Below are positions 1 through 64,000 of a stretch of 64,000 nt of DNA, one piece after another. The translations under genes were made by a program, and so were the position numbers. The stretch is from Pseudomonadota bacterium (GTDB taxonomy: Bacteria; Pseudomonadota; Gammaproteobacteria; Steroidobacterales; Steroidobacteraceae). The notes under the pieces are model-generated. The model was not told where the DNA came from and did not search any database. It worked only from the letters and a program-made list of their open reading frames with translations. The first letter of the stretch is position 1; every line of letters starts with the position of its first letter. Where the stretch lies: positions 18,968 to 82,967 of the forward strand of contig JAEYUC010000051.1 of assembly GCA_023433705.1 (NCBI GenBank), in the 5' to 3' direction.

Positions 1-354
1 GTCTCCTTCACCGCGCGCGAAGGCATCTATGCGCTGCTGCGCCTGAAGTCGGGCGAGAGCCGCAAGGTGCACGTCGACTGCCGCGCCACGATCGGCGAAG
101 TGTCGAACGACGAGCACAACCTGCGCGTGTACGGCAAGGCCGGCGCGAAGCGCTGGCTCGGCATCCGCCCGACGGTTCGCGGCCAGGCCATGAACCCGGT
201 CGATCACCCGCACGGTGGTGGTGAAGGCAAGTCCGGCCAGGGTAATCCGCACCCGGTGAGCCCGTGGGGCCAGAACGCCAAGGGTCTCAAGACCCGTCGC
301 AACAAGCGCACGAGCAACATGATCGTGCAGCGTCGCCAGAACCGAATTCGCTAA
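1..354 (+). CDS. rplB: 50S ribosomal protein L2, C-terminal part (5' end lies outside the window)
   Basis: Frame 1 is open from base 1. The translation ...[24 protein letters not shown]...[11 protein letters not shown] is the conserved L2 C-terminus. rpsS follows, as in S10 operons. Confidence 0.95.
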
Positions 355-366
355 TAGGGACCCGTC

Positions 367-645
367 ATGCCGCGTTCACTGAAAAAAGGTCCGTTCGTCG
401 ATCTGCACCTTCTGAAGAAGGTGGAGACGGCCGCCGCCAAGAGCGATCGCAAGCCGATCAAGACCTGGTCGCGCCGCTCGATGATCATTCCCGACATGGT
501 TGGCCTGACCATCGCCGTCCATAACGGCAAGCAGCACATCCCGGTGCTGGTCACCGAGAACATGGTGGGTCACAAGCTGGGTGAATTCGCCCCGACGCGC
601 ACGTTCAAGGCGCACTCGGGGGACAAGAAGGTGGAGGCGGCTTAA
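367..645 (+). CDS. rpsS: 30S ribosomal protein S19
   Basis: 92 aa, [19 protein letters not shown]...HNGKQHIPV; position between rplB and rplV. Confidence 0.97.
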
Positions 646-660
646 TCGCCGACTAGATAG

Positions 661-1005
661 ATGGAAGCAACCGCAAAACTCCGCTACGCCCGCATCTCGC
701 CGCAGAAGTGCCGACTCGTCGTCGACACCGTGCGCGGCGCGCCGGTCTCGAAGGCGCTCAACACGCTCAAGTTCATGCCCAAGAAGGGCGCGGACCTCGT
801 GCACAAGGTGCTCTGGTCGGCCGTCGAGAACGCGCAGAACAACCAGGGCGCGGACGTGGACGACCTCAAGGTCACGCGCATCATGGTCGACGCCGCGCCG
901 GTCCTCAAGCGCTTCGGGTCGAAGGCCAAGGGCCGCGGCACGCGCATCGTCAAGCGCAACAGTCACATCACTGTCGTCGTTGGCGACGGCAAGAAGGACG
1001 AGTAA
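661..1005 (+). CDS. rplV: 50S ribosomal protein L22
   Basis: 114 aa, [22 protein letters not shown]...; operon order. Confidence 0.96.
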
Positions 1006-1008
1006 GTC

Positions 1009-1749
1009 ATGGGTCAAAAGGTCAATCCGGTTGGCATTCGCCTCGGCATCACCCGCGACTGGGTGTCCAAGTGGTATGCCGGCAAGAAGCAGTTCCCGGC
1101 CCACGTGCACACGGATTTCCGCGTGCGTGAGTTCCTGAAGGCGAAGCTCGCCGACGCCTCGGTCAGCCGCGTGCAGATCGAGCGCGCCGCCAAGCGCGTC
1201 AACATCACGATCCAGACCGCGCGTCCGGGCATCGTGATCGGCAAGAAGGGCGAGGACATCGAGAAGCTGCGCGCCGAGACGGCGAAGATGCTGAAGTTGC
1301 CGCCGCAGGACGTGCGCCTCAACATCGCCGAGATCCGCAAGCCGGAGCTCGATGCGCAGCTCGTCGCCGACGGCATCGCGCAGCAGATCGAGAAGCGCGT
1401 GATGTTCCGCCGCGCCATGAAGCGCGCCGTGATGAGCACGATGCGTTCGGGCGCCCTGGGCGTGAAGGTGCGCCTGTCGGGCCGCCTGAACGGCTCGGAA
1501 ATCGCGCGTACGGAATGGGCCCGCGAAGGACGCGTGCCGCTGCACACGTTCCGCGCCGACATCGACTACGGCCTGGGTGAAGCCAAGACCACCTACGGCG
1601 TGATCGGCGTCAAGGTGTGGATCTTCAAGGGCGAAGTGTTCGACAAGAACGAGATCGCCGAACTGTCCGCCGAGCAGGAAGCCGCGCAGGCCGCGCAGGG
1701 CGCCGCCGCGAACGCGGCCGCCGCCGCCGCGGGCAACACGCCGGCCTAA
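1009..1749 (+). CDS. rpsC: 30S ribosomal protein S3 (with an Ala/Gln-rich C-terminal tail)
   Basis: 246 aa, [18 protein letters not shown]...[10 protein letters not shown] (KH domain); operon order. Confidence 0.97.
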
Positions 1750-1760
1750 GGTAGATAGAC

Positions 1761-2174
1761 ATGCAACAGCCCAAGCGCACCAAATATCGCAAGCAGTTCA
1801 AGGGAAGGAACGCGGGTCTCGCCCATCGCGGCAGCTCGGTTTCCTTCGGCGAATACGGCCTGAAGGCCACGAGCCGCGCGCGCATGACCGCGCGCGAGAT
1901 CGAAGCGGCGCGCCGCGCCATGACCCGCCACGTCAAGCGCGGCGGTCAGGTGTGGAACCGCGTGTTCCCGGACGTGCCGGTATCCAAGAAGCCCCTCGAA
2001 GTCCGCATGGGTGCGGGCAAGGGCAACGTCGAGTACTGGGTCGCGAAGATCCTGCCCGGCAAGGTTTTGTTCGAGATCGAAGGTGTGGATGAGGCCACGG
2101 CGCGCGAAGCGTTCCGCCTGGCCAGCGCCAAGCTCTCGGTGTCCACCATGTTCGTGAAACGGCAGGTGCGTTGA
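1761..2174 (+). CDS. rplP: 50S ribosomal protein L16
   Basis: 137 aa, [17 protein letters not shown]...; operon order. Confidence 0.97.
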
Positions 2175-2377
2175 TGAGTGCCAAAGAATTGCGCGCCAAG
2201 GATTCCGCCGCGCTGCAGAGCGAGCTGATCAAGCTGCGCCGTGAGCAGTTCAGCCTGCGCATGCAGGCGGCGAGCGGCCAGGGCGTGAAGTCCTCGGACT
2301 TCGGCAAGGTCAAGAAGAGCATTGCGCGTGTGAAGACCGTGATGAACGAGAAGGCGCGCGCAGGAGCCAAGAAATGA
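2174..2377 (+). CDS. rpmC: 50S ribosomal protein L29
   Basis: [31 protein letters not shown]. The ATG at 2174 overlaps the rplP stop (TGATG). The track ORF begins at an upstream TTG (2171). Confidence 0.93.
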
Positions 2378-2643
2378 ACGAAGAAGTTAAAAAGCCGGCG
2401 CGTGCCCTGACGGGCAAGGTCGTCTCGAACAAGATGGACAAGACCATCGCGGTCGAGATCGAGCGTCTGATCAAGCACGAGCGTTACGGCAAGTACATCC
2501 GCCGCACGACGAAGCTGCTGGCGCACGACGAGAACAAGGAAGCCCGCGAGGGTGACACCGTCTCGATCGCGCCCTGCCGCCCCTTGTCGCGCCGCAAGTC
2601 CTACAAGCTGGTCTCCGTGCTGGAGAAGGCTGGCGCGCAATGA
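2374..2643 (+). CDS. rpsQ: 30S ribosomal protein S17
   Basis: 89 aa, ...[30 protein letters not shown]...; ATGA overlap with rpmC. Confidence 0.96.
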
Positions 2644-3008
2644 TTCAGCTGCAGACCATCCTCAATGCCGCGGACAACAGCGGCGCCCGCACGCTGATGT
2701 GCATCAAGGTGCTCGGCGGTACGCGCCGGCGCTACGCGCAGGTCGGCGACGTGATCAAGGTTTCGATCAAGGACGCGATCCCGCGCGGCAAGGTCAAGAA
2801 GGGCGAGGTGTACGACGCGGTGGTGGTGCGCACCAAGCGTGGCGTGCGTCGCGCCGACGGTTCGCTGCTGCGTTTCGATACGAACGCCGCGGTGCTCCTG
2901 ACGAACAAGCTCGAGCCGGTTGGCACTCGTATCTTCGGACCCGTTACGCGCGAGCTGCGTACGGAGCAGTTCATGAAGATCGTGTCGCTCGCTCCCGAGG
3001 TGCTGTGA
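2640..3008 (+). CDS. rplN: 50S ribosomal protein L14
   Basis: 122 aa, [17 protein letters not shown]...; first gene of the spc operon. Confidence 0.97.
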
Positions 3009-3009
3009 C

Positions 3010-3330
3010 ATGAACAAGATTCGCAAGGGCGACACGGTCGTCGTGTTGTCGGGCAAGGACAAGGGCCGACAGGGCACCGTGCTTGCCATCGACGGCGAGA
3101 AGATCACCGTCGAGAACATCAACAAGGCGAAGAAGCATCAGAAGCCGCGCCAGAGCCAGGCGGGTCCGCTTCCGGGCGGAATCGTCGACAAGGCGATGCC
3201 GCTGCACATCTCGAAGGTTGCGATCTGGAACGCGGGCGCCAAGAAGGCGGACCGGGTCGGGATCAAGCAGCTCAAGGATGGCAAGCGCGTGCGCTTCTTC
3301 AAGTCCAACGGCGAAGTGATCGACGCCTGA
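3010..3330 (+). CDS. rplX: 50S ribosomal protein L24
   Basis: 106 aa, [24 protein letters not shown] (KOW motif). Confidence 0.96.
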
Positions 3331-3362
3331 GCGTCGATATCAGCGCAAGGAAATACCAAGCA

Positions 3363-3902
3363 ATGGCCAGGTTAAGAGAGTTCTACCAGAAGACGGTCGT
3401 TCCGAAGCTCAAGCAGGACTTGGGTCTGAAGAACGTCATGGAGATCCCGCGCATCACCAAGATCACGGTGAACATGGGCGTCGGCGAAGCCGTGGCGGAC
3501 CGCAAGGTGATGGACGCGGCGGTGGCCGATCTCACCAAGATCACGGGCCAGAAGCCCAAACTGTGCATGTCGAAGAAGTCGATCGCGTCGTTCAAGGTTC
3601 GCGAGAACCTGGCGATCGGCACGATGGTGACGTTGCGCGGCGAACGCATGTGGGAGTTCTTCGATCGTCTCGTCACGATCGCGATTCCCCGTATCCGTGA
3701 CTTCCGCGGCATCAACCCGCGATCGTTCGACGGCCGCGGCAACTTCAGCCTTGGCATCAAGGAACAGATCATTTTCCCGGAAATCCAGTACGACCAGATC
3801 GACCAGCTCCGGGGAATGGACATCACGATTACCACGACGGCGAAGGACAACAAGCAGGGAAAGGCCCTGCTTGACGCCTTCAATTTCCCGTTCCGCAAGT
3901 AA
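3363..3902 (+). CDS. rplE: 50S ribosomal protein L5
   Basis: 179 aa, [16 protein letters not shown]...[10 protein letters not shown]... Confidence 0.97.
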
Positions 3903-3915
3903 GGAACCACAGGGT

Positions 3916-4221
3916 ATGGCCAAGACAAACATGGTCGAGCGCGAGAAGCGTCGCGCCAAGATCGTGAAGAAGTACGCGGCGAAGCGCGCAGCTCTCAAGG
4001 AGCTCATTCGCAGCCCCAAGACCTCTCCGGAGGCTCGTGCCGACGCGCAGGTGAAGCTGCAGAAGCTGCCGCGCGACGCGAGCCCGAGCCGCGGTCGCAA
4101 CCGTTGCGCGATTACGGGCCGCTCACGCGGTGTGTATCGCCGCTTCGGCCTGGCACGCGTGAAGATCCGTGAAGCGGTTGCGCGCGGCGAGCTGCCGGGC
4201 GTTTCCAAGGCGAGCTGGTAA
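3916..4221 (+). CDS. rpsN: 30S ribosomal protein S14
   Basis: The internal ATG at 3916 of track ORF 3697..4221 gives a 101-aa product, [20 protein letters not shown]...[24 protein letters not shown]... Confidence 0.94.
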
Positions 4222-4233
4222 GGAGCGCATGGC

Positions 4234-4629
4234 ATGAGCATGACTGATCCCATTGCCGATCTCCTGACCCGCATCCGCAACGCGCAGCTCGCGCGCAAGA
4301 CGGAAGTGTCCGTGTCGTCCTCGAAGCTGAAGACGGCGCTGGTCAAGGTCCTGAAGGACGAAGGCTACGTCGCCGGGTTCAACCTGGTGAAGGACGGAGC
4401 CAAAGAGACGCTCAACATCGAGCTGAAGTACTACGAAGGCCGCCCCGTGATCGACCGCCTCGAGCGTGTCTCGCGTCCCGGCCTGCGTATCTACCGCGGC
4501 AAGACCGAGCTGCCGAAGATCCAGGGCGGTCTCGGCACCGCGATCGTCAGCACGCCGAAGGGCGTGATGACCGACAAACAGGCGCGGGCCATCGGGCAGG
4601 GCGGCGAAGTGCTCTGCATCGTGGCCTAA
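4234..4629 (+). CDS. rpsH: 30S ribosomal protein S8
   Basis: 131 aa, [20 protein letters not shown]... Confidence 0.96.
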
Positions 4630-4643
4630 CTAGGAAAGAGACT

Positions 4644-5171
4644 ATGAGCCGAGTAGCAAAACGACCGGTCGACCTTCCGCAGGGCGTCACGGCCACGCTG
4701 GCCGCGAACCTGATCAAGGTCAAGGGCGCCAAGGGCGAGCTGTCGCTGTCCGTGGCCGACGGCGTGACCGTGGAACAGCAGGACAAGAAGCTGCAGGTGA
4801 AATTCGCCAATGCCGGCGCCCGCGTGTCCGCGGGTGCGACGCGCGCGCACCTGGCCAACATGGTGACGGGCGTGTCGAAGGGCTACGAGAAGAAGCTCGA
4901 GCTCGTCGGCGTCGGTTACCGCGCCGCGGTGCAGGGCAAGACGCTGAACCTCACGCTGGGTTTCTCGCACGCGGTGAACTTCCCGATCCCGGAAGGCATC
5001 TCGATGGAGACGCCCAGCCAGACCGAAATCATCATCAAGGGCATCGACCGTCAGAAGCTCGGACAGGTGTGCGCCAAGATCCGCGCCATCCGCCCGCCTG
5101 AGCCGTACAAGGGCAAAGGTGTGCGTTTCGCCGGCGAACAGATCGTCCTCAAGGAGGGCAAGAAGAAGTAA
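4644..5171 (+). CDS. rplF: 50S ribosomal protein L6
   Basis: 175 aa, MSRVAKRPVDLPQGV...GVGYRA... Confidence 0.96.
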   Translation: MSRVAKRPVDLPQGVTATLAANLIKVKGAKGELSLSVADGVTVEQQDKKLQVKFANAGARVSAGATRAHLANMVTGVSKGYEKKLELVGVGYRAAVQGKTLNLTLGFSHAVNFPIPEGISMETPSQTEIIIKGIDRQKLGQVCAKIRAIRPPEPYKGKGVRFAGEQIVLKEGKKK

Positions 5172-5186
5172 TTCTTCGGCACTCAT

Positions 5187-5546
5187 ATGCAGATCACCAA
5201 GAAAGAGCGGCGCCAGCGCCGCGCAGCCAAGACCCGCATCAAGATCCGCGAGCTGGGCGTTGCCCGTCTCACGATCCATCGCACGCCGCAGCACATGTAT
5301 GCGCAGGTGTTCGATGCCTCGGGCGCCAAGGTGCTCGCCTCCGCCTCCACGGTGCAGGAAAAGGTCGCCAAGGGCCTGAAGGGCACCGGCAACGTCGAGG
5401 CGGCGAAGGCCGTCGGCACGGCTATTGCCGAGGCCGCCAAGGCCGCCGGCGTCACCAAGGTCGCGTTCGATCGCGCGGGTTTCATGTATCACGGTCGCGT
5501 CAAGGCGCTGGCCGACGCCGCGCGCGAAGCCGGCCTGGAATTCTGA
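5187..5546 (+). CDS. rplR: 50S ribosomal protein L18
   Basis: 119 aa, ...[15 protein letters not shown]...[26 protein letters not shown]. Confidence 0.96.
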
Positions 5547-5556
5547 GGACTAACTA

Positions 5557-6066
5557 ATGGCACGACCCGACATGAAGAACCAGGCGCAGGACGAGTTCCT
5601 GGAGAAACTGGTTGCCGTCAATCGCACCGCCAAGGTGGTCAAGGGTGGCCGCCAGTTCGGCTTCACCGCGTTGACCGTCGTCGGCGACGGCGCCGGCCGC
5701 GTGGGCTTCGGATTCGGCAAGGCGCGTGAAGTGCCGGTCGCGATCTCGAAGGCCATGGCGCAGGCGCGCAAGAACATGGTGAACGTCGCGCTGCGCAACG
5801 ACACGTTGCACTTCGCGATGCACGGCGAACACGGCGCGACCAAGGTCTACATGCAGCCGGCCTCCGACGGTACCGGCGTCATCGCGGGTGGCGGCATGCG
5901 CGCGGTGCTCGAGTGCGCCGGCGTGCGCAACGTGCTCGCGAAGAGCTACGGCTCGCGCAACCCGATCAACGTCGTGCGCGCCACCGTGAAGGCGCTCGCG
6001 AACGCCAAGTCGCCCGAGGACATCGCGGCGAAGCGTGGAAAAACAGTCGAGGAGATCCTGGGTTAA
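5557..6066 (+). CDS. rpsE: 30S ribosomal protein S5
   Basis: 169 aa, ...[30 protein letters not shown]... Confidence 0.96.
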
Positions 6067-6093
6067 TCCCGGATCCGACGAAGGACGACGGAC

Positions 6094-6276
6094 ATGGCAG
6101 CCAAGAACATCAAGGTCACGCTCGCGAAGAGCCTGGCCGGCCAGTTGAAGAACATCCAGGCATCGGTGCGTGGCCTCGGCCTGCGCCGCCGCCACCAGAC
6201 GGTGGAAGTCGCAGACACTCCGGAGAACCGCGGAATGATCTACACGGCGAAGCACCTGCTGACGGTCCAGGAGTAA
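6094..6276 (+). CDS. rpmD: 50S ribosomal protein L30
   Basis: 60 aa, [29 protein letters not shown]. Confidence 0.94.
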
Positions 6277-6280
6277 CGAA

Positions 6281-6757
6281 ATGACGATGCGTCTGAACGA
6301 CATGAAACCCGCCCACGGCGCCCGCAAGGTCCGCCTGCGCGTGGGGCGCGGCGCTTCCGCCGGCCAGGGCAAGACCTGCGGCCGTGGCGTGAAGGGTCAG
6401 CGCGCGCGTAAGGGTGGCTACCACAAGGTCGGTTTCGAAGGCGGCCAGATGCCGCTGCAGCGCCGCCTGCCCAAGGTCGGCTTCCGCTCGAAGCTCGAGA
6501 ATCCCGAGGTGCGCCTGGACGAACTCGCCAAGATCGAAGGCTCGGTGATCGACCTGGATGCCTTGAAGAAGGCGAACATCATCCCGACTTTCGCGGTCCG
6601 CGCCAAAGTCGTGCTGTCCGGCGAAATCAAGAAGGCCGTTTCCCTCAAGGGCATTGGCGCCACGAAGGGTGCGCGCGAAGCCATCGAGAAGGCGGGCGGT
6701 TCCGTCGAGGCCCTGCCCGCGAAGCCGGCTCCGGCCAAGCTCACGGCCAAGAAGTAA
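6281..6757 (+). CDS. rplO: 50S ribosomal protein L15
   Basis: 158 aa, [35 protein letters not shown]... Confidence 0.95.
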
Positions 6758-6794
6758 GGTCCAGGCCCAGGCAACCAGTTAACCCAGGACGACA

Positions 6795-8141
6795 GTGGCA
6801 GAAAGCTCCTCAAATCCGGCATCGGTACTCGGCGACGCGGCGCGTTTCGGCGACGTCCGCAAGCGCCTGCTGTTTCTGATTGGCGGCCTGATCGTCTACC
6901 GCATCGGTACGTACATCCCGGTTCCCGGGATCGATCCGGGCGCGGTCGCGCAGTTCTTCGATCAGAACAAGGACACGATCTTCGGCATCGTGAACGCCCT
7001 GTCGGGCGGCGCGATGGAGCGCCTGTCCATCTTCACGATGGGTGTGATGCCGTACATCTCGGCGTCGATCATCGTGCAGATGATGTCGATGGTCGTGCCG
7101 ACGCTGATGGAGTACCGCAAGGAAGGCGAGTCTGGCCGGCGCAAGATCACCGAGATCACGCGCTACGGCACGTTGGGCCTGGCCATGTTCCAGTCCTTCG
7201 TCACCGCCACCGGCTTGCAGAACTCCGGCATGGCCGCGCCGGGCTGGCAGTTCCTGTTCGTCGCGACCGTCACCATGACGACCGGTGCGATGTTCCTCAT
7301 GTGGCTCGGCGAGCAGATCACCGAGCGCGGTGTAGGCAACGGCATCTCGATGATCATCCTTGGCAGCATCGTCGCCGGTATTCCGGGCGCGATCGGCGAC
7401 ACGGCCGGCCAGATCAGCTCGGGTGCGATGAGCGGCCTGTTCGCGATCGTGCTCATCGTCGTCGTGCTGGGTGTCACCGCCTTCTGCGTGTTCGTGGAGC
7501 GTGCCCAGCGGCGCATTCCGGTCGACTACGCGAAGAAGCAGGTAGGCCGCCGCCTCATGCAGGCGCAGACGACGCACCTGCCGTTCAAGCTCAACATGTC
7601 GGGCGTGATTCCGCCGATTTTCGCGTCGAGCCTGCTGCTGTTCCCGGCGACGATCGCGGGCTTCGCGGCCTCGAACCAGGACACGGCCTTTGGCAACATC
7701 CTGACGACGATCTCGACGACGCTCGGCTTCGGCGAACCGCTGCACATCGTGCTGTATTCGACGCTGATCATCTTCTTCTGCTTCTTCTACACGGCGCTGG
7801 TGTTCAACGCGCGCGAGACGGCCGACAACCTCAAGAAGTCGGGCGCCTTCATCCGCGGCATCCGCCCGGGTCAACAGACCGGCGAATACATCGACAAGGT
7901 GCTCACGCGGCTCACGCTGTGGGGAGCGCTGTACATCACCGCGGTGTGCGTGCTGCCCGAGATCATGGTCTCGCGCGGTGGCGTGCCATTCGTGTTCGGC
8001 GGCACCTCGCTGCTGATCGTCGTGGTCGTCGCGATGGACTTTTTCTCGCAGCTTCAGGCCCACCTGATGTCGCATCACTACCCGGGTCTGCTCAAGAAGG
8101 CGAACCTAATGGGTTACGGCCGCTCGGGCGCGCCGCAGTAA
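6795..8141 (+). CDS. secY: preprotein translocase subunit SecY
   Basis: 448 aa polytopic membrane protein, ...[23 protein letters not shown]...; canonical position after rplO. Confidence 0.96.
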
Positions 8142-8161
8142 TTTGAAGGAAGGTTGAGAAC

Positions 8162-8275
8162 ATGAAAGTACGTCCCTCGGTCAAGAAGATCTGCAAGAAC
8201 TGCAAGGTCGTGCGCCGTCGCGGCGTCGTGTACGTCATTTGCTCGGACCCGCGCCACAAGCAGCGCCAGGGCTAA
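8162..8275 (+). CDS. rpmJ: 50S ribosomal protein L36
   Basis: Absent from the ORF track (37 aa). My hand translation is [37 protein letters not shown] with stop TAA at 8273-8275; canonical position after secY. Confidence 0.93.
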
Positions 8276-8292
8276 TTAGGTAGGAACTGAAC

Positions 8293-8673
8293 ATGGCACG
8301 TATTGCCGGCATCAACATTCCGATGAACAAGCACGTTGTCATCGGCCTCACGCACATCTTCGGTGTGGGTCGTTCGCGTGCGAAGGAAATCTGCGACGCC
8401 ACGGGCATCGCCCCGACGACCAAGGTGAAGGATCTCACCGAGGCCGAGGTGAACGCGATCCGCTCGGTGCTCGCGAAGACCGCGGTCGAGGGCGACCTGC
8501 GCCGCGAGAACTCGATGAACATCAAGCGTCTGATGGACCTGGGTTCCTACCGTGGCATGCGCCACCGCAAGGGCCTGCCGGTTCGTGGACAGCGCACGCG
8601 CACCAACGCGCGCACGCGCAAGGGCCCGCGCAAGCAGGCGGTCAAGCTGAATGCTCCTCCGGGCAAAGTTTAA
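8293..8673 (+). CDS. rpsM: 30S ribosomal protein S13
   Basis: 126 aa, [26 protein letters not shown]... Confidence 0.96.
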
Positions 8674-8692
8674 ATAGTCAGGTAACTCACAC

Positions 8693-9133
8693 ATGGCCGA
8701 AGAAAAGAAGTCAGAAGCCGCTGCCGCGGGCACCTCGGGTGCCGCTGCCGCTGGTGGTGCGAAGAAACCGAAGAAGGCGCGCAAGAACGTCCTCGACGGA
8801 ATCGCCCACGTGCACGCTTCCTTCAACAACACGATCATCACGATCACCGATCGCCAGGGAAACACGCTTTCCTGGGCGACGTCGGGTGGTTGCGGCTTCC
8901 GCGGTTCGCGCAAGTCGACGCCGTTCGCGGCGCAGGTGGCGGCTGAGAAGGCGGGCAACGCGGCGCAGGAACACGGCGTGAAGAACGTCGAAGTGCGCGT
9001 CGGCGGCCCTGGCCCCGGTCGTGAGTCGGCGGTGCGCGCCCTGAATGCCTGTGGTCTCAAGATCACGAGCATCTCGGACATCACCCCGATCCCGCACAAC
9101 GGCTGCCGTCCGCCCAAGAAGCGTCGCGTTTAA
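8693..9133 (+). CDS. rpsK: 30S ribosomal protein S11 (Ala/Lys-rich N-terminal extension)
   Basis: 146 aa, ...[22 protein letters not shown]... Confidence 0.96.
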
Positions 9134-9145
9134 AGGTATTCATAC

Positions 9146-9769
9146 ATGGCACGTTACACCGGTCCCAAGTGCAAGCTCGCGCGTCGCGAAGGCACTGATC
9201 TTTTCCTGAAGAGCGGCGTGAAGCCGCTCGAGAGCAAGTGCAAGTTCCAGGTGCCGCCGGGCGGCATCAAGGGCGAGCGCAAGCAGCGCCTGTCCGACTA
9301 CGGTCTGCAGCTGCGCGAGAAGCAGAAGCTGCGTCGCATGTACGGCGTGCTCGAGCGCCAGTTCGCCAACTACTACGTCGAAGCGGCGCGTCGCACCGGC
9401 TCCTCGGGTGAGAACCTGCTGAAGCTGCTCGAGTGCCGTCTCGACAACGTCGTCTATCGCATGGGCTTCGCCGCGACGCGCTCGGAAGCGCGCCAGCTGG
9501 TGGCGCACAAGGCCATCGCCGTGAATGACGGCGTGGTCACCATCGCGTCGTACCAGGTGAAGGCCGGCGACAAAATCACCGTGCGCGAGAAGGCCAAGAA
9601 GCAGTTGCGCATCCAGGGCGCGATGCAGATCGCGACGCAGGTCGGTCTGCCCGAGTGGGTGGAAGTGAACAGCACCGAGTTTTCGGGCGTGTTCAAGTCG
9701 GTGCCGGGCCGGGACGAGATCCTGCCGGATATCAACGAGAACCTCGTCGTCGAGTTATACAGCAAGTAA
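9146..9769 (+). CDS. rpsD: 30S ribosomal protein S4
   Basis: 207 aa, [24 protein letters not shown]... Confidence 0.97.
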
Positions 9770-9776
9770 TTGTTTA

Positions 9777-9803
9777 CCCGGCCTTTCGGCCGGGATTTTG
9801 ATT
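9777..9803 (+). terminator. terminator/attenuator-like hairpin in the rpsD-rpoA spacer
   Basis: CCCGGCC (9777-9783), loop TTTC, GGCCGGG (9788-9794), then ATTTTGATT. Confidence 0.4.
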
Positions 9804-9871
9804 GGTTCGGGTCCGTTTCATTTGGGGCGGGCCGGGTTTTCATACCGTCGAAAAGGCGGAAGGTGAAATCA

Positions 9872-10876
9872 ATGCAAGGTTCAGTGAGCGAATTCCTCAA
9901 GCCCCGTGTCGTGAAAGTGCAGCCGACCGCCCCGCGCCAGGCGCGAGTGGTCATCGAGCCGTTCGAGCGTGGCTTCGGCCACACGCTCGGCAACGCGCTG
10001 CGTCGCGTTCTGCTGTCGTCCATGCCGGGCGCCGCGATCACCGAAGTCGAGATCGAAGGCGTGCTCCATGAGTACACCTCCATCGAGGGCGTGCAGGAAG
10101 ACGTTGTCGACATCCTGCTGAACCTCAAGCAGGTTGCGCTCAAGATGCACACGCGCGACAGCGCGGAGCTGCGCCTGTCGAAGAAGGGCCCGGGCCCGGT
10201 CACCGCGGGTGACATCCACACGGATCACGACATCGAAGTCGTGAACCCCGAGCTCGTGATCGCGAACCTGACCAAGGCCGGCGAGCTGACCATGACGCTG
10301 CGCGTCGAGCGCGGCCGTGGCTACCGCCCGGCGCTGAACCGCGCCGCGTTCGAGGAGCAGAGCCGTCCGATCGGCCGCCTGCAGCTCGATGCGTCGTTCT
10401 CGCCCGTGCGCCGTGTGACCTACATGGTCGACGCCGCCCGCGTCGAGCAGCGCACCGACCTCGACAAACTCGTGATCGACATCGAGACCAACGGCACGAT
10501 CGACGCGGAAGAAGCCATCCGTCGCGCCGGCGGGATCCTCAAGGATCAGCTCTCGGTGTTCGTGGACCTGCAGGGCGAGGAAGAGGCCAGCACGAAGGTG
10601 TCCGAGATGCAGTTCGACCCGCTGCTGCTGCGGCCTGTCGACGAGCTCGAGCTCACCGTGCGTTCGGCGAACTGCCTCAAGGCGGAGAACATCCACTACA
10701 TCGGCGACCTCGTGCAGCGCACGGAAGTCGAGCTGCTGCGCACGCCGAACCTCGGCAAGAAGTCGCTCACCGAGATCAAGGAAGTGCTGCAGAGCCACGG
10801 CCTCATGCTGGGCATGCGCCTGGATGGCTGGCCGCCGGCCGGCCTCAAGCACGACACCGATCGCGGAATGATCTGA
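9872..10876 (+). CDS. rpoA: DNA-directed RNA polymerase subunit alpha
   Basis: The internal ATG at 9872 of track ORF 9770..10876 gives [17 protein letters not shown]... (334 aa). The C-terminal domain reads ...[23 protein letters not shown]... Confidence 0.95.
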
Positions 10877-10926
10877 GTTGAAATGAGCCCGGTTCGCCGG
10901 GCTCCGTCTAGTTAGGAAGTCTTACC

Positions 10927-11532
10927 ATGCGTCATCACCTTTCCGGTCGCCAGCTGTCGCGCAATGCGCCGCACCGTCACGCGTTGCTTCGCAACCTGTC
11001 GGTCGCGCTGCTGCGCCACGAGACCATCCGCACCACCGTGCCGAAGGCCAAGGAACTGCGTCGCGTCGTCGAGCCGCTGATCACCCTCGGCAAGGAAGAC
11101 AGCGAAGCCAACCGCCGTCTCGCGTTCTCGCGCCTGCGCGATTCCGAGATCGTCACGAAGCTGTTCGAAACCATCGGTCCGCGCTTCAAGGCGCGTCCGG
11201 GTGGTTACACCCGCATCCTGCACATGGCGCCGCGTCCCGGCGACAACGCCCCCATGGCGCTGATGCAGCTCGTCGAGCGTTCGCAGCCGGTGGCCGTCGA
11301 GGCCGCTCCGGAAGACAAGCCGGCGAAGAAGGCTGCCAAGCCGAAGGCCGAGACCGTGAGCAAGGAAGACAAGAAGGCGAAGGCCGAAGCGAAGAAGGCG
11401 CGCGAGAAGGCCGCGAAGGCCGCCAAGGCGGAGAAGACCGCCAAGGCCGCCGCCGCGAAGGCCGACAAGAAGAAGGTCGCCGCGCCGAAGAAGAAAAAGA
11501 CCGCCGCCAAGAAAAAGAAGTCGTCGAAGTAA
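10927..11532 (+). CDS. rplQ: 50S ribosomal protein L17 with an approximately 80-aa Lys/Ala-rich C-terminal extension
   Basis: [24 protein letters not shown]... is the L17 core (about 120 aa). A KA-rich tail follows, ...[37 protein letters not shown]... Confidence 0.95.
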
Positions 11533-11535
11533 TTC

Positions 11536-11562
11536 GGGGACAGATTTATTTATCGACGATAA
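11536..11562 (+). repeat. REP element copy a (GGGGACAGATTTATTTATCGACGATAA)
   Basis: It shares an 18-nt head, GGGGACAGATTTATTTAT, with copies at 12351-12374 (inverted), 12847-12873 and 12900-12925 (inverted). Its tail TTATCG-A-CGATAA is a short palindrome. Confidence 0.8.
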
Positions 11563-12277
11563 CGGGCGCTTTGGCGCCCGTTTTCTTTTCGGCCTTCACC
11601 GGCCGGCCGCGATTTCGCCGTGGAAGGTTTTTGTCCGCCGATGCCGTGACCGTTTCGGCGAAATCCTCCGTCGACGTCGTCGTCCCCCGTTGCAATGAGT
11701 TTCTGATGTGTCGCAGCTCGAGTTCGTCATCACCTTCGGCGACGAACTCCCGATAGCGCTGCCACCGCCGTTGCACGTTGTCCGAGAGCGATGGCGTCAC
11801 CGGATCCACGTCGAGCCAATCAACGACGCTCTCTCCGACGTGTGAGCGATAGCTCGACCAGCGATATTGCCCCGCGGACGCCACCATCCGCGCGCGAACC
11901 GGATTTCGATCGATGTATCGAAGGCACGCGAGGAGATACCGATCCGTTTCGATCGGACTGCTCTTGAACCGCCCGCTCCACAAGGTGCCCGACCGGGTTT
12001 CGATGCGATTCACGCGGCGCGTGTGACGGCCGGCGAGCCGCTTCATGAGCCTTCCGATGTTCTCTGTGTTCAATCCAGGATCGACGATCAGGTGCACGTG
12101 ATTCGTCATCAGGCAGTAACCGTAGATCCTGAGTTCGAGCGACTCGCGAAACTCGGCCAGCGTCTCGAGATAGGCGAGGTAGTCGCCCTCATGGCGAAAG
12201 ACGTCGCGACCGTTGTGTCCGCGTTGATAGAGATGGTGAGGGAATCCCGGAAGCAGGATTCGGCCGATGCGGGGCAT
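11546..12277 (-). CDS. REP-associated tyrosine transposase (RAYT; IS200/IS605-like Y1 HUH transposase family)
   Basis: 243 aa, MPRIGRILLPGFPHHLYQRGHNGRDVF...YGYCLMTNHVHLIVDPG (HUH motif)...RYIDRNPVRA (catalytic Tyr motif). Flanked by inverted REP copies. Confidence 0.85.
   Translation of the reverse strand: MPRIGRILLPGFPHHLYQRGHNGRDVFRHEGDYLAYLETLAEFRESLELRIYGYCLMTNHVHLIVDPGLNTENIGRLMKRLAGRHTRRVNRIETRSGTLWSGRFKSSPIETDRYLLACLRYIDRNPVRARMVASAGQYRWSSYRSHVGESVVDWLDVDPVTPSLSDNVQRRWQRYREFVAEGDDELELRHIRNSLQRGTTTSTEDFAETVTASADKNLPRRNRGRPVKAEKKTGAKAPVIVDK
11562..11590 (+). terminator. rho-independent terminator of the alpha operon
   Basis: ACGGGCGC, loop TTTG, GCGCCCGT, followed by TTTCTTTTC, 30 nt after the rplQ stop. 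Confidence 0.75.
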
Positions 12278-12350
12278 CCTTGCCTCCGTGTCATTGGGCG
12301 GCTAGTTTAGTCGGGAGGGCTCTCGGTGGACGCCGGTTTAACTGGCGTAA

Positions 12351-12374
12351 TCGTTCATAAATAAATCTGTCCCC
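12351..12374 (-). repeat. REP element copy b (inverted relative to copy a)
   Basis: The reverse complement reads GGGGACAGATTTATTTATGAACGA. It lies 74 nt upstream of the RAYT start and 12 nt before mscL. Confidence 0.8.
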
Positions 12375-12385
12375 AAGGGGGTGCC

Positions 12386-12781
12386 ATGGGTCTCGCAACA
12401 GAATTCAAACAATTTGCGATGAGGGGCAACGTGATCGACATGGCCGTCGGTGTCATCATCGGCGCCGCGTTCGGCAAGATCGTCACCTCGGTCGTCGAAG
12501 ACATCATCATGCCGCCGATCGGCAAGCTGATCGGCGGCGTGAACTTCACCGACCTCTCGATAGGCCTTGGCTACGGCCCGGACGGAACGACGGAAGTGCT
12601 GTGGAGATACGGCAACTTCCTGCAGGTTGTCTTTCAGTTCCTCATCGTCGCGTTCGTGTTGTTCATGCTGATCCGCGGGATCAACAAGTTGAAGACGCCG
12701 GACCCGGCCGCGCCACCGCCGCCGCCCTCGCGCCAAGAGGTGTTGCTCGAGGAAATCCGCGACCTTCTCGCGAAGAAGTAG
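12386..12781 (+). CDS. mscL: large-conductance mechanosensitive channel
   Basis: 131 aa, ...[41 protein letters not shown]... Confidence 0.95.
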
Positions 12782-12846
12782 TCGATACGTCGTCGACGCG
12801 AGGCGCGCCCCGCGGTCCCTCGCGCCGGCGTCCCGCCTCTCCGATC

Positions 12847-12925
12847 GGGGACAGATTTATTTATTGACGATAAAGGCTTGCGGCATCAATCCTCCGCAAT
12901 ATCGTCAATAAATATATCTGTCCCC
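12847..12925. repeat. REP doublet (copies c and d in inverted orientation, forming a long hairpin)
   Basis: GGGGACAGATTTATTTATTGACGATAA (12847-12873) faces TATCGTCAATAAATATATCTGTCCCC (12900-12925). The pair fills the gap between the convergent genes mscL and pepQ. Confidence 0.8.
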
Positions 12926-12927
12926 GA

Positions 12928-14268
12928 TCAGAACGCGGGGCGGGTGAGGTTTTCGTGGCCGTCGGGCCGCGCGACGACATCGTCCTCGATGCGTACTCCG
13001 CCGAACGGCTTCAACTGCTCGACGCGCTTCCAATCGATCATTCGACCGAGTGGCTTGGCGCGCACGCCGTCGAGCAGCTGATCGATGAAATAGAACCCGG
13101 GCTCGACGGTCACGACGAAGCCGTCTTCGAGCTTGCGTGTCAACCGCAAGAACGGATGGTTTTGAGGGCGTTCGATGACGCCGCCGCCGGGCTCGCGCTG
13201 CAGTCCACCGACGTCGTGTACCTGCAGGCCGAGCAGGTGCCCGATGCCGTGGGGATAGAACACGCTCGTCAATCCGTTGTCGACCGCCACGTCCGCGCTC
13301 ACGTTGATCACGCCGATCTCGCGCAGGAACTCGCTGATCGCGCGATACGACGCGGCGTGAAAGTCGCGCCAATCGAGACCCACGCGCACTTGCGCGCACA
13401 ACGCGAGCTGCAACGCGTCGAACCGCCGGATGATCTCGGCGAACTCGGCGTCCGCGTAGGAATGCGTGCGCGTGATGTCGCTCGAGTAACCGCCGAACTC
13501 GGCGCCCGCGTCGATGAGCAGCGAATGCTGTTTCGCCGGACGCGTGCGCTGCTGTACCTGGTAGTGAAGGACCGCGCCGCCTTCGTTGAGCGCGACGATC
13601 GGGTTGTACGGCAATTCGCACTCGCGCAGTCCGCATGCCGCCATGAACGCGAGCGCGATCTCGAACTCGCTGCCGCCGGCGCGAAATGCCTTCTCCGCCG
13701 CGACGTGGCCGCGCGCTCCCAGTAAGTTGGCTTCCCGCACGCACGCGATTTCGTACGGCGTCTTCGCCGCGCGGCCATAGTCGAGCTGCGCGACCAAGTG
13801 TTCCGGATTGATGGTGGCCGGACCCCAGGACATGAGCTCCTTGAACGGCGCGCCGATGAATGCCGTCCTCGACAGGTCCTTCGGCAAGGCCGCGCGCGCA
13901 GCCGCGCGATCGGGGCAGCTCACGATGTCGAAGGCATCCGTCCAGTAATCCTTCGGCAGCTCGGGTGACTTGTGCCAGTAGTCAGACGGCTGATGTATCA
14001 GCAGGCGCGGCTTGCGCCCGGGCGTGAAGAAAACGAACGAATCCGGCGCGTCGCCGAGCGGCGCCCAGACCTTGAAAGGCGCCTGCGCGCGAAACGGCAG
14101 GTACTGATCGTCCATGAACAGCGGAGGGGGAGTGCCGGCGTGCAAGAGCAGCGACTCGTAACCCGTCGCGGCGAGCGCCGTGGCCGACCTTTGCTTCACG
14201 ACCTCGATGTGGACGGCGAATGAGCGGGTCCAGTCGGATACGTTCTGTTCAATGGGGAGTGAATTCAT
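12928..14268 (-). CDS. pepQ: Xaa-Pro dipeptidase (prolidase, M24B family)
   Basis: Translation ...VALNEGGAVLHYQ...YSSDITRT...FYPHGIGHLLGLQVHD...VVTVEPGFY... fits the M24B family. I chose the start at internal Met MNSLPIEQ (14268); the track ORF extends to 14313. Confidence 0.85.
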   Translation of the reverse strand: MNSLPIEQNVSDWTRSFAVHIEVVKQRSATALAATGYESLLLHAGTPPPLFMDDQYLPFRAQAPFKVWAPLGDAPDSFVFFTPGRKPRLLIHQPSDYWHKSPELPKDYWTDAFDIVSCPDRAAARAALPKDLSRTAFIGAPFKELMSWGPATINPEHLVAQLDYGRAAKTPYEIACVREANLLGARGHVAAEKAFRAGGSEFEIALAFMAACGLRECELPYNPIVALNEGGAVLHYQVQQRTRPAKQHSLLIDAGAEFGGYSSDITRTHSYADAEFAEIIRRFDALQLALCAQVRVGLDWRDFHAASYRAISEFLREIGVINVSADVAVDNGLTSVFYPHGIGHLLGLQVHDVGGLQREPGGGVIERPQNHPFLRLTRKLEDGFVVTVEPGFYFIDQLLDGVRAKPLGRMIDWKRVEQLKPFGGVRIEDDVVARPDGHENLTRPAF

Positions 14269-14529
14269 GAGCGGGATTCTATGCGCCGTGCGATTTACAG
14301 GGATTTGACGCATTGCAGCAAGCCCTTGGTTTTGTTGGCAAGCGTTTTATCGAGCGACGAAGGTTGATCGCGATTCGATCAACGCCTGACTAATGACTGT
14401 CGCCATCTGCGGACAAATGCGGCGTGTTTCAAATGGTTTGAGGAATCGATAAGATCGCGCTCGCGATGCAAATCGCAACAAACGTTTGTTTGGTCTCACT
14501 TACCACTAGAAAATTTGGGGTACCCCTAC

Positions 14530-14793
14530 ATGAAGATTAACGTCGCTCTCGCCGCCTCGATCGCGGCCCTCGCGCTGATGGCCTGCAGCAAGCAGGAAGC
14601 CGTTTCCACGGAAGCCGCTGCTCCGGTTGCTGAAGAAGCCGCTGCCGCCGCGTCGGAAGCCGCTGCCGCCACGACGGAAGCCGCCGAAGCCACCTCGGAA
14701 GCCGCCGCTGCCGCGACGGAAGCCGCCGCTGCCACGGCTGAAGCCGCTGCTGCTCCGGCCGAGGCCGCCCCGGCGGAGACGCCGGCGCAGTAA
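14530..14793 (+). CDS. Ala/Glu-rich low-complexity lipoprotein (hypothetical)
   Basis: MKINVALAASIAALALMAC carries a lipobox (LMAC). Repeated EAAAA(A/T)-type units follow and the protein ends ...AAPAETPAQ. A strong terminator lies downstream. Confidence 0.6.
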   Translation: MKINVALAASIAALALMACSKQEAVSTEAAAPVAEEAAAAASEAAAATTEAAEATSEAAAAATEAAAATAEAAAAPAEAAPAETPAQ

Positions 14794-14837
14794 TCGATTT
14801 ATCGATTATTGCCTCGAGCCTTCAGGCTCAATGACGG

Positions 14838-14880
14838 CCCGGGCAGTACGTAACGACGTCTGCCCGGGTTTTGTCTTTTC
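14838..14880 (+). terminator. rho-independent terminator
   Basis: CCCGGGCAG (14838-14846) pairs with CTGCCCGGG (14860-14868) and is followed by TTTTGTCTTTTC. Confidence 0.8.
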
Positions 14881-14912
14881 TGGAAGTCGATTTTAGTTAG
14901 AGGGGCTTTCGC

Positions 14913-15443
14913 GTGACGGTCAGTGTTCGAGATGCCCGCGGTGCCGACCGCGATCGTGAGTGGATAGAGCGCGCGTACCGCGACTATCTCGACGATCTGT
15001 CGCCGCTCAACACCGGGGTCTTCAACACGACCTCGCTCGGCGAGATCGGTTACAGCGAATCCGACCAGCTCGCCCGCTGGTTCGGCGATCCCTCCGTCAA
15101 TCCGCTGATCATCATGCGCGGCGCCGACCCTGCCGGCTTCGCCATGGTCGCGCGCGGCGCGATGCCCGGCCGTCCGCCGGTCGATTACCGCATGGCGGAA
15201 TTTTTCGTCGCGCGTGTTTACCGGCGCCGCGGCGTGGGCCGCTCGGCCGTCGAATTGATCCTCAACCGATTCGCGGGGCGCTGGGAGATCACCGAGTGCC
15301 TGCGCAATCCGGTCGCCGTGTCTTTCTGGCGCCGCGTCGTGGCCAACTACACGCAGGGGCGTTACCAGGAACGCGTCACGAACGGCGAGGTGCGCCAGGT
15401 GTTCGACTCCGGCAACTCGCGCGCCGCGAGCGCTACGAAGTGA
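14913..15443 (+). CDS. GNAT-family N-acetyltransferase (putative)
   Basis: 176 aa with a GTG start. VARVYRRRGVGRSAVELIL resembles the acetyl-CoA binding R/QxxGxG/A motif. Confidence 0.6.
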   Translation: MTVSVRDARGADRDREWIERAYRDYLDDLSPLNTGVFNTTSLGEIGYSESDQLARWFGDPSVNPLIIMRGADPAGFAMVARGAMPGRPPVDYRMAEFFVARVYRRRGVGRSAVELILNRFAGRWEITECLRNPVAVSFWRRVVANYTQGRYQERVTNGEVRQVFDSGNSRAASATK

Positions 15444-17167
15444 ATGCGTCGCGCCGGCTGTCCGCAGCTGTCGCGGCCCTGATCATCGCACCCATGGTCA
15501 TGGAAGGTTCCGCCGCCGGTCCGCGTCCCAGCGGATCGCTCGTTCCCACGCGCTCGGAGGTCATCGCCACACACGGCATGGCGGCGACCAGTCATCCGCT
15601 CGTGAGCCAGATCGCGCTGGACGTGCTCAAACGCGGCGGCACCGCGGTCGACGCCGCGATCGCCGCCAACGCGGCCATCGGGTTGATGGAGCCGACGGGC
15701 AATGGCATCGGTGGCGACCTGTTCGCCATCGTCTGGGATGCGAAGTCCGGAAAGCTGCACGGACTCAACGCGAGCGGCCGCTCGCCGCAATCGCTGACGT
15801 TCGAGAAATTGCAGGCGGAGCTGAAGCGGCTCGATCGCAAGACGATTCCGCCGACGGGGCCGTTGCCGGTCTCGGTGCCCGGCACCGTCGACGGGTGGTT
15901 CGAGTTGCACGGCAAGTTCGGCAAGCTGCCGATGAAGGAACTGCTGCAGCCCGCGATCTCCTATGCGCGCGATGGATTTCCCGTCACCGAGGTCATCGCG
16001 GCGGGCTGGGCGACGAATGTCCGCACCCTCGCGAAGTTTCCGAACTTCGCGGAAACCTTCATGCCGAACGGCCGGGCGCCGGCCAAGGGCGAGATCTTCC
16101 GTAATCCGCTGCTCGCGGACACGTTGTCGCGCATCGCCGAGGGCGGGCGCGACGCGTTCTACAAGGGCGACATCGCGCAGCGCATCGGGAATTACATGCG
16201 CGCGAACGGCGGTTACCTCACGGCCGCGGACCTGGCCGCGCACCGCTCCGAGTGGGTGGAGCCGGTGTCCACTAACTACCGTGGATACGACGTGTGGGAG
16301 CTGCCGCCCAACACGCAGGGCGTCGCGGCGCTGCAGATGCTCAACATTCTCGAGGGATACGACATCAGGTCGATGGGTTTCGGCAGCGCCGACTACCTGC
16401 ACGCGTTCGTCGAGGCCAAGAAACTGGCGTTCGAAGACCGCGCGCGTTATTACGCGGATCCGGGGTTCGCGAAGATTCCGCTGAAGACGCTGCTGTCGAA
16501 GGACTACGCGGCGAAGCGCCGCGGACTCATCGACTCGAAGAAGGCCGCGCGCGAGTATCCCGTCGACACCAAGGCTCTCGACCAGAGCGACACCATCTAC
16601 ATGACCGTGGCCGACGCCGCGGGCAACATGGTGTCGCTGATCCAGAGCAACTACCGCGGCCTGGGTTCGGGCATGACGCCCGACGGCTGCGGTTTCATCC
16701 TGCAGGATCGCGGCGAGCTGTTCTCGATGACGCCGGGCCACGCGAATGTGTACGCGCCCGGAAAGCGGCCCTTCCACACCATCATTCCCGCGTTCGTCAC
16801 GAAGGACGGCAAACCCTGGCTGTCGTTCGGCGTCATGGGCGGCGGCATGCAGCCGCAGGGTCACGCGCAAATCGTCGTGAACCTCGTCGACTTCGGCATG
16901 AACTTCCAGGAAGCCGGCGATGCGCCGCGCGTGCGTCACGAGGGCTCGAGCGAACCCACGGACGAGAGGATGCGCGACGGCGGCGAGGTACTGCTCGAGC
17001 AAGGTTTCCCGCTCGATGTCGTGAAATCACTGCAGGCCCGTGGTCACAAGGTGACCGTCAGGAACGATGGCGGGTTTGGCGGTTACCAGGCCATCCATCG
17101 AAATGCGGAAGGGGTGTATTTCGGGGCGTCCGAGTCGCGCAAGGACGGCGCGGCCCAGGGTTACTGA
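15440..17167 (+). CDS. ggt: gamma-glutamyltransferase
   Basis: The GTG at 15440 overlaps the GNAT stop (GTGA). The N-terminus, read by hand as MNASRRLSAAVAALIIAPMVMEGSAAG, looks like a signal peptide. It continues ...ATHGMAATSHPLVSQIALDVLKRGGTAVDAAIA...DTIYMTVADAAGNMVSLIQSNY...FGVMGG. The upstream 160 aa of track ORF 14960..17167 overlap the GNAT gene out of frame. Confidence 0.9.
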   Translation: MNASRRLSAAVAALIIAPMVMEGSAAGPRPSGSLVPTRSEVIATHGMAATSHPLVSQIALDVLKRGGTAVDAAIAANAAIGLMEPTGNGIGGDLFAIVWDAKSGKLHGLNASGRSPQSLTFEKLQAELKRLDRKTIPPTGPLPVSVPGTVDGWFELHGKFGKLPMKELLQPAISYARDGFPVTEVIAAGWATNVRTLAKFPNFAETFMPNGRAPAKGEIFRNPLLADTLSRIAEGGRDAFYKGDIAQRIGNYMRANGGYLTAADLAAHRSEWVEPVSTNYRGYDVWELPPNTQGVAALQMLNILEGYDIRSMGFGSADYLHAFVEAKKLAFEDRARYYADPGFAKIPLKTLLSKDYAAKRRGLIDSKKAAREYPVDTKALDQSDTIYMTVADAAGNMVSLIQSNYRGLGSGMTPDGCGFILQDRGELFSMTPGHANVYAPGKRPFHTIIPAFVTKDGKPWLSFGVMGGGMQPQGHAQIVVNLVDFGMNFQEAGDAPRVRHEGSSEPTDERMRDGGEVLLEQGFPLDVVKSLQARGHKVTVRNDGGFGGYQAIHRNAEGVYFGASESRKDGAAQGY

Positions 17168-17178
17168 CCGCCCTGCCC

Positions 17179-17203
17179 GGGGACAGACTTCAAGTCTGCC
17201 CCC
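17179..17203. repeat. GC hairpin GGGGACAGACTT-CA-AGTCTGCCCCC between convergent genes (terminator and/or REP-like)
   Basis: 12-nt arms with one mismatch. It shares the GGGGACAGA head with the REP family at 11.5-12.9 kb. Confidence 0.5.
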
Positions 17204-17350
17204 TTCCGTGAAACCGTTTCGCGGGCTCCGGCCACTCACGTCTGTTGGCGTCGGTGGTCCGGATTGCGCGGGCCTTGTTTACCGATTGCGAGAGCCCGGC
17301 TTCGAATCCTCAGGGGAATCCGGGCCATCGACGCCGACTGACACCACCGC

Positions 17351-19315
17351 TCACTGGATCGCCGGAATCCCGAGATGAATCGAATCCTCGGGAGTTCCGA
17401 ATTCCGACGCCTTCGGCCGGCGCGTAGTCGGCGCCAGCTTGCCCGAGTGGATCGCTTCGATCCGCGCGTGCGTCGCCTTCGCCGCGGCGACGAGCTCGGG
17501 GTAGGGGCGATCGGTGACGTCTATCCACCCGATGTTGTAGTTCTCGCCGTCGCGCCGGCCGGTCGCGGGTTGATCTATCCACTGGTACCAGTGCGTGCCG
17601 ACGATCGCGGGATGCGCGGCCGCGTTCTCGACGTAATACGAGTAGGCGACACCGCGCTCCGCCTGGTTCATCGTCTGCACGAGTCCGGGCGCGAGGCCGC
17701 CCCAGGGCACGCCGAAATGGAACTCGCCGATCAGGATCGGCAGATCCTGGATCTCGTACACGCGATCGATGAAATCCTTCGGCGGCGCCCAGCGGTACTT
17801 GTTCATGCTGTACACGTCGAAGCCGCGCGCGAGCGCGATGACGTCGTCGGGCGGCGTGCCGCCGAAACGGATGCCGAGGTGCAGATGGTTGGGGTCGTGC
17901 CGGCGCACTGCGGCGTTCACAACCTCGAGGTACCGCCGAAACGCCGCGTGCACCATGGCCTTGCGCGCCGCGGGCGTGTCGCCTTTCGCGAGCCCGGCGC
18001 GAAAACGCTGCTGCAGCACGCTGGCAGGCCCGGCGAGCACCAGATCCACGAGCTGGCTCTCGCGCCCCGGCCACGGGGGTTCGTTGCCTATGAAGTAACC
18101 GATCATCCACGGATCGTCCTTGCGCGGCGCGAGCTGCCGCGCGGCATCGGCATCCACGCGCCGCGAGAATTCGTCCGAGTAAACGTCGGGCAATCCCATG
18201 ATCGCGCCTTCGATCATCTGCCAGCCGCGCAGGGGATAGACGTACGGGACCCGCGCGGGCAGGCTCGCTGGCAACTCGTCGTTGAGCGCCGGGCCGTACG
18301 CGGTATTGAGGCCCCATGTCCGCATGCGGCGCGATGTCAGCATCGCGCTCTCCGCGCGCCAGTTGCGGCCGAAACGCTTCATCAGGTTGGCGGCGTAGAA
18401 AGACACTGGATCGCGGAGGGCATTGCCGGTCGCGCCGGGCGCGAACTCCTGCGTCGCCGTCGGGATGCTCGCGAACAGTTTGTCCCGCCCGACGATCTGC
18501 GTGAAAGGCGGCTCCGCGCCCGCGCCATTGACGCCCGCCGACCAGAAGCGGCAACCGGCGGGATCGACGAACCACCAGCGATTGTCGATCTTCTCGACGC
18601 GGAAGAAACCGCTCGCCCGCCGCCGGTCGCTTTCAAAGCCACCGTAACGACACGCAGGCACGTTCTTCGGCACGAGCATCCGCGCTTCCTGGCTCCACTC
18701 GCGCACCAGCACCGCGGTGTCGCGCGCCTTGCCGGGCCAGTCGACGTGTCTGTACTGCCCGTAATCGTCGATGAGCGGCGCGCCGCCATCGAGGATCGCG
18801 TCGCCCACGTCCGTCTTCGACAGGCTCACCTTGCGGATCTCGAGCGTCGCCGCTCGCGCCGGATAACGCATCGTCACGCCGAGCGCTCGCACGTTGCGCA
18901 CGGGTCCGTGGCCGCCGGCCTCGATGTTGATCCAGTAGCTGGCGCGCGGCTGATTGACCGTGGACGCCAGTTCGTCGGCATCGCCGAGCCCCTGCCGATA
19001 GAACCGCAGCGGAATCGAAGCGCGTGTCCAGACGTTGGCGAATGGATGAAGGCGCTTGGAGACCGTGCCGTCGTCGCCGATCAGCGCGAGCTCGAAGCGC
19101 TGGCTCGTCGAGGCGCGGTATTCGAGCACCAGGAATTCGAAGCCGCTCCAGTCGGAAGGCAGCTGCTGATCGAATGCGGACAGCGGCCACTGCGTCGAAG
19201 CCACGTCCGAGGCGAATACCGCTTTCTGTGGCGCCGCTCGCGCGCTGACTACCTGCAGGACGATGGCCGCGACGAGCGCGGCGTACTTCAGAAAACCCCG
19301 GGTATGAAGCGCCAT
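17351..19315 (-). CDS. secreted glycoside hydrolase, clan GH-A-like (family not assignable by eye)
   Basis: Start at the internal Met (19315), MALHTRGFLKYAALVAAIVLQVVSARA, which looks like a signal peptide. Candidate acid/base IGYFIGNEPPWPG and candidate nucleophile PILIGEFHFG motifs are present. Confidence 0.6.
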   Translation of the reverse strand: MALHTRGFLKYAALVAAIVLQVVSARAAPQKAVFASDVASTQWPLSAFDQQLPSDWSGFEFLVLEYRASTSQRFELALIGDDGTVSKRLHPFANVWTRASIPLRFYRQGLGDADELASTVNQPRASYWINIEAGGHGPVRNVRALGVTMRYPARAATLEIRKVSLSKTDVGDAILDGGAPLIDDYGQYRHVDWPGKARDTAVLVREWSQEARMLVPKNVPACRYGGFESDRRRASGFFRVEKIDNRWWFVDPAGCRFWSAGVNGAGAEPPFTQIVGRDKLFASIPTATQEFAPGATGNALRDPVSFYAANLMKRFGRNWRAESAMLTSRRMRTWGLNTAYGPALNDELPASLPARVPYVYPLRGWQMIEGAIMGLPDVYSDEFSRRVDADAARQLAPRKDDPWMIGYFIGNEPPWPGRESQLVDLVLAGPASVLQQRFRAGLAKGDTPAARKAMVHAAFRRYLEVVNAAVRRHDPNHLHLGIRFGGTPPDDVIALARGFDVYSMNKYRWAPPKDFIDRVYEIQDLPILIGEFHFGVPWGGLAPGLVQTMNQAERGVAYSYYVENAAAHPAIVGTHWYQWIDQPATGRRDGENYNIGWIDVTDRPYPELVAAAKATHARIEAIHSGKLAPTTRRPKASEFGTPEDSIHLGIPAIQ

Positions 19316-20457
19316 TTCACCTTCCGCATGTACTCCGCGTAGCCGTTGTCGAGCATCAACAGGTGCCGTTCCTCCGTGAGCGCGCGCAGCACGTAGATCG
19401 CGGTCCATCCGAAGAGGCCGATGAAGAACATGGCTACCGGAAAGCCCTCGACCGTGAACACGCCGATCAAGCCGGGGATCGCGCCTATCCACCACGCGAG
19501 ATTCTTGGCCGCATACGCCGGATGCCGGACGAACGCGTACGGCCCGTGGGTCACGATGCCGCGATTGGTCAGGTTGCTCGCCTTGAAGCCGAGCGCCACC
19601 GACGCCCACGAGAAGATGCCCATCGCCACGAGGATGCAGACGTTCGCCGCGAAGTGCGCGGCGTCGTTCGCGAACTGCGGAAAATCGCTGCTCTGCCACG
19701 GAAACAACTGGCTCGTGAACCCGTTGAACGGCGGATAACACGCGAGGCAGACGGCCCAGCCGAAGAACGTCGGATCCACGCTCAGGATCCGGTTCTTGAG
19801 TGCGGGCGTTTCGACGATGTAGCCCATCGTGAACAGGAACGTGTCGACGAAAAGTATGAGCTGGAAGCAGGTCCAGAACAGCGCGGAATCGAACAGTACC
19901 CGGCCGCTCGCGCCGTCACCGATGCTGTTCCACAGGTTCACGACGGAGCCGGTCATGTCGCCGATGTGACCCAGGCACCAGTTGATCATGAGCGGTGCAA
20001 AGAAGAACTTGAGCAGCAGTGCGAGCGCGGCCTGTCTGGCGGCAGGCGAAAGCGCGCCGCGCAGCGGCAGCGCCATGGGCCGCCGCGCGCGAGCGGCCAT
20101 CCGCGCGCGCGACGCCGGGCGGAACATGCGCAGCACGCTGAACCACAGTCCCTGCAGGAAGATGGATGCCTTGGAGCGCATCCACGGATGACGCGCATAG
20201 AAGGGGATCAGTACGATCGCGTACAGCGCGATCAGCGCGACGAACAGTTCCCGCACGTCGATCGAGAAGAGTTGCGCGCGCAGGATGTTGCGATGGAACT
20301 GGCTCACGGACGTGACGATCCACCAGGCCAGTCCGACGAAGCCGAGCGTGGAAAAGTAGTTCGCCGCGAAGCGGCGGCTGACGATGTTGCCGATCACGCT
20401 CGAGAGAAAAGTCGGCTTGGCGGTCAGTTCGCCCGTCATTGCGGCCGATTCTCGCAC
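19288..20457 (-). CDS. polytopic membrane protein with an ICMT/PEMT-like methyltransferase C-terminal domain
   Basis: ...RGIVTHGPYAFVRHPAYAAKNLAWWIG...ALTEERHL... resembles the isoprenylcysteine carboxyl methyltransferase family. Its 3' end overlaps the downstream GH gene start by 28 nt. Confidence 0.6.
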   Translation of the reverse strand: MRESAAMTGELTAKPTFLSSVIGNIVSRRFAANYFSTLGFVGLAWWIVTSVSQFHRNILRAQLFSIDVRELFVALIALYAIVLIPFYARHPWMRSKASIFLQGLWFSVLRMFRPASRARMAARARRPMALPLRGALSPAARQAALALLLKFFFAPLMINWCLGHIGDMTGSVVNLWNSIGDGASGRVLFDSALFWTCFQLILFVDTFLFTMGYIVETPALKNRILSVDPTFFGWAVCLACYPPFNGFTSQLFPWQSSDFPQFANDAAHFAANVCILVAMGIFSWASVALGFKASNLTNRGIVTHGPYAFVRHPAYAAKNLAWWIGAIPGLIGVFTVEGFPVAMFFIGLFGWTAIYVLRALTEERHLLMLDNGYAEYMRKVKWRFIPGVF

Positions 20458-20512
20458 GAGATGCGCGATGGGTTCACCGGTCGACGCCCGGGCAGCCGCC
20501 TGCAGCCGCTTT

Positions 20513-21601
20513 TCAGCCTTTCAGCGGCAGCGTGATGTTGAACGTCGTGCCCACGCCGGCGGTCGATTCGCACTCGATCCGGCCACCGTGGGCATCGACG
20601 ATGCCCTTGGCGATGAACAGGCCCAGTCCCGTGCCGGTCTTCTGCAGCTTGCGGCTGGCCGAGTAATACGGATCGAAGATGTGGGGCAGGTCCTCACACG
20701 AGATACCCGGACCGCTGTCCGAGATCTCGATGTGCGCATTGCCGCCCTGCGTGCGGCTCGTCACCTTGATCGTGTCGCCGGGCCTGCAGAACTTCACCGC
20801 GTTGCCGATCAGGTTCTGGAAGAGTTGCATGAGCCGCGCGCGGTCGGCCTCGGTGCGCACGACGTCCGTCCCCGGGTCGTAGCCGAGTTCGAGGCCCTTC
20901 TCGCGCGCCGGCGCCTCGTGCACGGTGACGACTTCGCGCAGGACCTCGTTGACGATCACGCTCGATGGATTGATCGAGAGCTGGCCCGAGCGCAGGTTCA
21001 CGATGTCCATGAGATCGCCGATCATCCGGTTCATCTGTTCCACGTTGCGGCGGATGCGCAGGTGCTGCTCGCGCACCTGTTCGGGCGTGAGGTTGTACTT
21101 CGGATTGAGCAACATCGAGGTCGTCGTGTGGATCACCGCGAGCGGCGTGCGCAGGTCGTGCGAAACGATCGCGAGCACGTCCTCGCGGGAGCGCACCTCC
21201 TGCGCGAGTTTCTGCCGCTCACGATAGACGTCGAGGAACAGCTTCACTTTCTGGCGCAGCAGTTCGGGGTCGACCGGCGTACTCAATACATCGGCTGCGC
21301 CGCTGTCCCGACCGCGAAGGATCGGCGAGTCGTTGATGTCCGCATCCGCGATGAAGATGGTCGGAATGCCCTTGGGTTTTGCCGTGTCGCGCGCGACCTC
21401 GGCGAGCTCGACGCCGTTGATCCGGGATTTGTGCACGGTCACGACCGCGAGCGCGATGTCATGGAGCTGCAGGTGCCCGCGCGCCTCCGACGCCGACGAG
21501 GCGGTGAGGAATTCGAGGTCATCGGCACGCAGCATCGCCACCAGGGCGGGCAGGTTTTCGTCGGCATCGTCGACCAGCAGGACCTTGATGGATTCGGTCA
21601 T
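20513..21601 (-). CDS. histidine kinase with an N-terminal degenerate (pseudo-)receiver domain
   Basis: MTESIKVLLVDDADENL... is receiver-like. H-box SHDLRTPL, N-box QNLIGNAVKF, G1 DSGPGI and G2 GTGLGL are all present. I chose the internal Met (21601) as start. Confidence 0.8.
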   Translation of the reverse strand: MTESIKVLLVDDADENLPALVAMLRADDLEFLTASSASEARGHLQLHDIALAVVTVHKSRINGVELAEVARDTAKPKGIPTIFIADADINDSPILRGRDSGAADVLSTPVDPELLRQKVKLFLDVYRERQKLAQEVRSREDVLAIVSHDLRTPLAVIHTTTSMLLNPKYNLTPEQVREQHLRIRRNVEQMNRMIGDLMDIVNLRSGQLSINPSSVIVNEVLREVVTVHEAPAREKGLELGYDPGTDVVRTEADRARLMQLFQNLIGNAVKFCRPGDTIKVTSRTQGGNAHIEISDSGPGISCEDLPHIFDPYYSASRKLQKTGTGLGLFIAKGIVDAHGGRIECESTAGVGTTFNITLPLKG

Positions 21602-21635
21602 TGTTAGCGGAAGCCCCCGGTCAGAATTCCGGAGT

Positions 21636-22376
21636 TTACTGGGTGCGGGGCGCAACAGCGGGTGCGGGGGCGCCGGCTATCTCGGCCAGCCGAATCCTAC
21701 GTTCGAATTCGCGGATGTGCGCGGCGCATTCGGAGCGTTGCGCCTGGAGGAGCATGTGAGGTCCATCGAGCGAAGCGAGTTCGGCGTTCCGGGCGAGAGC
21801 GAGGACTTCGTCGGCCGCGGACTCCGGTACGAGCCGGTCGGAGCGGGCACGCAGGTACAGAACGGGAAGGGTGACATTGCGCAGTCGTTCGCGCATGTCC
21901 AGTTCCGACATCGCGCGCAGGCGCGCGGTGAGTGTCCCCGACGAAACGTGCGACAAGGCGCGCTCCAGTGCGGCGCGCAGCCCAGGCGTGGAGAACTTGC
22001 CTAACAAGACGCGCTGCGCGACGACCACGGGCAACAGTTTGGGCGACGCGAAGACCGTCAGCGGCTTCAACAGGCTCAGCAGTCTGTTCGGGCAGGCCGC
22101 GAAGGATGCGCACAGGATCAGGCCCATGAGATTCGGCGGCGCATTCGCGGCGATGGATATCGCGACCGGACCCGAAAACGATTCGCCGAGCAGCAGGAAC
22201 GGGCGATCCTTCGGCAGCTCCCGCCGCGCGATTTCCACGTGCTGCGCATAGGTCGCCCGGCGATCCGGGTAACTCACGACGGTGCAGTCGAAATCCGGCT
22301 CCAGGACTCGAAGCGCTGGAGCAAACAACTCCCCGGTTCCGTCCATGCCGGGCAGGAGCACGAGAGCGGGTTTCAT
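21636..22376 (-). CDS. alpha/beta hydrolase
   Basis: 246 aa, MKPALVLLPGMDGTGELF...LLLGESFSGPVA (GxSxG nucleophile elbow). Confidence 0.7.
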   Translation of the reverse strand: MKPALVLLPGMDGTGELFAPALRVLEPDFDCTVVSYPDRRATYAQHVEIARRELPKDRPFLLLGESFSGPVAISIAANAPPNLMGLILCASFAACPNRLLSLLKPLTVFASPKLLPVVVAQRVLLGKFSTPGLRAALERALSHVSSGTLTARLRAMSELDMRERLRNVTLPVLYLRARSDRLVPESAADEVLALARNAELASLDGPHMLLQAQRSECAAHIREFERRIRLAEIAGAPAPAVAPRTQ

Positions 22377-24195
22377 GATCCGATTCTACTGAACGGACAC
22401 TGAACGAGTAGATAGAAACGGCGAAGCGACATTTGCTGGCAAGTTAGACGGTCTCGCGGCTAGAATGAAGCGGTACCCGGACAATCAGGGATGTGACAAT
22501 GCGTCTGAGCATCGCGTCGGGACTGATCGCGGCGATCCTGCTGGCCGGCTGCGGAGGAGATGATGGCGGTTCCGGCGATCCGGATACCCCGGCGGTGGGA
22601 TACCTGATTGCCGGCGGCGCGCGGGGCGTTCGCTACCAAACCGCGACTCAATCGGGATTCACGGACGCTTCCGGCGCTTTCCGTTACATGCCCGGCGAAA
22701 CCGTTCGCTTCTCGGTGGGCGGTATCGAGCTGGGCTCGGCGACGGGCGCCCACCGGATCACCCTCTTCACGCTGGCCGGGGCATCGCAGCCGACCACCGA
22801 AGCGGAGCTGCGCCGCGAGCTCGACCGCGCGCTGCGCGTGCAGACGCCATTCCTGCGCGCCGTCAACCTCGCGCGTTTTCTGCTGGTGCTCGACGCGGAT
22901 GGCACACCCGAAAACGGGCTCGACGTTTCGGCCGCGGGAGCGGCCCTTGCCAATGCGTCCCTGGATTTCGGCCAGGGGTTGTACCCGTTCGCCAGCCGGC
23001 TCGAGGCCCTGCAGGTACCGAAAACCGAAAATATTCCCTACTGGCGACCCGTCGCACACCTGTACCGCGTGGAAAACATCGCGGTTTCCGCGCGGGTTCC
23101 CGCGCTGGTTCAGAGACGCGGCCCAATCTTCGGCACCGATGTCACGTACAGCTATCGCGACGATGGTCTGCGCGAAACGCAATCCGAGGACAGCACGCTC
23201 GATGGCATTCCTGAATACCTCACTCGTGTCGAATACGACTCGATGGGGCGGCCCGTGTCCTCGCAGCAGGAGTATGTCAGTCCGATCGCCGGCTTCGGCT
23301 ATCTTGCGCTGTCGACGTACGTATACGACCCGCGCGGCCGCTTCCTGCGGCAGGACAGCGAGCTCGACGTGGGGGGTAATGGCACGGTCGAATCAGTCGT
23401 GACGGGCGAAGTCGAGGGCGGGCCTGCCGAGGATTTCGTGCGTCAGACCTTCCGCACGGACGTCGATTTCGATGGAGTCGCGGACACCATCGAGATTTAC
23501 GAATCGAGCCTCGACCGTGCGCTGCTCGTCCGGACATCGTCCGCACGCATCGACGAGGGCGCCGACGGAACCATCAACTACAGTTACGAGGAAGTAGCGG
23601 ATTTCGACGAGCGCGAACGCATCTCGATGGTGACCAACGAGACCGACAACGATGGTGACGGGATCACGGACTACCGGGCGGCGATCGTATTCACGTATAC
23701 GGACACGCCGCGCACCGCCCGTAGCGAGGAGTCGATCGATTTCGATGGCGATGGTGTCATCGACCAGATGACGATCACGACACGCGACCTCGATGACGCC
23801 GGCAACGATCTGAATCGCTTGATCGAAGACGACTACAACGCCGACGGCATCGTCGACTACCGGTCGACGATGGTGTCGACCTTCGACGGCGAGCGCCGTC
23901 GCCTCACGGCCGTCGAAGACCTGGACTACACCGCCGACGGGATCATCGAACACCGCAAAAGCGAGACGCAGTCGTACGCGCCCTCGGGAGGCGTTCTGAA
24001 CTACCGGCTGGATGTCGATTGGTTGGCGGATGGTCTCATCGATCAACGTCAAGAGCAGCGCTACGACTACGGCACCGGAGGCGAACTGCTCGGCTGGGGC
24101 GACTACGACCTCGACGAGTCGTCCGACACTCCAAGGCTGTGGATGACCATCGAGAACACCACTTTCGCGGACGGTGTGCGCGCGCTGGCGCAGAG

Positions 24196-27060
<2,865 letters not shown>

Positions 27061-27154
27061 GTTTCGAGCGCGATATCTCGCGCGATCGTTGCGAAACAGC
27101 AGAGTTTAAGCGGGGAGGGTGGTCCGGGTATAACCAGTACCCGGGCGCGCCGAG

Positions 27155-27174
27155 TACTGTATGACCGTACTGTA
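27155..27174. promoter_or_regulatory. candidate LexA (SOS) box upstream of uvrA
   Basis: TACTGTATGACCGTACTGTA matches the E. coli-type consensus TACTGTATATATATACAGTA at 14 of 20 positions (CTGT-N8-ACTG core), about 95 nt upstream of the uvrA start. Confidence 0.35.
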
Positions 27175-27198
27175 CGAATATGGGGCAGGCGTCGCCCG

Positions 27199-28005
27199 TC
27201 AGCGGTTTTCCGCGCGTTGCGGCTGCTCTGCAGGCGCCGATTCCGTCGGCGCGCCCGCCGGCGTCGCGTCGGCCAGCGGCGGCACGAGGATCTTTCTGCC
27301 GGTGAACATGGCCGACACGAGATTCCCGCCCCCACGCAGCTCGGTGATGACCACCGCTACGATGTGCAGCGACGCGAAGAACACCAGCGCATAGAAAACG
27401 TAGTAGTGGATCTTCACCATCGGACCGCGGAATTCGCGCATCGCCGCGTACGCGTCGGCGTCGTAGAGGGCCGGCGCGTACGGGATGACCAGGTCAGGAT
27501 CGACACCGGGCGCGGCGACCCATTCGGCCATGAACGCACCGAAGGGCGGATAGAACAGGTCGGTGCCCGCGAGCACGAGCCCCGTCAGCGCCTGCGCGAG
27601 CAGCAATACGAGCATCAACGTGACCGCGATACGGCCAAGCGGATTGTGACCCAGGTAGGGACGGGCATCGCCCGAACGAAAGGCCGCGACGTAGCGCCTG
27701 AGCGCGCCGGCGTAGCCGCGGCCGGCTGGAAGGATTTCGCGCCAGCGCGCGTGCGGACTTCCGATGAAGGCCCAGACGAGCCGGAACGCAAGGTTCAGCG
27801 CGAACACGTAACCGATCCAGACGTGCGTCGACTTCAGCAGGATCTTGCCGTCGTTGGTGATGCCCAGCGCCTTGTCGTTGAGGATCACGATGCCGGAGGC
27901 GATGAGTCCGAGCACGCACAGGACGTTGATCCAGTGGAACGCGCGAACGCCCGCGTCCCAGACCGGGTATACCCTGAGCCGATTCGTGGGGTTCACCGAA
28001 ATCAC
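27199..28005 (-). CDS. cytochrome b561 / Ni-hydrogenase-type b cytochrome family membrane protein
   Basis: ...VWDAGVRAFHWINVLCVLGLIASG...STHVWIGYVFA...LGHNPLGR...IHYYVFYALVFFASLHIVAVV... shows 4 TM helices with conserved His residues. No ATG is available; the GTG at 28005 (or 27996) is my guess. The upstream part of the track ORF overlaps apbE out of frame. Confidence 0.65.
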   Translation of the reverse strand: MISVNPTNRLRVYPVWDAGVRAFHWINVLCVLGLIASGIVILNDKALGITNDGKILLKSTHVWIGYVFALNLAFRLVWAFIGSPHARWREILPAGRGYAGALRRYVAAFRSGDARPYLGHNPLGRIAVTLMLVLLLAQALTGLVLAGTDLFYPPFGAFMAEWVAAPGVDPDLVIPYAPALYDADAYAAMREFRGPMVKIHYYVFYALVFFASLHIVAVVITELRGGGNLVSAMFTGRKILVPPLADATPAGAPTESAPAEQPQRAENR

Positions 28006-28082
28006 GGGCGGACTATGACGCGTCCCGACGAGGAATCCGCTCAGTAGTCGCACGTATGGGATTGCGTGCCGCGCGGATGCCT

Positions 28083-29096
28083 TCAGTCGCGCTGGATCCA
28101 GTGGCGTACTTTTTCCGCGGCCAGGAAATCCTCGGCGCCCGGGCCCTTGAGCATCGCCAACGTCGTCAACATGCCGGCCTGCGTGCAGGTGGCAGCCGCC
28201 ACGGTGACGGAGCGGGGCGCGCCGCGCACGGGGCGGCCGTCGCGCGGATCGAGTATGTGTGACAGGCGCTTGCCGCCCGCTTCGACGTATCGATAGCTGT
28301 CGCCGCTCGTCGCGAGCGCGCTGGCATGCAGGTCGATGAGTTTTTCCGCTCGGCCGTGAGAGCCATCCGCGGCCTCGATGCCGACACGCCAGGGGCGCCC
28401 GGCCTCGCGCGCGCGCGTTACGGCAAGATCGCCGCCGAAATTCACCAGCACCGCGTCGTCGCACATCGACGCCGCGAGTTTCGTCGCCTGGTCGACCGCA
28501 TATTCCTTGCCGATGCCGCCGAAGTCGATTTCCATTCCGGGCAGTAGCTGGATGCGTGGCCGATCCCAGCGAACCTTGCTCCATCCCACGAGCGGCAGCA
28601 GCGCATCGACTTCCGCGTGCCTGGGCAGGCGCCGACCGCCGTCGAAGCGCCACGCGCGGCGCAGCACTCCCGAAGTGATGTCGAACGAGCCACCGGATAG
28701 TTTGTGAACGAGCGTGGCGAAGTCGATCAGGTTCGCGGTCTCGTCATCGACGATGACGGGCGCGCCATCGGCGGAATTGATGACGCGAACCATTCCGTCG
28801 CCGCGATAGCGGCTGTACTTCGCCTCGATGCGCCAGGCGCAGCCGGCAACGGCGTTGGCGATGCCGCGAGACCAGGCCTCCGATTCGCACTCGACGAGCA
28901 CCTCGCACGGACTGCCCATCGCGCGAAAACGCGCGATCCACAGGTCCGCCGCCCGCGTAAGCGTCAGAGGCTGAAGCGGTACGTGAATTGCAGGATCACC
29001 GCGTCGAAGTCCGGCATCCGGGCCACCTGGTTGCCGATGAGCCGCTCCGCGGGCGTCTTCGCCGTTTGCTGGTAGAACTCGAGACGAGTACTCCAT
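28083..29096 (-). CDS. apbE: FAD:protein FMN transferase (ApbE family); start codon uncertain
   Basis: ...FRAMGSPCEVLV...LSGGSFDITSG...MEIDFGGIGKEYAVD...VNFGGDLAV...LATSGDSYRY...SHILDPRDGRP... fits the ApbE family. Candidate starts are ATG 29096, CTG 28967 and ATG 28919. Confidence 0.8.
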   Translation of the reverse strand: MEYSSRVLPANGEDARGAAHRQPGGPDAGLRRGDPAIHVPLQPLTLTRAADLWIARFRAMGSPCEVLVECESEAWSRGIANAVAGCAWRIEAKYSRYRGDGMVRVINSADGAPVIVDDETANLIDFATLVHKLSGGSFDITSGVLRRAWRFDGGRRLPRHAEVDALLPLVGWSKVRWDRPRIQLLPGMEIDFGGIGKEYAVDQATKLAASMCDDAVLVNFGGDLAVTRAREAGRPWRVGIEAADGSHGRAEKLIDLHASALATSGDSYRYVEAGGKRLSHILDPRDGRPVRGAPRSVTVAAATCTQAGMLTTLAMLKGPGAEDFLAAEKVRHWIQRD

Positions 29097-30310
29097 TCGT
29101 TGCCTCCCGCCGTCTTGCGGCCGTACTTGAGACCGAACGTCACGGCGCTCATGTCCGAAAGCCGCGCGTCGGCGGACGCGTACTGGGGCAGCACGCCCGT
29201 ATTCGCGAGGCTGTATTGGTAGAACGAAGCCGCGCTCTGCGTGTAATAACGCACGTGCGGCTCGAGGTAGCTCGACTCACCGATCGGCAGACGGAAACGC
29301 GATTCGAGCGTGTGCGAATCGATGTCCCAGTCGTCGGTCGAGTAGCGATAACCGACCTGCAGGACCTTTCCGGAGAAATCATGGCGCAGCTCCGCGTACA
29401 GTCCCTGCTTGCGCCGCGAGTCCGGGCGGCTCTCGAATAGATAGACGCCGGTGGGCCCGGAGGCGCCGGGCGCTGGCGTGCGCGCGACGAGCTCGCCGGT
29501 CTCCGCGTCGACGAGACTCAGGATCTTGTAAGGATCGGTGAGATATCCACTCGAGTCGGAGTACGAGTAGTTCACTCGCAGCAAGGTGTGCCGCCCGAGC
29601 ACCTGCGTGACGCCGAACAGGATGTCGATGACGTTCTTGCTGTCGCTGCTTGCGCCGCGATTGCCTGGGCGCGCGTCCTCGCCGACCGCATCGGTCATCT
29701 CGCTCAGAGGGAGCGGCAGGCCGCCGACGGGTTTGATGGTGTCCTGCGAGTAGGCGAGCGCCGCGCTCAGCGTGGTGTTCCGATCGTTGAAGTCGCGCGT
29801 GATGCCGAAATTTCCGCCGATGTGCGTGTAATCGTATTCGGAGGAGAATCCGACGCCCGCGGTCATCGTGTACAGACGCGCGAACGGCTGCGACCAGCTC
29901 GCGCCGAGCGCAAAGCGTGTGTCGAGAAAGGTGTCGTCGAGTGGAATTTCGCCGGCCGGCGTCGTGTACGTGTCGCGACCCGACGGACTCGTGAAAGTCT
30001 GCGGACCGTCCGTGGCGATGGCTCCGCTCGGCGACGCGCCGGTGAGCGAATCGACGCTGAGATCCAGCCCAAGCGTGCGATCGTCGCCGAAATCTCGCGT
30101 GGCGTGAGAACTCAGGCTGAAATCCTTCACGCGACTGTCGCTTTCACCGTAGTAGAGCAGCGCGGAGTCGATGTCCCACTTCCCTCCGTCGTCCGCGGCG
30201 TTCGAGACCACGGGTGCCGCAATGCCGAGCAGGCCGCACGTGGCGGCCGCGAGCGCGGCGCCTACGGGCATGGACGAGCCGGATTCCTTCCGCTTTTCCT
30301 CGTCCGTCAT
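28964..30310 (-). CDS. DUF3570-like predicted beta-barrel/envelope protein
   Basis: Start at internal Met MTDEEKRKESGSSMPVGAALAAATCGLLGIAAPVVSNA (signal-like), 1 nt after the DUF4266 stop. The sequence alternates in a beta-rich pattern, ends in ...LQFTYRFSL and contains DSLTGAS. Confidence 0.7.
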   Translation of the reverse strand: MTDEEKRKESGSSMPVGAALAAATCGLLGIAAPVVSNAADDGGKWDIDSALLYYGESDSRVKDFSLSSHATRDFGDDRTLGLDLSVDSLTGASPSGAIATDGPQTFTSPSGRDTYTTPAGEIPLDDTFLDTRFALGASWSQPFARLYTMTAGVGFSSEYDYTHIGGNFGITRDFNDRNTTLSAALAYSQDTIKPVGGLPLPLSEMTDAVGEDARPGNRGASSDSKNVIDILFGVTQVLGRHTLLRVNYSYSDSSGYLTDPYKILSLVDAETGELVARTPAPGASGPTGVYLFESRPDSRRKQGLYAELRHDFSGKVLQVGYRYSTDDWDIDSHTLESRFRLPIGESSYLEPHVRYYTQSAASFYQYSLANTGVLPQYASADARLSDMSAVTFGLKYGRKTAGGNEWSTRLEFYQQTAKTPAERLIGNQVARMPDFDAVILQFTYRFSL

Positions 30311-30311
30311 G

Positions 30312-30527
30312 TCAGTTGCAACCGCAGCCGCCGCCGCCGAAGCCGCGCCCGCCGCTCGTGCCTTCCTTGCTGAAATAGATGTGATCGTCGAGGGCCGTGT
30401 CCAGCGCATTGGATTCGAGCTGCATGTCGGGTCGCGCGAGCACTTCGCGCTCCCAGGGCTTTACGTTCGCGCAGCCGGTGAGCGCGGCGAATGCCGCGAG
30501 CATGAGGAAGCAACCAGGTCGGGTCAT
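30312..30527 (-). CDS. DUF4266-like small lipoprotein with a Gly/Cys-rich C-terminus
   Basis: 71 aa, MTRPGCFLMLAAFAALTGC (lipobox) ...DDHIYFSKEGTSGGRGFGGGGCGCN. Its start overlaps the stop of the thioredoxin gene. Confidence 0.7.
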   Translation of the reverse strand: MTRPGCFLMLAAFAALTGCANVKPWEREVLARPDMQLESNALDTALDDHIYFSKEGTSGGRGFGGGGCGCN

Positions 30528-31042
30528 CTTGGCTCCAGGAGTTTCATCAGTTCGGCTTCGCGCGCGTCGCGCTTCGTGGTGCGAAATCCGACGTGGGTCT
30601 GGACGAGCTTGCCGCTGCGGTCGTAGACGAATGTGCTCGGCATGGCGGGGACTTCGAACCTGGTCGCGAGCTCACCTCCGGCGTCGTAGACGACCTGGAA
30701 GTCGATTGGCACGTCGCGAAGGAAGCGCTCCGCATCCGCGCGATTCGCGTCGACGTTGACGCCAATGACCACCAGTCCGCGGTCGCCGTATTCGCGATGC
30801 ATGCGATTGAGCCAGGGAATCGATTCGCGGCAGGGCTTGCACCACGATGCCCAGAAATCGACGACGACCACGCGGCCGCGATAGTCGGCGAGGTCGAGCG
30901 TGGGCGCGAGAGCCGACGATGCCGGACCGGCGGAAAACGACAGCAGGACCATGAGCAGTCCCGCCAATCCCAACGGCCGAACGGCACGCCCGCGTGGGCG
31001 CGCCATAATCGACGCGCAGGAAAACCATGTCTTGGAGACCAT
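30524..31042 (-). CDS. TlpA/ResA-like periplasmic thiol:disulfide oxidoreductase
   Basis: ...VVVDFWASWCKPCRESIPWLN... carries the thioredoxin-fold CxxC motif and the N-terminus is signal-like. The start may be the internal Met at 31006. Confidence 0.8.
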   Translation of the reverse strand: MVSKTWFSCASIMARPRGRAVRPLGLAGLLMVLLSFSAGPASSALAPTLDLADYRGRVVVVDFWASWCKPCRESIPWLNRMHREYGDRGLVVIGVNVDANRADAERFLRDVPIDFQVVYDAGGELATRFEVPAMPSTFVYDRSGKLVQTHVGFRTTKRDAREAELMKLLEPR

Positions 31043-31100
31043 CAGGACGATGAGACGTCACCGCCGCGCCAAACCCGTCGCGACTTCGGGAAAAAATCCG

Positions 31101-31622
31101 ATGGACCCGGGAAAACCCTCGAATTGTTTCGCCCCGATCTCCAGGCGCGACGCGACCCGGCTGATACTCGGTTCGTTGCCCGGACGCAGGTCACTCGAGA
31201 TGCAGCAGTATTACGCGCATCCTCAAAACGCGTTCTGGAGAATCGTCGAAGACATCTTCGAGACCGATTCGCCGCTGCCCTACACGCGCCGGGTTGGAAT
31301 CCTGATGGCGCACGGGATCGCGTTATGGGATGTTCTCGCCGCGGCGGAGCGGCCCGGCAGTCTCGACTCGTCGATCGTGCATGCGTCCGCGAGCGCCAAC
31401 GATTTTCGCCAGTTCTTCCGCCGGCATCCCGACATCCGCCGTGTGTTCTTCAACGGCCGCAAGGCCGAGACGCTGTACCGGCGACTCGTGTTGCCGGAAC
31501 TGGAAGCGGAGTTTTCCGGCATTCGTTACGAGTGCCTGCCTTCGACGAGTCCGGCTCACGCGGGCATGACGTTTGCAGCGAAGTTGTCGCAATGGCGCAA
31601 GATCGAGGAGAGCGATGCGTGA
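31101..31622 (+). CDS. DNA-deoxyinosine (hypoxanthine) glycosylase, UDG family 6-like
   Basis: ...ATRLILGSLPGRRSLEMQQYYAHPQNAFWRIV...LPSTSPAHA... fits the family. I chose the start at MDPGKPSN (31101); an alternative Met lies at 31050. Confidence 0.65.
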   Translation: MDPGKPSNCFAPISRRDATRLILGSLPGRRSLEMQQYYAHPQNAFWRIVEDIFETDSPLPYTRRVGILMAHGIALWDVLAAAERPGSLDSSIVHASASANDFRQFFRRHPDIRRVFFNGRKAETLYRRLVLPELEAEFSGIRYECLPSTSPAHAGMTFAAKLSQWRKIEESDA

Positions 31623-32047
31623 TGTCCGCCGACAAGGCCTGCCCCGTGATGTTCCGTGACCCGGCGATGCGATTCATCCTGGCCTTCGAACATCCGCACG
31701 AGGGACTGCAACTGGTGAAAGGCGGCATCGAGCCCGGCGAAAACGCACCGATGGCCGCGCTACGCGAGCTGGAGGAAGAGTCCGGCATCGTGGATACCGC
31801 GATCGCGCGCGATCTCGGTATCTGGCATTCCAGACATAACGGGCACGTGTGGTCGCTGCAGCTCTGCACCTTTTCGCCGCTGCTGCCCGAATCCTGGACT
31901 CACTACTGCGCGGACGACGGCGGGCACGACCTGCGCTTCTTCTGGCATGACCTCACCGGGCAACCGACGGATGACTGGAGTCCGCAATATCGCCGGGCAC
32001 TGAACGAGATCCGCGAGCGCACGCGCGCACTGCGGTGGTGCGGCTGA
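31622..32047 (+). CDS. NUDIX hydrolase
   Basis: MSADKACPVMF...VKGGIEPGENAPMAALRELEEESGI contains the Nudix box GX5EX7REUXEEXGU. The ATG overlaps the upstream stop (TGATG). Confidence 0.8.
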   Translation: MSADKACPVMFRDPAMRFILAFEHPHEGLQLVKGGIEPGENAPMAALRELEEESGIVDTAIARDLGIWHSRHNGHVWSLQLCTFSPLLPESWTHYCADDGGHDLRFFWHDLTGQPTDDWSPQYRRALNEIRERTRALRWCG

Positions 32048-32079
32048 TCGTCCGATCGATAGTCTGATAACGTGGCGCC

Positions 32080-33216
32080 ATGAGCGCCCTCAGCACTTCG
32101 TTGTATCTCGTCGCCGTCGCGCTGTGCCTCTTCTCCACCGGCCTGACGACGCGAGCGGCACGCGGTCAGCCGTACCGGTTCTTCACCGTCTTCCTGGTGA
32201 TCCAGTCGGTCGTGTTCCTGTGCGAGCTGCTCATCGCTCACCCGGCCACGCCGTTCAAGGCGCTGTGGCTCGCGCTGTTGATGGGGTCCTCACTACTGCT
32301 CGCGCCCTGCCTGTGGCTGACTTTCAGGGAGAGCATCGGCGGCGAACGTCCGGATCTGCGCCTGATGCCGCTCCCGCACGGACTCGCGATCCTCGCGGGT
32401 GCGTCGTTCACCGTGCCGCTCGCTCTATCCACCCATGCCGGCACGACCTGGATGAATCCGGCCGATCCCTCGAGCTGGCTCGAATCGAAGATCATCCACA
32501 CGACGATGTTGCTCTGCATCGGCATATTCGTCGTGCAGGTGCCGTGGTACCTGCTGCGTTGCCGACGCATCCTGCTCGCTCGGATCGGCGGACAGCGCAG
32601 CCACTGGGCGCAGTTGCCGCTCGCGATCGTCCTCACTTCGTGGACGCTCGCGATCGTTCGCACGATCGACTGCGCCTTCATCAAGTTGCCGGCCACGTTT
32701 TCGGTCGTGGTGGCGGTGATCAGCGTGGGCGTGACGACCGGCGCGTTGTACCTGCTGCTGCGGCAGTTCGGCGCGCTGGCGAAGGAACGGGCCGGGACCT
32801 ACGCGAAGAGCCCGCTGGGCGCGGGCGCCCGCGCCAGGATCGGGCGCAAGCTCGAGTCGGCGCTCTCGGATGAACGCATGTATTCGAGGTGCGACCTGAC
32901 CCTTCGCGCGCTTTGCGAATCTCTCAACGAGAGTCCGCACTACGTGTCGCAGGTCATCAGCCAGGACCTGGAGACGACGTTCTACGATCTCCTGAACCAA
33001 CGGCGCATCGACGCTGCCATGCGGCGGCTGCGCGAATCGCCCAGGGCGGGTGTCCTCGAGATCGCGATGGCGGTGGGATTCAACTCCAAGTCGGCGTTCA
33101 ACGCGGCATTCCGCCGTGTCACGGGGACGACGCCGAGCGACTACCGGAAATTCCCCGAAAAAAGTCCGGATCCCGAAGTCCTCGCCGATCAGGAAGGACG
33201 CCAGGTCGCCGACTGA
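32080..33216 (+). CDS. membrane-anchored AraC/XylS-family transcriptional regulator
   Basis: The N-terminal approximately 240 aa are hydrophobic (about 6-7 predicted TM segments). The C-terminus ...LRALCESLNESPHYVSQVISQDL...EIAMAVGFNSKSAFNAAFRRVTGTTPSDYRK is an AraC HTH. Confidence 0.75.
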   Translation: MSALSTSLYLVAVALCLFSTGLTTRAARGQPYRFFTVFLVIQSVVFLCELLIAHPATPFKALWLALLMGSSLLLAPCLWLTFRESIGGERPDLRLMPLPHGLAILAGASFTVPLALSTHAGTTWMNPADPSSWLESKIIHTTMLLCIGIFVVQVPWYLLRCRRILLARIGGQRSHWAQLPLAIVLTSWTLAIVRTIDCAFIKLPATFSVVVAVISVGVTTGALYLLLRQFGALAKERAGTYAKSPLGAGARARIGRKLESALSDERMYSRCDLTLRALCESLNESPHYVSQVISQDLETTFYDLLNQRRIDAAMRRLRESPRAGVLEIAMAVGFNSKSAFNAAFRRVTGTTPSDYRKFPEKSPDPEVLADQEGRQVAD

Positions 33217-33253
33217 GCGGGATTCTCGGGTCTCCCAACACCAAGGAGGCCCG

Positions 33254-34309
33254 ATGATTCCGCGACTGATGCTTGGACTTGCGTTGATGCTTGTGCCGCC
33301 CTTCCTGGCGGCGGCTTCGCCCAGCACCATCGAAACCCGCAGTTACGACTCCGTCATCCTGCGCGACAACCTGGTCGGTCTGAATCCGCAGCGGCGCCTG
33401 AAGGTGTACCTGCCTCCCGGTTACGCCGAGAGCAGGCGGCGATACCCCGTCATCTACCTGCTGCACTCGATCAACTGGGACAACGAACGCATTTTCGCGC
33501 CCGGAACCCTCGCGCAGCCCACGTTCGATCGCGCGATCGCGCGCGGCGTGATATCTCCGTTCATTCTCGTGGCGCCCGACTACACGACGCCGGGGCCCGG
33601 AAGCTTCTTCGCGAATTCGACGACGTCCGGTCGTTTCGAGGATCACACCCTCCAGGAAATCATCCCGTTCATCGACGCCAACTACCGCACGCTGGCGCGC
33701 GCCGAAAGCCGCGGCATCACTGGCGATTTCATGGGCGCTTATGGCGCGCTGCGTTATGCCTTCAGGCATCCGGACGCATTCGGCGTCGTGTACGGCATGC
33801 ACCCGGTGGGCGCAGGGTCGGGTGTCGAACCGCTGTACGGCCGGCCCGACTGGGGCCTGATGCATCGCGCGCGTACGGCGGAGGAACTGCATGCCGATCA
33901 GTTCGCCCCGGTTTTCATGGCGATGATGCAGTCATTCCTGCCGAACCCGCGGCGACCGCCATTCTTCTGCGATTTCGCGGTGGACGTGCACGGCAACGAG
34001 CAGAGGGTCAATGCCACGAACGTGCAACTCCTCGAGGAACGTTTCTTCCTCGAGAACATCGCGCGGCAGGAACGGGAGAACCTGGCGCGCTTGCGCGCGA
34101 TCAAGTTCGACTGGGGCCGCTACGACCCGACGTACGCCCACGTGCACTCCAACCGCGAACTCACGCGCGACCTCGACGAGCTGGGCATCGAACACGAAGC
34201 GGAGGAATTCCGCGGATTGCCGTGGGACAAGTACTGGGCGCCCGAAGGAGGGCGCATGTACGAGGACGTATTGCCGTTCTTCGGCCGGCACCTCGAGTTC
34301 GCCGATTGA
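33254..34309 (+). CDS. secreted esterase (esterase D/enterochelin-esterase-like putative esterase family)
   Basis: The ATG at 33254 follows AAGGAGG. MIPRLMLGLALMLVPPFLAAASP is signal-like and is followed by ...YLPPGYAESRRRYPVIYLLHS...GDFMGAYGAL... Confidence 0.65.
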   Translation: MIPRLMLGLALMLVPPFLAAASPSTIETRSYDSVILRDNLVGLNPQRRLKVYLPPGYAESRRRYPVIYLLHSINWDNERIFAPGTLAQPTFDRAIARGVISPFILVAPDYTTPGPGSFFANSTTSGRFEDHTLQEIIPFIDANYRTLARAESRGITGDFMGAYGALRYAFRHPDAFGVVYGMHPVGAGSGVEPLYGRPDWGLMHRARTAEELHADQFAPVFMAMMQSFLPNPRRPPFFCDFAVDVHGNEQRVNATNVQLLEERFFLENIARQERENLARLRAIKFDWGRYDPTYAHVHSNRELTRDLDELGIEHEAEEFRGLPWDKYWAPEGGRMYEDVLPFFGRHLEFAD

Positions 34310-34388
34310 GTACCGGGGTCCGGTCCGGTTTGGCGCCACGGGGTGGGTTCGCGTTACGATCCGCCCCCCGAAACCGGACCGCGCCCCC

Positions 34389-35096
34389 ATGCCCAACCAT
34401 GCCTTGTTGAACAACGCCCAGCACCGCGACCTGCGGATCATCACGCGCAGCGGCGCCGACCTCGGCGACAACGTGATGTGCGCGCTGACGTTCCCGGCGG
34501 AGTTCCGCAACATCCAGAGTCACTACCCGATCCTGTTCCTGGAATCGCGCGACAAGGTGCTCGCGCCGGTCGCGTTGTTCGGCCTGCGCGAAGGTCAGAA
34601 CCTGTTCCTCACGAAGGACGGGTGGGACGCGCGTTACATTCCGCTCATGATCGAACGCCAGCCCTTCCTGATCGGCCAGTCGGACAAGGGGCAGGTCATC
34701 CACGTGGATCTCGACAGTCCGCGCGTGAGCAAGACCGAGGGCGTGCGGGTGTTCGACGACGAGGGCGCCAACACCGACTACCTGAACCGCGTCTCCAACG
34801 CGCTCGCCGCGATCAACGACGGATTCGCGGCGACGCCCAGGTTCATCAACGCGCTCATCGAGCACCGCCTGCTCGAGGCTTTCACGCTCGACATCCAGTA
34901 CGCCGACGGCAACAAGGCCAAGTTCGGCGGCTTTCATACCATCCACGAAGAGCGGCTCAGGAAGCTCGACGGCGCCGCGCTCGGCAAACTGCACGAACAG
35001 GGCTATCTCGAGCCCCTGTTCATGATCGTCGCGTCGCTGTCGAAGATCCGGGACCTGGTCGACCGGGCCAGCAAACTCGATCCGGCCGCCCGCTGA
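34389..35096 (+). CDS. SapC-family protein
   Basis: MPNHALLNNAQHRDLRIITRSGADLGDNVMCALTFPAEFRNIQSHYPILF... is recognisable as the SapC family. The start is an internal ATG of track ORF 34011..35096. Confidence 0.7.
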   Translation: MPNHALLNNAQHRDLRIITRSGADLGDNVMCALTFPAEFRNIQSHYPILFLESRDKVLAPVALFGLREGQNLFLTKDGWDARYIPLMIERQPFLIGQSDKGQVIHVDLDSPRVSKTEGVRVFDDEGANTDYLNRVSNALAAINDGFAATPRFINALIEHRLLEAFTLDIQYADGNKAKFGGFHTIHEERLRKLDGAALGKLHEQGYLEPLFMIVASLSKIRDLVDRASKLDPAAR

Positions 35097-35239
35097 GCCG
35101 GTAGTTGGGTAGTTATAGCGGCTTCTTGACGGAATAGGGTCGTCCGTCGGGAAAACTGTGGCCCAGTCGCCCGCGCGCCGGTCGCGGGCCGGGCAATACT
35201 GCGCCGCCGCCGATGGGAGCGGCGCGGTAGTTGGATTCC

Positions 35240-36244
35240 ATGGCGAACATCTACGAAGTCGCGGAGCTTGCGGGAGTCTCGCTCGCGACCGTTTCCCGGG
35301 TCATCAATCCGGGCGCCGGCGCCAACGTCAGTGAAAAGACCCGGGAGAAGGTGCTTGCCGCGATGCGGCAGCTCGGCTACCAGCCCAATTCCATCGCCCA
35401 GTCACTGGCCACCCGCAGCTCCAACTGCGTCGGCGTGCTGGTTTCCGAACTGGATGGTCCGTTCTACGGCTCCATGCTCTCGGCCATCGAGAAGACGCTC
35501 AAGGCCGCGGGCAAATTCATGCTGGTGGCGGCCGGGCACAGCAACGAGGCGCAGGAGCGCGACGCGATCCGTTTTCTCGTGAGTCGCAATTGCGATGCGC
35601 TCATCGTTCACGTCGAGCGGCTGTCCGACAAGTTCCTGGTCGACCACGATCACAACGCGACGCCGCTCGTGGTCATGAACCGCAAGGTGCGCGGGCTCGG
35701 CGATCATTGCTTCAGCCTGAACAACGAGCTCGGCGGCTATCTCGCGACGCGCTTGCTGCTGCGGAAGAAGCACCGGCGCATCGCCTACATCTCGGGGCCG
35801 CTCGATTTCGGGGATGCGAAGCAGCGGCTCGCCGGTCACAAGCGCGCGCTCGAGGAGGCCGGCGTCAAGTTCGATCCGCGCCTGTTTCACGAGGGCGACT
35901 ACCACGAGACGGGGGGACAGGATGCCCTCGATGCGCTGCTCGCGAAGAAGATCGCGTTCACCGCGGTAGTTTGCGCGAACGACGACATGGCGGCCGGCGC
36001 GATGGCCGCCGCGCACGAGCGCGGCATGGCGCTGCCGGACGAGTTGTCCGTCGTCGGCTTCGACGATGCGCCGATCTCGCGCTATGTCTATCCCAGGCTC
36101 ACGACGGTTCACTATCCCATCGCGGACATGTCGCGCATGGCCGCGCGCTGGGTCTTGAAACACGTGTACGACCAGCAGCACGACGTTCAGCAGGTGTTCG
36201 AGCCCAGGCTCGTGGAGCGGGACTCGGTCGGCAAACTCTCATGA
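35240..36244 (+). CDS. LacI-family transcriptional regulator
   Basis: MANIYEVAELAGVSLATVSRVIN... is the HTH, followed by a periplasmic-binding-protein-like sugar domain. Confidence 0.88.
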   Translation: MANIYEVAELAGVSLATVSRVINPGAGANVSEKTREKVLAAMRQLGYQPNSIAQSLATRSSNCVGVLVSELDGPFYGSMLSAIEKTLKAAGKFMLVAAGHSNEAQERDAIRFLVSRNCDALIVHVERLSDKFLVDHDHNATPLVVMNRKVRGLGDHCFSLNNELGGYLATRLLLRKKHRRIAYISGPLDFGDAKQRLAGHKRALEEAGVKFDPRLFHEGDYHETGGQDALDALLAKKIAFTAVVCANDDMAAGAMAAAHERGMALPDELSVVGFDDAPISRYVYPRLTTVHYPIADMSRMAARWVLKHVYDQQHDVQQVFEPRLVERDSVGKLS

Positions 36245-37599
36245 GCGCACCGCCCGATCGCTACGTGCTGCGCACGGTGTCGATCGTCGCGCTGGGTGGA
36301 TTCCTCATGGGCTTCGACGTATCGGTGATCTCCGGCGTCGTGAGCTTCGTCGAGGCGGAATTCTCGCTCGACAAGATCGAAGTAGGTTGGGCGGCCGCGT
36401 CGCTCACGCTGAGCGCGACGCTGTCCATCCTGTGCGCGGGACCACTCGCGGATCGTTTCGGGCGCCGCGCGATCCTGCGCGCCGCGGCGCTGATCTTTAC
36501 CGCCTCGGCCCTGCTGTCCGCCGTGGCGACCACCTTTTCCATTCTCATCGCCGGGCGGCTGTTGTCGGGGCTGGGCGTGGGCGCGGCGCTCGTGGTGGCG
36601 TCCATGTACATCGCGGAGCTGTCCCCGGCGACGGTGCGCGGGCGCATGGTCAGCGTCAACCAGCTCTTCATCGTGCTCGGCATCTCGGCGGCTTTCCTCA
36701 GCAACTGGTTCATCCTCCGGATCGCCGAGGCGCAATGGAACTGGCGCTGGATGCTCGGCATCGGCGCGTTGCCGTCGACTATCTACTTCGCGCTGTTGTG
36801 GACGGTGCCGGAAAGCCCGCGCTGGCTCGCGTTTCACGGCCGGCTCGATGCCGCGCGGCGGGTGTTGTCGCGCGCGCACGGCGCGCAGCTCGCCGAAGCG
36901 GAATTGGGCGAGGTAAGGGCGTCGCTCGCGCGCGAGGCGAGCACCCCGAAGGCGCCATGGCGCGAGTTGTGGTCGCCGAACCTGCGCGGCGTGATGATCA
37001 TCGGATTGACGGTCGCCGTGCTGCAGCAGATCACCGGCATCAACGCGGTGCTCTCCTATGCGCCGGTCATCTTCCAGAACGCCGGCGCGAATGCCGACGC
37101 GGCATTCATGCAGGCGGCGTACGTGGGCATGGTGAATCTCGTGTTCACCGTGCTCGCGATGTTGCTGATCGACAGGGTCGGCCGCCGGCCGCTGCTCATG
37201 TGGGGTAGCGCCGGCATCGCGCTCAGCATGGGCGTGATCGCGCTCGTACCGTCGTTCGTGCTCGTCGGCGTGCTCGCGTTCGTGGCCAGTTTCGCGATCT
37301 CGCTCGGCCCGATCATGTGGGTATTGTTGTCGGAGATATTTCCGAATCGCGTGCGCGGCGTGGCGATCTCATTCGTGGGCCTCGTGAATTCGGGCGTGAG
37401 CTTCCTCGTGCAGCTGTTGTTCCCGTGGGAAGTGGCGACCATCGGGAACTCGCGCACCTGGATGCTCTATGGCGCGTTCGCGCTGGCCGGTTTCATCGTC
37501 ATCTGGCGAATCGTCCCGGAGACCCGCGGTCGCAGCCTCGAAGAACTCGAATCCTCGCTGGTGCGCCCGTCGGTGCCGGGTGAGAAATCGCTGAGTTAG
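36241..37599 (+). CDS. MFS sugar porter (sugar:H+ symporter family)
   Basis: The ATG at 36241 overlaps the LacI stop (ATGA). ...GFLMGFDVSVISG...PLADRFGRRA...PESPRWL...PETRGRSLEE are sugar-porter signatures. Confidence 0.88.
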   Translation: MSAPPDRYVLRTVSIVALGGFLMGFDVSVISGVVSFVEAEFSLDKIEVGWAAASLTLSATLSILCAGPLADRFGRRAILRAAALIFTASALLSAVATTFSILIAGRLLSGLGVGAALVVASMYIAELSPATVRGRMVSVNQLFIVLGISAAFLSNWFILRIAEAQWNWRWMLGIGALPSTIYFALLWTVPESPRWLAFHGRLDAARRVLSRAHGAQLAEAELGEVRASLAREASTPKAPWRELWSPNLRGVMIIGLTVAVLQQITGINAVLSYAPVIFQNAGANADAAFMQAAYVGMVNLVFTVLAMLLIDRVGRRPLLMWGSAGIALSMGVIALVPSFVLVGVLAFVASFAISLGPIMWVLLSEIFPNRVRGVAISFVGLVNSGVSFLVQLLFPWEVATIGNSRTWMLYGAFALAGFIVIWRIVPETRGRSLEELESSLVRPSVPGEKSLS

Positions 37600-37687
37600 C
37601 GAGGTCGGCGCCTTCCGATATCACCGCTGTCGATTTCGCCGGTTTCCGTTCGACCAAGGTTCAGTCAGTCTGAACCGAGGAGAACAC

Positions 37688-38182
37688 ATGAATTTCAACT
37701 CGAAAATCGCCCCCTGCCTGTGGTTCGCGGGCGAGGCCGAGGAGGCCGCGCGTTTCTACACGAGCATTTTTCCGGACTCGCGCATCGGCAAGATCGCGCG
37801 CTACGGAAAGGTCGGGGTCGAGATCCACGGCCAGAAGGAAGGCACGGTACTCACCGTGCAATTCGAACTCGCAGGCCAGGAATTCACCGCGCTCAACGGC
37901 GGCCCGCTCTTCAAGTTCAACGAGGCCGTGTCGCTGCAGATCTACGTCGAGGACCAGAAGGAGTTCGACTTTTACTGGGATCGATTGACGGAGGGCGGCG
38001 ATCCGAAGGCGCAGGTGTGCGGATGGCTCAAGGACCGCTACGGACTTTCGTGGCAGGTGGTGCCGCGCGAGATGGTCGAGTGGTTTGGCGATCCCGACGA
38101 GAAGTCCGAGCGGGTCATGGCCGCGCTGCTCAAGATGGGCAAGCTCGACATCGCGGCGCTGCGCCGCGCGTACGCTGGATGA
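37688..38182 (+). CDS. VOC-superfamily protein (PhnB/3-demethylubiquinone methyltransferase-like domain)
   Basis: 164 aa, MNFNSKIAPCLWFAGEAEEAARFYTSIFPDS...CGWLKDRYGLSWQVVP... Confidence 0.7.
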   Translation: MNFNSKIAPCLWFAGEAEEAARFYTSIFPDSRIGKIARYGKVGVEIHGQKEGTVLTVQFELAGQEFTALNGGPLFKFNEAVSLQIYVEDQKEFDFYWDRLTEGGDPKAQVCGWLKDRYGLSWQVVPREMVEWFGDPDEKSERVMAALLKMGKLDIAALRRAYAG

Positions 38183-38186
38183 CGCA

Positions 38187-38414
38187 GTGGACTGGCTGGA
38201 TGCGCTTCAGTGGCCGGCCATGGCGGTGACTCTGGTCGCCGCCTGGCTGGTCGCATCGAGATCGAAGCGGCGTCGCGAAGCCGGGTTCTGGGTCTTCATC
38301 GCGAGCAACATCCTGTGGGTCGCGTGGGCGTGGCATACGCGGGCGTGGGCGTTGATAGGTCTGCAGATAGGACTTTTCGTGATGAACGTGCGCGGCGCCG
38401 TCAAGAACGAATAA
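38187..38414 (+). CDS. small 3-TM membrane protein (hypothetical)
   Basis: The GTG lies 5 nt after the upstream stop. The product is 75 aa, MDWLDALQWPAMAVTLVAAWLVAS...FWVFIASNILWVAWAW...ALIGLQIGLFVMNVRG. The start is a guess. Confidence 0.4.
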   Translation: MDWLDALQWPAMAVTLVAAWLVASRSKRRREAGFWVFIASNILWVAWAWHTRAWALIGLQIGLFVMNVRGAVKNE

Positions 38415-38445
38415 AATCCCCTCGCCAATAATTCGAGGGGGAACC

Positions 38446-38964
38446 ATGACGAGTCGACGTTCTTTCCTGCGCGGATCGTCCGTGCTGATGGCGCATGCCG
38501 CGCTGGGTGGAGTGGTGGAGGCTTTCGCCGCCGCGCCGTCCCACAAGGCCACCTTCTTCGACGATTCCGAGATGCGCACGCTGCGCGCGCTCGTCGACGT
38601 GATTCTGCCCGAGACCGATTCGCCGTCCGCGTCGGCCGCGAACACTCACTACTTCATCGATCTCGCGATCCCCGCGTGCGCCACGCCGGCCGCGCGCGAC
38701 ACGCTGCGCAGGGGACTCGCCGAGTTCGCAGGTTACGAGAAGCTTTCGCCGGCCGGGCAGAACGAACGGCTCGCGGAACGCGCGGCGCGGGACATCGATC
38801 TCGCCTATGACCAGTCGTTCTTCAAGATCCTGAAGGACTACACGATGACCGGTTACTTCCTGTCGGAGACCGGTGCGACGCAGGCACTGGCGTATCTCAG
38901 GATTCCCGGCGGCTTCCAGGGCGACATTCCGCTCGCCCCCAACCAGAAGGCGTGGGCGATCTGA
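38446..38964 (+). CDS. gluconate 2-dehydrogenase subunit 3-family protein (Tat-exported small subunit)
   Basis: MTSRRSFLRGSSVLMAHAALGG is a twin-arginine signal. The gene is paired with a GMC flavoprotein immediately downstream. Confidence 0.75.
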   Translation: MTSRRSFLRGSSVLMAHAALGGVVEAFAAAPSHKATFFDDSEMRTLRALVDVILPETDSPSASAANTHYFIDLAIPACATPAARDTLRRGLAEFAGYEKLSPAGQNERLAERAARDIDLAYDQSFFKILKDYTMTGYFLSETGATQALAYLRIPGGFQGDIPLAPNQKAWAI

Positions 38965-40646
38965 TGGCTAACTCGAACAACTTCGACGCCATCGTCGTCG
39001 GATCCGGCATGTCGGGCGGCTGGGCCGCGAAGGAATTGACGGAGCGCGGCCTCAGGACGCTCGTGCTCGAGCGCGGGCGCGACATCCGTCACGTCGTGGA
39101 CTACCCGACGGCGCTCAAGGATCCGTGGCAGCTGCCGCACAACAATCGCGCGACCAGCGCGGACCGGGCGGCGCAGCCCATCCAGTCGACGCTCTATCTA
39201 TACGACCAGTCGACGAAACATCACTTCGTCGATGACAACGAGAATCCGTACGAACAGGCGAAGCCGTTCAACTGGTATCGCGGCTATCACGTGGGCGGGC
39301 GCTCGCTCATGTGGGCGCGCCACGTGTTCCGCTTCAGCGATCTCGATTTCGAGGCGAACCTGCGCGAGGGCGTGGGCATCGACTGGCCGATCCGTTACGC
39401 GGACATCGCGCCCTGGTACGAACACGTCGAGAAGTTCATCGGCGCGAGCGGCGAGAACTCGGGGCTGCCCCAACTACCCGCGCAGGTGCTGCAGCCGCCA
39501 TTCGAGATGAACGCGCTGGAGAAGAAGATTCGCGCGGGCATGGACGATGCGTTCAAGGGCGAACGCAAGCTGATCTGCAGCGCGACCGCCGTGCTCTCGC
39601 GCGAGCACAACGGCCGCGGGCCGTGCCAGGGCCGCAACCAGTGCGCGCGCGGCTGTCCGTTCAGCGCGTACTTCTCGTCGAACGGCGTGACGCTGCCGGC
39701 CGCGGCGGCGACCGGCAATCTCACGTTGCAGCCCGATTCGATCGTGCACTCGTTGATCTACGACGAGGCGAAGAACCGCGTGACGGGCGTGCGCGTGATC
39801 GACGCGAACACGAAGAAGACGACCGAGTATTTCGCGAAGCTCGTGTTCCTGTGCGCGTCGGCGCTGAACTCGACCGCGATCCTGCTCAACACGCGCACGG
39901 CCCGTTTTCCGAACGGACTGGGCAACGACTCGGGCGAGCTCGGCCACAATCTCATGGATCACCACAATGGCGCGGGTGCGACGGCCAGCTTCTCGGGGCT
40001 GCTCGATCGTTATTACCGTGGCCGGCGCTCGACCAGCATGTACATCCCGCGTTTCCGCAACGTTTCGAAGCGCGAGGACAAGTTCAAGCGAGGTTACGGC
40101 TACGAGGTGTACACCAATCGCGGCACCTGGACGCGCGGTATCGGCACCGCCGCATTCGGCGCGGATTTCAAGAACGAGATCACGCGGCCGGGCGAGTGGA
40201 GCCTGTTCATGGAAGGGTACGGCGAGACACTGCCGTACCACGACAACCGCATCTGGCTGTCGCACGACAAGCTGGATTCGTTCGGCATGCCGCGCATCAA
40301 CATGTCGATGGAGTACCGCGACAACGAGCGCGCGATGGCGCAGCAGATGATGGACGACGCGGTCGAGATGATGACGGCCGCCGGCCTCGAGAACGTCAAG
40401 GGCTTCAACCATCCCGTGACGCCGGGCAGCGTGATTCACGAAATGGGCACGGCGCGCATGGGCCGCGATCCAAAGACCTCCGTGCTCAACGGCCACAACC
40501 AGGTGCATGCCGTTCCAAACGTCTTCGTGACCGACGGCAGCTTCATGGTGTCCTCGCCCACACAGAATCCATCGCTGACCTACATGGCGCTGACCGCCCG
40601 CGCGGCGAACTACGCCGTGGAGAAGCTCAAGAGCGGCGAACTGTAG
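38964..40646 (+). CDS. GMC-family FAD-dependent oxidoreductase (large subunit)
   Basis: MANSNNFDAIVVGSGMSGGWAAKELTERGLRTLVLERG is the FAD-binding GxGxxG region. The ATG overlaps the upstream stop (TGATG). Confidence 0.85.
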   Translation: MANSNNFDAIVVGSGMSGGWAAKELTERGLRTLVLERGRDIRHVVDYPTALKDPWQLPHNNRATSADRAAQPIQSTLYLYDQSTKHHFVDDNENPYEQAKPFNWYRGYHVGGRSLMWARHVFRFSDLDFEANLREGVGIDWPIRYADIAPWYEHVEKFIGASGENSGLPQLPAQVLQPPFEMNALEKKIRAGMDDAFKGERKLICSATAVLSREHNGRGPCQGRNQCARGCPFSAYFSSNGVTLPAAAATGNLTLQPDSIVHSLIYDEAKNRVTGVRVIDANTKKTTEYFAKLVFLCASALNSTAILLNTRTARFPNGLGNDSGELGHNLMDHHNGAGATASFSGLLDRYYRGRRSTSMYIPRFRNVSKREDKFKRGYGYEVYTNRGTWTRGIGTAAFGADFKNEITRPGEWSLFMEGYGETLPYHDNRIWLSHDKLDSFGMPRINMSMEYRDNERAMAQQMMDDAVEMMTAAGLENVKGFNHPVTPGSVIHEMGTARMGRDPKTSVLNGHNQVHAVPNVFVTDGSFMVSSPTQNPSLTYMALTARAANYAVEKLKSGEL

Positions 40647-40650
40647 TGCT

Positions 40651-40759
40651 GGTGGGGATAGCGGTGCCGGTGTAAAAAGTGGGGATTAGTAGACACGTCG
40701 TCGCGCTCGAGACGCTGGCACTAATCCCCACTTTTTACACCGGCACCTTTATCCCCACC
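40651..40759. repeat. 109-bp palindromic element (40-nt arms matching at 38 of 40 positions, 29-nt loop)
   Basis: GGTGGGGATAGCGGTGCCGGTGTAAAAAGTGGGGATTAGT (40651-40690) pairs with ACTAATCCCCACTTTTTACACCGGCACCTTTATCCCCACC (40720-40759). It fills the whole gap between two convergent genes. Confidence 0.85.
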
Positions 40760-40761
40760 CC

Positions 40762-41616
40762 TCATTCCTGGCCGTCATCGCTCTCGGCGTCATGCTGCGC
40801 GACAACCTCGATGACGCGCGTGCCCGTGCGTGAAATGCCGGGCACCTGCTTTTCGGGGTTCCACAACTCGCGAACGTGGCCGCTCGGCGACTTCGATTCG
40901 ATCGCGCCGGATTGCGCGTCGACGTAGACGATCGAGCGGTCGGGCAGGCGGGACAACGTGCCGGGCGCCGCCCCGACCGCAACCTGCAGCGGCCCCGCCC
41001 CAGCGTCCTTGAGGATGTGCGGATTCACGATGTCTTCCTGCGCCTTCACCACGCGCCCGTTCGCCTCGTCCAGCTTCCACGCCGGCGAGCTGTTGTTGGG
41101 GAACAGGTAGACCGTCGTGCCGATCACGACGATGCGCGGATTCGTGAACTCGCGCGGCAGCGCGAACGAATCGATCGCGCCGTCCGCGAGCGACATGCGA
41201 TTGAAGTCGAAGTAACCACCCGCGGCATTCGGCTCGAAATCCACGCCGTCCGGCGCGTAACGCACGCTCGCGAAATACGCCGCGTTGCCGACCAGCGCCA
41301 TTTCCTCGGAGGGCCCCAGGATCTGGCTGCCCGGATACAGATCCAGCGTCCACGTGCTGGTGACGGCGCGCGTCGCCTTGTCGACGACGAGTAGTTGGCC
41401 CGTGCCCGCCTTCTTGTCACGCGTGATGATCCCGATCCGGTCCGGCGGATTTGCGTAGATAGTCAGGTCGCCGAGCTCGGCGACCGTCTGCATCCCCTGC
41501 GCGGTCGCGTACACGAGTTCGTAGCGTCCGGACTTGTTGACCAGCAGCCAGCCTTCGGAGGCGTGCAGCGAAGTGGCGAGAAAGGCGAGAGCAACGGCGG
41601 CAAACAGACTCTTCAT
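40762..41616 (-). CDS. secreted hypothetical protein
   Basis: Start at the internal Met, MKSLFAAVALAFLATSLHA (signal peptide). I recognise no family. Confidence 0.5.
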   Translation of the reverse strand: MKSLFAAVALAFLATSLHASEGWLLVNKSGRYELVYATAQGMQTVAELGDLTIYANPPDRIGIITRDKKAGTGQLLVVDKATRAVTSTWTLDLYPGSQILGPSEEMALVGNAAYFASVRYAPDGVDFEPNAAGGYFDFNRMSLADGAIDSFALPREFTNPRIVVIGTTVYLFPNNSSPAWKLDEANGRVVKAQEDIVNPHILKDAGAGPLQVAVGAAPGTLSRLPDRSIVYVDAQSGAIESKSPSGHVRELWNPEKQVPGISRTGTRVIEVVAQHDAESDDGQE

Positions 41617-41693
41617 GGCGGTACCTCTGACGGGTATTGATCCGCGCCTGCGGGCGGCGCCAGACAATCGGCGCCGGGATTATCGCTCCGCCG

Positions 41694-42833
41694 TCAGTCG
41701 TCTTTCATCTGCGCAACCGCGCTGGCCGCGAGCAGGAAGGCGCCGACACCGTAGTACTGCGTGTCCGTTTCCAGCACGTTTTCCGGACGATCGCTGACCT
41801 GCTGCACCCACCCCAGTCGCCCATCCTTCGCGACCGCCCGTTCCAGCGCCTTCCACCCGCTCTCGATCGAGGTGGCGTAATCCTTGGCGTCGAGCAGTCC
41901 CTGGCTCACGCCCCAGGCGAGACCGTATACGTAGAAACCGGTGCCGCTGGTCTCGGGCGGCGACCCCTCCGGGCCTAACAACGACGGCGGCCAGTAGCCG
42001 TCAGGCTTCTGCAGCGCGCGCAGCTTGACGGCCATCTGACCGAACAGGCTCTCGAGCCGCGGTCGCTCCGGATCGTCCTTCGGCAGCGCCTCGAGCATGT
42101 GGGCGACGCCCGCGAACACCCAGCCATTGCCGCGGCTCCAGAACAGCTTGCGGCCTTGTGCGTCGCGGCGTTCGAAGAACCGGCTGTCGCGGAAGTAGAG
42201 CTTCTCGACCGGGTCGTACAGGAAGTCCGTCGCCGCCCAGAACTCCGCCAACGCGAAATCGCGATACCGCGTGTCTCCCGTCTGGCTCGCCAGCTCCAGC
42301 CAGGCGGGCGGGGACATGAATACCGCGTCGCACCAGCACCAGCGCTTCAGGCATTCGGTGGATTCATAGTCCTTCGCCGGCACGAAGCTCAGATGCGCGA
42401 CCGGCGGCGCGCGCAGGATCGAATCGAACCGCTCCTTGAGCGGCAGGATGGCGTCGCTGCCGGCGCCGTTGCGCGCGGCCCAGAGATAACTCTGCCCGAT
42501 CACGTGGTCGTCGGCGTGATAGACGCGCGGGCCGAGGGTCCAGCCATTGGCCTTGCCCTGCGCGAGGATTGCCGTGCGGAAGCGCTTCTCGTTCGTTGCG
42601 TCGGCGAGTCTCGTCATGCCGACCCAGAACGCACCTTTCTGCCAGCTGCGCGGACGTTGAGTTTCTTCGCCGAACGAAGTGACGCCGGCCGGCATCTTCT
42701 CCATGTGCGCGAGCTGCCAGTCGGCGACACGCGATGCGAGGTCGAGCACTTCCTTGCGGGAGTCGGCCGCGGCGACCGTGGCCACGCAGAGGCTCAACAC
42801 GGTGAGCGCGCCGAGAAGGAATGGTTTGTTCAT
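41694..42833 (-). CDS. GH105/GH88-like unsaturated rhamnogalacturonyl/glucuronyl hydrolase
   Basis: 379 aa with a signal peptide. ...WCWCDAVFMSPPAW...FWSRGNGWVFAGVAHMLEAL...GTGFYVYGLAWGV... resembles the YteR-like (alpha/alpha)6 hydrolases. Confidence 0.7.
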   Translation of the reverse strand: MNKPFLLGALTVLSLCVATVAAADSRKEVLDLASRVADWQLAHMEKMPAGVTSFGEETQRPRSWQKGAFWVGMTRLADATNEKRFRTAILAQGKANGWTLGPRVYHADDHVIGQSYLWAARNGAGSDAILPLKERFDSILRAPPVAHLSFVPAKDYESTECLKRWCWCDAVFMSPPAWLELASQTGDTRYRDFALAEFWAATDFLYDPVEKLYFRDSRFFERRDAQGRKLFWSRGNGWVFAGVAHMLEALPKDDPERPRLESLFGQMAVKLRALQKPDGYWPPSLLGPEGSPPETSGTGFYVYGLAWGVSQGLLDAKDYATSIESGWKALERAVAKDGRLGWVQQVSDRPENVLETDTQYYGVGAFLLAASAVAQMKDD

Positions 42834-42913
42834 GGCCGGATACTAGCCGCAATCCAAGGCGCGCCAATGGGACCAATGGTTGGAAAGGTATCGAGCGCGA
42901 GGTGTAGAGGCCC

Positions 42914-43747
42914 GTGCGAAACTTGCAGCGCCCTGCGGGCGAGCGGGACCTCACCAGGCAAACTGGCATTCAGCTCATGGACCTGAATTCCCACGAAGCT
43001 CTGATTCGGCGGCGAGAGGCGGCAACGCTGACGTGGCGCGGCCCGGCACTGATGTTGTTTGCGCGACCAGCTCTTGCCGTGGGAGCGCAAGCGGTTGTTG
43101 CGGCTCTTTTCGCCATCGGAGGTTCGCCGACTCCATGGCACGACGCCGAGCCGTGGCTGCCGGTATACGGGACACTGATCGACGCCGGATGCCTGGCGCT
43201 GCTCTGGCGGCTCACGCGCCGCGAAGGCATCGGCTTGTTCGATCTTGTTGGTTTCGAGCGGGCATCCGTTGTTCGCGATGTGCTGCTCGGGTTCGCGCTG
43301 ATCCCCGTGAGCCTCGTTTTCATTCTCGGTGGCGTCTACGGAGCGGGCTGGCTCGTGTACGGGACGCTTACGCCTCCGTACCTCTTTGGAAGCCTGCCAT
43401 TGCCAGCCGCTCTTTATGGCGTCCTGGTGTTTCCTTTCATCTGGGGGCTGACCGAGCAGATGACGTACAACGGCTATCTACTACCCCGCTTGCAGGTTCT
43501 TTGCCGCGGTACGAGCGTCGCCATCGCGGTCGTGGCGTTCGTCTGGGCAATGCAACACGCGTTCATGCCGTTGACCTTTGATCTGAAGATCATGGCGTTT
43601 CGGCTGTTGTCGGCGGTCCCATTCTCGGTCTTCGTAACGCTCTTGTATCTGCGGCTGCGCCGGTTGGTGCCGCTGATGACTGCGCATGCGCTGATGGATG
43701 GTGCGAGTGTGGTGGTCGGCGTGCTACTTCCGCTGGTCAGGGTATGA
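42914..43747 (+). CDS. CPBP-family intramembrane metalloprotease-like protein
   Basis: Polytopic protein with WGLTEQMTYNGYLLPRL, FVWAMQHAF and AHALMDG motifs, which resemble the CPBP EExxxR / FxxxH / HxxxD pattern. The start may be the internal Met at 42977. Confidence 0.55.
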   Translation: MRNLQRPAGERDLTRQTGIQLMDLNSHEALIRRREAATLTWRGPALMLFARPALAVGAQAVVAALFAIGGSPTPWHDAEPWLPVYGTLIDAGCLALLWRLTRREGIGLFDLVGFERASVVRDVLLGFALIPVSLVFILGGVYGAGWLVYGTLTPPYLFGSLPLPAALYGVLVFPFIWGLTEQMTYNGYLLPRLQVLCRGTSVAIAVVAFVWAMQHAFMPLTFDLKIMAFRLLSAVPFSVFVTLLYLRLRRLVPLMTAHALMDGASVVVGVLLPLVRV

Positions 43748-43778
43748 CTCAGCGGGCAAATGCACCCGGAAACCCGGC

Positions 43779-44513
43779 TCAGATCATCCACCCACCGTCG
43801 ATGACGTGTATCTGTCCGGTCGTGAACCCGGACTCGTCACTCGCGAGATACAGCGCGAGCGCGGCGATTTCCTCGGGCTTGCCGAATCGCCCCATCGGCT
43901 GGCGCGCTTCGAACTCGGCGCGAGTCTTCGCGTAGTCGCCGTACGAATGCAGCCGGGCCTGCAGGGACGGCGTGTCGACCGTGCCGGGGCAGATCGCATT
44001 GCAGCGGATGCCCTGTTCGACGAAATCCGCGGCGACGGATTTGGTCAGCCCGATGACCGCGGCCTTGGTCGCGCCGTACGCGCAGCGATCCGGCACACCC
44101 GTGATCGAACTCGCGACCGAGGACATGTTGATGATCGAGCCGGCGCGCGCGGCGACCATCGCGGGCAGCAGCGCGCGGATCATGTGGAACATCGCGGTCA
44201 CATTGAGCTCGAATGCCGCGCTCCAGTCCGCCGGATCGACCGTGAGCACCGTGCCCTTCGGCACGATGCCCGCGCAGTTGAACAACACGTCGACGTTGCC
44301 CGCGGATTTAGCGAACGATGCGATGGCGGCCGGATCGCGCACGTCGAGCACGTGGCCTTCGCATCCCGAGAGCGTCTTCAGCGCATCGCCGTTGATGTCC
44401 ACCGCGATCACTCGCGCGCCCGCGCGCGCGAAGGCCTCGGCGCTCGCGCGTCCGATGCCGGATCCCGCCGCGGTGACCACCGCGGTCTTGCCCTTCAGCC
44501 GTTCAGATCCCAT
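43779..44513 (-). CDS. SDR-family oxidoreductase (candidate 2-keto-3-deoxy-L-fuconate dehydrogenase)
   Basis: MGSERLKGKTAVVTAAGSGIGRA (TGxxxGxG) ...NMSSVAS...YGATKAAV (YxxxK). The specific substrate role is inferred from the fucose cluster context. Confidence 0.75.
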   Translation of the reverse strand: MGSERLKGKTAVVTAAGSGIGRASAEAFARAGARVIAVDINGDALKTLSGCEGHVLDVRDPAAIASFAKSAGNVDVLFNCAGIVPKGTVLTVDPADWSAAFELNVTAMFHMIRALLPAMVAARAGSIINMSSVASSITGVPDRCAYGATKAAVIGLTKSVAADFVEQGIRCNAICPGTVDTPSLQARLHSYGDYAKTRAEFEARQPMGRFGKPEEIAALALYLASDESGFTTGQIHVIDGGWMI

Positions 44514-45327
44514 AGGTCGTTCGTGCCACGCCGGAGTAGATGGATTCACGCTCGTCGTCGGTGAGCGCGGCGAGCAACGTTTCCGTCGTCCCGCGCCAGT
44601 CATCGTACGAGCAGACGAGTTCGCACACGGGCCAGTCGCTGCCCCACATGAGGCGCCGCGGACCGAACTCCGCGAGCAGGTGTTCGACGCCGTCGCGCAA
44701 TATGGACGCGTCGGCGCTCAGGGCCTCGGTGACCAGGCCCGACAATTTGCACACGATCGGCGTCTCGCGGGCCAGCGCCGAGATATCCTTCTTCCAATCC
44801 GTGATGTCGCCAAACGCGATGGGCGGCTTGGCCCCGTGATCGAGCACCATCACGAGGTCGGGGTAACGCGCGGCCAGTTCGCGCAGCGCGGGCAGGTGCC
44901 GCGGCAACACGAGCGCGTCGAACGTGAGGCCCTGGTCGATCATCGCTTCAAACGCCGGCGCGAGATCCTCGCGCAGCATCCACTCGGTATCGGCGATGTC
45001 CTGGATCATCGGGCGCAGGCCGAGCAGCTTCGGGTCGAGCGCGAGATTCTCGATGACTTCGGGCGCGTTGGCGTCCTCGAAGTTCACCCAGCCGACGACG
45101 CCCGCGATGAACGGATTCTCGCGCGCAAGGGACAGTAGATAGTGCGTTTCCGCCACGGTCGGCGCCGCCTGCACGAGCACCGTCTGCCCGATCCCGGCGC
45201 GTGCGATCGCCGGCGCGAGGTGTTCGGGCAGGAAGTCCCGGTAGATAGCCTCGAGCGCGGGCGACAACCAGCCATAGTCGCCGCGATCGAGGCGCCAGAA
45301 ATGCTGGTGGCTGTCTACGCGGGTCAT
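44503..45327 (-). CDS. amidohydrolase-2 family lactonase (candidate L-fucono-1,5-lactonase)
   Basis: MTRVDSHQHFWRLDRGDYGWL...VLDHGAKPP.... The ATG at 45327 overlaps the upstream stop (TGATG). Confidence 0.75.
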   Translation of the reverse strand: MTRVDSHQHFWRLDRGDYGWLSPALEAIYRDFLPEHLAPAIARAGIGQTVLVQAAPTVAETHYLLSLARENPFIAGVVGWVNFEDANAPEVIENLALDPKLLGLRPMIQDIADTEWMLREDLAPAFEAMIDQGLTFDALVLPRHLPALRELAARYPDLVMVLDHGAKPPIAFGDITDWKKDISALARETPIVCKLSGLVTEALSADASILRDGVEHLLAEFGPRRLMWGSDWPVCELVCSYDDWRGTTETLLAALTDDERESIYSGVARTTYGI

Positions 45328-46349
45328 CACGGCAGTGGCGCGCGCGTGTCCACGAGTTCGCGCTCGCGCAGGCTGCGCCAGAATTCAGGCGGTATCGGGC
45401 GCGCGAACATCGCCGCGCAATTGCGCGACTCCGCGCCGCTCGCGCAGCCGGCGACCACGCTCGCCACCGACGGGTGTCCGAGCGGGAACTGCAGGGCCGC
45501 CGCGGCGAGCGGCACGTCGAATTCTTCGCACGCCTTCTCGAGCAGGCGCACGCGTTCGAGCACCGCCGCGGGCACCGTGGAATAGTTGTAGTGAGACTGC
45601 GCGACCGCGCGCGATCCCGCCGCGAGGATCCCCGAGTTGAACGGTCCGCCGCAGACGATCGACACGCCGCGTTCGGTGCACAGCGGCAGCAGCTCCGCGA
45701 GCGCCGGCTGCTCGAGCAGCGTGTAGCGCCCCGCGAGCAGGATGCAGTCGAACTCGCAGGATCGGAGCAGCTCCACGCACACCTCGCACTCGTTGACGCC
45801 GATCCCGATGGCGCGCACCTGTCCGGAATCCCGCAGCTCGCGCATCGCGCGGTAGCCGCCGTCGAGGAATTCGCGCATGCGGGCCGCGTGTTGCTCGCCG
45901 TGCGTGAGACGGCCGATGTCGTGGCACAGCAAGATGTCCACGCGGTTCACGCCGAGCCGTTCGAGGCTTTCGGCGTGCGAGCGCATCACCGATTCGTAGC
46001 CGTAGTCGAACACCGGCGCGAATGGGCGCGCGGAGAAATAACCTTCGCGCCCCACGCTCGCGTCCTGCGGGCCGGTGGGCACGAGTCTTCTGCCGACCTT
46101 GGTTGAGATCACGGGCGGCGGCTGCTCGCCACGCAATGCCGCGCCGAGACGCAGCTCGCTCAGGCCGAAGCCGTAGAAAGGCGCGGTGTCGAAATACCGC
46201 ACACCGGCGGCGAGGGATTCCTGCACCGATTCGCGGGCCTGGTCGTCGCCGAGCTCGCGGTACAGATTGCCGAGCGGAGCGCTGCCGAACCCCAGCACGC
46301 TGACTTCGAGATCCGTGCGACCGATCGTGCGGCGCGCCAGGGAATTCAT
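45327..46349 (-). CDS. aldo/keto reductase (candidate L-fucose / D-threo-aldose 1-dehydrogenase)
   Basis: Starting at 46349 gives a 340-aa product, MNSLARRTIGRTDLEVSVLGFGSAPLGNLY...YFDTAPFYGFGLSE.... The remainder of track ORF 45327..47537 reads through fucP out of frame. Confidence 0.8.
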   Translation of the reverse strand: MNSLARRTIGRTDLEVSVLGFGSAPLGNLYRELGDDQARESVQESLAAGVRYFDTAPFYGFGLSELRLGAALRGEQPPPVISTKVGRRLVPTGPQDASVGREGYFSARPFAPVFDYGYESVMRSHAESLERLGVNRVDILLCHDIGRLTHGEQHAARMREFLDGGYRAMRELRDSGQVRAIGIGVNECEVCVELLRSCEFDCILLAGRYTLLEQPALAELLPLCTERGVSIVCGGPFNSGILAAGSRAVAQSHYNYSTVPAAVLERVRLLEKACEEFDVPLAAAALQFPLGHPSVASVVAGCASGAESRNCAAMFARPIPPEFWRSLRERELVDTRAPLP

Positions 46350-47635
46350 GCGGTGGTCGCCGGACGGCGCGACGCCCGGGCGAACGCGAACACGACCGCG
46401 AAGCAGACGGCCGGCACGACGTACGCCAGGTTGATGGACGATTTGCTCGACACCCAGCCCATGATCGCGGTGAACACCGCTCCGCCGATGATCGCCATGA
46501 CCAGGAACGACGACCCGGACTTCGTGAAAGGCCCGAGGCCGCGCAGGCTGATCGTGAAGATCGTCGGGAACATGATGGACATGAAGAAGCTCGCCGCGAC
46601 CAGCGCATAGAGGCCGGTCGTGCCACCGGCCGTGACGGCGACGAGGCACAACACGACGTTGATGGCCGCGAAGGCGGCCAGCAGCTTTTCGGCGTTCACG
46701 CGCGACATCAGCAAAGTGCCCATGATCCGGCCCGCGAAGAAGATGCCGAACGAGATCGGCAGCCAGTGCAGGGCGTCCTTCTCGAGGGTTCCCGGGAAGT
46801 TCACCTGCGTGTAACGGATCAGGAAACTCCACACGCCGACCTGCGCGCCGACGTACGCGAATTGCGCCAGGACGCCGAACCAGTAGTGAGGGAAGGCGAG
46901 CAGGCCGCGGAAGCCGCCGGCCTGCGCACCGCCGTCGCGCGGCTCGTCGACCGGCGGAAACTTCACGCAGGCCACGAGCACCGCCCAGCCGATGACCAGC
47001 GCGGCGATCAGCGTGTAAGGTAGTTTGACCGCCGCGAGCTCCGCGGTGCGGAACGCGTCGAGCGCGGCCGGCGTCATCGCGGCGATTTCCTCGGGCGTGT
47101 GGTGCACGTCGGAGAAGATCAGCATGCCGCCGATGGACGAGCCCATCATCGTGCCGACCGGGTTGAAGGTCTGCGCGAAATTCAGGCGCTGGTCGGCGCT
47201 GCCCGCGGGCCCCATCACGGCGATCAGGGGATTCGCCGAGGTCTCGAGGAACGCGAGTCCGCTCGCGATGACGTACAACGCGCCGAGGAACGCGTAGTAG
47301 TGATTGGCGTTGGCGGCCGGCAGGAACAACAACGCACCGGCGCCGTAGAGGCCCAGCCCCAGCAACACGGCGGCTCGATACCCGAAACGCCGCATGAACA
47401 ACGACGCGGGAATCGCGAAACAGAAATAGCCGAAATAGAACGCGGACTGAACCAGGCTCGAGGCGAAGTCGTCGAGCTGGAAGGCCTTGCGGAATTGCGG
47501 GATCAGCACGTCGTTGAGGCTGTTCGCGACGCCCCACATGAAGAACAGCCCGACGATCAGGATCGTCGCGAACAGGTAGCCGGGCGTGATCAGAGCGCGC
47601 CCGGGCGCCGTGGCTTCGAGGGAAGGCGTGTTCAT
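46346..47635 (-). CDS. fucP: L-fucose:H+ symporter-type MFS permease
   Basis: 429 aa, ...LFFMWGVANSLNDVLIPQFRKAFQLDDFASSLVQSAFYFGYF... is typical of the FucP/glucose-galactose transporter family. Confidence 0.8.
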   Translation of the reverse strand: MNTPSLEATAPGRALITPGYLFATILIVGLFFMWGVANSLNDVLIPQFRKAFQLDDFASSLVQSAFYFGYFCFAIPASLFMRRFGYRAAVLLGLGLYGAGALLFLPAANANHYYAFLGALYVIASGLAFLETSANPLIAVMGPAGSADQRLNFAQTFNPVGTMMGSSIGGMLIFSDVHHTPEEIAAMTPAALDAFRTAELAAVKLPYTLIAALVIGWAVLVACVKFPPVDEPRDGGAQAGGFRGLLAFPHYWFGVLAQFAYVGAQVGVWSFLIRYTQVNFPGTLEKDALHWLPISFGIFFAGRIMGTLLMSRVNAEKLLAAFAAINVVLCLVAVTAGGTTGLYALVAASFFMSIMFPTIFTISLRGLGPFTKSGSSFLVMAIIGGAVFTAIMGWVSSKSSINLAYVVPAVCFAVVFAFARASRRPATTA

Positions 47636-48519
47636 GGCAATTCTCCGTTCATGATCTCGGCGGAAATCCTGCGTGCCGCGGCGCGCACGTATTCGAGCGC
47701 GGACGGCATCTCCATCAGCAATGGATTCGAGTGCACGAACGGCACGACGAGCGTGGCGACCGCGGTCTCGCCGCGCAGGATCGGGGCGGCCAGGTCGGTG
47801 ATGCCGCGCACGAAATCGGAGGGGGATTCGTGGTAACCACGCGCGCGGATTGCGTTGGCCCGCTCGACGAACGATTCCGCGGCTTCACCCTTGATCCGGC
47901 AGCGCCTGAGCCATTGCTTGCGCACTTCATCGTCCTGGTACGCGAACAGCAGGAGGCCCGACGTGGCGCGCGAGATTTCGCGCCGGTAGCCGACACGGAC
48001 GGAAAATCCCAGGTCGCCCGGCCTCTCGATGCGCGCGATGACCACGATCTGGTCCTCGGACGCGACCGTCAGGTGGCACGATTGCCCGACGTCCTGCGCG
48101 AGCTGGCGCATGATCGGCAACGCGGTTTCGACCAGCGTGCGCACCGGGGCCTGCGTCATCGCGAGCGCGAACAGTTTGTTCGTGAGGACATAACCCTTGC
48201 CGTCGTCGGCGAGCGTGATGAATCCCTTGAACTCGAGTACCTGCAGCATTCGGAACAACTCGCCGGCCGACCGGCCGAGGCGCTGCGAGATCGCCGAGAG
48301 ATTGAGCGGCGACTTCTCCGCGGCGAGCAGTTCGATGACGTCGAGACCTTTCTCGAGGGCCGGCGCGCGATAACGCGCGGTCTTCGAATCGGTGTCGTCC
48401 GATGAAGTGGAGCGTTGACTGACTTTCGTGTCCATGTGACTCGTCCTTGTCTCGTTGACCGCCGTGTCAAGTTGCGTCGCCGCCGACGCGGGCAAAACCA
48501 CTTGATCTTGGTTTTTCAT
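47632..48519 (-). CDS. IclR-family transcriptional regulator
   Basis: ...ALEKGLDVIELLAAEKSPLNLSAISQRLGRSAGELFRMLQVLEFKGFI... is the wHTH, followed by an IclR effector domain. It heads the fucose operon. Confidence 0.85.
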   Translation of the reverse strand: MKNQDQVVLPASAATQLDTAVNETRTSHMDTKVSQRSTSSDDTDSKTARYRAPALEKGLDVIELLAAEKSPLNLSAISQRLGRSAGELFRMLQVLEFKGFITLADDGKGYVLTNKLFALAMTQAPVRTLVETALPIMRQLAQDVGQSCHLTVASEDQIVVIARIERPGDLGFSVRVGYRREISRATSGLLLFAYQDDEVRKQWLRRCRIKGEAAESFVERANAIRARGYHESPSDFVRGITDLAAPILRGETAVATLVVPFVHSNPLLMEMPSALEYVRAAARRISAEIMNGELP

Positions 48520-48605
48520 TAGAGCATTGTACTTTCATTATAAAAATTAGATCGGGTTGATGGGGGGACTCGAGTGTTGCAGCACCTCAATTTCCCCTGC
48601 CCAAT

Positions 48606-48670
48606 CGCCGGAAGACGAGTCTCGCCGTCTCGCGACGTCGTGTCCCGTCTTCCGGCGCTTTTCATTTTTC
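48606..48670 (+). promoter_or_regulatory. terminator-like hairpin in the leader of the GH31 gene (candidate attenuator)
   Basis: 12-bp perfect stem CGCCGGAAGACG (48606-48617) / CGTCTTCCGGCG (48646-48657), then CTTTTCATTTTTC. It ends 9 nt before the GH31 start codon. Confidence 0.45.
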
Positions 48671-48679
48671 GGGGGATGA

Positions 48680-51532
48680 ATGAGATCAGTTGCGGGACTC
48701 GTCTGCGTCGCATTGCTCGCGGCCTGCGGAGCTAACAAGTCGGACGGTTCGTTCGTTCAAGGAGACCGCGGCGTCGTCGTCACGCCGGCCAGCGACGAGT
48801 CGAAGCGAGTGCGCCTCGAAGTCGTCGGCGACCGCATCGTGCGCGTCACGTCGGTCGCGGAAGGCAATCTCGATCTGCCGAAGAGCCTCATGGTGGTCGA
48901 GACGACGGCGCCCGCGCCGAAATTCGCAGTCGAGCGGCGCGAGGGCGAAGTCGTCCTGACTACATCGCAGATCGTCGCGACGGTGTCACTGGCCGACGGC
49001 CGGGTGAAGTTCGCGGACAAGTCCGGCAACCCGCTGCTCGCGGAGGACGCAACCAGTGCGCCTTCGAAGGGTGTATCGCAACGCTTCAATTCCGGCACCG
49101 ACGAGGGTTTCTTCGGCGGTGGCCAGCACCAGTACGGCATGGTGAATCTGAACGGCGAAGACGTGGAGCTGTCGCAGCACAACTCGGATATCGCCGTGCC
49201 GTTCGTCGTCTCGACCCGCAACTACGGCGTGCTCTGGGACAACAACGGCATTTCCCGTATCGGCGATCCGAAGCCGTACGGTCTCGCGTCCCGCGATCTC
49301 GTCATCCGCGATGCGAACGGCAACCCGGGCGGTTTCACGGCGCGGTATTCGCTCGGCGGCGTGCAGAAACTCGAGCGCGTCGAGAAGGACATCAACTACC
49401 AGTACATCCGCGACCGCTTCGACTGGCCCAAGGAACTGCTCGAACCGAAGACGCCCGTGCCCGGGGCGCCGCCCAACATCCTGCCTAACCAGTCGGTGGT
49501 GTGGGAAGGCACGCTCGAGACGCAGAAGCCGGGCGCGCACAAGTTCCAGCTGTACGGCAGCAGCTATTTCAAGGTGTACGTCGACGACGCGCTGGTGCTC
49601 GATCGCTGGCGCCAGAACTGGAACCCGTTGTACCACCCGTTCGACGTCACGATGGACGCGAAGAAGCCGACCCGGATCCGCATCGAGTGGATTCCGGACG
49701 GCGGTTACATCGCGCTGCTGCACAACGATCCGCTGCCCGAGGCCGAGCGCCATTCGCTCACGTTCACGTCCGACGTCGGCCGCGCGGTCGACTACTACTT
49801 CGTGCAGGGCTCGGACCAGGACGAGGTCATCGCCGGATATCGCACGCTCACGGGCAAGTCGGTGATGCTGCCGAAGTGGGCCTACGGCTTCTGGCAGAGC
49901 CGCCAGCGCTACACGAACCAGAAGGAACTGGTCGACGTGGTCGCCGAGTACCGCAAGCGCAAGATCCCGCTCGACAACATCGTGCTCGACTGGTTCTACT
50001 GGAAAGAGGATTCCTGGGGATCGCACGAGTTCGACGAGGCGCGTTTCCCGGATCCGAAGGGCATGGTCGAGGCCGTGCACGCGCAAAATGCGCGGCTCAT
50101 GATCTCCGTGTGGCCGAAGTTCTACCCGACCACGGCTAACTACAAGGAGCTGGACGCCGCGGGCTTCATCTACCGCAAGAACGTCGAGGACGGCTATCTC
50201 GACTGGGTCGGCCCGGGCTACAAGAACGCGTTCTACGATCCGTATTCGAAGGCGGCGCGCGAGATGTACTGGCGCCAGGTCAACGAGAAGCTGGGAGTGC
50301 TCGGCATCGATGCGTGGTGGATGGACGCCACAGAGCCGGATCCCCACTCGAACCTGGACATAGATTCGCTGATCGCGCGCAACGGTCCGACGGCGCTCGG
50401 CCCGGCGGAGCAGTTCTTCAACACCTACGCGCTCGTCCACTCGGGCGGCGTCTATGAAGGCGCGCGCGCGGCGCGGCCGGACACGCGCGTCTTCATCCTC
50501 ACGCGTTCGGGCACCGCGGGCATCCAGCGCAACGCGTCGGCGGTTTGGAGCGGCGACATCGTTTCGCGCTGGGACGATCTGTACAACCAGATTTCGGCGG
50601 GCGTGAGCACCGGATACTCGGGCCTGCCCAACTGGACGTTCGACATCGGCGGGTTCGCGCTCGAGCAGCGGTTCAGCACCCGGAAGCCGAAGCCGGAGGA
50701 TCTGGCGGAGTGGCGCGAACTCAACCTGCGGTGGTTCCAGCTCGGCGCGTTCGCGCCCATCTTCCGCTCGCACGGCGAGTTCCCGTTTCGCGAGATCTAC
50801 AACCTCGCGCCGCAAGGATCCGAGGTCTACGAAAGCCTCGTGTGGCACGACAAGCTGCGTTATCGCCTGATGCCGTACATCTATACGCTGGCCGCGGACA
50901 CGCACCATCGCGACGGCACGATCATGCGCGGCCTCGCGATGGACTTCGCCGACGACGTCGCCGCGCGCAACGTGCGTGACGAGTACCTGTTCGGCAAGGC
51001 GTTCCTGGTGGCGCCGGTGTACAAGCACCGGGCGCGTTCGCGCCAGGTCTATCTACCCGCGGGCGCCGAATGGTACGACTTCCACACCGGCGCGTTGCAG
51101 TCGGGCGGCCAGAGCATCGAGGCGGCGGCTCCGCTCGCGCGCATGCCGCTGTACGTGCGCGCCGGTTCGATCGTGCCCGTGGGTCCCGAAATACAGCACA
51201 CGGCGGAGAAGCCGGACGCTCCCATCACGCTGCTCGTGTTCACGGGCGCGGACGGGTCCTTCGACTACTACGAGGACGACGGCCTCACGTACGGCTACGA
51301 GCGCGGCGAGTTCTCGCGAATTCCGCTGCGTTTCGACGCCGGGCGGAATTCGCTCGTCATCGGCGCGCGCTCCGGCAGCTACAAGGGCATGCCCGCGAAG
51401 CGCACCTTCCGCGTGCGCTGGGTCCGTCCCGGCGCGAAGGCTCCGGCAGACCTGGACGCGGCCGCGGATGCCACCGTGGAGTACACCGGCGCCGAAATCG
51501 AGGTGCTATCGGGGGCAGCCCCCGTTTCCTAG
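48680..51532 (+). CDS. GH31 glycoside hydrolase lipoprotein with a PA14 insert (alpha-xylosidase-like)
   Basis: MRSVAGLVCVALLAACG carries a lipobox. The PA14-like stretch is ...FTARYSLGG...WEGTLETQKPGAHKFQLYGSSYFKVYVDDALVLDRW. The GH31 core is KWAYGFWQSRQRY...IDAWWMDATEPD... Confidence 0.85.
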   Translation: MRSVAGLVCVALLAACGANKSDGSFVQGDRGVVVTPASDESKRVRLEVVGDRIVRVTSVAEGNLDLPKSLMVVETTAPAPKFAVERREGEVVLTTSQIVATVSLADGRVKFADKSGNPLLAEDATSAPSKGVSQRFNSGTDEGFFGGGQHQYGMVNLNGEDVELSQHNSDIAVPFVVSTRNYGVLWDNNGISRIGDPKPYGLASRDLVIRDANGNPGGFTARYSLGGVQKLERVEKDINYQYIRDRFDWPKELLEPKTPVPGAPPNILPNQSVVWEGTLETQKPGAHKFQLYGSSYFKVYVDDALVLDRWRQNWNPLYHPFDVTMDAKKPTRIRIEWIPDGGYIALLHNDPLPEAERHSLTFTSDVGRAVDYYFVQGSDQDEVIAGYRTLTGKSVMLPKWAYGFWQSRQRYTNQKELVDVVAEYRKRKIPLDNIVLDWFYWKEDSWGSHEFDEARFPDPKGMVEAVHAQNARLMISVWPKFYPTTANYKELDAAGFIYRKNVEDGYLDWVGPGYKNAFYDPYSKAAREMYWRQVNEKLGVLGIDAWWMDATEPDPHSNLDIDSLIARNGPTALGPAEQFFNTYALVHSGGVYEGARAARPDTRVFILTRSGTAGIQRNASAVWSGDIVSRWDDLYNQISAGVSTGYSGLPNWTFDIGGFALEQRFSTRKPKPEDLAEWRELNLRWFQLGAFAPIFRSHGEFPFREIYNLAPQGSEVYESLVWHDKLRYRLMPYIYTLAADTHHRDGTIMRGLAMDFADDVAARNVRDEYLFGKAFLVAPVYKHRARSRQVYLPAGAEWYDFHTGALQSGGQSIEAAAPLARMPLYVRAGSIVPVGPEIQHTAEKPDAPITLLVFTGADGSFDYYEDDGLTYGYERGEFSRIPLRFDAGRNSLVIGARSGSYKGMPAKRTFRVRWVRPGAKAPADLDAAADATVEYTGAEIEVLSGAAPVS

Positions 51533-51605
51533 CAAAAGGGGGCAGGCACCGCCCAATACACCCTGTCGGGTGTTGGTCTTCGATTGGGAAACGGGGGCTG
51601 CCCCC
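51511..51605. repeat. nested inverted repeat (GGGGGCAGCCCCCGTTTCC / GGAAACGGGGGCTGCCCCC)
   Basis: 19-nt perfect arms at 51511-51529 and 51587-51605. Each arm is itself a GGGGGC-N-GCCCCC mini-palindrome. The left arm overlaps the last GH31 codons and its stop. Confidence 0.75.
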
Positions 51606-51655
51606 CTTACACTGTGCCGGCGAGGGGGTGTTCTCTACTAACAAGGGAGTGCACC

Positions 51656-53119
51656 GTGGCAAAGATTCCCGCCGGCGTCGGCCCGCGGTTTCCCCAGGTC
51701 GTCATCCTGGTCGGCGCGACGGGTGATCTCGCGCGCCGCAAGTTGATTCCGGGGCTGCTGCATCTCGCGACCGCGGGTTTTATACCCGCCTGCCGCATCA
51801 TCGGCGTCTCGCTCGACGATTTCGACGCCTCCGCGTTTCGCGCATTCGCGCGCGCCGCGATCGACGAATTCGCCGCGCGCAAGATCTCCAACGACGACTG
51901 GAATGCGTTCGCGGGGTCGCTCGACTACGTACCGCTGAAGGCAGGTCCCGCCGCGCTCGCGGCCGCGGTGGCCGCCGCGGAGAAATCCTTCGGCGCCGAG
52001 AGCCGGCGCTTGCACTATCTATCCGTTCCGCCGGGCGCGGCGCTCGCCGCGGTGCGCATGCTGGGCGAGGCGGGCCTGGTCGCCAATTCGCGCATCATCA
52101 TGGAGAAGCCGTTCGGCGCCGATCTCGCGAGCGCCGTCGAGCTCAACGCGAAGCTCCACGAGGTGTTCGCGGAGCAGCAGATCTTCCGCATCGACCACTA
52201 CCTGGGCAAGGAGCCGGCGCAGAACATCCTCGCCTTCCGCTTCGCCAATGGCCTGTTCGAGCCGATCTGGAACCGCAACTTCATCGATCACGTGCAGATC
52301 GACGTTCCGGAGACGCTCGGTCTCGGCAAGCGCTCGGCCTTCTACGAATCCACCGGCGCCTATCGCGACATGGTGGTCACGCACCTGTTCCAGATCCTCG
52401 GCTTCATGGCGATGGAGCCGCCGACGCACCTGGCGCCGCAGCCCATCAGCGAAGAGAAGAACAAGGTGTTCCGCAGCATGCTGCCGATCCAGCCGGCGGA
52501 CGTCGTGCGCGGCCAGTACAACGGGTATCGCAGCGAGGAGGGCGTCTCTTCCGATTCGGACACCGAGACCTTCATCGCCCTCAAGTGCTCCATCGACAAC
52601 TGGCGCTGGGCCGGCGTGCCGTTCTATCTACGCACCGGCAAGCGTCTGGCCGAAGGCCAGCGCATCATCTCGATCGCGTTCCGCGAACCGCCCAGGACCA
52701 TGTTCCCCGCGGATTCGGGCATCGGCGCACACGGGCCCGACCACCTGACATTCGATCTTGCCGATGCGGCGCGCACTTCGTTGTCCTTCTACGGAAAGCG
52801 TCCGGGCCCCGGCATGAAACTCGACAAGCATAGCCTGCAGTTCGCGATGAACGACACGGGCCAGGTCGGCGACGTGCTCGAAGCTTACGAACGCCTCATC
52901 CTCGATGCGATGCGCGGTGATCACACGTTGTTCACCACGGCCGAAGGGATCGAACGCCTCTGGGAACTATCCGTCCCGTTGCTCGAGTCGCCGCCGCCCG
53001 TGAAGGGTTACGCCCCGGGCTCATGGGGTCCCAACGCGATCCACCAGCTCATCGCGCCGCATGCCTGGCGACTGCCGTTCGAGCGCGCCTGGCGAGACCC
53101 GAACAAACAGGGCAGCTAG
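51656..53119 (+). CDS. zwf: glucose-6-phosphate dehydrogenase
   Basis: The GTG at 51656 lies 6 nt after AAGGGAG. VVILVGATGDLARRKLIPGL...RIDHYLGKE...; 487 aa. Confidence 0.9.
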   Translation: MAKIPAGVGPRFPQVVILVGATGDLARRKLIPGLLHLATAGFIPACRIIGVSLDDFDASAFRAFARAAIDEFAARKISNDDWNAFAGSLDYVPLKAGPAALAAAVAAAEKSFGAESRRLHYLSVPPGAALAAVRMLGEAGLVANSRIIMEKPFGADLASAVELNAKLHEVFAEQQIFRIDHYLGKEPAQNILAFRFANGLFEPIWNRNFIDHVQIDVPETLGLGKRSAFYESTGAYRDMVVTHLFQILGFMAMEPPTHLAPQPISEEKNKVFRSMLPIQPADVVRGQYNGYRSEEGVSSDSDTETFIALKCSIDNWRWAGVPFYLRTGKRLAEGQRIISIAFREPPRTMFPADSGIGAHGPDHLTFDLADAARTSLSFYGKRPGPGMKLDKHSLQFAMNDTGQVGDVLEAYERLILDAMRGDHTLFTTAEGIERLWELSVPLLESPPPVKGYAPGSWGPNAIHQLIAPHAWRLPFERAWRDPNKQGS

Positions 53120-53150
53120 GGAGGGAGGGAGGCGGCTCCCCGAGATTCCC

Positions 53151-53196
53151 AATTAACAATCATTCTCAGTTGCAAACGCGAATGATTCGCAATAGG
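53151..53196. promoter_or_regulatory. candidate Fur operator(s) upstream of the TonB-dependent receptor
   Basis: AATCATTC (53158-53165) and GAATGATT (53180-53187) form a perfect 8-bp inverted repeat. The two overlapping 19-mers match the Fur consensus GATAATGATAATCATTATC at 12 of 19 and 11 of 19 positions. Confidence 0.45.
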
Positions 53197-53281
53197 CTTT
53201 GAGCCGCATCACCCCGATATCCAGTTATTCCATCCGGATAGCCGGAGTTTCGGGGCCTCACGAAACTCAGGGAGCTTTTGC

Positions 53282-55594
53282 GTGCCGATTTCCGATTCCG
53301 ATCTGGACTTGCCGTTTGCCCGCCGTCGCATTGCCGTAGCCATCAGCCTCGCGCTCGCCGCGGGCGCCGCGCACGCGCAGACCGCCACGGATACGTCGAC
53401 CACTGGAGAGACCAAGACCCTCTCGAAGATTTCCGTCGAGGCCACCGAGGCCGAGGAAACGCCGAAGGTCGATCGTGTGTCGTCGCCCAAGTTCACGCAG
53501 GATCTCATCGACATCCCGCAGACGATCACGGTCGTCAGCAGGGAAGTGCTCACTCAGCAAGGCGCGACCACGCTCTCGCAGGCGCTGCGCAACACGCCCG
53601 GTGTGACGTTCCTGCTGGGCGAGAACGGCAACACCGCGACCGGCGATTCCGTCTTCATGCGCGGCTTCGACACACAAGGCTCCATCTTCATCGACGGCAT
53701 CCGCGACCTGGGCGCGGTGTCGCGCGACGTCTTCAACACGGAGCAGGTGGAAATCGCCAAGGGTCCGGCGGGTCCGGATTACGGCCGCAGCGCCGCGTCC
53801 GGATACATCAACCTCGCCAGCAAGGTTCCGACCGCGGACAGCTTCAACTCGGGCGCCGTGAGTTACGGCACCGCGGAGAATGCGCGCATCACCGGCGACG
53901 TGAATCATCGCTTCGAAGGAACCGGTGCCGCATTCCGCCTCAACGTGATGGCGCAGGACGGCGAAGTCGACGGCCGCGACTTCATCGAGCGCAAGGGCTG
54001 GGCCGTGGCGCCGTCGCTCGCGTTCGGCCTGGAAGGCGACACGCGTGCTTATTTCTATCTACTGCACACGCAGCAGGACAACATTCCGGACGGTGGCGTG
54101 CCGACGATCGGCCTCGAGGGTTTCTACAACGCGGCGTTCGATACCGGTGGCGCACACGCGGGCCTGGTCCCCGATCGCGTGGATCGGAACAACTACTACG
54201 GTTTCACGAGCGACTTCGAGGACATCGAGGCGACGATGTTCACGGCTCGCTTCGAGCACGATTTCAGCGAGAACGTCACGCTGCGCAATACCTCGCGCTA
54301 CGGCAAGCTGAACCAGTTCTACGTGCTCACCGGCGTCAACGCGCTCAACGTGACGGCCGCCGATCCGGACGACTGGACCGTGGCGCGCACGCGGCAGTCC
54401 AGGTTCCAGGACAACACGCTGCTCACCAACCAGACGAACGTGACCGCCAACCTGCAGACCGGAAGCGTGGGCCACGCCATCACGGGCGGTGTCGAGTTCA
54501 TCGACGAAGAGCAGTACACGCCCCTGTATCTCGCCGCGAGCCTTGGCAGTCCCATACCGCCGGCAAACGTGTACAACCCCAACCGCAACGACGTGCTGCC
54601 GGGCTACGCCCCGACGCGCGACGGCCGCTACACGCGTGGCGAGACGCAGACCGTCGGCGCCTATCTGTTCGATACGCTGAGCTTCGGCGAGAAATGGCAG
54701 CTCACGGCCGGCTTCCGCGTGGATGACTTCGAGACCAACGTGGACGGCGTGGTGTTCTCGACGGAGGCCTCGCACCCGACACTGCCCGTGAATACGCTCG
54801 TGCCGCAGAACTTCCAGATCGACGACACGTTGTTCTCATACAAGGTGGGCCTGCTGTACAAGCCCGTGCCGAACGGCAGCATCTATCTGTCGCACGCAAC
54901 GTCGCAGCAGCCGCCGGGCGGAGCCAACTTCACGTTCTCGGCGAACGCGAACAACCAGAACAACCCGGCGCTGGATCCCACCGAGGGCACGAACCTCGAA
55001 CTCGGCGCCAAGTGGGAGTTCCGCGACGGCGCGCTGGCGGTGACCGGCGCCCTCTATGACAGCACCAACAAGGACGAGATCGCGCAGGATCCGGTGGATC
55101 CGACGCAGTTCGTGCAGATCGGCGAGCGCAACGTGAAGGGCATCGAGCTCGGCATCGTCGGCAAGCTCACCGATGCCTGGGAGCTGAGCGCGGGCGTTTC
55201 GAAGATGGACACCGAGGTCAAGCGCGGACTCGCCAACCAGGCCGGCCTGCCGATCACCTGGTCGCCCGAGTTCACGTTCACGAGCTGGACTACCTACCAC
55301 CTGCCGTTCGGGCTTTCGATCGGCGGCGGGGTCCGCTACGTCGACAGCGTGATCCGCCCGGTGAGCGCGAACAACGTGCCGCCGCCGCCCAACCAGACCA
55401 ACATGCGCACCGCGCCCGACTACTGGGTGGTGGACATGATGGCGTCCTATGCCATCAACGACAACGTGACGCTGCAGTTGAACGGCTACAACCTCACGGA
55501 CGAGCTGTACGTGGCCACGCTCAACAACAGCGGCGCCCGCTACTCGCCCGGCGCGCCGCGGTCGGCGCTGCTCACGGTGAATTTCAGCTTCTGA
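53282..55594 (+). CDS. TonB-dependent (catecholate-type, Fiu-like) siderophore receptor
   Basis: 770 aa with a GTG start and a signal peptide. The plug reads ...[32 protein letters not shown]...; the protein ends in ...TVNFSF. A PiuC/YbiX-like gene follows. Confidence 0.88.
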
Positions 55595-55619
55595 GCCCGA
55601 CTGTGCGAGCATCCGGCGC

Positions 55620-56300
55620 ATGCTGATTCGCGTGCCGAACCTGTTGAGCGCCGAGCAGGTGGCGGAGTGCCGCCGCCTGCTCGACGCCGCCGAATGGACG
55701 GACGGCAAGTCGACCGTCGGCGAGCAGGGCGCGCTGGTGAAGCGCAATCGGCAACTTCCCGAACTGTCGCCGGTTTCCCGGCAGCTCGGCGAGCTCATCC
55801 TCACCGCGCTCGCGCGCAATCCGTTGTTCTTTTCCGCCGCGCTGCCGCTCAAGACCGTGCCGCCGCTGTTCAACCGCTACGAGGGCGGCGAGCACTACGG
55901 CATGCACATCGACGGCGCCGTGCGCGCGGTGCCGGGCAGCACGCACTTCATCCGCACGGACCTGTCCTCGACGCTGTTCCTGACGGATCCGGCCGACTAC
56001 GACGGCGGCGAGCTCATCGTCCAGGACACCTACGGCGAGCACTCGGTCAAACTACCCGCCGGCGACCTGATCCTGTACAACTCCGGCAGCCTGCATCGCG
56101 TGAATCCCGTGACCCGCGGCGCCCGCATCTGCTCGTTTTTCTGGACGCAGAGCATGATTCCCGACGATCGCCACCGCGAGCACCTCTTCCGGCTCGACCA
56201 GACCATCCAGAAGCTGCGCGGCAGGATCGGCGAGACCGACGAAACCGTCGCGCTGGCCGGGCACTATCACAACCTGCTCAGGATGTGGTCGGAGATCTGA
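55620..56300 (+). CDS. piuC: Fe(II)/2-oxoglutarate-dependent oxygenase, PiuC/YbiX family
   Basis: 226 aa, [34 protein letters not shown]...[16 protein letters not shown]... Confidence 0.8.
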
Positions 56301-59300
56301 TACTCCACTATCCGTTAATCCGGGATCGGTTCCGCTTAATCCAAGCGTCTATTCTTCCTGCAAGTTAATTGGTTCCCTCTTCAGGAACGGTACCAATAAT
56401 GAATATTTCCGTGACGAACTACTCAGCCACGAGTGTTCGCGTACCCTGGCTGTCTATCTAGGCTAATCAGAAGCGTATTGTCAGATGCAATCGCTAGCAT
56501 CGACAACCAACACGTCAGATTCTGTTCGGAGAGGCCAATGGCGGAGATCGAAGCGCTTCCGTTGCACCTTCATACGCTGGATAGCTTGAGCGACGATCTG
56601 CTGGCTGGGCGGAAGGTGCTGTTCGCGGACTCTGCAGAAACTGGGGAGATCTTCGTCCTTAGTGAGAACGAGAGAAGGGTCTTTTCTTGGTATAGCCAGA
56701 ACCGCGGCAAGTGGGCAAAGAATTGCCTGAAGGAAGATGTGGAAGCCATTGCGGCGACTCTTGGCAACGCTCTGCCAAAAACGCGCGATCGTCAACTTCG
56801 AGACGGACCAAAGCGCGTTCGCCATTTTCATCTCTTGAAGATCCGAGCATTTCGGTTCGGGGGCCTTCATCTATTTGGCAGTGCAATCGCTGACAAGCCG
56901 CCAGTATTTGAGTTTGCATGCTCAAGTCCAATGACTCTTGTGCAGGGTAAGAACGGCTCAGGGAAGACTTCGCTTCTTAACGCCATTACTTGGTGTCTTA
57001 CAGGCCACGTATTTCGGCCCTCAAGCGAGCCAGAACCGGGAGCTGGCCCAATTGAGGTTTCTAATAGCGAATCTGAGGGCCAGACATGGGAACTTGCCGG
57101 TGTTACCCCCCTTCCGCCGCGGGATGCTCTCGCGGGCTTTCCGAGCCGTGGAGTTCCGCTTGATACATGGGTCGAACTGATACTCGGCACTGAGGACGGC
57201 GCCGAGTACGCAGTGAGGCGTGAACTAACGCGAACAGCCAGGGGAAATGTTCAGGAGCAGATTACCGGGCTATCGGAACTCGGCTTGGATCCAATAAGCC
57301 TTGAGCTCGGGACCAAAATGCCCGGGCTGCTTCCATATATTCGGCTTGGAACTCGGCCATCGGAACTCGGAAAAGCTATTGCTCAACTAACTGGGTTAGC
57401 GCCCCTTCGCGATCTATCTAAGCATGCGTCTAAAGCATATGAGAAATTAACAGCAGAACTACCAAAGGAACGCCGCGCCGATATTGCTGTCGTTGAATCG
57501 ACCTACTTAGCTGACCAGAAAAAGCTGGATGACCTGGTAAAGGTTCATCCCTTGATTGCAGAGAAACCAATACTGGTTCCCAAGCCTTCCGATGAGAATG
57601 CAGCATCCCAACTAGATGCGTTGCAGGGCCAACTCGACGGGCTTTGTGCACAACTGCTTGAAGACGTTGAGGGCGTACTGACGACGGATTTCGATCCGTC
57701 GGTCGCAACCGATAGGGCCGCTCTCGCCAATGACTTGCCATTGTGTAGAGCCGCGTGCAGACCAAGCAACCTACTAACTTTGGCCTCGGTCGCGAGAATC
57801 TCGGGTCTCAAGGGACTTGAGGAAAATCAACTTGGAGATGCGGAGAAAGTCATCGCCGAGTTGGAACTGCAGGCAAGTGAGCTGCTCGAACTTGCAAAAG
57901 AACCAAGGGCCGCCTCCCGCACTCGTCTTTACGCATCGGTCGGCTCATGGATGAGAAACGAAAAATTCACCGATTCACGCCATTGCCCGGTCTGTATTGG
58001 TGAGCTTGGTAAAGCAAAGGACCCGATCACAAATGTAGAAATCGAAAAACTCCTTGAAGAACACCGAAATGGCGGCCGGTCGCACCTTTCATTGACTACA
58101 GATCAATGGGTGAATTCGGCGCGTCAACGCCTTAAGGACGCGCTTCCAACGGCGCTGGCAGCTGAGCTGACATCTGCGAAGTTGGTGAATCCAATTTCCC
58201 AAATTTCCGATGAGATGGTTGATGATCTGTTTCGACTGGAATGCTTCTCTGGGCCGCTCAAGAGTCTAAAAGCCAAACTAAAAGATCAGGCGCGAGCACT
58301 TGCCGGTAAGCTGCCATCATTCGAAGTCGATGGAGCAGCAATTCCGCATATCGCGCGCCTCTCGAGTGCTCTCGCGCAGATGATTGAGAAAGTTCGAGCC
58401 GCCATCGCCGCTGCTCGGTGGCGTCGAAAGAACGAGAGAGAGTGCCGAATTTTCTACTTCGGCCTAGTTGGACGAGATAAGCGGCAAGCCACTGAACAGC
58501 AACAGGAGGAAATCGAAAGCCCTACTGAAGGGACATTGCTCGACATTCTCACGGCGCTCGATCGAATCGTTCAATCTGCTGGGCCGGCAGCGGACGCTGC
58601 ATCACTTGTGCGTGCGCTTTCAAAATCACTCAATTCTCGGGCTGCACTCGAATCAAGAATAGAGACATATATCGAGGCTTCGAAAGCCGTGAAGACGTTA
58701 GGAGGACTAGGAACACTAGTTGATCGGCAAATCGAGGGGTTGCAGACTCACCTGCATGAGAAAACTGAACAACTCCGTAACGCTATTTATCAGTCCGCCT
58801 ATTCAAATTCGGCATCGCCCAAACTCAATCGCACTCGGGTGTCAAACGACGGATCTCTCAGCCTAGAAGTCGAGCGGAACGGAACTTGCGCGCCAGCACA
58901 AATCGTTGGAAATGCGTCTGATCTTCGCGCAACTCTCCTCGCGTTCCTATTCTCGTTTTGGTTGCACGTATCGAAGACACGAGGCGGACTTAGTATCTTC
59001 CTGCTTGATGATCCGCAAGAGTTGTTTGATCCAGATAATCGTCGTCGGGTCGCTAACGGAATTCCGCAACTCGTAAAGGAAGGGGCGCGACCTATTGTTG
59101 CCTGCAACGATGACCGATTTTCAGAGAAACTTGGGAGTGCAGACGGATGCGATAGACGTGAAATCAAACCAGCAGGGAAGGTCTGTCCAGTAGCAAGGGT
59201 TTTGCCCCATGAGGTTTCCATAGACAGAAAACGTCACGCCTTCGAATCGCCGGTGAACGAGGAAGATCATTCAATTGCACAAGACTATGTTGGTTCGCTT

Positions 59301-60547
59301 CGAGAGTGGCTGGAAGGACAATTCGCAGACTTCTTTTTGCCATCGGCAAAAATATTCTCGAGTGAACCGACTCTAGGAACATTGATCGATACATTTCGAA
59401 GTCGGGTGATGTCCGGATCGGAGGCGTTTGCCGGGCCGGCCGCCTTGGCGCTTGCAAGATGTTCAGACCTTCTTGCGTCGTCATCGACGTATGAGCTCTT
59501 GAATAGGGCGCACCATCGCGATCGGGCAACAATTACTGCCGGAGAAGTTCGGGCGGTCGACGGTCAGCTTAGGCATATACAGAATCTAGTTAGCCGAGCA
59601 CACGAAGAGCTGGAACTGTGGCTAAGTCGAGACCTAAACGCGCGTGGATCGGGACCTGCGCTCAGACAGACCTTGTCAGGAGAATTCAAGTCTAGGCCAT
59701 TTATTGTTCCCATAGTTCGCGACCTAGCAGCGTTTACCACAAGGACAATTGAGCACGACCCGCAGCTTGAAGAGGTTCCATTAACCGATGGTTGGTTCCG
59801 TGGAACAGGCCTCTTCCAGCTGGGTAGCAACAATTTCGGCTTCAGCGCCCCGAAACACAGCATTGCAATCGTTGAGCTGGAACCGAAGGAAATCCTTGAT
59901 AGTCGCCTTGTCATCGCGTTGGTTGATGGGAAGGTGTATGCACGCCGGCACATCCAAGATCAAAAGAATCCAAAGATGATCGCGCTAATCTCAGAGGCTG
60001 AGAATCCGCTGGAACGCGCGCCATCCATAGTTATACCTGCGCAGCAAGCACAGCTGCATAAGGTGGTTGGCATCCTCTTTGAAGATCGTGCGCCAGCCGT
60101 GCGAATAAAGGGCGATGCAGCTCAAATTCAACATTCGTCATTGTTGGATTCTGTGGAGGTTGCCTTCAAGGTTAGACAAGACAGCGCCCTTCCGTTGGCA
60201 ATTGAGGGACAGTTGGTCATTGGAGGTCGGCGCGTCGAGCCGCGCGAGATTTCGAACGCAGTAGGAAAGGTTGTTGCGGTGGCAACTACCGATGGCCAAC
60301 ATGCGCTAAAGCGCCTTGGCGACGAAGTCCCCGGTCTGGCGGGTGTGCACTACTTCGATTCAATTGGTGGGAAAGGTAATTCCCTGATTGCGCGAATTGC
60401 ACAATCGCCGCGGGTGGAGGAAGAGCGCCTAGCTATTCCCAAAATCGAATCGCTACGCATTATCCTCGGTGTGCTTTACGTTACAAGCTCCTGATATGCT
60501 TGACTCCCGAGTGCTGGGGCGCGGAAAACGGGTGTCAAAAGGCGCAG
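56301..60547. other. low-GC genomic island carrying a single giant ORF (no integrase, tRNA or IS visible)
   Basis: Hand counts of sampled 60-nt lines give 29/60 (line 57421) and 31/60 (line 58681) GC inside. Flanking lines give 45/60 (line 55501) and 41/60 (line 61021). Codon usage also shifts abruptly toward A/T-ending codons. Confidence 0.8.
56538..60494 (+). CDS. 1318-aa SMC/Rad50-like ABC ATPase with a CxxC hook, PrrC/RloC-like motifs and two C-terminal LexA/S24-like modules (hypothetical; candidate defence protein)
   Basis: The ATG at 56538 follows GGAGAGG. Walker A is GKNGSGKTS (56946-56972). A helical insert of roughly 600 aa contains CPVC (57984-57995). Walker B and downstream read SIFLLDDPQELFDPDN...PIVACNDDRF. 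LREWLE...LLNRAHH follows. The C-terminal modules are ...LVIALVDGKVYARRH... and ...VRQDSALPLAIEGQLVIGG...GQHALKRLG... Confidence 0.85.
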   Translation: MAEIEALPLHLHTLDSLSDDLLAGRKVLFADSAETGEIFVLSENERRVFSWYSQNRGKWAKNCLKEDVEAIAATLGNALPKTRDRQLRDGPKRVRHFHLLKIRAFRFGGLHLFGSAIADKPPVFEFACSSPMTLVQGKNGSGKTSLLNAITWCLTGHVFRPSSEPEPGAGPIEVSNSESEGQTWELAGVTPLPPRDALAGFPSRGVPLDTWVELILGTEDGAEYAVRRELTRTARGNVQEQITGLSELGLDPISLELGTKMPGLLPYIRLGTRPSELGKAIAQLTGLAPLRDLSKHASKAYEKLTAELPKERRADIAVVESTYLADQKKLDDLVKVHPLIAEKPILVPKPSDENAASQLDALQGQLDGLCAQLLEDVEGVLTTDFDPSVATDRAALANDLPLCRAACRPSNLLTLASVARISGLKGLEENQLGDAEKVIAELELQASELLELAKEPRAASRTRLYASVGSWMRNEKFTDSRHCPVCIGELGKAKDPITNVEIEKLLEEHRNGGRSHLSLTTDQWVNSARQRLKDALPTALAAELTSAKLVNPISQISDEMVDDLFRLECFSGPLKSLKAKLKDQARALAGKLPSFEVDGAAIPHIARLSSALAQMIEKVRAAIAAARWRRKNERECRIFYFGLVGRDKRQATEQQQEEIESPTEGTLLDILTALDRIVQSAGPAADAASLVRALSKSLNSRAALESRIETYIEASKAVKTLGGLGTLVDRQIEGLQTHLHEKTEQLRNAIYQSAYSNSASPKLNRTRVSNDGSLSLEVERNGTCAPAQIVGNASDLRATLLAFLFSFWLHVSKTRGGLSIFLLDDPQELFDPDNRRRVANGIPQLVKEGARPIVACNDDRFSEKLGSADGCDRREIKPAGKVCPVARVLPHEVSIDRKRHAFESPVNEEDHSIAQDYVGSLREWLEGQFADFFLPSAKIFSSEPTLGTLIDTFRSRVMSGSEAFAGPAALALARCSDLLASSSTYELLNRAHHRDRATITAGEVRAVDGQLRHIQNLVSRAHEELELWLSRDLNARGSGPALRQTLSGEFKSRPFIVPIVRDLAAFTTRTIEHDPQLEEVPLTDGWFRGTGLFQLGSNNFGFSAPKHSIAIVELEPKEILDSRLVIALVDGKVYARRHIQDQKNPKMIALISEAENPLERAPSIVIPAQQAQLHKVVGILFEDRAPAVRIKGDAAQIQHSSLLDSVEVAFKVRQDSALPLAIEGQLVIGGRRVEPREISNAVGKVVAVATTDGQHALKRLGDEVPGLAGVHYFDSIGGKGNSLIARIAQSPRVEEERLAIPKIESLRIILGVLYVTSS

Positions 60548-61696
60548 CTAGTCGTTCGAGCTTGAAGTCCCAGGCCGCACCGCCGGCAGCACGTGGCGAG
60601 TCAGGATATCGAACGGCAGGTCGGACGCCCGCGAGTTGTAGTTCGACGCGGTGAACGTCACGACGAGATCGAGCGCGGGAATCACGAAGATGTAGTTCCC
60701 GCCGTTGCCGGACGTGAAGAAACTCTCGACCGTGACTTCGGTGTGATGCGGGAACGAACGCTTCCACCACAGGAACCCATAACCATCGGAGCCCAGCCTG
60801 TTCACGGGCAACGCAGATTCGGCCACCCACGCGGCCGGGACCACCTGTGTTCCATTCCACTCGCCACCGGCCAGGTAAAGTTGCCCGAGCTTCGCGGCAT
60901 CGCGGGGCTTGAGCCGCAGGCCGCCGCCGCCGGTGGCGCGCCCGTCGGGCGACCGGCGCCAGATCGATTCGCGGATGCCGAGCGGATCGAATAGATAGGC
61001 CTGGGCGTAGGCGTCGAGCTCCATCCCGGACCGCAGCGATACGATGTGCCCGAGCAGGACGACGCCGCCGGTGCAGTACTGCGGCACGGAACCGGGCGTG
61101 AAAGGCGCAGGAAGGTCGAGCACGAAGCGGATCCAGTCCCTCGAGTCGTACATCCGCTCTTCCTGCCCCGGCGAGTTCGCCACCCAGTCATCACACGCGA
61201 GCCCGGAGCTCATGTTGAGCAGGTGGCGGATCGTGATCTCGCGTTTGCGGTCGCTCATGTTCTCGTGCCCGTCAAAGTTCGGGATGTGCCGGGACGCCGT
61301 GTCGTCCACGCCCAGCAGGCCCTGATCGATGGCGATCCCGACCAGCGCCGACGTGAAGCTCTTGCCCGTCGAACGCAGGTCGTGCAGCGAGTCGCGGCCG
61401 AAGCCGTTGAAATAGCCCTCCGCGACCAGGCGTCCGTGGCGCGCCACGACCATGGAATCCACGCGCCGATACTCGCCATCGCGGATACGGTTGAGGGCGG
61501 CGGACAGGGCGGCCGCATCGATGTCCTCGGCGACCGCGGTCGAGACGGTCCAGCCGTCACCGGTGTCCTCGGGCGTGATCGAAACCAGCGGCGGCAGGCC
61601 TGGATTCACATCGCGCGGCGGGTCGCTGCCGTCGTCTCCGAAGCGGCAAGCGGTGAGCAGCAGGGACAGGACGAGGACGAAAACCTTGTGACGCAT
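60548..61696 (-). CDS. serine hydrolase (beta-lactamase/PBP4-like family) lipoprotein
   Basis: Start at the internal Met (61696), MRHKVFVLVLSLLLTAC (lipobox). The SxxK motif is LRSTGKSF. Confidence 0.75.
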   Translation of the reverse strand: MRHKVFVLVLSLLLTACRFGDDGSDPPRDVNPGLPPLVSITPEDTGDGWTVSTAVAEDIDAAALSAALNRIRDGEYRRVDSMVVARHGRLVAEGYFNGFGRDSLHDLRSTGKSFTSALVGIAIDQGLLGVDDTASRHIPNFDGHENMSDRKREITIRHLLNMSSGLACDDWVANSPGQEERMYDSRDWIRFVLDLPAPFTPGSVPQYCTGGVVLLGHIVSLRSGMELDAYAQAYLFDPLGIRESIWRRSPDGRATGGGGLRLKPRDAAKLGQLYLAGGEWNGTQVVPAAWVAESALPVNRLGSDGYGFLWWKRSFPHHTEVTVESFFTSGNGGNYIFVIPALDLVVTFTASNYNSRASDLPFDILTRHVLPAVRPGTSSSND

Positions 61697-61811
61697 CGCG
61701 ACTCCACTTGCCTGTAGATGGACGAGAGTGGGTGGCCGACCGCGGCCGGAATCCTTCGCGGCGAGGATTCCCGCGAAGGATTCGGGTTGGCGGGGCACAC
61801 TAACCGCCCTG

Positions 61812-62414
61812 ATGAACGTCGCGGACCGCCAACTCGTCGACCGATTGCTGCAGGGCGACCGCGCGGCTTTCGACTCGTTCTTCAACGAGTACTACCCCAA
61901 GCTTTTCCGCTTCGTGAAACGCCGCATGCCGAACGACGTGGCGGCCGCGGAAGACGTGGCCCAGGCGACGTTGTGCCGCGCGCTCGAGAGCCTGCACGGC
62001 TACCGCGGCGAAGCGGCATTGTTCACCTGGCTCTGCACTTTGTGCCGGCGGGAGATGAGCGCGCGCTGGCAGGAAGCCCGCCAATGGAGCTCCGCGCCGC
62101 CGCTGGCCGAGGACGACCCGGCCGTGCGCGCGGCGCTCGAATCGTTGCTGGGCGAGCAGGCGGACCCCGTGAGCGCCGCCGATCGCGAGCAGGTGCGCGA
62201 GTCCATCAGGACGGCGCTCGACTATCTACCCGCTCCGTACGGCGACATCCTCGAGTGGAAATACCTGCGCGATCTCAGCATGGAGGAGATCGCGCGCCGG
62301 CTCGGCCGCTCGCCGAAAGCCGTCGAGTCGCTGCTCACGCGCGCCCGCGACGCCTTTCGCGAAACCTTCGCGATGTTGTCCGGCGGCGCGGCCGGCAAGG
62401 CGGTCTTGCCATGA
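61812..62414 (+). CDS. ECF-type RNA polymerase sigma-70 factor
   Basis: MNVADRQLVDRLLQGDRAAFDSFFNEYYPKLFRFVKRR... is region 2 and ...EWKYLRDLSMEEIARRLGRSPKAVESLLTRAR is region 4. Confidence 0.85.
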   Translation: MNVADRQLVDRLLQGDRAAFDSFFNEYYPKLFRFVKRRMPNDVAAAEDVAQATLCRALESLHGYRGEAALFTWLCTLCRREMSARWQEARQWSSAPPLAEDDPAVRAALESLLGEQADPVSAADREQVRESIRTALDYLPAPYGDILEWKYLRDLSMEEIARRLGRSPKAVESLLTRARDAFRETFAMLSGGAAGKAVLP

Positions 62415-63394
62415 GCTCACGGCACGAACGCTCCATCGAGGATCTGATTCGTCTCGGCGGCGAACGGGAGATGCCTTCCGCCGAAGGCATGGAACGCGCG
62501 CGCGCGGCGGCCGAAGAATCCTGGCGCCGGGGCTTCGAGCAGAGGTCGAAGTCATCCGGTTTCCGCTGGCGCATCCCGCTTGGGCTCGCCGCGGCTGCGG
62601 GAGCCAGCGCGCTCGCGCTGTGGCTCGGATTCACGCGAGCGCCGTCGTCCCCGTCGGTGACGGTTGCGCGCATCGTTGCCTTGCAAGGCGTGGCCGGCAT
62701 CGAGCACGGCAACCACGCTGCGCCCGCGGGAAAAGATTCCGTCGTGCCTTCGGGCGCGACACTGACGACGGCGAACGGACGCGTCGCGACCGCGCTCATC
62801 GACGGCGTTTCGCTGCGCCTCGATCGCGATTCACGAGTGCGCTTCGACGACGCCGATCGCGTGACCCTGATCGCGGGCACGGTGTACGTCGATTCGGGCG
62901 GCATCAACACGGGATCGGGACTCGTCATCGAGACGCCTGCCGGCGGCGTGGCTCACGTCGGTACGCAATTCCTGGTTTCGGTCGGCGGCGACGCGACGCG
63001 AGTGCGTGTGCGGGAAGGCCGCGTGTTGCTCGCGAACGCGGCCATCGCCGCGGGCGAAGAGCTCGAGGTGCGCGACGGCGCGCAGACCTGGCGACGCGGG
63101 CTGCCGTCGTTCGGAGCACCCTGGGAAGAATTCACCCACGTGGCGCCGACGCTCGACATCGAAGGCCGGCCGCTCGCGGAATTCCTCGCGTGGCTGGCGC
63201 GCGAGCACGGCTGGCGGCTGCGTTATTCGAGCGATGCGCTCCAGCAGCGGACACACGAGATCCGCCTGCACGGCTCCGTCGATGGCCTCGACACCGCGGC
63301 GATGCTGGAGCGGATGACGCTGGTGACCGGCCTCGTGATCGAGGCGCGAGACGGCGTGTTGTTCGTGGGCGAAAACGGGGGACCGGTGCGATGA
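62411..63394 (+). CDS. FecR-family anti-sigma factor / transmembrane sensor
   Basis: The ATG overlaps the sigma factor stop (ATGA). There is a single TM segment (RIPLGLAAAAGASALALWLGF). The periplasmic FecR domain reads ...RVTLIAGTVYVDS...VGTQFLV... Confidence 0.8.
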   Translation: MSSRHERSIEDLIRLGGEREMPSAEGMERARAAAEESWRRGFEQRSKSSGFRWRIPLGLAAAAGASALALWLGFTRAPSSPSVTVARIVALQGVAGIEHGNHAAPAGKDSVVPSGATLTTANGRVATALIDGVSLRLDRDSRVRFDDADRVTLIAGTVYVDSGGINTGSGLVIETPAGGVAHVGTQFLVSVGGDATRVRVREGRVLLANAAIAAGEELEVRDGAQTWRRGLPSFGAPWEEFTHVAPTLDIEGRPLAEFLAWLAREHGWRLRYSSDALQQRTHEIRLHGSVDGLDTAAMLERMTLVTGLVIEARDGVLFVGENGGPVR

Positions 63395-64000
63395 CGCCGG
63401 ACTGGGTGTCGCGCGCCTGGCCCACGTTGTGGCTGGCCACGCTGTGCGCGGCCGCGCCGGCCGTACCCGCCGAAGCCGACAGACCGGCGATCGTGAGCGG
63501 TGCGATACGCGCCGGCGAATCACTCGAGGCCGTGTTGTCCGCGCTCGACGCCCGGGGTTACACCATCGTGTACAGCAGCGCGCTCGTGCGCCCGGACATG
63601 AAATTGCTCGCGGCGCCGGCCGCGACAAACATCGAGGAACTGCTGCGCGAGATCCTCGCCCCCTGGAAGCTGCGTGCGGTGCGCGGCTCGAACGGCGACT
63701 GGCTCATCGCGAAGGACGCGACGCCCGCCGCGCCGATGACGCAGGCTGAACCCACGGAAAAGCTGGAAGACCTCGCCGTCGTCGATGTCACCGCTACGCG
63801 CATGCGCCTCGCCGTCGCGGGTGCGAGCGAAACCTTCCTCGATCGCAGAGACGTCGAGCGCCTGCCGCACCTGGCCGACGACGCGATGCGCATGCTCAAG
63901 GTGCTGCCCGGCGTATCCGGCGGCGACTTCAGCGCGGCGCTCAACATCCGCGGTGGTCGCCTCGACGAGGCATTGCTCACGATCGACGGCGCCGAGATCC
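63391..64000 (+). CDS. TonB-dependent receptor with an N-terminal STN signalling domain (FecA-like transducer), 5' part; runs off the window
   Basis: Absent from the ORF track because it is open-ended. My hand translation from ATG 63391 (ATGA overlap with fecR) is MTPDWVSRAWPTLWLATLCAAAPA...LEAVLSALDARGYTIVYSSALV...LPGVSGGDF...NIRGGRLDEALLTIDGAEI. Confidence 0.75.
   Translation, partial: MTPDWVSRAWPTLWLATLCAAAPAVPAEADRPAIVSGAIRAGESLEAVLSALDARGYTIVYSSALVRPDMKLLAAPAATNIEELLREILAPWKLRAVRGSNGDWLIAKDATPAAPMTQAEPTEKLEDLAVVDVTATRMRLAVAGASETFLDRRDVERLPHLADDAMRMLKVLPGVSGGDFSAALNIRGGRLDEALLTIDGAEI

Follow-up and report, generated by a model that had tools for sequence, protein, structure and literature searches.

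A low-GC island inserted downstream of piuC carries one gene, for a Rad50-like ATPase with LexA/S24-like C-terminal domains and a plausible role in defence

How did a segment of foreign-looking composition come to lie between a piuC-like gene and a convergent serine hydrolase gene, and what might its single gene do? The question arises from a window (the whole stretch of DNA analysed here) of 64,000 nt. GC content of this island is 0.526 (52.6%) compared with 0.647 ± 0.009 for 4,272-bp windows elsewhere in the stretch, the lowest of which has 0.621, so that it lies about 13 standard deviations under the mean. At a finer scale, 300-bp windows give 0.65-0.70 in the flanks and 0.49-0.57 from about 56300 to 60550. 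The sharp step claimed by the original prediction is therefore real, although the hand-counted values on which it was based (68-75% falling to 48-52%) were slightly too extreme at both ends. The codon usage switch is equally clear: GC3 is 0.498 in the island gene compared with 0.886 in the TonB receptor gene, 0.912 in piuC, 0.856 in the beta-lactamase family gene and 0.886 in the ECF sigma gene. The island and its surroundings are composed as follows:

55620 to 56300, plus strand: left flank, native piuC-like Fe(II)/2-oxoglutarate oxygenase gene (Pfam 2OG-FeII_Oxy_3 and PKHD_C)
56302 to 60574, no strand: inserted low-GC island of 4,273 bp (GC content, empty sites and blastn)
56302 to 56537, plus strand: non-coding island leader, presumed to hold the gene's own promoter (sequence reading)
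56538 to 60494, plus strand: coding sequence of a 1,318-aa protein, the sole island gene (ORF list and translation)
60495 to 60574, no strand: island 3' tail (sequence and comparison with L007 and L009)
60548 to 61696, minus strand: right flank, beta-lactamase-family serine hydrolase gene (Pfam Beta-lactamase)

The left edge is the first base past the piuC stop (56301/56302), where it had been predicted. The right edge had been placed at 60547 and has to be moved to 60574: in blastn comparisons with relatives, homology ends at 56300 and restarts only at 60575-60581, which shows that positions 60548-60574 of the present beta-lactamase-family ORF are island DNA. These 27 bases now code for the final 8 residues and the stop of the hydrolase, which is otherwise native. 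The island contains a single long ORF (56433-60494, plus strand) and no integrase or transposase ORF; neither direct nor inverted repeats were found to flank it, no tRNA gene occurs anywhere in the 64,000 nt and the search for Rfam families returned none. The description as a single-gene cargo free of such elements was thus accurate. The real start of the gene is the ATG at 56538, which is preceded by a GGAGAGG ribosome-binding site and agrees with an independent gene call and with the N-termini of homologues. The leader holds three copies of TTAAT(C/T) and a GGTTCC/GGAAC inverted repeat. A sigma-70 consensus scan gave no match on its plus strand, and it is not conserved with the upstream region of the closest homologue. 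No convincing terminator was found in the 3' tail, whose RNA fold is no better than that of shuffled sequence (z = +1.05).

Comparison of the junction with related genomes revealed empty sites in six of them (L007, L009, L010, L012, L013 and L015). In L007 and L009, the two closest, which were compared at the DNA level (86-95% flank identity), direct reading places the piuC stop about 10-15 bp from the convergent beta-lactamase-family stop, and the 3' end of the hydrolase is shorter and intact. In the other four, tblastn indicates that the same gap is at most a few tens of bp. The L007 PiuC protein is 99% identical to that of the window, and hydrolase residues 1-374 are 88-90% identical in L007 and L009. 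This tight junction in six relatives identifies the island as an insertion, which replaced an ancestral spacer of about 10-12 bp. The large protein is encoded at none of the 80 piuC loci fetched, and no low-GC DNA lies downstream of piuC at 16 related loci. The island is therefore a recent horizontal insertion, as had been proposed, and carries no mobility genes itself.

It is very improbable that the gene is instead ancestral at this site, acquired its odd composition by chance and was lost from the sampled relatives. The lack of mobility genes, target-site duplication and terminal repeats would be compatible with such a history, but all six relatives that keep the piuC/beta-lactamase pair share the tight junction (two of them read at the DNA level), two have the shorter yet intact hydrolase end, and the 16 loci with no low-GC DNA also speak against it. 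Moreover, no native equilibrium could leave the gene at a GC3 of 0.50 when its neighbours have about 0.89, and the nearest homologue, from unrelated metagenome contigs, is just 47% identical. An assembly chimera joining reads of two organisms also predicts a sharp composition change at both ends; we regard it as less probable still. Both junctions and the whole island recur at 100% identity in an independent Logan assembly (L001, 9,050 bp, run SRR13243552). The exact protein is indexed in three blocks, one with longest contigs of 5-10 kb and two with 50-200 kb; three carrying contigs were read, and gene calling on independent contigs gave the identical protein (P0001). Since both flanks are syntenic with the relatives, a chimera could arise only through two exact joins, at positions of the host genome separated by 10 bp.

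The protein belongs to a family of 402 clusters at 50% identity with a rigid length of about 1,300 residues; full-length homologues have 1,277-1,387 aa and are 24-47% identical to the window protein. The family is carried by chromosomes and by 25 plasmids, 11 of which are conjugative, and was never found in phages. Its architecture is undescribed in PADLOC 2.0, Pfam, NCBIfam and the literature searched. Residue conservation, scored in alignments of 60 and 174 members, together with profile and structure comparisons, delimits the following regions:

56538 to 56825, plus strand: N-terminal domain, aa 1-96 (conservation in 60 and 174 members)
56826 to 57437, plus strand: N-lobe of an ABC ATPase head, aa 97-300 (Pfam AAA_23 and PDB profiles)
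57438 to 58784, plus strand: long insert read as a coiled coil, aa ~300-750 (conservation and LmuB profile)
58785 to 59177, plus strand: C-lobe of the ABC head, aa 750-880 (PDB profile and conservation)
59193 to 59645, plus strand: all-helical domain, aa 886-1036, candidate HEPN-like RNase (AF2 model, Foldseek and conservation)
59721 to 59738, plus strand: DLAAFT motif, aa 1062-1067 (conservation and hhalign register against LexA)
59790 to 60077, plus strand: S24/LexA-like beta domain 1, catalytically degenerate, aa 1085-1180 (Pfam, hhalign and Foldseek)
60066 to 60071, plus strand: V1177-G1178, second candidate scissile site (conservation and spacing)
60117 to 60491, plus strand: S24/LexA-like beta domain 2 with an intact Ser/Lys pair, aa 1194-1318 (conservation, Pfam and hhalign)

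The N-terminal domain has no Pfam, NCBIfam or PADLOC match; its residues W51, Y52 and W59 are near-invariant. The head that follows is of the Rad50/SMC type. It matches Pfam AAA_23 (2e-11) and, more weakly, SMC_N, and the best matches in a PDB profile search are Rad50 heads (3e-9), both lobes being matched, the C-terminal one at query positions 800-859. The Walker A motif GKNGSGKT (56946-56969; K143 kept in 174/174 members) is followed, beyond the insert, by a signature-like NASDLRA (58911-58931; S794 in 173/174) and by a Walker B and D-loop segment, IFLLDDPQELFD (58995-59030; D824 and D831 each in 174/174). The insert carries a CPVC motif resembling the Rad50 zinc hook (57984-57995; C483 and C486, each kept in 174/174 members), and the sequence HCPVCI was verified. 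The protein therefore shares with Rad50 and SbcC the Walker A, signature, Walker B and D-loop motifs and the hook. However, it scores far from the NCBIfam SbcC and Rad50 cut-offs (27 versus 478 bits), has extra N- and C-terminal domains, lacks a conserved Mre11/SbcD partner and belongs to a mobile family of patchy distribution.

The same head, coiled-coil and zinc-hook arrangement has been described for RloC (PMC2610378), in which a single chain likewise has its ABC head split by a coiled coil with a CxxC hook. RloC is a wobble-nucleotide-excising anticodon nuclease that combines a Rad50-like ABC ATPase with a HEPN-type nuclease domain. Beyond the head, RloC and the window protein both continue into a helical domain in which Arg-x3-Glu...His is invariant and the His is preceded by Ser or Ala, and both are stand-alone genes of patchy distribution. 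The AF2 model of the helical domain has a pLDDT of 92. Its Foldseek matches are all weak (E > 1, best TM 0.57); about 16 of the top 50 of these weak matches are HEPN domains or HEPN toxins. R922 (59301-59303) and the His of H992-H993 (59511-59516) at position 993 are present in 174/174 members, and E926 (59313-59315) in 173/174. From sequence, this R-x3-E...H-H pattern resembles the RloC/PrrC nuclease triad, Arg-X3-Glu-X36-52-His (PMC2610378), although the Arg/Glu-to-His spacing of 65-66 residues exceeds the 36-52 published for RloC. The domain lacks the canonical Rx4-6H motif of HEPN proteins. Fusion of HEPN to SbcC/Rad50-like ABC ATPases is a known defence design (PMC3710099). The differences from RloC are considerable. 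The window protein exceeds the 804-aa RloC of G. kaustophilus by about 500 residues, and RloC has neither its 96-aa N-terminal domain nor its two C-terminal S24-like domains. No sequence similarity to the RloC nuclease domain was detectable, including any match to Pfam AAA_13, the RloC/PrrC family.

The C-terminal module, always found at the C-terminus in full-length members, has a predicted fold that matches those of LexA, lambda cI and UmuD (MEROPS S24). The best 14 Foldseek matches of this region (domain 1 or 2) are all LexA or lambda cI, with probabilities of 0.94-1.0 (TM 0.65-0.68 over about 100 residues at probability 1.0), and hhalign sets both domains in the correct S24 register. Domain 1 is catalytically dead, with G1101 in place of the Ser and R1136 in place of the Lys. 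It is linked to LexA/UmuD sequences by hhalign (E 1.4e-4) and matches Pfam Peptidase_S24 in 10 of 25 members (best 3e-5). One member, P0323, clears the Pfam threshold (27.8 versus 23.3 bits), while the window protein remains below it (14.5 bits, aa 1102-1168). Domain 2 carries S1216 (60183-60185, motif QDSALP) and K1258 (60309-60311, motif LKRLG), both invariant in 174/174 members, as is P1219; the nearby R1259 is also invariant, and divergent members read GDSAxP...GRIVAV...LKRLG. The Ser and Lys are 42 residues apart, within the 37-43 of LexA, UmuD and lambda cI, and the GDSAxP and LKRLG-type motifs are a further likeness. In sequence the link of domain 2 to S24 is weak (hhalign E 0.0035, Ser on Ser): Peptidase_S24 is the commonest Pfam match of this fragment (5 of 26 members, best E 0.0074), and the window protein's own domain 2 has none. 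Unlike LexA, lambda cI and UmuD, the family has two tandem copies of the domain, no helix-turn-helix DNA-binding domain and, as the partner of the module, a 1,000-residue ATPase in place of a repressor or polymerase accessory factor.

Family alignments contain no conserved Ala-Gly or Cys-Gly cleavage site. Two other positions may serve. The DLAAFT motif, with invariant A1065, lies about 36 residues ahead of the position equivalent to the S24 nucleophile in domain 1 and, in the hhalign register of that domain, occupies the place of the VAAG cleavage site of LexA, making it a candidate cleavage site. The spacing between cleavage site and Ser is 35-38 residues in LexA, UmuD and lambda cI; G1178, found in 174/174 members, is 38 residues ahead of Ser1216, and V1177-G1178 is by its spacing a second candidate. 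The missing Ala-Gly site is also one of the points that would favour domain 2 as an effector protease acting in trans on a host or phage target, the helical domain then being a regulatory or nucleic-acid-binding adaptor. The invariance of S1216, K1258, P1219 and R1259 and the weak HEPN evidence for the helical domain are in keeping with this, and proteases serve as effectors elsewhere among defence systems, certain Lamassu LmuA variants being examples. However, the invariance of R922, E926 and H993 is just as strict as that of the protease dyad, more than a simple adaptor would readily account for, and we know of no characterised LexA-type S24 protein that acts on substrates other than itself or its own dimer partner. 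We therefore consider a protease effector unlikely.

The context of the family bears on its function. Known defence or mobile-element genes occur within 10 kb in at least 5 of 10 genome or metagenome neighbourhoods of homologues and in one of the two plasmid regions read. They include BREX, a TerB/ATPase/helicase set, SIR2-HerA with an RloB-ATPase, EcoRII restriction-modification, Shedu, Fic and insertion sequences; about half of the neighbourhoods, including the present window, hold no known defence genes. The gene keeps its own GC of about 0.54-0.60 in 9 of 11 loci whatever the GC of the host. The best PADLOC match is the profile PDLC03859 (1.5e-14) of LmuB, the SMC-like sensor in the Lamassu LmuA/B/C defence system; it aligns through the coiled coil and C-lobe only (aa 293-842). 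An SMC-type sensor controlling a toxic effector would be a logic common to both. However, the profile match is partial, the partners LmuA and LmuC are found in none of 12 neighbourhoods, and the candidate effector and regulator are fused here in one chain. The LmuB match, the neighbourhoods, the conjugative plasmids and the composition kept across hosts make it plausible, rather than proven, that the island gene is a single-protein phage or plasmid defence gene, the reading suggested at the outset.

These surroundings could also be those of a mobile-element accessory factor with no role in immunity, serving to repair DNA, maintain plasmids or compete with other elements, for example as a Rad50/SbcC paralogue for conjugative DNA-end processing, tuned to the SOS response through its LexA-like domains. 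In line with this, the top PDB matches are Rad50, the GO annotation in one source is 'double-strand break repair', and about half of the neighbourhoods are free of defence genes. On a Croceicoccus plasmid the gene lies downstream of a ParB/ArdC-like/DUF3768/DUF736 block and adjoins sbcCD, and a similar DUF3768 block lies upstream of the gene in L088. However, a conserved adjacent Mre11/SbcD-type nuclease partner was found in 0 of 12 neighbourhoods, the Croceicoccus sbcCD being a separate, complete pair. The patchy distribution with absence in close relatives is easier to reconcile with defence than with repair, and so is the clustering with BREX, SIR2-HerA, Shedu and restriction-modification. 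An accessory factor of this kind accordingly seems doubtful.

The reading that we consider the probable one is a sensor resembling RloC or Lamassu, with a self-cleaving module of the LexA type controlling its output. By homology, the Rad50-type head and its CPVC-tipped coiled coil would recognise DNA that is foreign or in an abnormal state, for example ends, breaks or intermediates of replication. The helical domain may be the toxic output and halt translation, possibly as a metal-independent HEPN-like RNase, and the two LexA/S24-like domains would act as a latch that opens when the chain cuts itself. RecA-ssDNA filaments, which set off the cleavage of LexA, lambda cI and UmuD, may provide the signal; the other candidate is the ATPase cycle. 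A connection with a LexA-type switch would be in keeping with the reported activation of RloC by DNA breaks (PMC3874168). The net effect for the cell would be abortive infection or growth arrest once DNA damage or invading DNA is detected.

The convergent junction between piuC and a beta-lactamase-family serine hydrolase gene is interrupted by a low-GC island that carries one gene.

Features of the insertion locus (window coordinates)
55620-56300, + strand, piuC
56302-60574, low-GC island
56538-60494, + strand, island gene, encoding a protein of 1,318 aa
60548-61696, - strand, beta-lactamase-family hydrolase gene

In 300-bp windows GC content stays at 0.65-0.70 as far as 56150, drops to 0.49-0.57 from about 56300 to 60550 and recovers to 0.65-0.71 beyond. 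The GC of the island as a whole (0.526) is about 13 standard deviations under the mean of 4,272-bp windows taken from the rest of the window (mean 0.647, standard deviation 0.009, minimum 0.621). The GC3 of its gene is 0.498 versus 0.856-0.912 in four neighbouring genes. Only one long ORF is present (56433-60494, + strand), with ATG 56538 as start codon and GGAGAGG seven bases upstream. This is the real start; independent gene calls on other contigs gave an identical product of 1,318 aa, and the family alignment begins there. The original prediction of a compositional step enclosing a single ORF is borne out by the GC and GC3 values and by the ORF list. Its left limit, immediately after the piuC stop, also stands, but the right edge lies at 60574 and not at 60547.

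Relatives of the piuC product were scanned in one genome per species and 80 loci were fetched, the closest being from uncultured Proteobacteria and Steroidobacteraceae genomes. Six loci (L007, L009, L010, L012, L013 and L015) retain the order TonB-dependent receptor, piuC, convergent beta-lactamase-family gene and ECF sigma factor, with the stops of the two convergent genes near each other. These stops are about 10-15 bp apart in L007 and L009, the two closest relatives, whose DNA was read directly. The large island protein is encoded in none of the 80 loci. The left flank shares 94.7% identity with L007 over 10 kb, in a match that stops at window base 56300, while on the right it restarts at 60575 (against L009) or 60581 (against L007) with 86-91% identity. 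These limits indicate that 4,273 bp took the place of about 10-12 bp. The island therefore combines a step in composition with an empty site in close relatives, the two marks expected of a horizontally acquired segment. The junction comparison suggested at the outset thus returned a tight, island-free junction in relatives, and the empty sites in six of them, with the GC and GC3 step, support horizontal acquisition; the reading as a single-gene cargo is supported as well. Both junctions and the island itself recur at 100% identity in an independent Logan assembly (run SRR13243552), which argues against an assembly chimera.

The insertion also cost the hydrolase gene its ancestral stop codon. 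Relatives end in LPAIR followed by the stop; the gene of the window now ends in LPAVRPGTSSSND followed by a stop, the eight extra residues (PGTSSSND) and the stop being encoded by the island (60548-60574, - strand).

No recombinase gene is found within the island. A tRNA search of the whole window identified none, an Rfam scan of the window gave no family at threshold, and direct or inverted repeats flanking the island did not exceed chance, so that the ORF, tRNA and repeat searches confirm the reported lack of integrase, transposase, tRNA and flanking direct repeats. An element mobilised by an integrase or transposase was rejected because neither a recombinase gene nor a tRNA or att site, target-site duplication or terminal inverted repeats were found. 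With no integrase, target-site duplication or terminal repeats, the simplest guess for the entry route is that incoming plasmid or ICE DNA recombined illegitimately or with the help of homology. Low-GC DNA downstream of piuC is absent in 16 related loci, and a recurrent insertion hotspot at the 3' site of piuC was rejected on these grounds. The TonB-dependent receptor and piuC pair (window 53282-56300) is itself syntenic from Steroidobacteraceae to Variovorax, receptor matches having been read in L007-L024. PiuC identity ranges from 64 to 99% across the 80 loci (L007-L086) and the gene downstream of piuC differs by lineage. Searches for a promoter and terminator of the island gene gave nothing above chance. 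The leader of the island contains, within 56313-56400, three TTAAT(C/T) copies (CGTTAATCC, GCTTAATCC and AGTTAATTGG) and a GGTTCC...GGAAC inverted repeat, which may be operator or promoter elements; the leader shows no conservation with the upstream DNA of the closest homologue. This genome provides a clean case of single-gene insertion without recognisable mobility machinery.

A word-indexed search with the island protein retrieved 199 relatives. The best 120 of these are almost all 1,277-1,338 aa long and share 33-47% identity with it over 92-100% of the query. Where a source names a relative, it does so just as 'ATP-binding protein' or 'hypothetical'. Among 1.84 billion cluster representatives, 402 proteins match a profile of the C-terminal 438 residues at E <= 1e-3, and 158 do so at E <= 1e-30. 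All full-length matches are about 1,280-1,390 aa long and carry the module at their C-terminus. Shorter matches are fragments, and no other architecture with this module was found among the representatives; P0313, P0315 and P0323, the shorter matches inspected, are truncated or frameshifted copies. The uniform length and module position of the full-length matches imply a rigid family architecture.

Regions of the island protein
aa 1-96, conserved N-terminal domain (W51, Y52, W59)
aa 97-300 and 750-880, two lobes of a Rad50/SMC-type ABC head
aa ~300-750, region between the lobes, putative coiled coil
aa 886-1036, helical domain
aa 1085-1180, S24/LexA-like domain 1
aa 1194-1318, S24/LexA-like domain 2

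Conservation was examined by aligning 174 full-length members that share 24-47% identity with the island protein. Thirteen of the positions checked are strictly invariant (K143, C483, C486, D824, D831, R922, H993, A1065, R1137, G1178, S1216, P1219 and K1258), while E926 and S794 occur in 173 of the 174 members. The N-terminal domain has no match in Pfam, NCBIfam or PADLOC. Together with the helical domain and the S24-like pair it makes up about 540 residues with no significant above-threshold match in these collections, and PADLOC 2.0 holds no full-length model of the family. Literature searches, whose coverage excludes subscription journals, brought up no account of S24 domains joined to an SMC/Rad50-like ATPase, and nothing on two RefSeq accessions.

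The ABC head is recognised by Pfam AAA_23 (2e-11) and by PDB profile matches to both halves of Rad50 heads (3e-9 and 1e-3). It carries a Walker A motif GKNGSGKT (aa 137-144), a signature-like NASDLRA and a Walker B/D-loop LLDDPQELFD, Walker A and Walker B (aa 820-825) being separated by about 650 residues. The motif C483-P-V-C486, with both cysteines in 174 of 174 members, lies between the lobes and is also the motif of the Rad50 zinc hook. Profile PDLC03859 (Lamassu LmuB) aligns with aa 293-842, comprising the inter-lobe region and the C-lobe (1.5e-14). This alignment and the residue composition suggest that the inter-lobe region forms a coiled coil, which would give the protein the RloC-type arrangement of an ABC head split by a coiled coil that bears a CxxC zinc hook.

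Bacterial immunity makes repeated use of SMC/Rad50-like ATPases (RloC, Lamassu, Wadjet and others), and the family probably belongs, as a variant, among the sensor-effector defence proteins built on them. RloC is closest in likely working, but the island protein falls outside RloC by sequence. AAA_13, the Pfam family of RloC and PrrC, is absent at E <= 1 over the whole protein and at E <= 10 over its C-terminal part, and no PrrC profile occurs among the top PADLOC matches. LmuB is closest by profile. However, LmuB sits with an LmuA effector and usually with LmuC, whereas neither partner accompanies the island family in 12 contexts, which places it outside Lamassu. The scores for SbcC and Rad50 themselves fall far short of their NCBIfam cut-offs (sbcc 27 bits against 478.5, rad50 11.5 against 453.75), and in contrast to their adjacent Mre11/SbcD nuclease no conserved partner nuclease lies beside the island family.

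The helical domain is confidently modelled as an all-helical bundle (pLDDT 92). Foldseek returned no significant match for it (all E > 1). About 16 of the top 50 matches, all at E > 1, are HEPN domains or toxins (including 1o3u, 3o10, 1wty, 7ae6, 6m6u, 8yuf and 1jog), and the highest TM-scores (0.50-0.57) are among them. The HEPN superfamily is defined by a four-helix up-down core and an Rx4-6H motif (PMC3710099). This motif is absent from the helical domain, where the nearest equivalent is N989-x2-H992-H993. The PrrC and RloC nuclease domains count as divergent HEPN domains fused to SbcC/Rad50-like ABC ATPases (PMC3710099). Their catalytic triad is Arg-X3-Glu-X36-52-His, often with Ser before the His, and mutation of any of its residues abolishes the nuclease activity of RloC (PMC2610378). 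The conserved R922-x3-E926 and [S/A]991-H992-H993 recall this triad with a spacing of 65-66 residues, outside the published 36-52. By analogy, the favoured role of the helical domain is that of a toxic output, which would be an RNase acting in the manner of RloC.

Beyond the helical domain, a disordered linker is followed by DLAAFT (aa 1062-1067) and two beta-rich domains. With a model of aa 881-1318 (pLDDT 86), the 14 best Foldseek matches in the PDB are all LexA or lambda cI C-terminal domains (probability 0.94-1.0). The best local fits have an rmsd of 2.9-3.7 Å over 94-114 columns and TM 0.65-0.68, Foldseek not reporting which of the two domains is aligned. The predicted fold is that of the LexA C-terminal domain. 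Sequence searches against PDB chains with the C-terminal 438 aa or with domain 2 alone retrieved no LexA, the S24 link being visible by fold comparison and Pfam only.

Of 25 members, 10 have a Pfam Peptidase_S24 match in domain 1 (best 3e-5). The island protein does not reach the PF00717 gathering score (14.5 bits for domain 1 against 23.3, no match for domain 2); domain 1 of P0323 passes the threshold (27.8 bits). With hhalign, domain 1 pairs with LexA residues 97-168 (E 1.4e-4 to 1.5e-3). In this register it has Gly1101 at the position of the nucleophilic Ser and Arg1136 at that of the general-base Lys, and is therefore a pseudo-protease.

Domain 2 reads QDSALP...LKRLG in the island protein and is almost canonical (GDSAxP...GRIVAV...LKRLG) in divergent members. 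Peptidase_S24 is the most frequent Pfam match for the domain 2 fragment (5 of 26 members, best 0.0074), and hhalign against an S24 reference sets Ser on Ser (E 0.0035). This reference consists of retrieved UmuD/RulA-like S24 proteins, with and without three further sequences, a narrow family whose Lys position looks atypical; hhalign against one LexA sequence was weak. S1216 and K1258 occupy the S24 Ser and Lys positions 42 residues apart in all 174 members, forming a putative catalytic dyad. The corresponding spacing is 37-43 in LexA, UmuD and lambda cI. Although its sequence statistics are weak, domain 2 is probably an active S24 domain. The favoured function of the S24 pair is a latch that would be opened by self-cleavage. 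Alternatively, domain 2 may be an effector protease and the helical domain an adaptor.

For the latch, a conserved Ala-Gly or Cys-Gly cleavage site, expected some 35 residues upstream of the Ser, was sought in alignments of family members and none was found. Two other invariant residues, A1065 (LAAF) about 36 residues before the pseudo-nucleophile of domain 1 and G1178 (VVG) 38 residues before S1216, are candidate cut sites because they lie 35-38 residues before a nucleophile position, as does the scissile Ala-Gly of LexA. That one of them marks a self-cleavage site may be conjectured. An internal duplication giving rise to domains 1 and 2 finds no sequence support (hhalign of one against the other, E 0.32). 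The UmuD/RulA-like reference proteins (L003:1278-1715, P0121-P0176) read DSSLEGFG...YRVRL, with an Arg seemingly at the catalytic Lys position of LexA; this could be an alignment effect or the sign of an atypical S24 subgroup.

The homologue gene is always solitary and no neighbour is conserved across the 12 contexts inspected. At least half of these contexts have known defence or mobile-element genes no more than 10 kb away, as the proposed search of homologous neighbourhoods revealed.

Neighbours of homologues of the island gene
One homologue: TerB_N/TerB_C, BrxD-like ATPase, helicase trio
One homologue: BREX brxA, brxB, brxC and transposases
L090:3372-6417 and 14922-16888, dense defence island: SIR2_2 and HerA-like ATPase upstream; RloB with AAA_15/AAA_21 ATPase downstream; Fic, BrnA antitoxin, IS21 fragments
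One homologue: EcoRII-type restriction-modification pair
One homologue: resolvase and Fic
Methylorubrum plasmid pCMU01: IS630 and IS3 bracket the homologue; Shedu nuclease adjoins

These neighbours point to defence, and the defence role of the original prediction is likely from the company of the homologues, although the surroundings in the window (iron uptake, hydrolase, ECF sigma factor) hold no other defence gene. Copies are present on 25 PLSDB plasmids (11 conjugative, 8 mobilizable and 6 non-mobilizable), whereas no family member occurs in phage genomes (0 of 50,697) or IMG/VR contigs. The GC of the gene is 0.54-0.60 in 9 of 11 loci measured, in hosts of 0.50-0.67 GC, the two others being plasmid copies at 0.62 and 0.66; in other hosts with high GC it departs from the host value by 6-13 points, as in the window. 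Such a steady GC across hosts is the behaviour of a mobile accessory gene. Alternatively, the protein may act in DNA transactions of mobile elements and not in immunity.

Several contexts show further associations. In Variovorax (L087:11949-12542, one of the 12 contexts) a gene for a LigT / 2',5'-RNA-ligase-like 2H phosphoesterase follows the homologue at a distance of 19 bp, in the same orientation; 2H phosphoesterases act on 2',3'-cyclic-phosphate RNA ends and would fit an RNase output. On Croceicoccus plasmid p2 (L094:1456-7585, 11889-16105) a block of ParB, zincin-like (ArdC-type), DUF3768 and DUF736 genes, typical of conjugative elements, precedes the homologue, and an entire sbcCD pair faces the homologue convergently. 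The Prosthecomicrobium homologue (L088:6102-7761) likewise has a DUF3768 block upstream. In Aquipseudomonas alcaligenes (L003:3127-7761) two ORFs of 324 and 1,117 aa, with no Pfam match, separate umuDC from the homologue, all on one strand, and may belong to the island as additional uncharacterised cargo.

Rad50, RloC and LmuB suggest by analogy that the head, coiled coil and hook would most likely form an ATP-dependent dimer recognising DNA ends or abnormal DNA. The catalytic residues of the ATPase, the putative effector and the LexA-type module are invariant in the 174 members, apart from E926 (173 of 174). The absolute conservation of the ATPase, of R922/E926/H993 and of S1216/K1258 suggests that all three activities probably matter. 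RecA-ssDNA filaments are the classic trigger of LexA-type cleavage. DNA breaks activate RloC (PMC3874168). An RloC-like protein that responds to RecA would consequently be a coherent design. The mechanism proposed in detail is hypothetical, being drawn from fold matches, motifs and invariance. A single-protein immune sensor of a new class, in which a zinc-hook ATPase is joined to a pseudo-protease/protease LexA module whose RecA- or ATPase-driven self-cleavage frees a fused HEPN-like RNase, is a tentative and rather unlikely reading in this complete form. If it were true, the DNA-damage signal of the cell would be read directly, and LexA-style self-cleavage would act as an immune trigger and not as a transcriptional switch.

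How the signal is relayed from an SMC/Rad50-like sensor to its effector is still being worked out, and this family is a natural fusion of sensor, putative effector and LexA-type module in one chain. We know of no earlier case of SOS-switch chemistry used inside a defence protein, and this would be the first if the S24 module is a self-cleaving latch; a cleavage band would then be a simple read-out of the activation of an SMC-type sensor. The interest of the family lies in its unusual LexA-type module within a defence-like ATPase and in predictions that are easy to test. Its definition would lead to better annotation of several hundred 'ATP-binding protein' entries.

Follow-up and report, generated by a model that had tools for sequence, protein, structure and literature searches.

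The window, the whole 64,000-nt stretch of DNA analysed, contains one long ORF on its plus strand, the features of which are listed in Table 1. The longest open frame extended from a GTG (56433-60494), and the ATG at 56538 gave a protein of 1318 aa with 100% identity to a public protein of the same length (P0001) and a start point that agreed in the alignment with where homologues begin. GC content was 0.50-0.58 within the low-GC island and 0.62-0.69 (about 0.66) in the flanks, with sharp edges; long direct repeats flanking the island were looked for and none was found. Because the GC dip was restricted to the gene, a foreign origin is indicated, and on base composition the ORF is a horizontally acquired gene.

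Table 1. Coordinates of the features of the ORF and its surroundings (nt positions in the window) and basis of each call.
Feature	Position	Strand	Basis
Complete ORF, 1318 aa plus stop	56538-60494	+	Sequence read; identical to P0001
Shine-Dalgarno GGAGAGG	56528-56534	+	Direct sequence reading; 3 nt 5' of ATG
Low-GC island (only the ORF and its 5' intergenic region)	56250-60550		GC profile
N-terminal domain, aa 1-95, conserved, fold unassigned by searches	56538-56822	+	Alignments
ABC ATPase head N-lobe, aa ~96-290	56823-57407	+	Pfam AAA_23, SMC_N, AAA_29; PDB Rad50 N-lobe
Walker A, G137-KNGSGKTS-145 (K143)	56946-56972	+	Homologue conservation
Insert between head lobes, aa ~291-760, presumed coiled-coil arms	57408-58817	+	LmuB HMM; heptads
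CxxC (C483-P-V-C486), putative zinc hook	57984-57995	+	Homologue conservation
ABC ATPase head C-lobe, aa ~761-875	58818-59162	+	Rad50 C-lobe; defence HMMs
Signature-position motif, N792-A-S794-x-L796-R797	58911-58928	+	Conservation; 32 aa N-terminal to Walker B
Walker B and D-loop, IFLLD824-D825-PQELF-D831	58995-59030	+	115/115 homologues
Family-private helical domain, aa 885-1037, candidate RNase effector	59190-59648	+	AF2; Foldseek; HMM search
R922-x3-E926	59301-59315	+	Spacing as in PrrC R320-E324 and RloC R692-E696
N989-x-x-H992-H993	59502-59516	+	N-x3-H as in PrrC N352-H356
Strand and loop I1059-VRDLAAFT-1067 with A1064-A1065	59712-59738	+	Conservation; AF2 model
S24-like module 1, aa ~1080-1185, without Ser/Lys dyad	59775-60092	+	Pfam Peptidase_S24; hhalign
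S24-like module 2, aa ~1190-1316, putative dyad	60105-60485	+	Motifs D-S-A-x-P and F-K-R-V-G; conservation
Putative dyad of module 2: S1216; K1258	60183-60185; 60309-60311	+	

About 200 or more relatives shared 21-47% identity with the protein across its full length, and because of this the ORF is taken as a real and constrained gene. Homologues that are collinear with it number more than 170 and span at least six phyla. The species-representative genome collection held 166 relatives, and the 80 of them that were kept came from Alpha-, Beta- and Gammaproteobacteria, Planctomycetota, Acidobacteriota, Nitrospirota and Desulfobacterota. Family members were carried by 25 plasmids (19 conjugative or mobilizable), some copies were disrupted by IS elements or frameshifts, and a search of 50,697 phage records gave no family member. 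By sequence comparison, the gene family is mobile and sporadic in distribution.

A conserved neighbour gene was sought at 81 loci and none was common to more than 7, as expected for the single-gene system of the original prediction; the gene would thus act stand-alone, with no conserved partner. Immediate neighbours at some loci were resolvases, transposases, PtuA, BrxH, SngC and SoFic, and nearby at some loci lay BREX with DruA, a NACHT protein, Shedu and a DUF4011-helicase-REase protein. Neighbours were often mobile-element or defence genes, and the association with defence islands is anecdotal. The window copy is surrounded by iron-uptake and ECF-sigma genes, without defence genes, which weighs against the reading preferred below, that of a conflict protein. 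It is very unlikely that the protein is instead a housekeeping or accessory factor of DNA-damage (SOS-type) repair. A Rad50-like head with LexA-like modules would suit such a factor, as would the proposal that RloC itself responds to DNA breaks and the GO term 'double-strand break repair' given to a family member in one PGAP record; this term, however, was assigned automatically on the strength of the ATPase domain, and the patchy, phylum-crossing distribution, the foreign base composition, the plasmid carriage, the flanking IS elements, the frequent pseudogenisation of copies and the lack of conserved synteny all argue against a repair role.

Conservation was assessed in two sets, one of 115 homologues and one of 56 full-length representatives reaching down to 21% identity. 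Residues K143, C483, C486, D824, D825, D831, R922, E926, H993, S1216, P1219 and K1258 were invariant in the 115 homologues, so the motifs listed are not due to chance. All 56 representatives kept K143, C483, C486, D824, D831, R922, H993, A1065, S1216, P1219 and K1258, with D825 replaced by Glu in two and E926 by Asp in one. The original prediction had placed a single gene here, with the Walker A GKNGSGKTS (K143), CPVC (483-486), D824/D825, LREWLE (921-926), LLNRAHH (987-993) and a beta-rich C-terminus; each was present at those residues, homologues had the same start, and the domain boundaries were near those predicted. The N-terminal domain (aa 1-95) had no match in Pfam or the PDB, and its W51, Y52 and W59 were invariant in a 36-sequence alignment.

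Profile matches and conserved motifs identify the protein as a Rad50-class ABC ATPase, its head lobes parted by an insert of ~470 aa with an invariant CxxC, which bears out the predicted Rad50/SMC-class ATPase with a CxxC hook. Pfam AAA_23 matched at 2e-11, and Rad50 was the best match in the PDB profile search (3qf7, 2.6e-9), with both lobes matched and the C-lobe at profile positions 798-857. The best defence HMM in PADLOC was LmuB (PDLC03859, 1.5e-14, aa 293-842); the C-lobe was also matched by the mad3, LmuB, mad8 and PD-T4-4_A HMMs (40-42 of 46 members). In Walker A, G137, N139, G142, K143 and T144 were kept in 115/115 homologues. The heptad signal was elevated at aa 241-400, 441-480, 601-680 and 721-760, and the insert is presumed, from this crude heptad analysis and the LmuB HMM alone, to be helical or coiled-coil; C483 and C486 were both present in every homologue of both sets (115/115 and 56/56). 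N792, S794 and L796 were invariant and R797 occurred in 113/115 homologues, and this motif is the putative ABC signature. SIFLLDDPQELFD carries the Walker B D824/D825 as predicted, a "DD" of the PrrC type that precedes the D-loop Asp by six residues (PrrC D215/D216/D222).

A Rad50/SbcC/Lamassu-like machine that targets DNA rather than RNA, recognising foreign DNA ends or hairpins, is an unlikely alternative. Its action would be to block replication directly or to bring in or activate a nuclease of the host, and its C-terminal domains would oligomerise; the C-terminal domain of LexA is a dimerisation domain. Rad50 heads as the best PDB relatives, LmuB as the top defence HMM and sbcCD beside one plasmid copy agree with a DNA target, but no Mre11/SbcD, LmuA or LmuC-like partner is conserved alongside, PrrC and RloC cut tRNA despite their Rad50-like heads, and the invariant Ser/Lys dyad and the R/E/N/H set are left unexplained.

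The helical domain was folded with confidence and all-helical in the AF2 model (pLDDT 90.7), and in an exhaustive HMM search of 1.84 billion representatives it occurred solely in the architecture of this family, with no RloC or PrrC protein reached. HEPN domains were enriched among its weak structural matches, making up 13 of the 50 top Foldseek matches, all non-significant (E > 1), and this enrichment favours the preferred reading. Neither sequence nor structure searches gave a significant match to a nuclease, which counts against an RNase of the RloC manner, as do the absence of an equivalent of PrrC Arg349 (the Arg of HEPN Rx4-6H, strictly essential in PrrC) and a Glu-to-His distance of 67 residues (32 in PrrC and 36-52 in RloC). 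Of the profiles that the original prediction had expected, AAA_23/SbcC was represented by AAA_23, whereas AAA_13 matched 1 of 36 members at 0.022, giving no profile tie to AAA_13/PrrC/RloC; the PADLOC PrrC model matched 5 of 46 members (aa 765-1045 scanned). By these searches the domain is not detectably a member of PrrC/RloC. Among its polar residues, R922 was kept in 115/115 and 56/56 homologues, E926 in 115/115 and 55/56, and N989, H992 and H993 in 113, 114 and 115 of the 115, respectively; their conservation at PrrC spacings in a fast-evolving domain points to an active site. Of the predicted PrrC/RloC-like nuclease, the R-x3-E, N-x3-H and DD plus D-loop spacings stood, but not the profiles, the Arg349 or a significant HEPN match.

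Two LexA/S24 folds, as predicted, follow the helical domain in the structural model. Foldseek with the C-terminal 260 aa returned LexA, lambda cI and UmuD' (probability about 1.0) for two LexA/S24 domains, with TM 0.55-0.66 and RMSD about 3 Å over about 95 residues. Pfam Peptidase_S24 matched module 1 in 42/56 members (best 5.6e-6; window copy 0.026 over aa 1080-1168), and hhalign placed N1099-G1101 at about the position of LexA S119 and R1136 at that of K156. In module 2, S1216, P1219 and K1258 were invariant (115/115 and 56/56), the Ser-Lys spacing was 42 (37 in LexA, 43 in cI) and the secondary-structure pattern of the AF2 model agreed with LexA. Pfam matched module 2 in 0/55 members, which counts against the preferred reading, and a 3-sequence hhalign gave a 23-column match alone, around the Lys. 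The modules are not equivalent, with a Pfam-detectable module 1 without the dyad and the dyad in a divergent module 2. Homologues down to 21% identity retained both the Ser/Lys dyad and the Ala-Ala pair, while the residues around them drift. A1065 was kept in 115/115 and 56/56 homologues and A1064 in 110/115 and 51/56; AF2 placed the strand in I1059-1067 confidently, followed by a low-pLDDT loop (1067-1069). The A1064-A1065 region is a candidate LexA-like cleavage site, although hhalign did not align it to the LexA site and the pair is Ala-Ala, not Ala-Gly, both of which count against the preferred reading.

A doubtful alternative that still carries some weight makes the S24 module the effector or sensor and the helical domain a transducer only, with the dyad cleaving, in trans, a protein of the host or of a phage, or the tandem binding RecA* filaments; in that case the R/E/N/H residues would not cleave RNA but would relay signals between domains or bind nucleotides or nucleic acid. 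The S24 fold is the sole C-terminal assignment that is significantly supported, the Ser/Lys dyad is invariant and no nuclease match of the helical domain reaches significance, all as this alternative would have it, but the known S24 members LexA, UmuD and cI are self-cleaving regulators, not trans-acting effectors, and five conserved polar residues at PrrC spacings in the fast-evolving helical domain argue for an active site there.

The preferred reading, with about an even chance of being correct, is a stand-alone mobile conflict protein, most likely of the anti-phage or anti-plasmid abortive-infection kind with sensor and effector in one gene, that would work in the manner of RloC and form a separate undescribed family; a putative DNA-damage or abortive-infection model, as predicted, is plausible. 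Two chains would pair via the zinc hook and ATP-engaged heads, and the ATPase would detect a nucleic-acid cue, e.g., DNA ends or replication intermediates, and relay the signal to the helical domain. R922, E926, N989, H992 and H993 would make up the active site of a metal-independent RNase of the PrrC/RloC/HEPN type, whose activity would shut down translation. The tandem S24 would be a gate, with module 1 as a pseudo-protease scaffold and Ser1216/Lys1258 of module 2 either cutting the chain at Ala1064-Ala1065, just before module 1, or holding this segment as a pseudo-substrate; under both options activation would either be irreversible or respond to RecA*/ssDNA, as it does in LexA, UmuD and cI. 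The new element relative to RloC would be this S24 regulatory or autoproteolytic layer, possibly a built-in self-cleavage switch.

A described counterpart of the full architecture was not found in Pfam, NCBIfam, the PADLOC models or the searchable literature, in line with the original prediction. RloC and PrrC (ABC ATPase-HEPN fusions, Pfam AAA_13) likewise hold a Rad50-like ABC ATPase in one polypeptide. In RloC, too, a coiled-coil insert bearing a CxxC zinc hook (both presumed here) divides the head, a C-terminal helical catalytic domain (here a candidate) follows and a conserved partner gene is usually lacking, and PrrC shares the DD Walker B with its D-loop Asp spacing, R-x3-E and N-x3-H. 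Both differ in having no profile-level relationship to the 1318-aa family, in the Arg349 equivalent and shorter Glu-to-His distance (32-52 vs. 67), in lacking the ~95-aa N-terminal domain and in length (about 400 aa in PrrC and about 800 in RloC vs. 1318), and no described RloC, PrrC or ABC-HEPN protein has a tandem S24 tail of ~260 aa. The best PADLOC matches (Lamassu LmuB, mad3, mad8, PD-T4-4_A, NsnB, AriA, PbeC and PtuA) covered the ATPase and insert only and in no case reached the N-terminal domain or the last 450 aa, and the systems they belong to are multi-gene (LmuA/LmuC, AriB, PtuB), whereas no partner is conserved here. Rad50/SbcC, the closest solved structures by profile, share the CxxC hook in the insert, but the present protein has no Mre11/SbcD partner, shorter arms, a DD Walker B and extra N- and C-terminal domains. 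With LexA, UmuD and lambda cI (peptidase family S24) the tail shares the beta-barrel fold, and with LexA the Ser-x-x-Pro ... Lys-Arg of module 2 at LexA-like spacing and a small-residue pair that immediately precedes the fold on a strand-loop (Ala84-Gly85 in LexA, Ala-Ala here). Here, in contrast, the domain is doubled in tandem, in module 1 N/F/G takes the place of the dyad Ser and Arg that of the Lys, module 2 lies below Pfam detection, the candidate site is Ala-Ala instead of Ala/Cys-Gly, and the DNA-binding HTH domain is absent, the fusion being to an ATPase-effector and not to a repressor.

The open reading frame starting at ATG 56538 encoded a protein of 1318 aa, member of a family that was real, deeply conserved and uncharacterised, and which may use a new mode of immune-effector gating. 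The gene, its motifs and its domain order were as the original prediction had read them by eye (see the table of features). The start codon was assigned from the GGAGAGG motif upstream of it, from a public protein (P0001) of exactly 1318 aa and 100% identical to the window protein, and from the homologues, in all of which the conserved sequence started at residues 1-9.

At least 199 relatives of the window protein were found in a collection of 5.8 billion proteins. The best 120 of them aligned with 92-100% of the query at 33-47% identity, and all but a few were 1280-1340 aa long. Their sources gave them no name more specific than "ATP-binding protein", "AAA family ATPase" or "hypothetical protein"; across hundreds of genomes, and on plasmids of rhizobia, sphingomonads and pseudomonads, the first of these is now the gene's only label. 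A scan with one genome per species returned 166 relatives, and the 80 kept were from Alpha-, Beta- and Gammaproteobacteria, Planctomycetota, Acidobacteriota, Nitrospirota and Desulfobacterota. By tblastn, the gene was present on 25 PLSDB plasmids (conjugative or mobilizable in 19/25), where several copies were disrupted by frameshifts or by IS630 insertion; such degradation would fit a gene whose cost or toxicity leads to frequent inactivation. The distribution of the family was stand-alone, mobile and sporadic. A tblastn search of 50,697 phage records gave no match to the gene, and a phage origin was rejected on that account. In plasmid matches H7-H14 (Bradyrhizobium plasmids of ~979 kb and Rhizobium leguminosarum NZ_CP016290.1), several copies were degraded; some were in two pieces and annotated as five or six 'hypothetical protein' calls, and one had an IS630 transposase inside.

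Features of the gene, its product and the adjoining DNA, with window positions on the forward strand and residues counted from the ATG
Feature	Residues	Window positions (nt)	Finding
Imperfect direct repeat in PiuC-like oxygenase gene		55877-56037	41 nt; 76% identity; 120 nt apart
Low-GC segment		~56.25 to ~60.55 kb	GC 0.50-0.58 vs 0.62-0.69 on both sides; sharp edges
Upstream spacer		56301-56537	237 nt
TTAATCC, twice		56315-56321; 56337-56343	22 nt apart
Palindrome		near 56371-56389	GGTTCC-N7-GGAACG
Longest ORF of the region		56433-60494 (+)	
Gene under study	1-1318	56538-60494 (+)	GGAGAGG three bases 5' of ATG
N-terminal domain	~1-95	56538-56822	W51, Y52, W59 invariant in 36-sequence alignment
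ABC N-lobe	~96-290		Walker A G137-KNGSGKTS; G137, N139, G142, K143, T144 in 115/115 homologues
Insert with candidate hook	~291-760		C483, C486 in 115/115 homologues and 56/56 representatives
ABC C-lobe	~761-875		Rad50 match at 798-857
Signature position			N-A-S-x-L-R; N792, S794, L796 115/115; R797 113/115
Walker B and D-loop			LLDD, then PQELFD; D824, D825, D831 in 115/115
H-loop position	857	59106-59108	Tyr 60, His 31, Asn 16 of 115; Asn in window copy
Helical domain	885-1037		R922, E926, H993 115/115; H992 114/115; N989 113/115
Candidate cleavage position	1064-1065		A1065 invariant; A1064 in 110/115 homologues, 51/56 representatives
S24-like module 1 (as scanned)	1052-1188		Pfam Peptidase_S24 (PF00717) in 42/56 members, best 5.6e-6; window copy 0.026, 14.7 bits, below the gathering cut-off of 23.3
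Module 1, dyad positions			By hhalign, N1099-G1101 at LexA S119, invariant R1136 at K156; G1101, F1102 drift in distant branches
S24-like module 2 (as scanned)	1186-1316		Peptidase_S24 in 0/55 members; no match in window copy
Module 2, candidate dyad			Ser S1216 in D-S-A-x-P, Lys K1258 in F-K-R-V-G; both 115/115 and 56/56

Residues 123-165 of the window protein matched Pfam AAA_23 (2e-11; 45.3 bits vs a cut-off of 27), which had been an expected match, and also SMC_N and AAA_29; NCBIfam gave only sub-threshold matches to RecF, SbcC and Rad50. With a profile of 36 full-length members, the closest solved structures were Rad50 heads, with N- and C-lobe both matched in two stretches of 3qf7 (2.6e-9), followed by RecF, SMC and PtuA. 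Walker A and a C-lobe recognisable by profile identified the protein as an ABC ATPase of the Rad50/SMC class, as predicted. The motif at the signature position was not LSGGQ. There was no conserved His at the H-loop position. The C-lobe alone matched defence-associated ABC/SMC ATPases (mad3, LmuB, mad8, PD-T4-4_A, NsnB, AriA and PbeC).

The CxxC of the predicted zinc hook was invariant; the arms, which would be formed by the insert of ~470 residues, are probably coiled coils, going by coverage with a Lamassu LmuB HMM, by a heptad signal that was only modest on both sides of the CxxC, and by analogy with Rad50 and RloC (PMC2610378). In the PADLOC search that had been proposed, this LmuB HMM was the top model for the window protein, as a partial match (1.5e-14; residues 293-842). 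A DNA-directed action of the Rad50/Lamassu kind, without RNase activity, could be read from the Rad50 and LmuB matches and was judged quite unlikely; the family resembled LmuB in ATPase and insert only, and had no LmuA or LmuC partner (no conserved neighbour in 81 loci). The conserved N-terminal domain had no Pfam or PDB match, with noise only in Pfam at E≤10, and may be a sensor or interaction module.

The AlphaFold2 model of residues 885-1037, from a 28-sequence alignment, was all-helical (pLDDT 90.7; pTM 0.85). Conserved residues in this domain were few and polar. Among the 56 representatives, which included proteins of 21-27% identity, R922 and H993 were present in all, E926 was Asp in one, and N989 and H992 each varied in three. 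The anticodon-nuclease triad was described with RloC as Arg-X3-Glu-X36-52-His (PMC2610378). Mutagenesis of PrrC found R349 essential, and also N352, four residues before H356 (PMC3025547); its Walker B/D-loop arrangement consists of D215, D216 and D222 (Meineke and colleagues; PMC3025547). As in PrrC, Walker B of the family was DD and the D-loop Asp followed it by six residues; R-x3-E (R922-E926) and N-x3-H (N989-H993) were reproduced exactly. However, E926 and H993 were separated by 66 residues, outside the 36-52 of RloC, and position 986, equivalent to Arg349 of PrrC, was variable (V/A/T/E/R); Arg349 corresponds to the Arg in the Rx4-6H motif of HEPN domains.

Profile searches did not place the family with PrrC or RloC. 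Pfam AAA_13 matched 1/36 members (E=0.022), and PADLOC PrrC matched 5/46 members when aa 765-1045 were scanned (best 1.4e-4) and was absent from the 25 best PADLOC matches of the window protein. Pfam and PADLOC gave only generic ATPase matches, both with whole proteins and with the C-lobe-helical segment, and membership of PrrC/RloC was rejected. Foldseek of the helical domain against the PDB had a best E-value of 1.2, with no significant match. HEPN domains, for which a check had been suggested, made up 13 of the 50 listed matches (sacsin, TM0613, HepT toxins, HI0074 and others; TM up to 0.51-0.57), but the Rx4-6H of HEPN was lacking: the motif was L-L-N-K-[AS]-H-H, with no Arg 4-6 residues before either His. 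Noise only was returned for the helical domain by its sequence profile against the PDB (NRC2, a P450) and by Pfam at E≤10, and nothing by Foldseek against viral structures.

With the helical-domain profile, hmmsearch was run exhaustively over 1.84 billion representatives and retrieved 174 proteins, and all those listed were collinear with the family. The 140 new listed matches were 55 full-length and 85 shorter proteins; 83/85 of the latter were collinear with the window protein by BLAST, and were therefore taken as fragments of the same architecture. The helical domain is read as private to the family and most likely carries an active site of the PrrC/RloC/HEPN kind, although one residue that defines those families was absent. 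Its putative assignment as a nuclease draws on motif spacing and weak fold likeness only, which corrects the basis on which a RloC/PrrC-like module had been claimed.

For residues 872-1318, the AlphaFold2 model (pLDDT 85.6) was matched by Foldseek to the C-terminal domains of LexA, lambda cI and UmuD' with probability about 1.0. Cores of ~95 residues superposed at 2.6-3.4 Å (3k2z_B, 1.1e-4; 6a2s, TMt 0.66, RMSD 2.8 Å, 97 columns; also 1jhf, 1kca and 1umu), and the predicted structure had the beta fold of the LexA C-terminal domain. The sequence profile of the tandem had no match in the PDB. Against a three-sequence LexA/UmuD/cI alignment, hhalign matches were weak for both module 1 (E=1.2e-3 over 62 columns) and module 2 (23 columns), and comparison of the two modules by hhalign detected no similarity between them.

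In module 2, the candidate Ser and Lys were 42 residues apart (37 in LexA and 43 in cI) and in LexA-like strand-loop-strand and strand positions of the predicted secondary structure. Assignment of this dyad follows motif, spacing and secondary-structure pattern, over a stretch without significant alignment. Since the dyad residues were absent in module 1 and kept in module 2, the recognisable copy would be a pseudo-protease, and the divergent copy would retain the dyad. Two LexA-like modules had been predicted, and both were supported as folds; as functional units they appeared unequal, which is the second correction to an interpretation otherwise largely sound. A trans-acting S24 dyad, as effector or sensor, beside a non-catalytic helical domain was considered unlikely; the invariant S1216 and K1258 would suit it, and the polar residues shared by the helical domains of distant representatives would have no catalytic part in it.

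The strand just before module 1 was confidently placed in the model and ended in L-A-A, followed by a low-confidence loop (1067-1069). LexA-type proteins have an Ala-Gly cleavage site at such a position before the fold. The pair A1064-A1065, in a segment not aligned by hhalign, may be the counterpart of that site; it had no Gly, and in distant branches the Phe that follows it was replaced by R, H, K or A.

The preferred reading, by analogy with known systems and with about an even chance of being correct, is a hook-dimerised ATPase sensor acting on a helical-domain RNase, with the S24 tandem as gate. The protein would dimerise through the zinc hook and the ATP-bound heads, and the dimer would sense a nucleic-acid signal, as proposed for RloC, which would activate the putative RNase site of the helical domain. 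Activation would be gated by the S24 tandem, either through self-cleavage at Ala1064-Ala1065 by Ser1216/Lys1258 or with the Ala1064-Ala1065 segment held as a pseudo-substrate; RecA-ssDNA filaments might be co-protease. Autoproteolytic release was a more tentative and rather doubtful version, in which head engagement (ATP/DNA) or RecA*-ssDNA would present Ala1064-Ala1065 to the module-2 dyad, the cut chain would lose the inhibitory S24 tandem, and a new HEPN-like RNase, private to the family, would be freed irreversibly. If true, this version would give the ABC-ATPase class its first single-chain abortive-infection system gated by a protease, and would tie SOS-type signalling directly to immunity. 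Were the S24 dyad to cleave its own chain, immune activation would be made irreversible in a new way, and could also be tied to RecA filaments, which as a signal govern both the SOS response and prophage induction. The system is tractable, being a single gene with clear sites for point mutants (K143, C483/C486, R922/E926/H993, A1064/A1065 and S1216/K1258).

The sharply bounded low-GC segment contained only the gene and its upstream spacer. Upstream of it were a TonB-dependent receptor and a PiuC-like 2OG-Fe(II) oxygenase, and downstream a beta-lactamase-fold hydrolase, an ECF sigma factor and a FecR-like anti-sigma, all ordinary chromosomal genes; a gene of foreign origin thus appears to have been inserted here on its own. 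Flanking repeats, att sites or tRNA-type attachment marks, promoters and terminators were sought around the island, with nothing convincing found. The TTAATCC pair and the palindrome of the spacer could be operator sites, and they are not known to fit any LexA-box consensus pattern. The imperfect repeat within the oxygenase gene probably arose inside the gene itself, as a sequence echo of its double-stranded beta-helix fold.

When every ORF up to 7 kb on either side of the gene was clustered for 81 loci, no cluster occurred in more than seven of them and there was thus no conserved partner, so that the gene is a stand-alone unit, in agreement with the single-gene system predicted. Immediate neighbours included resolvases, transposases, Septu PtuA, BrxH, SngC, SoFic, MmeI-type enzymes and Schlafen/AlbA proteins. 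A BREX cluster, DruA and transposases were near the gene in one genome, IS630, IS3 and Shedu near a Methylorubrum plasmid copy, and conjugative leading-region genes and sbcCD near a Croceicoccus plasmid copy. Described locus by locus, these recurring mobile-element and defence genes are suggestive of a defence association. An accessory role in repair or the SOS response, which the Rad50-class heads and LexA-like folds might bring to mind, was held to be very improbable beside the mobile, sporadic distribution.

The block shared by seven loci was a co-travelling set of four genes, restricted to one sub-clade. The four were co-oriented just upstream of the family gene in L007, L017, L028, L029, L038, L062 and L067 (e.g. 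L028:4643-9857), and partly in L065, in hosts as different as Rhizobium, Hyphomicrobium, Stappiaceae, Nitrospira, Paracoccus and Kaistia. Their products were of 668-749 aa (weak GHKL/HATPase_c match), 423 aa, 391 aa and 226 aa, three of the four without Pfam match, and the last gene stopped 114-117 nt before the family gene. Possibly the set is a second system, also uncharacterised, that travels with the family gene. Five unrelated loci (L045:15392-21106, L079, L007, L008 and L074) encoded, no more than a few kb from the gene, a protein of ~1900 aa composed of DUF4011, SF1 helicase (AAA_11/AAA_12), a restriction-endonuclease fold (MTES_1575) and DUF3320. In Aquipseudomonas alcaligenes (L082:6408-9761), a protein of 1117 aa that weakly matched NACHT NTPases was encoded directly upstream, and MqsRA and umuDC were a few kb further upstream. 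In Variovorax (L084:13949-14542, downstream of P0019), a 2',5'-RNA-ligase/LigT-like 2H-phosphoesterase was encoded on the same strand 19 nt after the stop codon; an enzyme for 2',3'-cyclic-phosphate RNA ends beside a putative RNase is suggestive, at one locus only.

As had been supposed, no described counterpart was found. None of the models found in Pfam, NCBIfam and PADLOC (2023) represented the whole family, and no citing paper was found for four family accessions. An ABC/Rad50-HEPN-S24 fusion was not described in the papers found, and the ABC-ATPase classification of Krishnan et al. 2020, outside the scope covered, may hold a prior mention. The family is like RloC in being one gene with ABC ATPase, hook and C-terminal helical domain of nuclease type; it differs from RloC and PrrC in failing the profile tests and in the absence of one essential residue. 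It has S24 folds, yet is no LexA-type repressor. PrrC, RloC and other ABC-ATPase-nuclease fusions are classic phage-exclusion proteins in which the gating of the nuclease by the ATPase is poorly understood. From motifs and models, the family would be a single-chain ABC-ATPase-nuclease conflict protein whose new parts are the S24 tandem and a private effector domain together with an orphan N-terminal domain. To the logic of ABC-ATPase-nuclease proteins it would thus add that orphan domain and two LexA-type modules, the first dead and the second with its dyad intact, in a whole architecture invariant across at least six phyla.

Follow-up and report, generated by a model that had tools for sequence, protein, structure and literature searches.

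A stand-alone Rad50/LmuB-like ATPase with a C-terminal LexA-like tandem and a possible self-cleaving switch

S24 autopeptidases are known from repressors (LexA, phage cI) and from UmuD, where they function as switches. Cleavage of UmuD2 is intermolecular, and in lambda cI and 186 CI the C-terminal domains (CTDs) bring about cooperative assembly. In Lamassu, Wadjet and RloC the sensor is an SMC/Rad50-like ATPase, and LmuB is the Rad50-like SMC ATPase of LmuACB/DdmABC (Lamassu). A CxxC hook has been described for Rad50, RloC and LmuB (PMC2610378; bioRxiv 10.1101/2025.03.14.643221), and RloC has been proposed to respond to DNA damage. We found no literature combining S24 with SMC or ABC ATPases; the ABC ATPase classification of Krishnan et al. 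2020 could contain the family described here. An S24 tandem on a Rad50-like ATPase appears to be an undescribed architecture built from known parts.

We analysed a 64,000-nucleotide stretch of a Steroidobacteraceae contig (the window; all features given here lie on its + strand). An open reading frame at 56538..60494 encodes a protein of 1318 amino acids, identical to a database protein (P0001), which joins a Rad50/LmuB-like ABC ATPase to a C-terminal LexA-like tandem. The ATG at 56538 is also the start of the homologues, and GGAGAGG stands 5 nt upstream of it. The GC content of the gene was 0.52-0.55 compared with 0.63-0.70 in the flanks, so that it forms a low-GC single-gene island. No direct or inverted repeats marking an insertion were found flanking the gene, and promoter and terminator scans around it gave nothing informative. 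A LexA box was not seen by eye in the 240 nt upstream, nor was any other SOS link seen upstream of the gene. The gene is horizontally acquired and uncharacterised.

Its sequence identifies the protein as a Rad50/LmuB-like ABC ATPase that stands alone and has a Walker A motif, a coiled coil and a CxxC zinc hook. The Walker A motif, G137-x-N-G-x-G-K-T-S145 (56946..56972), is invariant in the family and was matched by Pfam AAA_23 (2e-11) and, in a profile search against the PDB, by the Rad50 head (4.5e-9). Among solved structures, Rad50/SbcC gave the best sequence matches for both ATPase lobes, with Rad50 matching at residues 121-158 and 801-860. The zinc-hook-like C483-x-x-C486 (57984..57995) lies between the two lobes, where the coiled coil is predicted to have its apex, and each cysteine is kept in 120/120 homologues. 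The C-terminal lobe (58911..59030), recognised by invariant columns and by the Rad50 match at 801-860, carries a signature-like N792-x-S794-x-L-R-A, followed by the Walker B motif LLLD824-D825 and the D-loop D831; the Walker B Asp is followed by Asp, not Glu, and the motif is non-canonical. The best PADLOC match was the LmuB model PDLC03859, covering residues 293-842 (coiled coil and C-lobe) at 1.5e-14.

With LmuB, the protein shares Rad50-like heads and a CxxC zinc hook in addition to this match; Walker B is non-canonical in both, reading D-D here and D-Q there. It differs in that a C-terminal extension of ~420 residues, consisting of a middle domain and the S24 tandem, is fused to it, whereas Lamassu has a separate effector. 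With Rad50/SbcC it shares both ATPase lobes and the coiled coil with its CxxC hook, but it has no adjoining Mre11/SbcD, carries the extra C-terminal 420 residues and shows a patchy, horizontally transferred distribution.

The family is small. When the 50%-identity representatives of 1.84 billion proteins were searched, 216 matches were obtained at E<=0.001. No annotation beyond 'AAA family ATPase' was attached to the family; the precomputed Pfam annotation was without the S24 domains in 120/120 listed homologues. Members were found on 25 plasmids, and no homologue was found in 50,697 phage records. We compared 11 genomic contexts, namely the window locus and 10 other loci. The results showed no neighbouring gene conserved across the 11 contexts, and in none of them did an LmuA or LmuC gene, as expected from Lamassu, or an Mre11/SbcD partner gene adjoin the family gene. 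At one locus (L013), a 'DNA repair exonuclease' lies ~7 kb upstream with a DUF3320 gene between, and is not adjacent. Known or candidate defence genes adjoin the family gene in 5/11 contexts and mobile-element genes in 5/11; the neighbours of relatives include BREX, DarTG, RT-SLATT and transposase genes, and umuDC adjoins one homologue. These results show a mobile or defence-island setting of the family, a setting shared with LmuB. The patchy, plasmid-borne distribution, together with the low-GC single-gene island, argues against a housekeeping repair gene, and the Rad50-like ATPase with its LexA-like tandem is probably defensive and DNA-sensing.

An earlier note on this DNA had read the C-terminus (59796-60482) as two tandem LexA/UmuD-type modules, the second alone keeping a Ser/Lys dyad. 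The translation that it quoted was confirmed, and an AlphaFold2 model of residues 1040-1318 (pLDDT 89, pTM 0.88) showed two modules with their secondary-structure elements in the same order. In a Foldseek search with the tandem model, the top 26 PDB matches were LexA, cI, UmuD' and 186 CI, and the best viral fold matches were also LexA, cI and UmuD'. The two domains pack against each other, as S24 domains dimerise. Compared with the CTDs of LexA, UmuD and lambda cI (MEROPS S24, PF00717), two domains are found here in one chain, one predicted to be dead and one apparently live, and they are joined not to a DNA-binding HTH but to a 1040-residue ATPase.

Module 1 (59796..60083) is S24-like. Against Pfam Peptidase_S24 (PF00717) it scored 16.8 bits (E 0.006, residues 1098-1168), under the gathering score of 23.3 bits; the same model matched 23/39 relatives at this module, at best with 2.2e-6, and a divergent relative (L012p, reading HGDSLG...FARRY) passed the cut-off with 27.3 bits. 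Alignment by hhalign to LexA/UmuD/cI/L007 gave P=3.4e-4. The absence of the dyad from this module was borne out: the Lys position is taken by Arg, R1136 and R1137 both being kept in 120/120 homologues, no Ser is conserved, and F1102 (117/120) stands in the nucleophile position when F-A-A-P is aligned with S-A-V-P (G1101 is an alternative occupant of that position). By its residues, module 1 is a pseudo-protease in which Ser has been replaced by Phe and Lys by Arg, with loss of the catalytic residues. The detectable S24 sequence signal was confined to this module, the one without the dyad.

Upstream of module 1 lies a LexA-like arm, V-P-I-V-R-D-L-A1064-A1065-F1066-T (59706..59738), which is conserved and is modelled as a beta strand. 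A1065 is kept in 197/198 sequences and A1064 in 187/196. The h-A-A-x arm (1063-1066) stands 37 residues upstream of F1102, at the canonical distance, since cleavage site and Ser are 35-38 residues apart in LexA, UmuD and cI. Its P3-P1 residues resemble V-A-A of LexA, whereas the residue after A-A is not Gly: P1' is Phe here and varies in the family among F, A, L, Y, H, K and R. The arm of a divergent relative (L013p) reads VVGRLAARAAGAPL, compared with LVGRVAAGEPL in LexA, and in one relative the site, VGRLAARAAGAPL (AAG), is LexA-like. For the cleavable Ala-Gly-like site that had been suggested within residues 1040-1215, the outcome was mixed: a conserved h-A-A-x is present at 1063-1066, but the canonical Ala-Gly or Cys-Gly bond is absent from the 1318-aa protein. 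A1065-F1066 is a candidate scissile bond. In the linker between the modules (60084..60128), E1193-A1194 (60114-60119; E in 210/222 sequences, A in 216/222) lies 22 residues upstream of S1216 and, in the model, opens the strand running into module 2. A1194-V/A may be a second candidate cleavage site, parallel to A1065 of module 1.

Module 2 (60129..60482) is a divergent beta domain in the predicted model and contains the proposed pair, with Ser at 60183-60185 (S1216) and Lys at 60309-60311 (K1258), exactly at the codons reported before. Both residues are kept in 120/120 full-length homologues (33-47% identity), and R1259 in 118/120. For wider counts we used homologues plus 50%-identity cluster representatives and included only sequences covering the column; S1216 and P1219 were each kept in 234/234 and K1258 in 259/259, and plasmid homologues of 25-27% identity also keep S1216 and K1258. 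Only 17/279 positions are invariant in a diverse C-terminal alignment, and the chance that two preselected positions are both invariant is ~0.004. Ser and Lys are 42 residues apart in the motif of the family, G-[DE]-S-A-x-P-[LIV]-[AV]-L ... h-K-R-h-G, compared with 37-43 residues in LexA, UmuD and cI, whose reference sequences were verified. The large protein search used for verification returned only near-identical enterobacterial LexA and UmuD, and a scan of viral contigs with LexA returned nothing. The G-D/E-S-x-x-P and K-R boxes are shared with these proteins at the same spacing and strand positions.

In contrast to module 1, module 2 gave no significant sequence match to S24 and appears too diverged for HMM detection. 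PF00717 matched 0/39 members at module 2, even at E<=10, a PHROGs scan of module 2 returned 0 S24 matches, and PDB sequences gave 0 matches in profile searches, whether the query was the tandem or module 2. The best local hhalign alignment placed S1216 on S119 of LexA and K1258 on K156, which was not significant (P=0.22-0.32). HMMER profiles (S24, 4 sequences; S24 plus module 1) run against module 2, and in reverse, gave scores equal to those of shuffled or reversed decoys. A profile search with module 2 over 1.84 billion representatives found only its own family, indicating that no sequences bridge it to S24. Alignment of module 1 with module 2 by hhalign was restricted to the last strand (VVGILF / ILGVLY, P 0.02-0.035), with no difference when DSSP strings were added, so a duplication is not demonstrated, and no repeat between the two modules was found at the DNA level. 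When module 2 was modelled alone (pLDDT 85.6), its best PDB fold match was the lambda cI CTD (1kca_A, E 0.044, prob 0.99, TM 0.55); 2ho0 likewise had prob 0.99, and TM values to the lambda cI CTD were 0.45-0.55. RimP and Sm/Hfq barrels followed closely, and no fold match reached E<1e-3.

The S24 likeness claimed for both modules therefore stood in module 1, by Pfam (23/39), hhalign and Foldseek, and found no sequence significance in module 2, where homology to S24 is without statistical support from sequence and is not established. The S24 reading of module 2 rests on the motif and its spacing, the strand order, the weak fold match to the lambda cI CTD and the position in the tandem.

On balance, and with moderate confidence, we favour the reading that the C-terminus is a LexA/UmuD-type (S24-fold) fused pseudo-dimer on a Rad50/LmuB-like ATPase, with module 2 as a self-cleaving switch. 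Module 1 would be a dead S24 domain that still bears the LexA-like substrate arm h-A-A-x, and module 2 a highly diverged S24 copy with a working S1216/K1258 dyad. Module 2 would cut its own polypeptide at A1065-F1066 in the arm or at A1194-V1195 in the linker, either within the chain or across a dimer, as in UmuD2. Such a cut would be an irreversible switch. The heads of the Rad50-like part, engaging in an ATP- and DNA-dependent manner, would control it, perhaps with RecA filaments as a further factor, and the consequence downstream may be that the middle domain becomes active. We infer in this way that module 2 may be catalytic, and that a cleavage site, a trigger and a downstream effect of this kind would exist, including self-cleavage, dependence on RecA* and release of an effector.

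Alternatively, the tandem could be a beta module without catalytic activity, derived from S24 or merely SH3/Sm-like, whose role is to oligomerise, to autoinhibit or to bind a ligand; we regard this as possible though rather unlikely. The invariant Ser, Lys and Arg of module 2, with its Gly-rich loop, would then contact a ligand or the surface of a partner instead of cutting a peptide bond. Such a role is consistent with the lack of HMM-level S24 similarity in module 2, with its weak fold match, which extends to RimP and Sm barrels, with the missing canonical Ala-Gly site and with the presence of the 186 CI CTD among the Foldseek matches. Module 1 is clearly non-catalytic and has conserved residues of its own (G1101, F1102, R1136 and R1137), indicating that conservation in the tandem need not mean catalysis. 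However, module 2 keeps the S24/S26 hallmarks G-[DE]-S-A-x-P and K-R at the right spacing and secondary-structure positions, the Ser and Lys occur without exception in >230 sequences, and the substrate-like h-A-A-x arm is conserved as well, all of which argue against a non-catalytic role.

The possible target of such a switch within the protein is the middle domain (residues ~900-1040; 59235..59657). Invariant residues in it are R922-x3-E926, D931 and N989-K-[A/S]-H992-H993. Pfam and PADLOC scans of this region (870-1050) gave no match, and neither recognised an effector domain within the 1318 residues. The R-x3-E...H-H pattern resembles the anticodon-nuclease triad of RloC/PrrC, R-x3-E-x36-52-[S]H (PMC2610378); the 65 residues between R922-x3-E926 and [A/S]-H992-H993 lie outside the published 36-52, and we take the resemblance as a lead only. 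Like the RloC/PrrC ABC-HEPN nucleases, the protein carries on a single polypeptide a CxxC-hooked ABC ATPase of Rad50 type, followed by a helical region at the C-terminus, in which R-x3-E ... [A/S]-H is shared at the motif level only (PMC2610378, PMC3710099), and like RloC it is encoded by a stand-alone gene. Unlike RloC/PrrC, it has no Arg 4-6 residues before the His (R-x4-6-H) and no Pfam AAA_13 or PADLOC PrrC-type match in the middle region, and RloC is without the S24 domains.

If the lead is followed, the self-cleaving switch could be extended to a single-gene immune or damage sensor, in which a Rad50/LmuB-like DNA-end sensor with a LexA-type switch would free a RloC-like RNase in the middle domain; we consider this extended form unlikely. 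The dead S24 partner would present the substrate arm to the live S24 domain, and the irreversible self-cut would be triggered when the heads engage, or by RecA filaments formed on DNA that is damaged or comes from an invader.

It seems improbable that module 2 is an active Ser/Lys protease acting on another protein (of phage, plasmid or host), with the protease as effector and the Rad50-like part as sensor. To our knowledge, the S24 peptidases characterised so far cut either themselves or the partner in their dimer; in addition, the middle domain with its invariant R-x3-E...H-H is itself a candidate effector, and our analysis identified no target. The arm of module 1 would in this case act as a pseudosubstrate and keep the site blocked until the protein is activated, and the variable P1' after A-A, which is odd for an obligate cleavage site, would fit an inhibitory pseudosubstrate. 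The absence of any other recognised effector domain in the 1318 residues and the occurrence of protease effectors in the Lamassu family (bioRxiv 10.1101/2022.05.11.491447) are also consistent with a protease acting in trans.

A coincidental resemblance of module 2 to S24, in a DNA-repair Rad50/RecN-like protein ending in an unrelated beta-sandwich, would agree with the null sequence statistics of module 2 and with the umuDC genes beside one homologue, but is highly improbable, given that module 1 directly upstream is S24-like and module 2 mirrors its element order, that an S24 domain is still the best fold match of module 2, and that the patchy, plasmid-borne distribution and the low-GC single-gene island are unlike a housekeeping repair gene.

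If the fusion of S24 with an SMC-type ATPase is as we propose, it would represent a new way from DNA sensing to an irreversible protein-level signal, and the built-in pair of one live and one dead S24 domain would be its particular novelty. The family would then tie SOS-type chemistry to defence or anti-plasmid functions.

The tandem modules lie at the C-terminus of a long open reading frame called on the forward strand (window 56433/56538-60494). From the ATG at 56538, which is common to homologues and has GGAGAGG 5 nt upstream, the product is a 1318-aa protein identical to database protein P0001. The translation quoted in the earlier note for 59796-60482 was an exact match, and the serine and lysine codons it named are indeed at 60183-60185 (S1216) and 60309-60311 (K1258), both in module 2. 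A search of 5.8 billion proteins placed the product in a family of ~1300-aa proteins, alignable over their whole length with 33-47% identity, for which source names do not go beyond "AAA family ATPase", "ATP-binding protein" and "hypothetical".

Pfam analysis of the rest of the protein identified only AAA_23 and SMC_N, at Walker A. With a full-length profile, the best solved relatives of both ATPase lobes (121-158 and 801-860) were Rad50 heads (4.5e-9), and the best PADLOC match was an LmuB (Lamassu SMC) model (1.5e-14, residues 293-842). Walker A (G137-x-N-G-x-G-K-T), N792-x-S794, Walker B D824-D825 (LLLDD-P, 59007-59012) and D831 are family-invariant, as is C483-x-x-C486 (57984-57995), which lies midway between the lobes at the zinc-hook position of Rad50, RloC and LmuB. 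LmuB also resembles Rad50 and has a zinc hook, and its Walker B carries an E-to-Q change (bioRxiv 10.1101/2025.03.14.643221). Directly after the Walker B Asp, LmuB has Gln; this family has an invariant Asp (D825) where the catalytic Glu is expected, which suggests a slow or switch-like ATPase.

The conservation of the proposed Ser/Lys dyad was assessed in a MAFFT alignment of 120 homologues. The results showed that S1216 and K1258 were each present in 120/120 and R1259 in 118/120, within the surroundings [DE]-[DE]-S-A-V-P-L-A-L-x-x-Q ... F-K-R-V-G. When 50%-identity cluster representatives were included, the Ser (234/234), P1219 (234/234) and the Lys (259/259) were invariant wherever covered. 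Only 17 of 279 C-terminal positions were invariant in a diverse 39-sequence alignment, so both chosen positions would be invariant with a chance of ~0.004 under random placement. Because the two residues had been chosen from one sequence, their conservation is a genuine prediction borne out. Module 1 (59796-60083), described as having the Ser out of register and Arg for Lys, likewise proved so across the family: R1136 and R1137 (120/120) occupy the K-R position, and no Ser is conserved at the nucleophile position, where alignment of F-A-A-P on S-A-V-P places F1102 (117/120). In the homologue on the P. veronii IncP plasmid NZ_CP089533.1 (L012:6887-10876), the module 1 Ser is in register (HGDSLG) and Arg still replaces Lys (FARRY).

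The S24 sequence signal was found in module 1. Pfam Peptidase_S24 (PF00717, cut-off 23.3 bits) gave a weak match (E 0.006, 16.8 bits) that covers residues 1098-1168 of the C-terminal fragment, within module 1. Scanned singly, 23/39 diverse relatives matched (best 2.2e-6), and the 25%-identical IncP plasmid homologue, whose module 1 reads H-G-D-S-L-G...F-A-R-R, scored above the curated cut-off at 27.3 bits. The precomputed Pfam annotation of the 120 homologues listed shows PF00717 in 0/120. The hhalign alignment of the module 1 profile with LexA, UmuD, cI and a prophage repressor spanned 94 columns and kept the expected register (P=3.4e-4); module 1 is S24-like by both methods. Module 2 alone gave no PF00717 match in the same 39 relatives even at E<=10, no S24 match in PHROGs or PDB sequence profiles, and hhalign P values of 0.22-0.32 against S24. 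With HMMER profiles built from S24, alone or together with module 1, its scores did not exceed those of shuffled or reversed decoys. A module 2 profile search of 1.84 billion representatives returned 216 matches, and the 150 listed were all family members or fragments, so no sequences among those listed bridge module 2 to S24. The S24 reading of the tandem thus gained sequence support in module 1 and none in module 2, which the earlier note had stressed. However, bona fide LexA and lambda cI find each other by phmmer only at E 0.058 at best, so a missing module 2 signal argues only weakly against homology.

Residues 1040-1318 were modelled confidently with AlphaFold2 from the 39-sequence alignment (pLDDT 89, pTM 0.88). 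DSSP showed an arm strand, a short helix and seven strands in the same order in both modules, with an additional helix between strands 2 and 3 and a longer final loop in module 2. S1216 lies three residues past the first core strand and K1258 is residue 5 of the fourth, the positions of S119 and K156 in LexA. The top 26 Foldseek matches of the tandem model in the PDB were C-terminal domains of LexA (T. maritima, E. coli, P. aeruginosa, M. tuberculosis), lambda cI, UmuD' and 186 CI (probability >=0.98, mostly 1.00; best E 1.9e-4), and phage CI/LexA-like repressors topped the viral-library fold search. Modelled separately (pLDDT 85.6), module 2 best matched the lambda cI CTD (1kca_A, E 0.044, prob 0.99, TM 0.55; 2ho0, prob 0.99), with no PDB match under E 1e-3 and with RimP and Sm/Hfq barrels close behind cI.

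The module 2 Ser box, G-[DE]-S-A-x-P-[LIV]-[AV]-L even in the most divergent members (e.g., VGDSAFPVAL, TGDSARPVAL, GESALPLAL), and its Lys box, h-h-K-R-h-G, resemble the S24/S26 hallmarks G-D-S-M-x-P-T-[LI] and h-V-K-R-L. The canonical-looking VGDSAFPVAL belongs to the homologue on Mesorhizobium plasmid NZ_CP080523.1 (L013:6932-10894). The Ser-Lys spacing is 42 residues (LexA and UmuD have 37, cI has 43), and the best hhalign alignment, although non-significant, placed S1216 on LexA S119 and K1258 on K156 simultaneously. Module 2 is probably a very diverged S24-type domain that retains a candidate dyad. An assembly or ligand-binding role of the tandem without catalysis would suit the dead site of module 1 and sits less easily with the invariant Ser and Lys of module 2; we consider it rather unlikely.

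The earlier note proposed residues 1040-1215 as the place to look for a cleavable site, and two conserved motifs were found there, with no canonical Ala-Gly in the window protein. The first is a cleavage-site-like arm, V-x-I-x-P-D-L-A1064-A1065-F1066-T, a strand in the model. A1065 (197/198) and A1064 (187/196) are conserved, and the residue that follows varies, with F, A, L, S and C occurring in the HMM alignment and divergent members adding Y, H, K and R. The P3-P1 residues h-A-A match V-A-A of LexA, and the arm of the divergent Mesorhizobium plasmid relative, VVGRLAARAAGAPL, is near LexA LVGRVAAGEPL. The arm lies 37 residues before F1102, and the scissile Ala/Cys lies 35-38 residues before the Ser in LexA, UmuD and cI. 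The second motif, E1193-A1194 (E 210/222, A 216/222), is in the inter-module linker, where the strand leading into module 2 begins, and precedes S1216 by 22 residues. Since module 1 cannot cut, arm cutting would fall to module 2, acting in cis or, in the ATPase dimer, on the other subunit; UmuD2 cleavage is intermolecular. The same arm could instead be a pseudosubstrate, with module 2 a trans-acting protease effector, which we regard as improbable. A coincidental S24 resemblance of module 2 in a repair protein is very doubtful given the S24-like module 1.

Pfam and PADLOC gave no match in the middle domain (about 900-1040), between the ATPase and the tandem. It contains invariant R922-x3-E926, D931 and N989-K-[A/S]-H992-H993 (59301-59516, R922 to H993). 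In the RloC/PrrC anticodon nucleases, classed as HEPN (PMC3710099), a Rad50-like ATPase bearing a CxxC hook is followed by the triad R-x3-E-x36-52-H, "where Ser often precedes His" (PMC2610378). The middle-domain invariants recall this triad, but their spacing is 65 residues rather than 36-52 and R-x4-6-H is absent, so the likeness is a lead only. Judged from its sequence, the domain is possibly a hidden effector. In one Variovorax genome, a LigT/2',5'-RNA-ligase-family (2H phosphoesterase) gene (L005:11949-12542) begins 19 nt after the homologue stop, a single case whose relevance would depend on an RNase output of the family.

The ATPase gene alone forms a low-GC island (56300-60550; GC 0.52-0.55 versus 0.63-0.70 in the surroundings), with a TonB-dependent receptor and 2OG-Fe(II) oxygenase on one side and a beta-lactamase-family gene on the other; the stretch examined around it showed neither flanking repeats nor a tRNA or integrase. 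The flanks (53282-56300, 61728-63394), with the TonB-dependent receptor, the PiuC-like oxygenase and, further on, an ECF sigma factor and FecR-like protein, look like an ordinary iron-uptake regulon with no relation to the tandem. No neighbour gene was conserved in the window and ten other loci. Homologue loci contained transposases with brxA/B/C; TerB_N/TerB_C with a BrxC/BrxD-type ATPase and DEAD helicase; a resolvase with Fic; a prophage remnant; umuD/C; on the IncP conjugative plasmid, SLATT, reverse transcriptase and integrase genes 5' of the homologue; and, on the Mesorhizobium plasmid, a DUF3320 protein, DarT-like/macro, RES and a kinase. The remaining loci had ordinary chromosomal surroundings. 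At one locus, the UmuD-like S24 protein beside umuC (L001:1278-1715) seemingly lacks the dyad Lys, with ...RLVVVDL... aligned where UmuD has FTVKKL. By tblastn, homologues were present on 25 plasmids, of which 11 are conjugative and 8 mobilizable, and in none of 50,697 phage records. This setting fits a candidate stand-alone mobile defence-type gene.

In the collection of papers searched, none described S24 domains joined to an SMC or ABC ATPase. The component kinds are already known and their combination appears to be new; the architecture, a Rad50-like ATPase with tandem S24-like modules, is real, surprising and readily testable. We lean towards a Rad50/LmuB-like sensor whose fused live/dead S24 pair would act as a self-cutting switch. 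Proteolysis by module 2, on which this reading hinges, is suggested by motif and weak fold evidence. The Ser/Lys dyad would cut the chain irreversibly, at A1065|F1066 or A1194|V1195, when the state of the ATPase changes; candidate triggers are DNA ends, head engagement driven by ATP and, possibly, RecA filaments.
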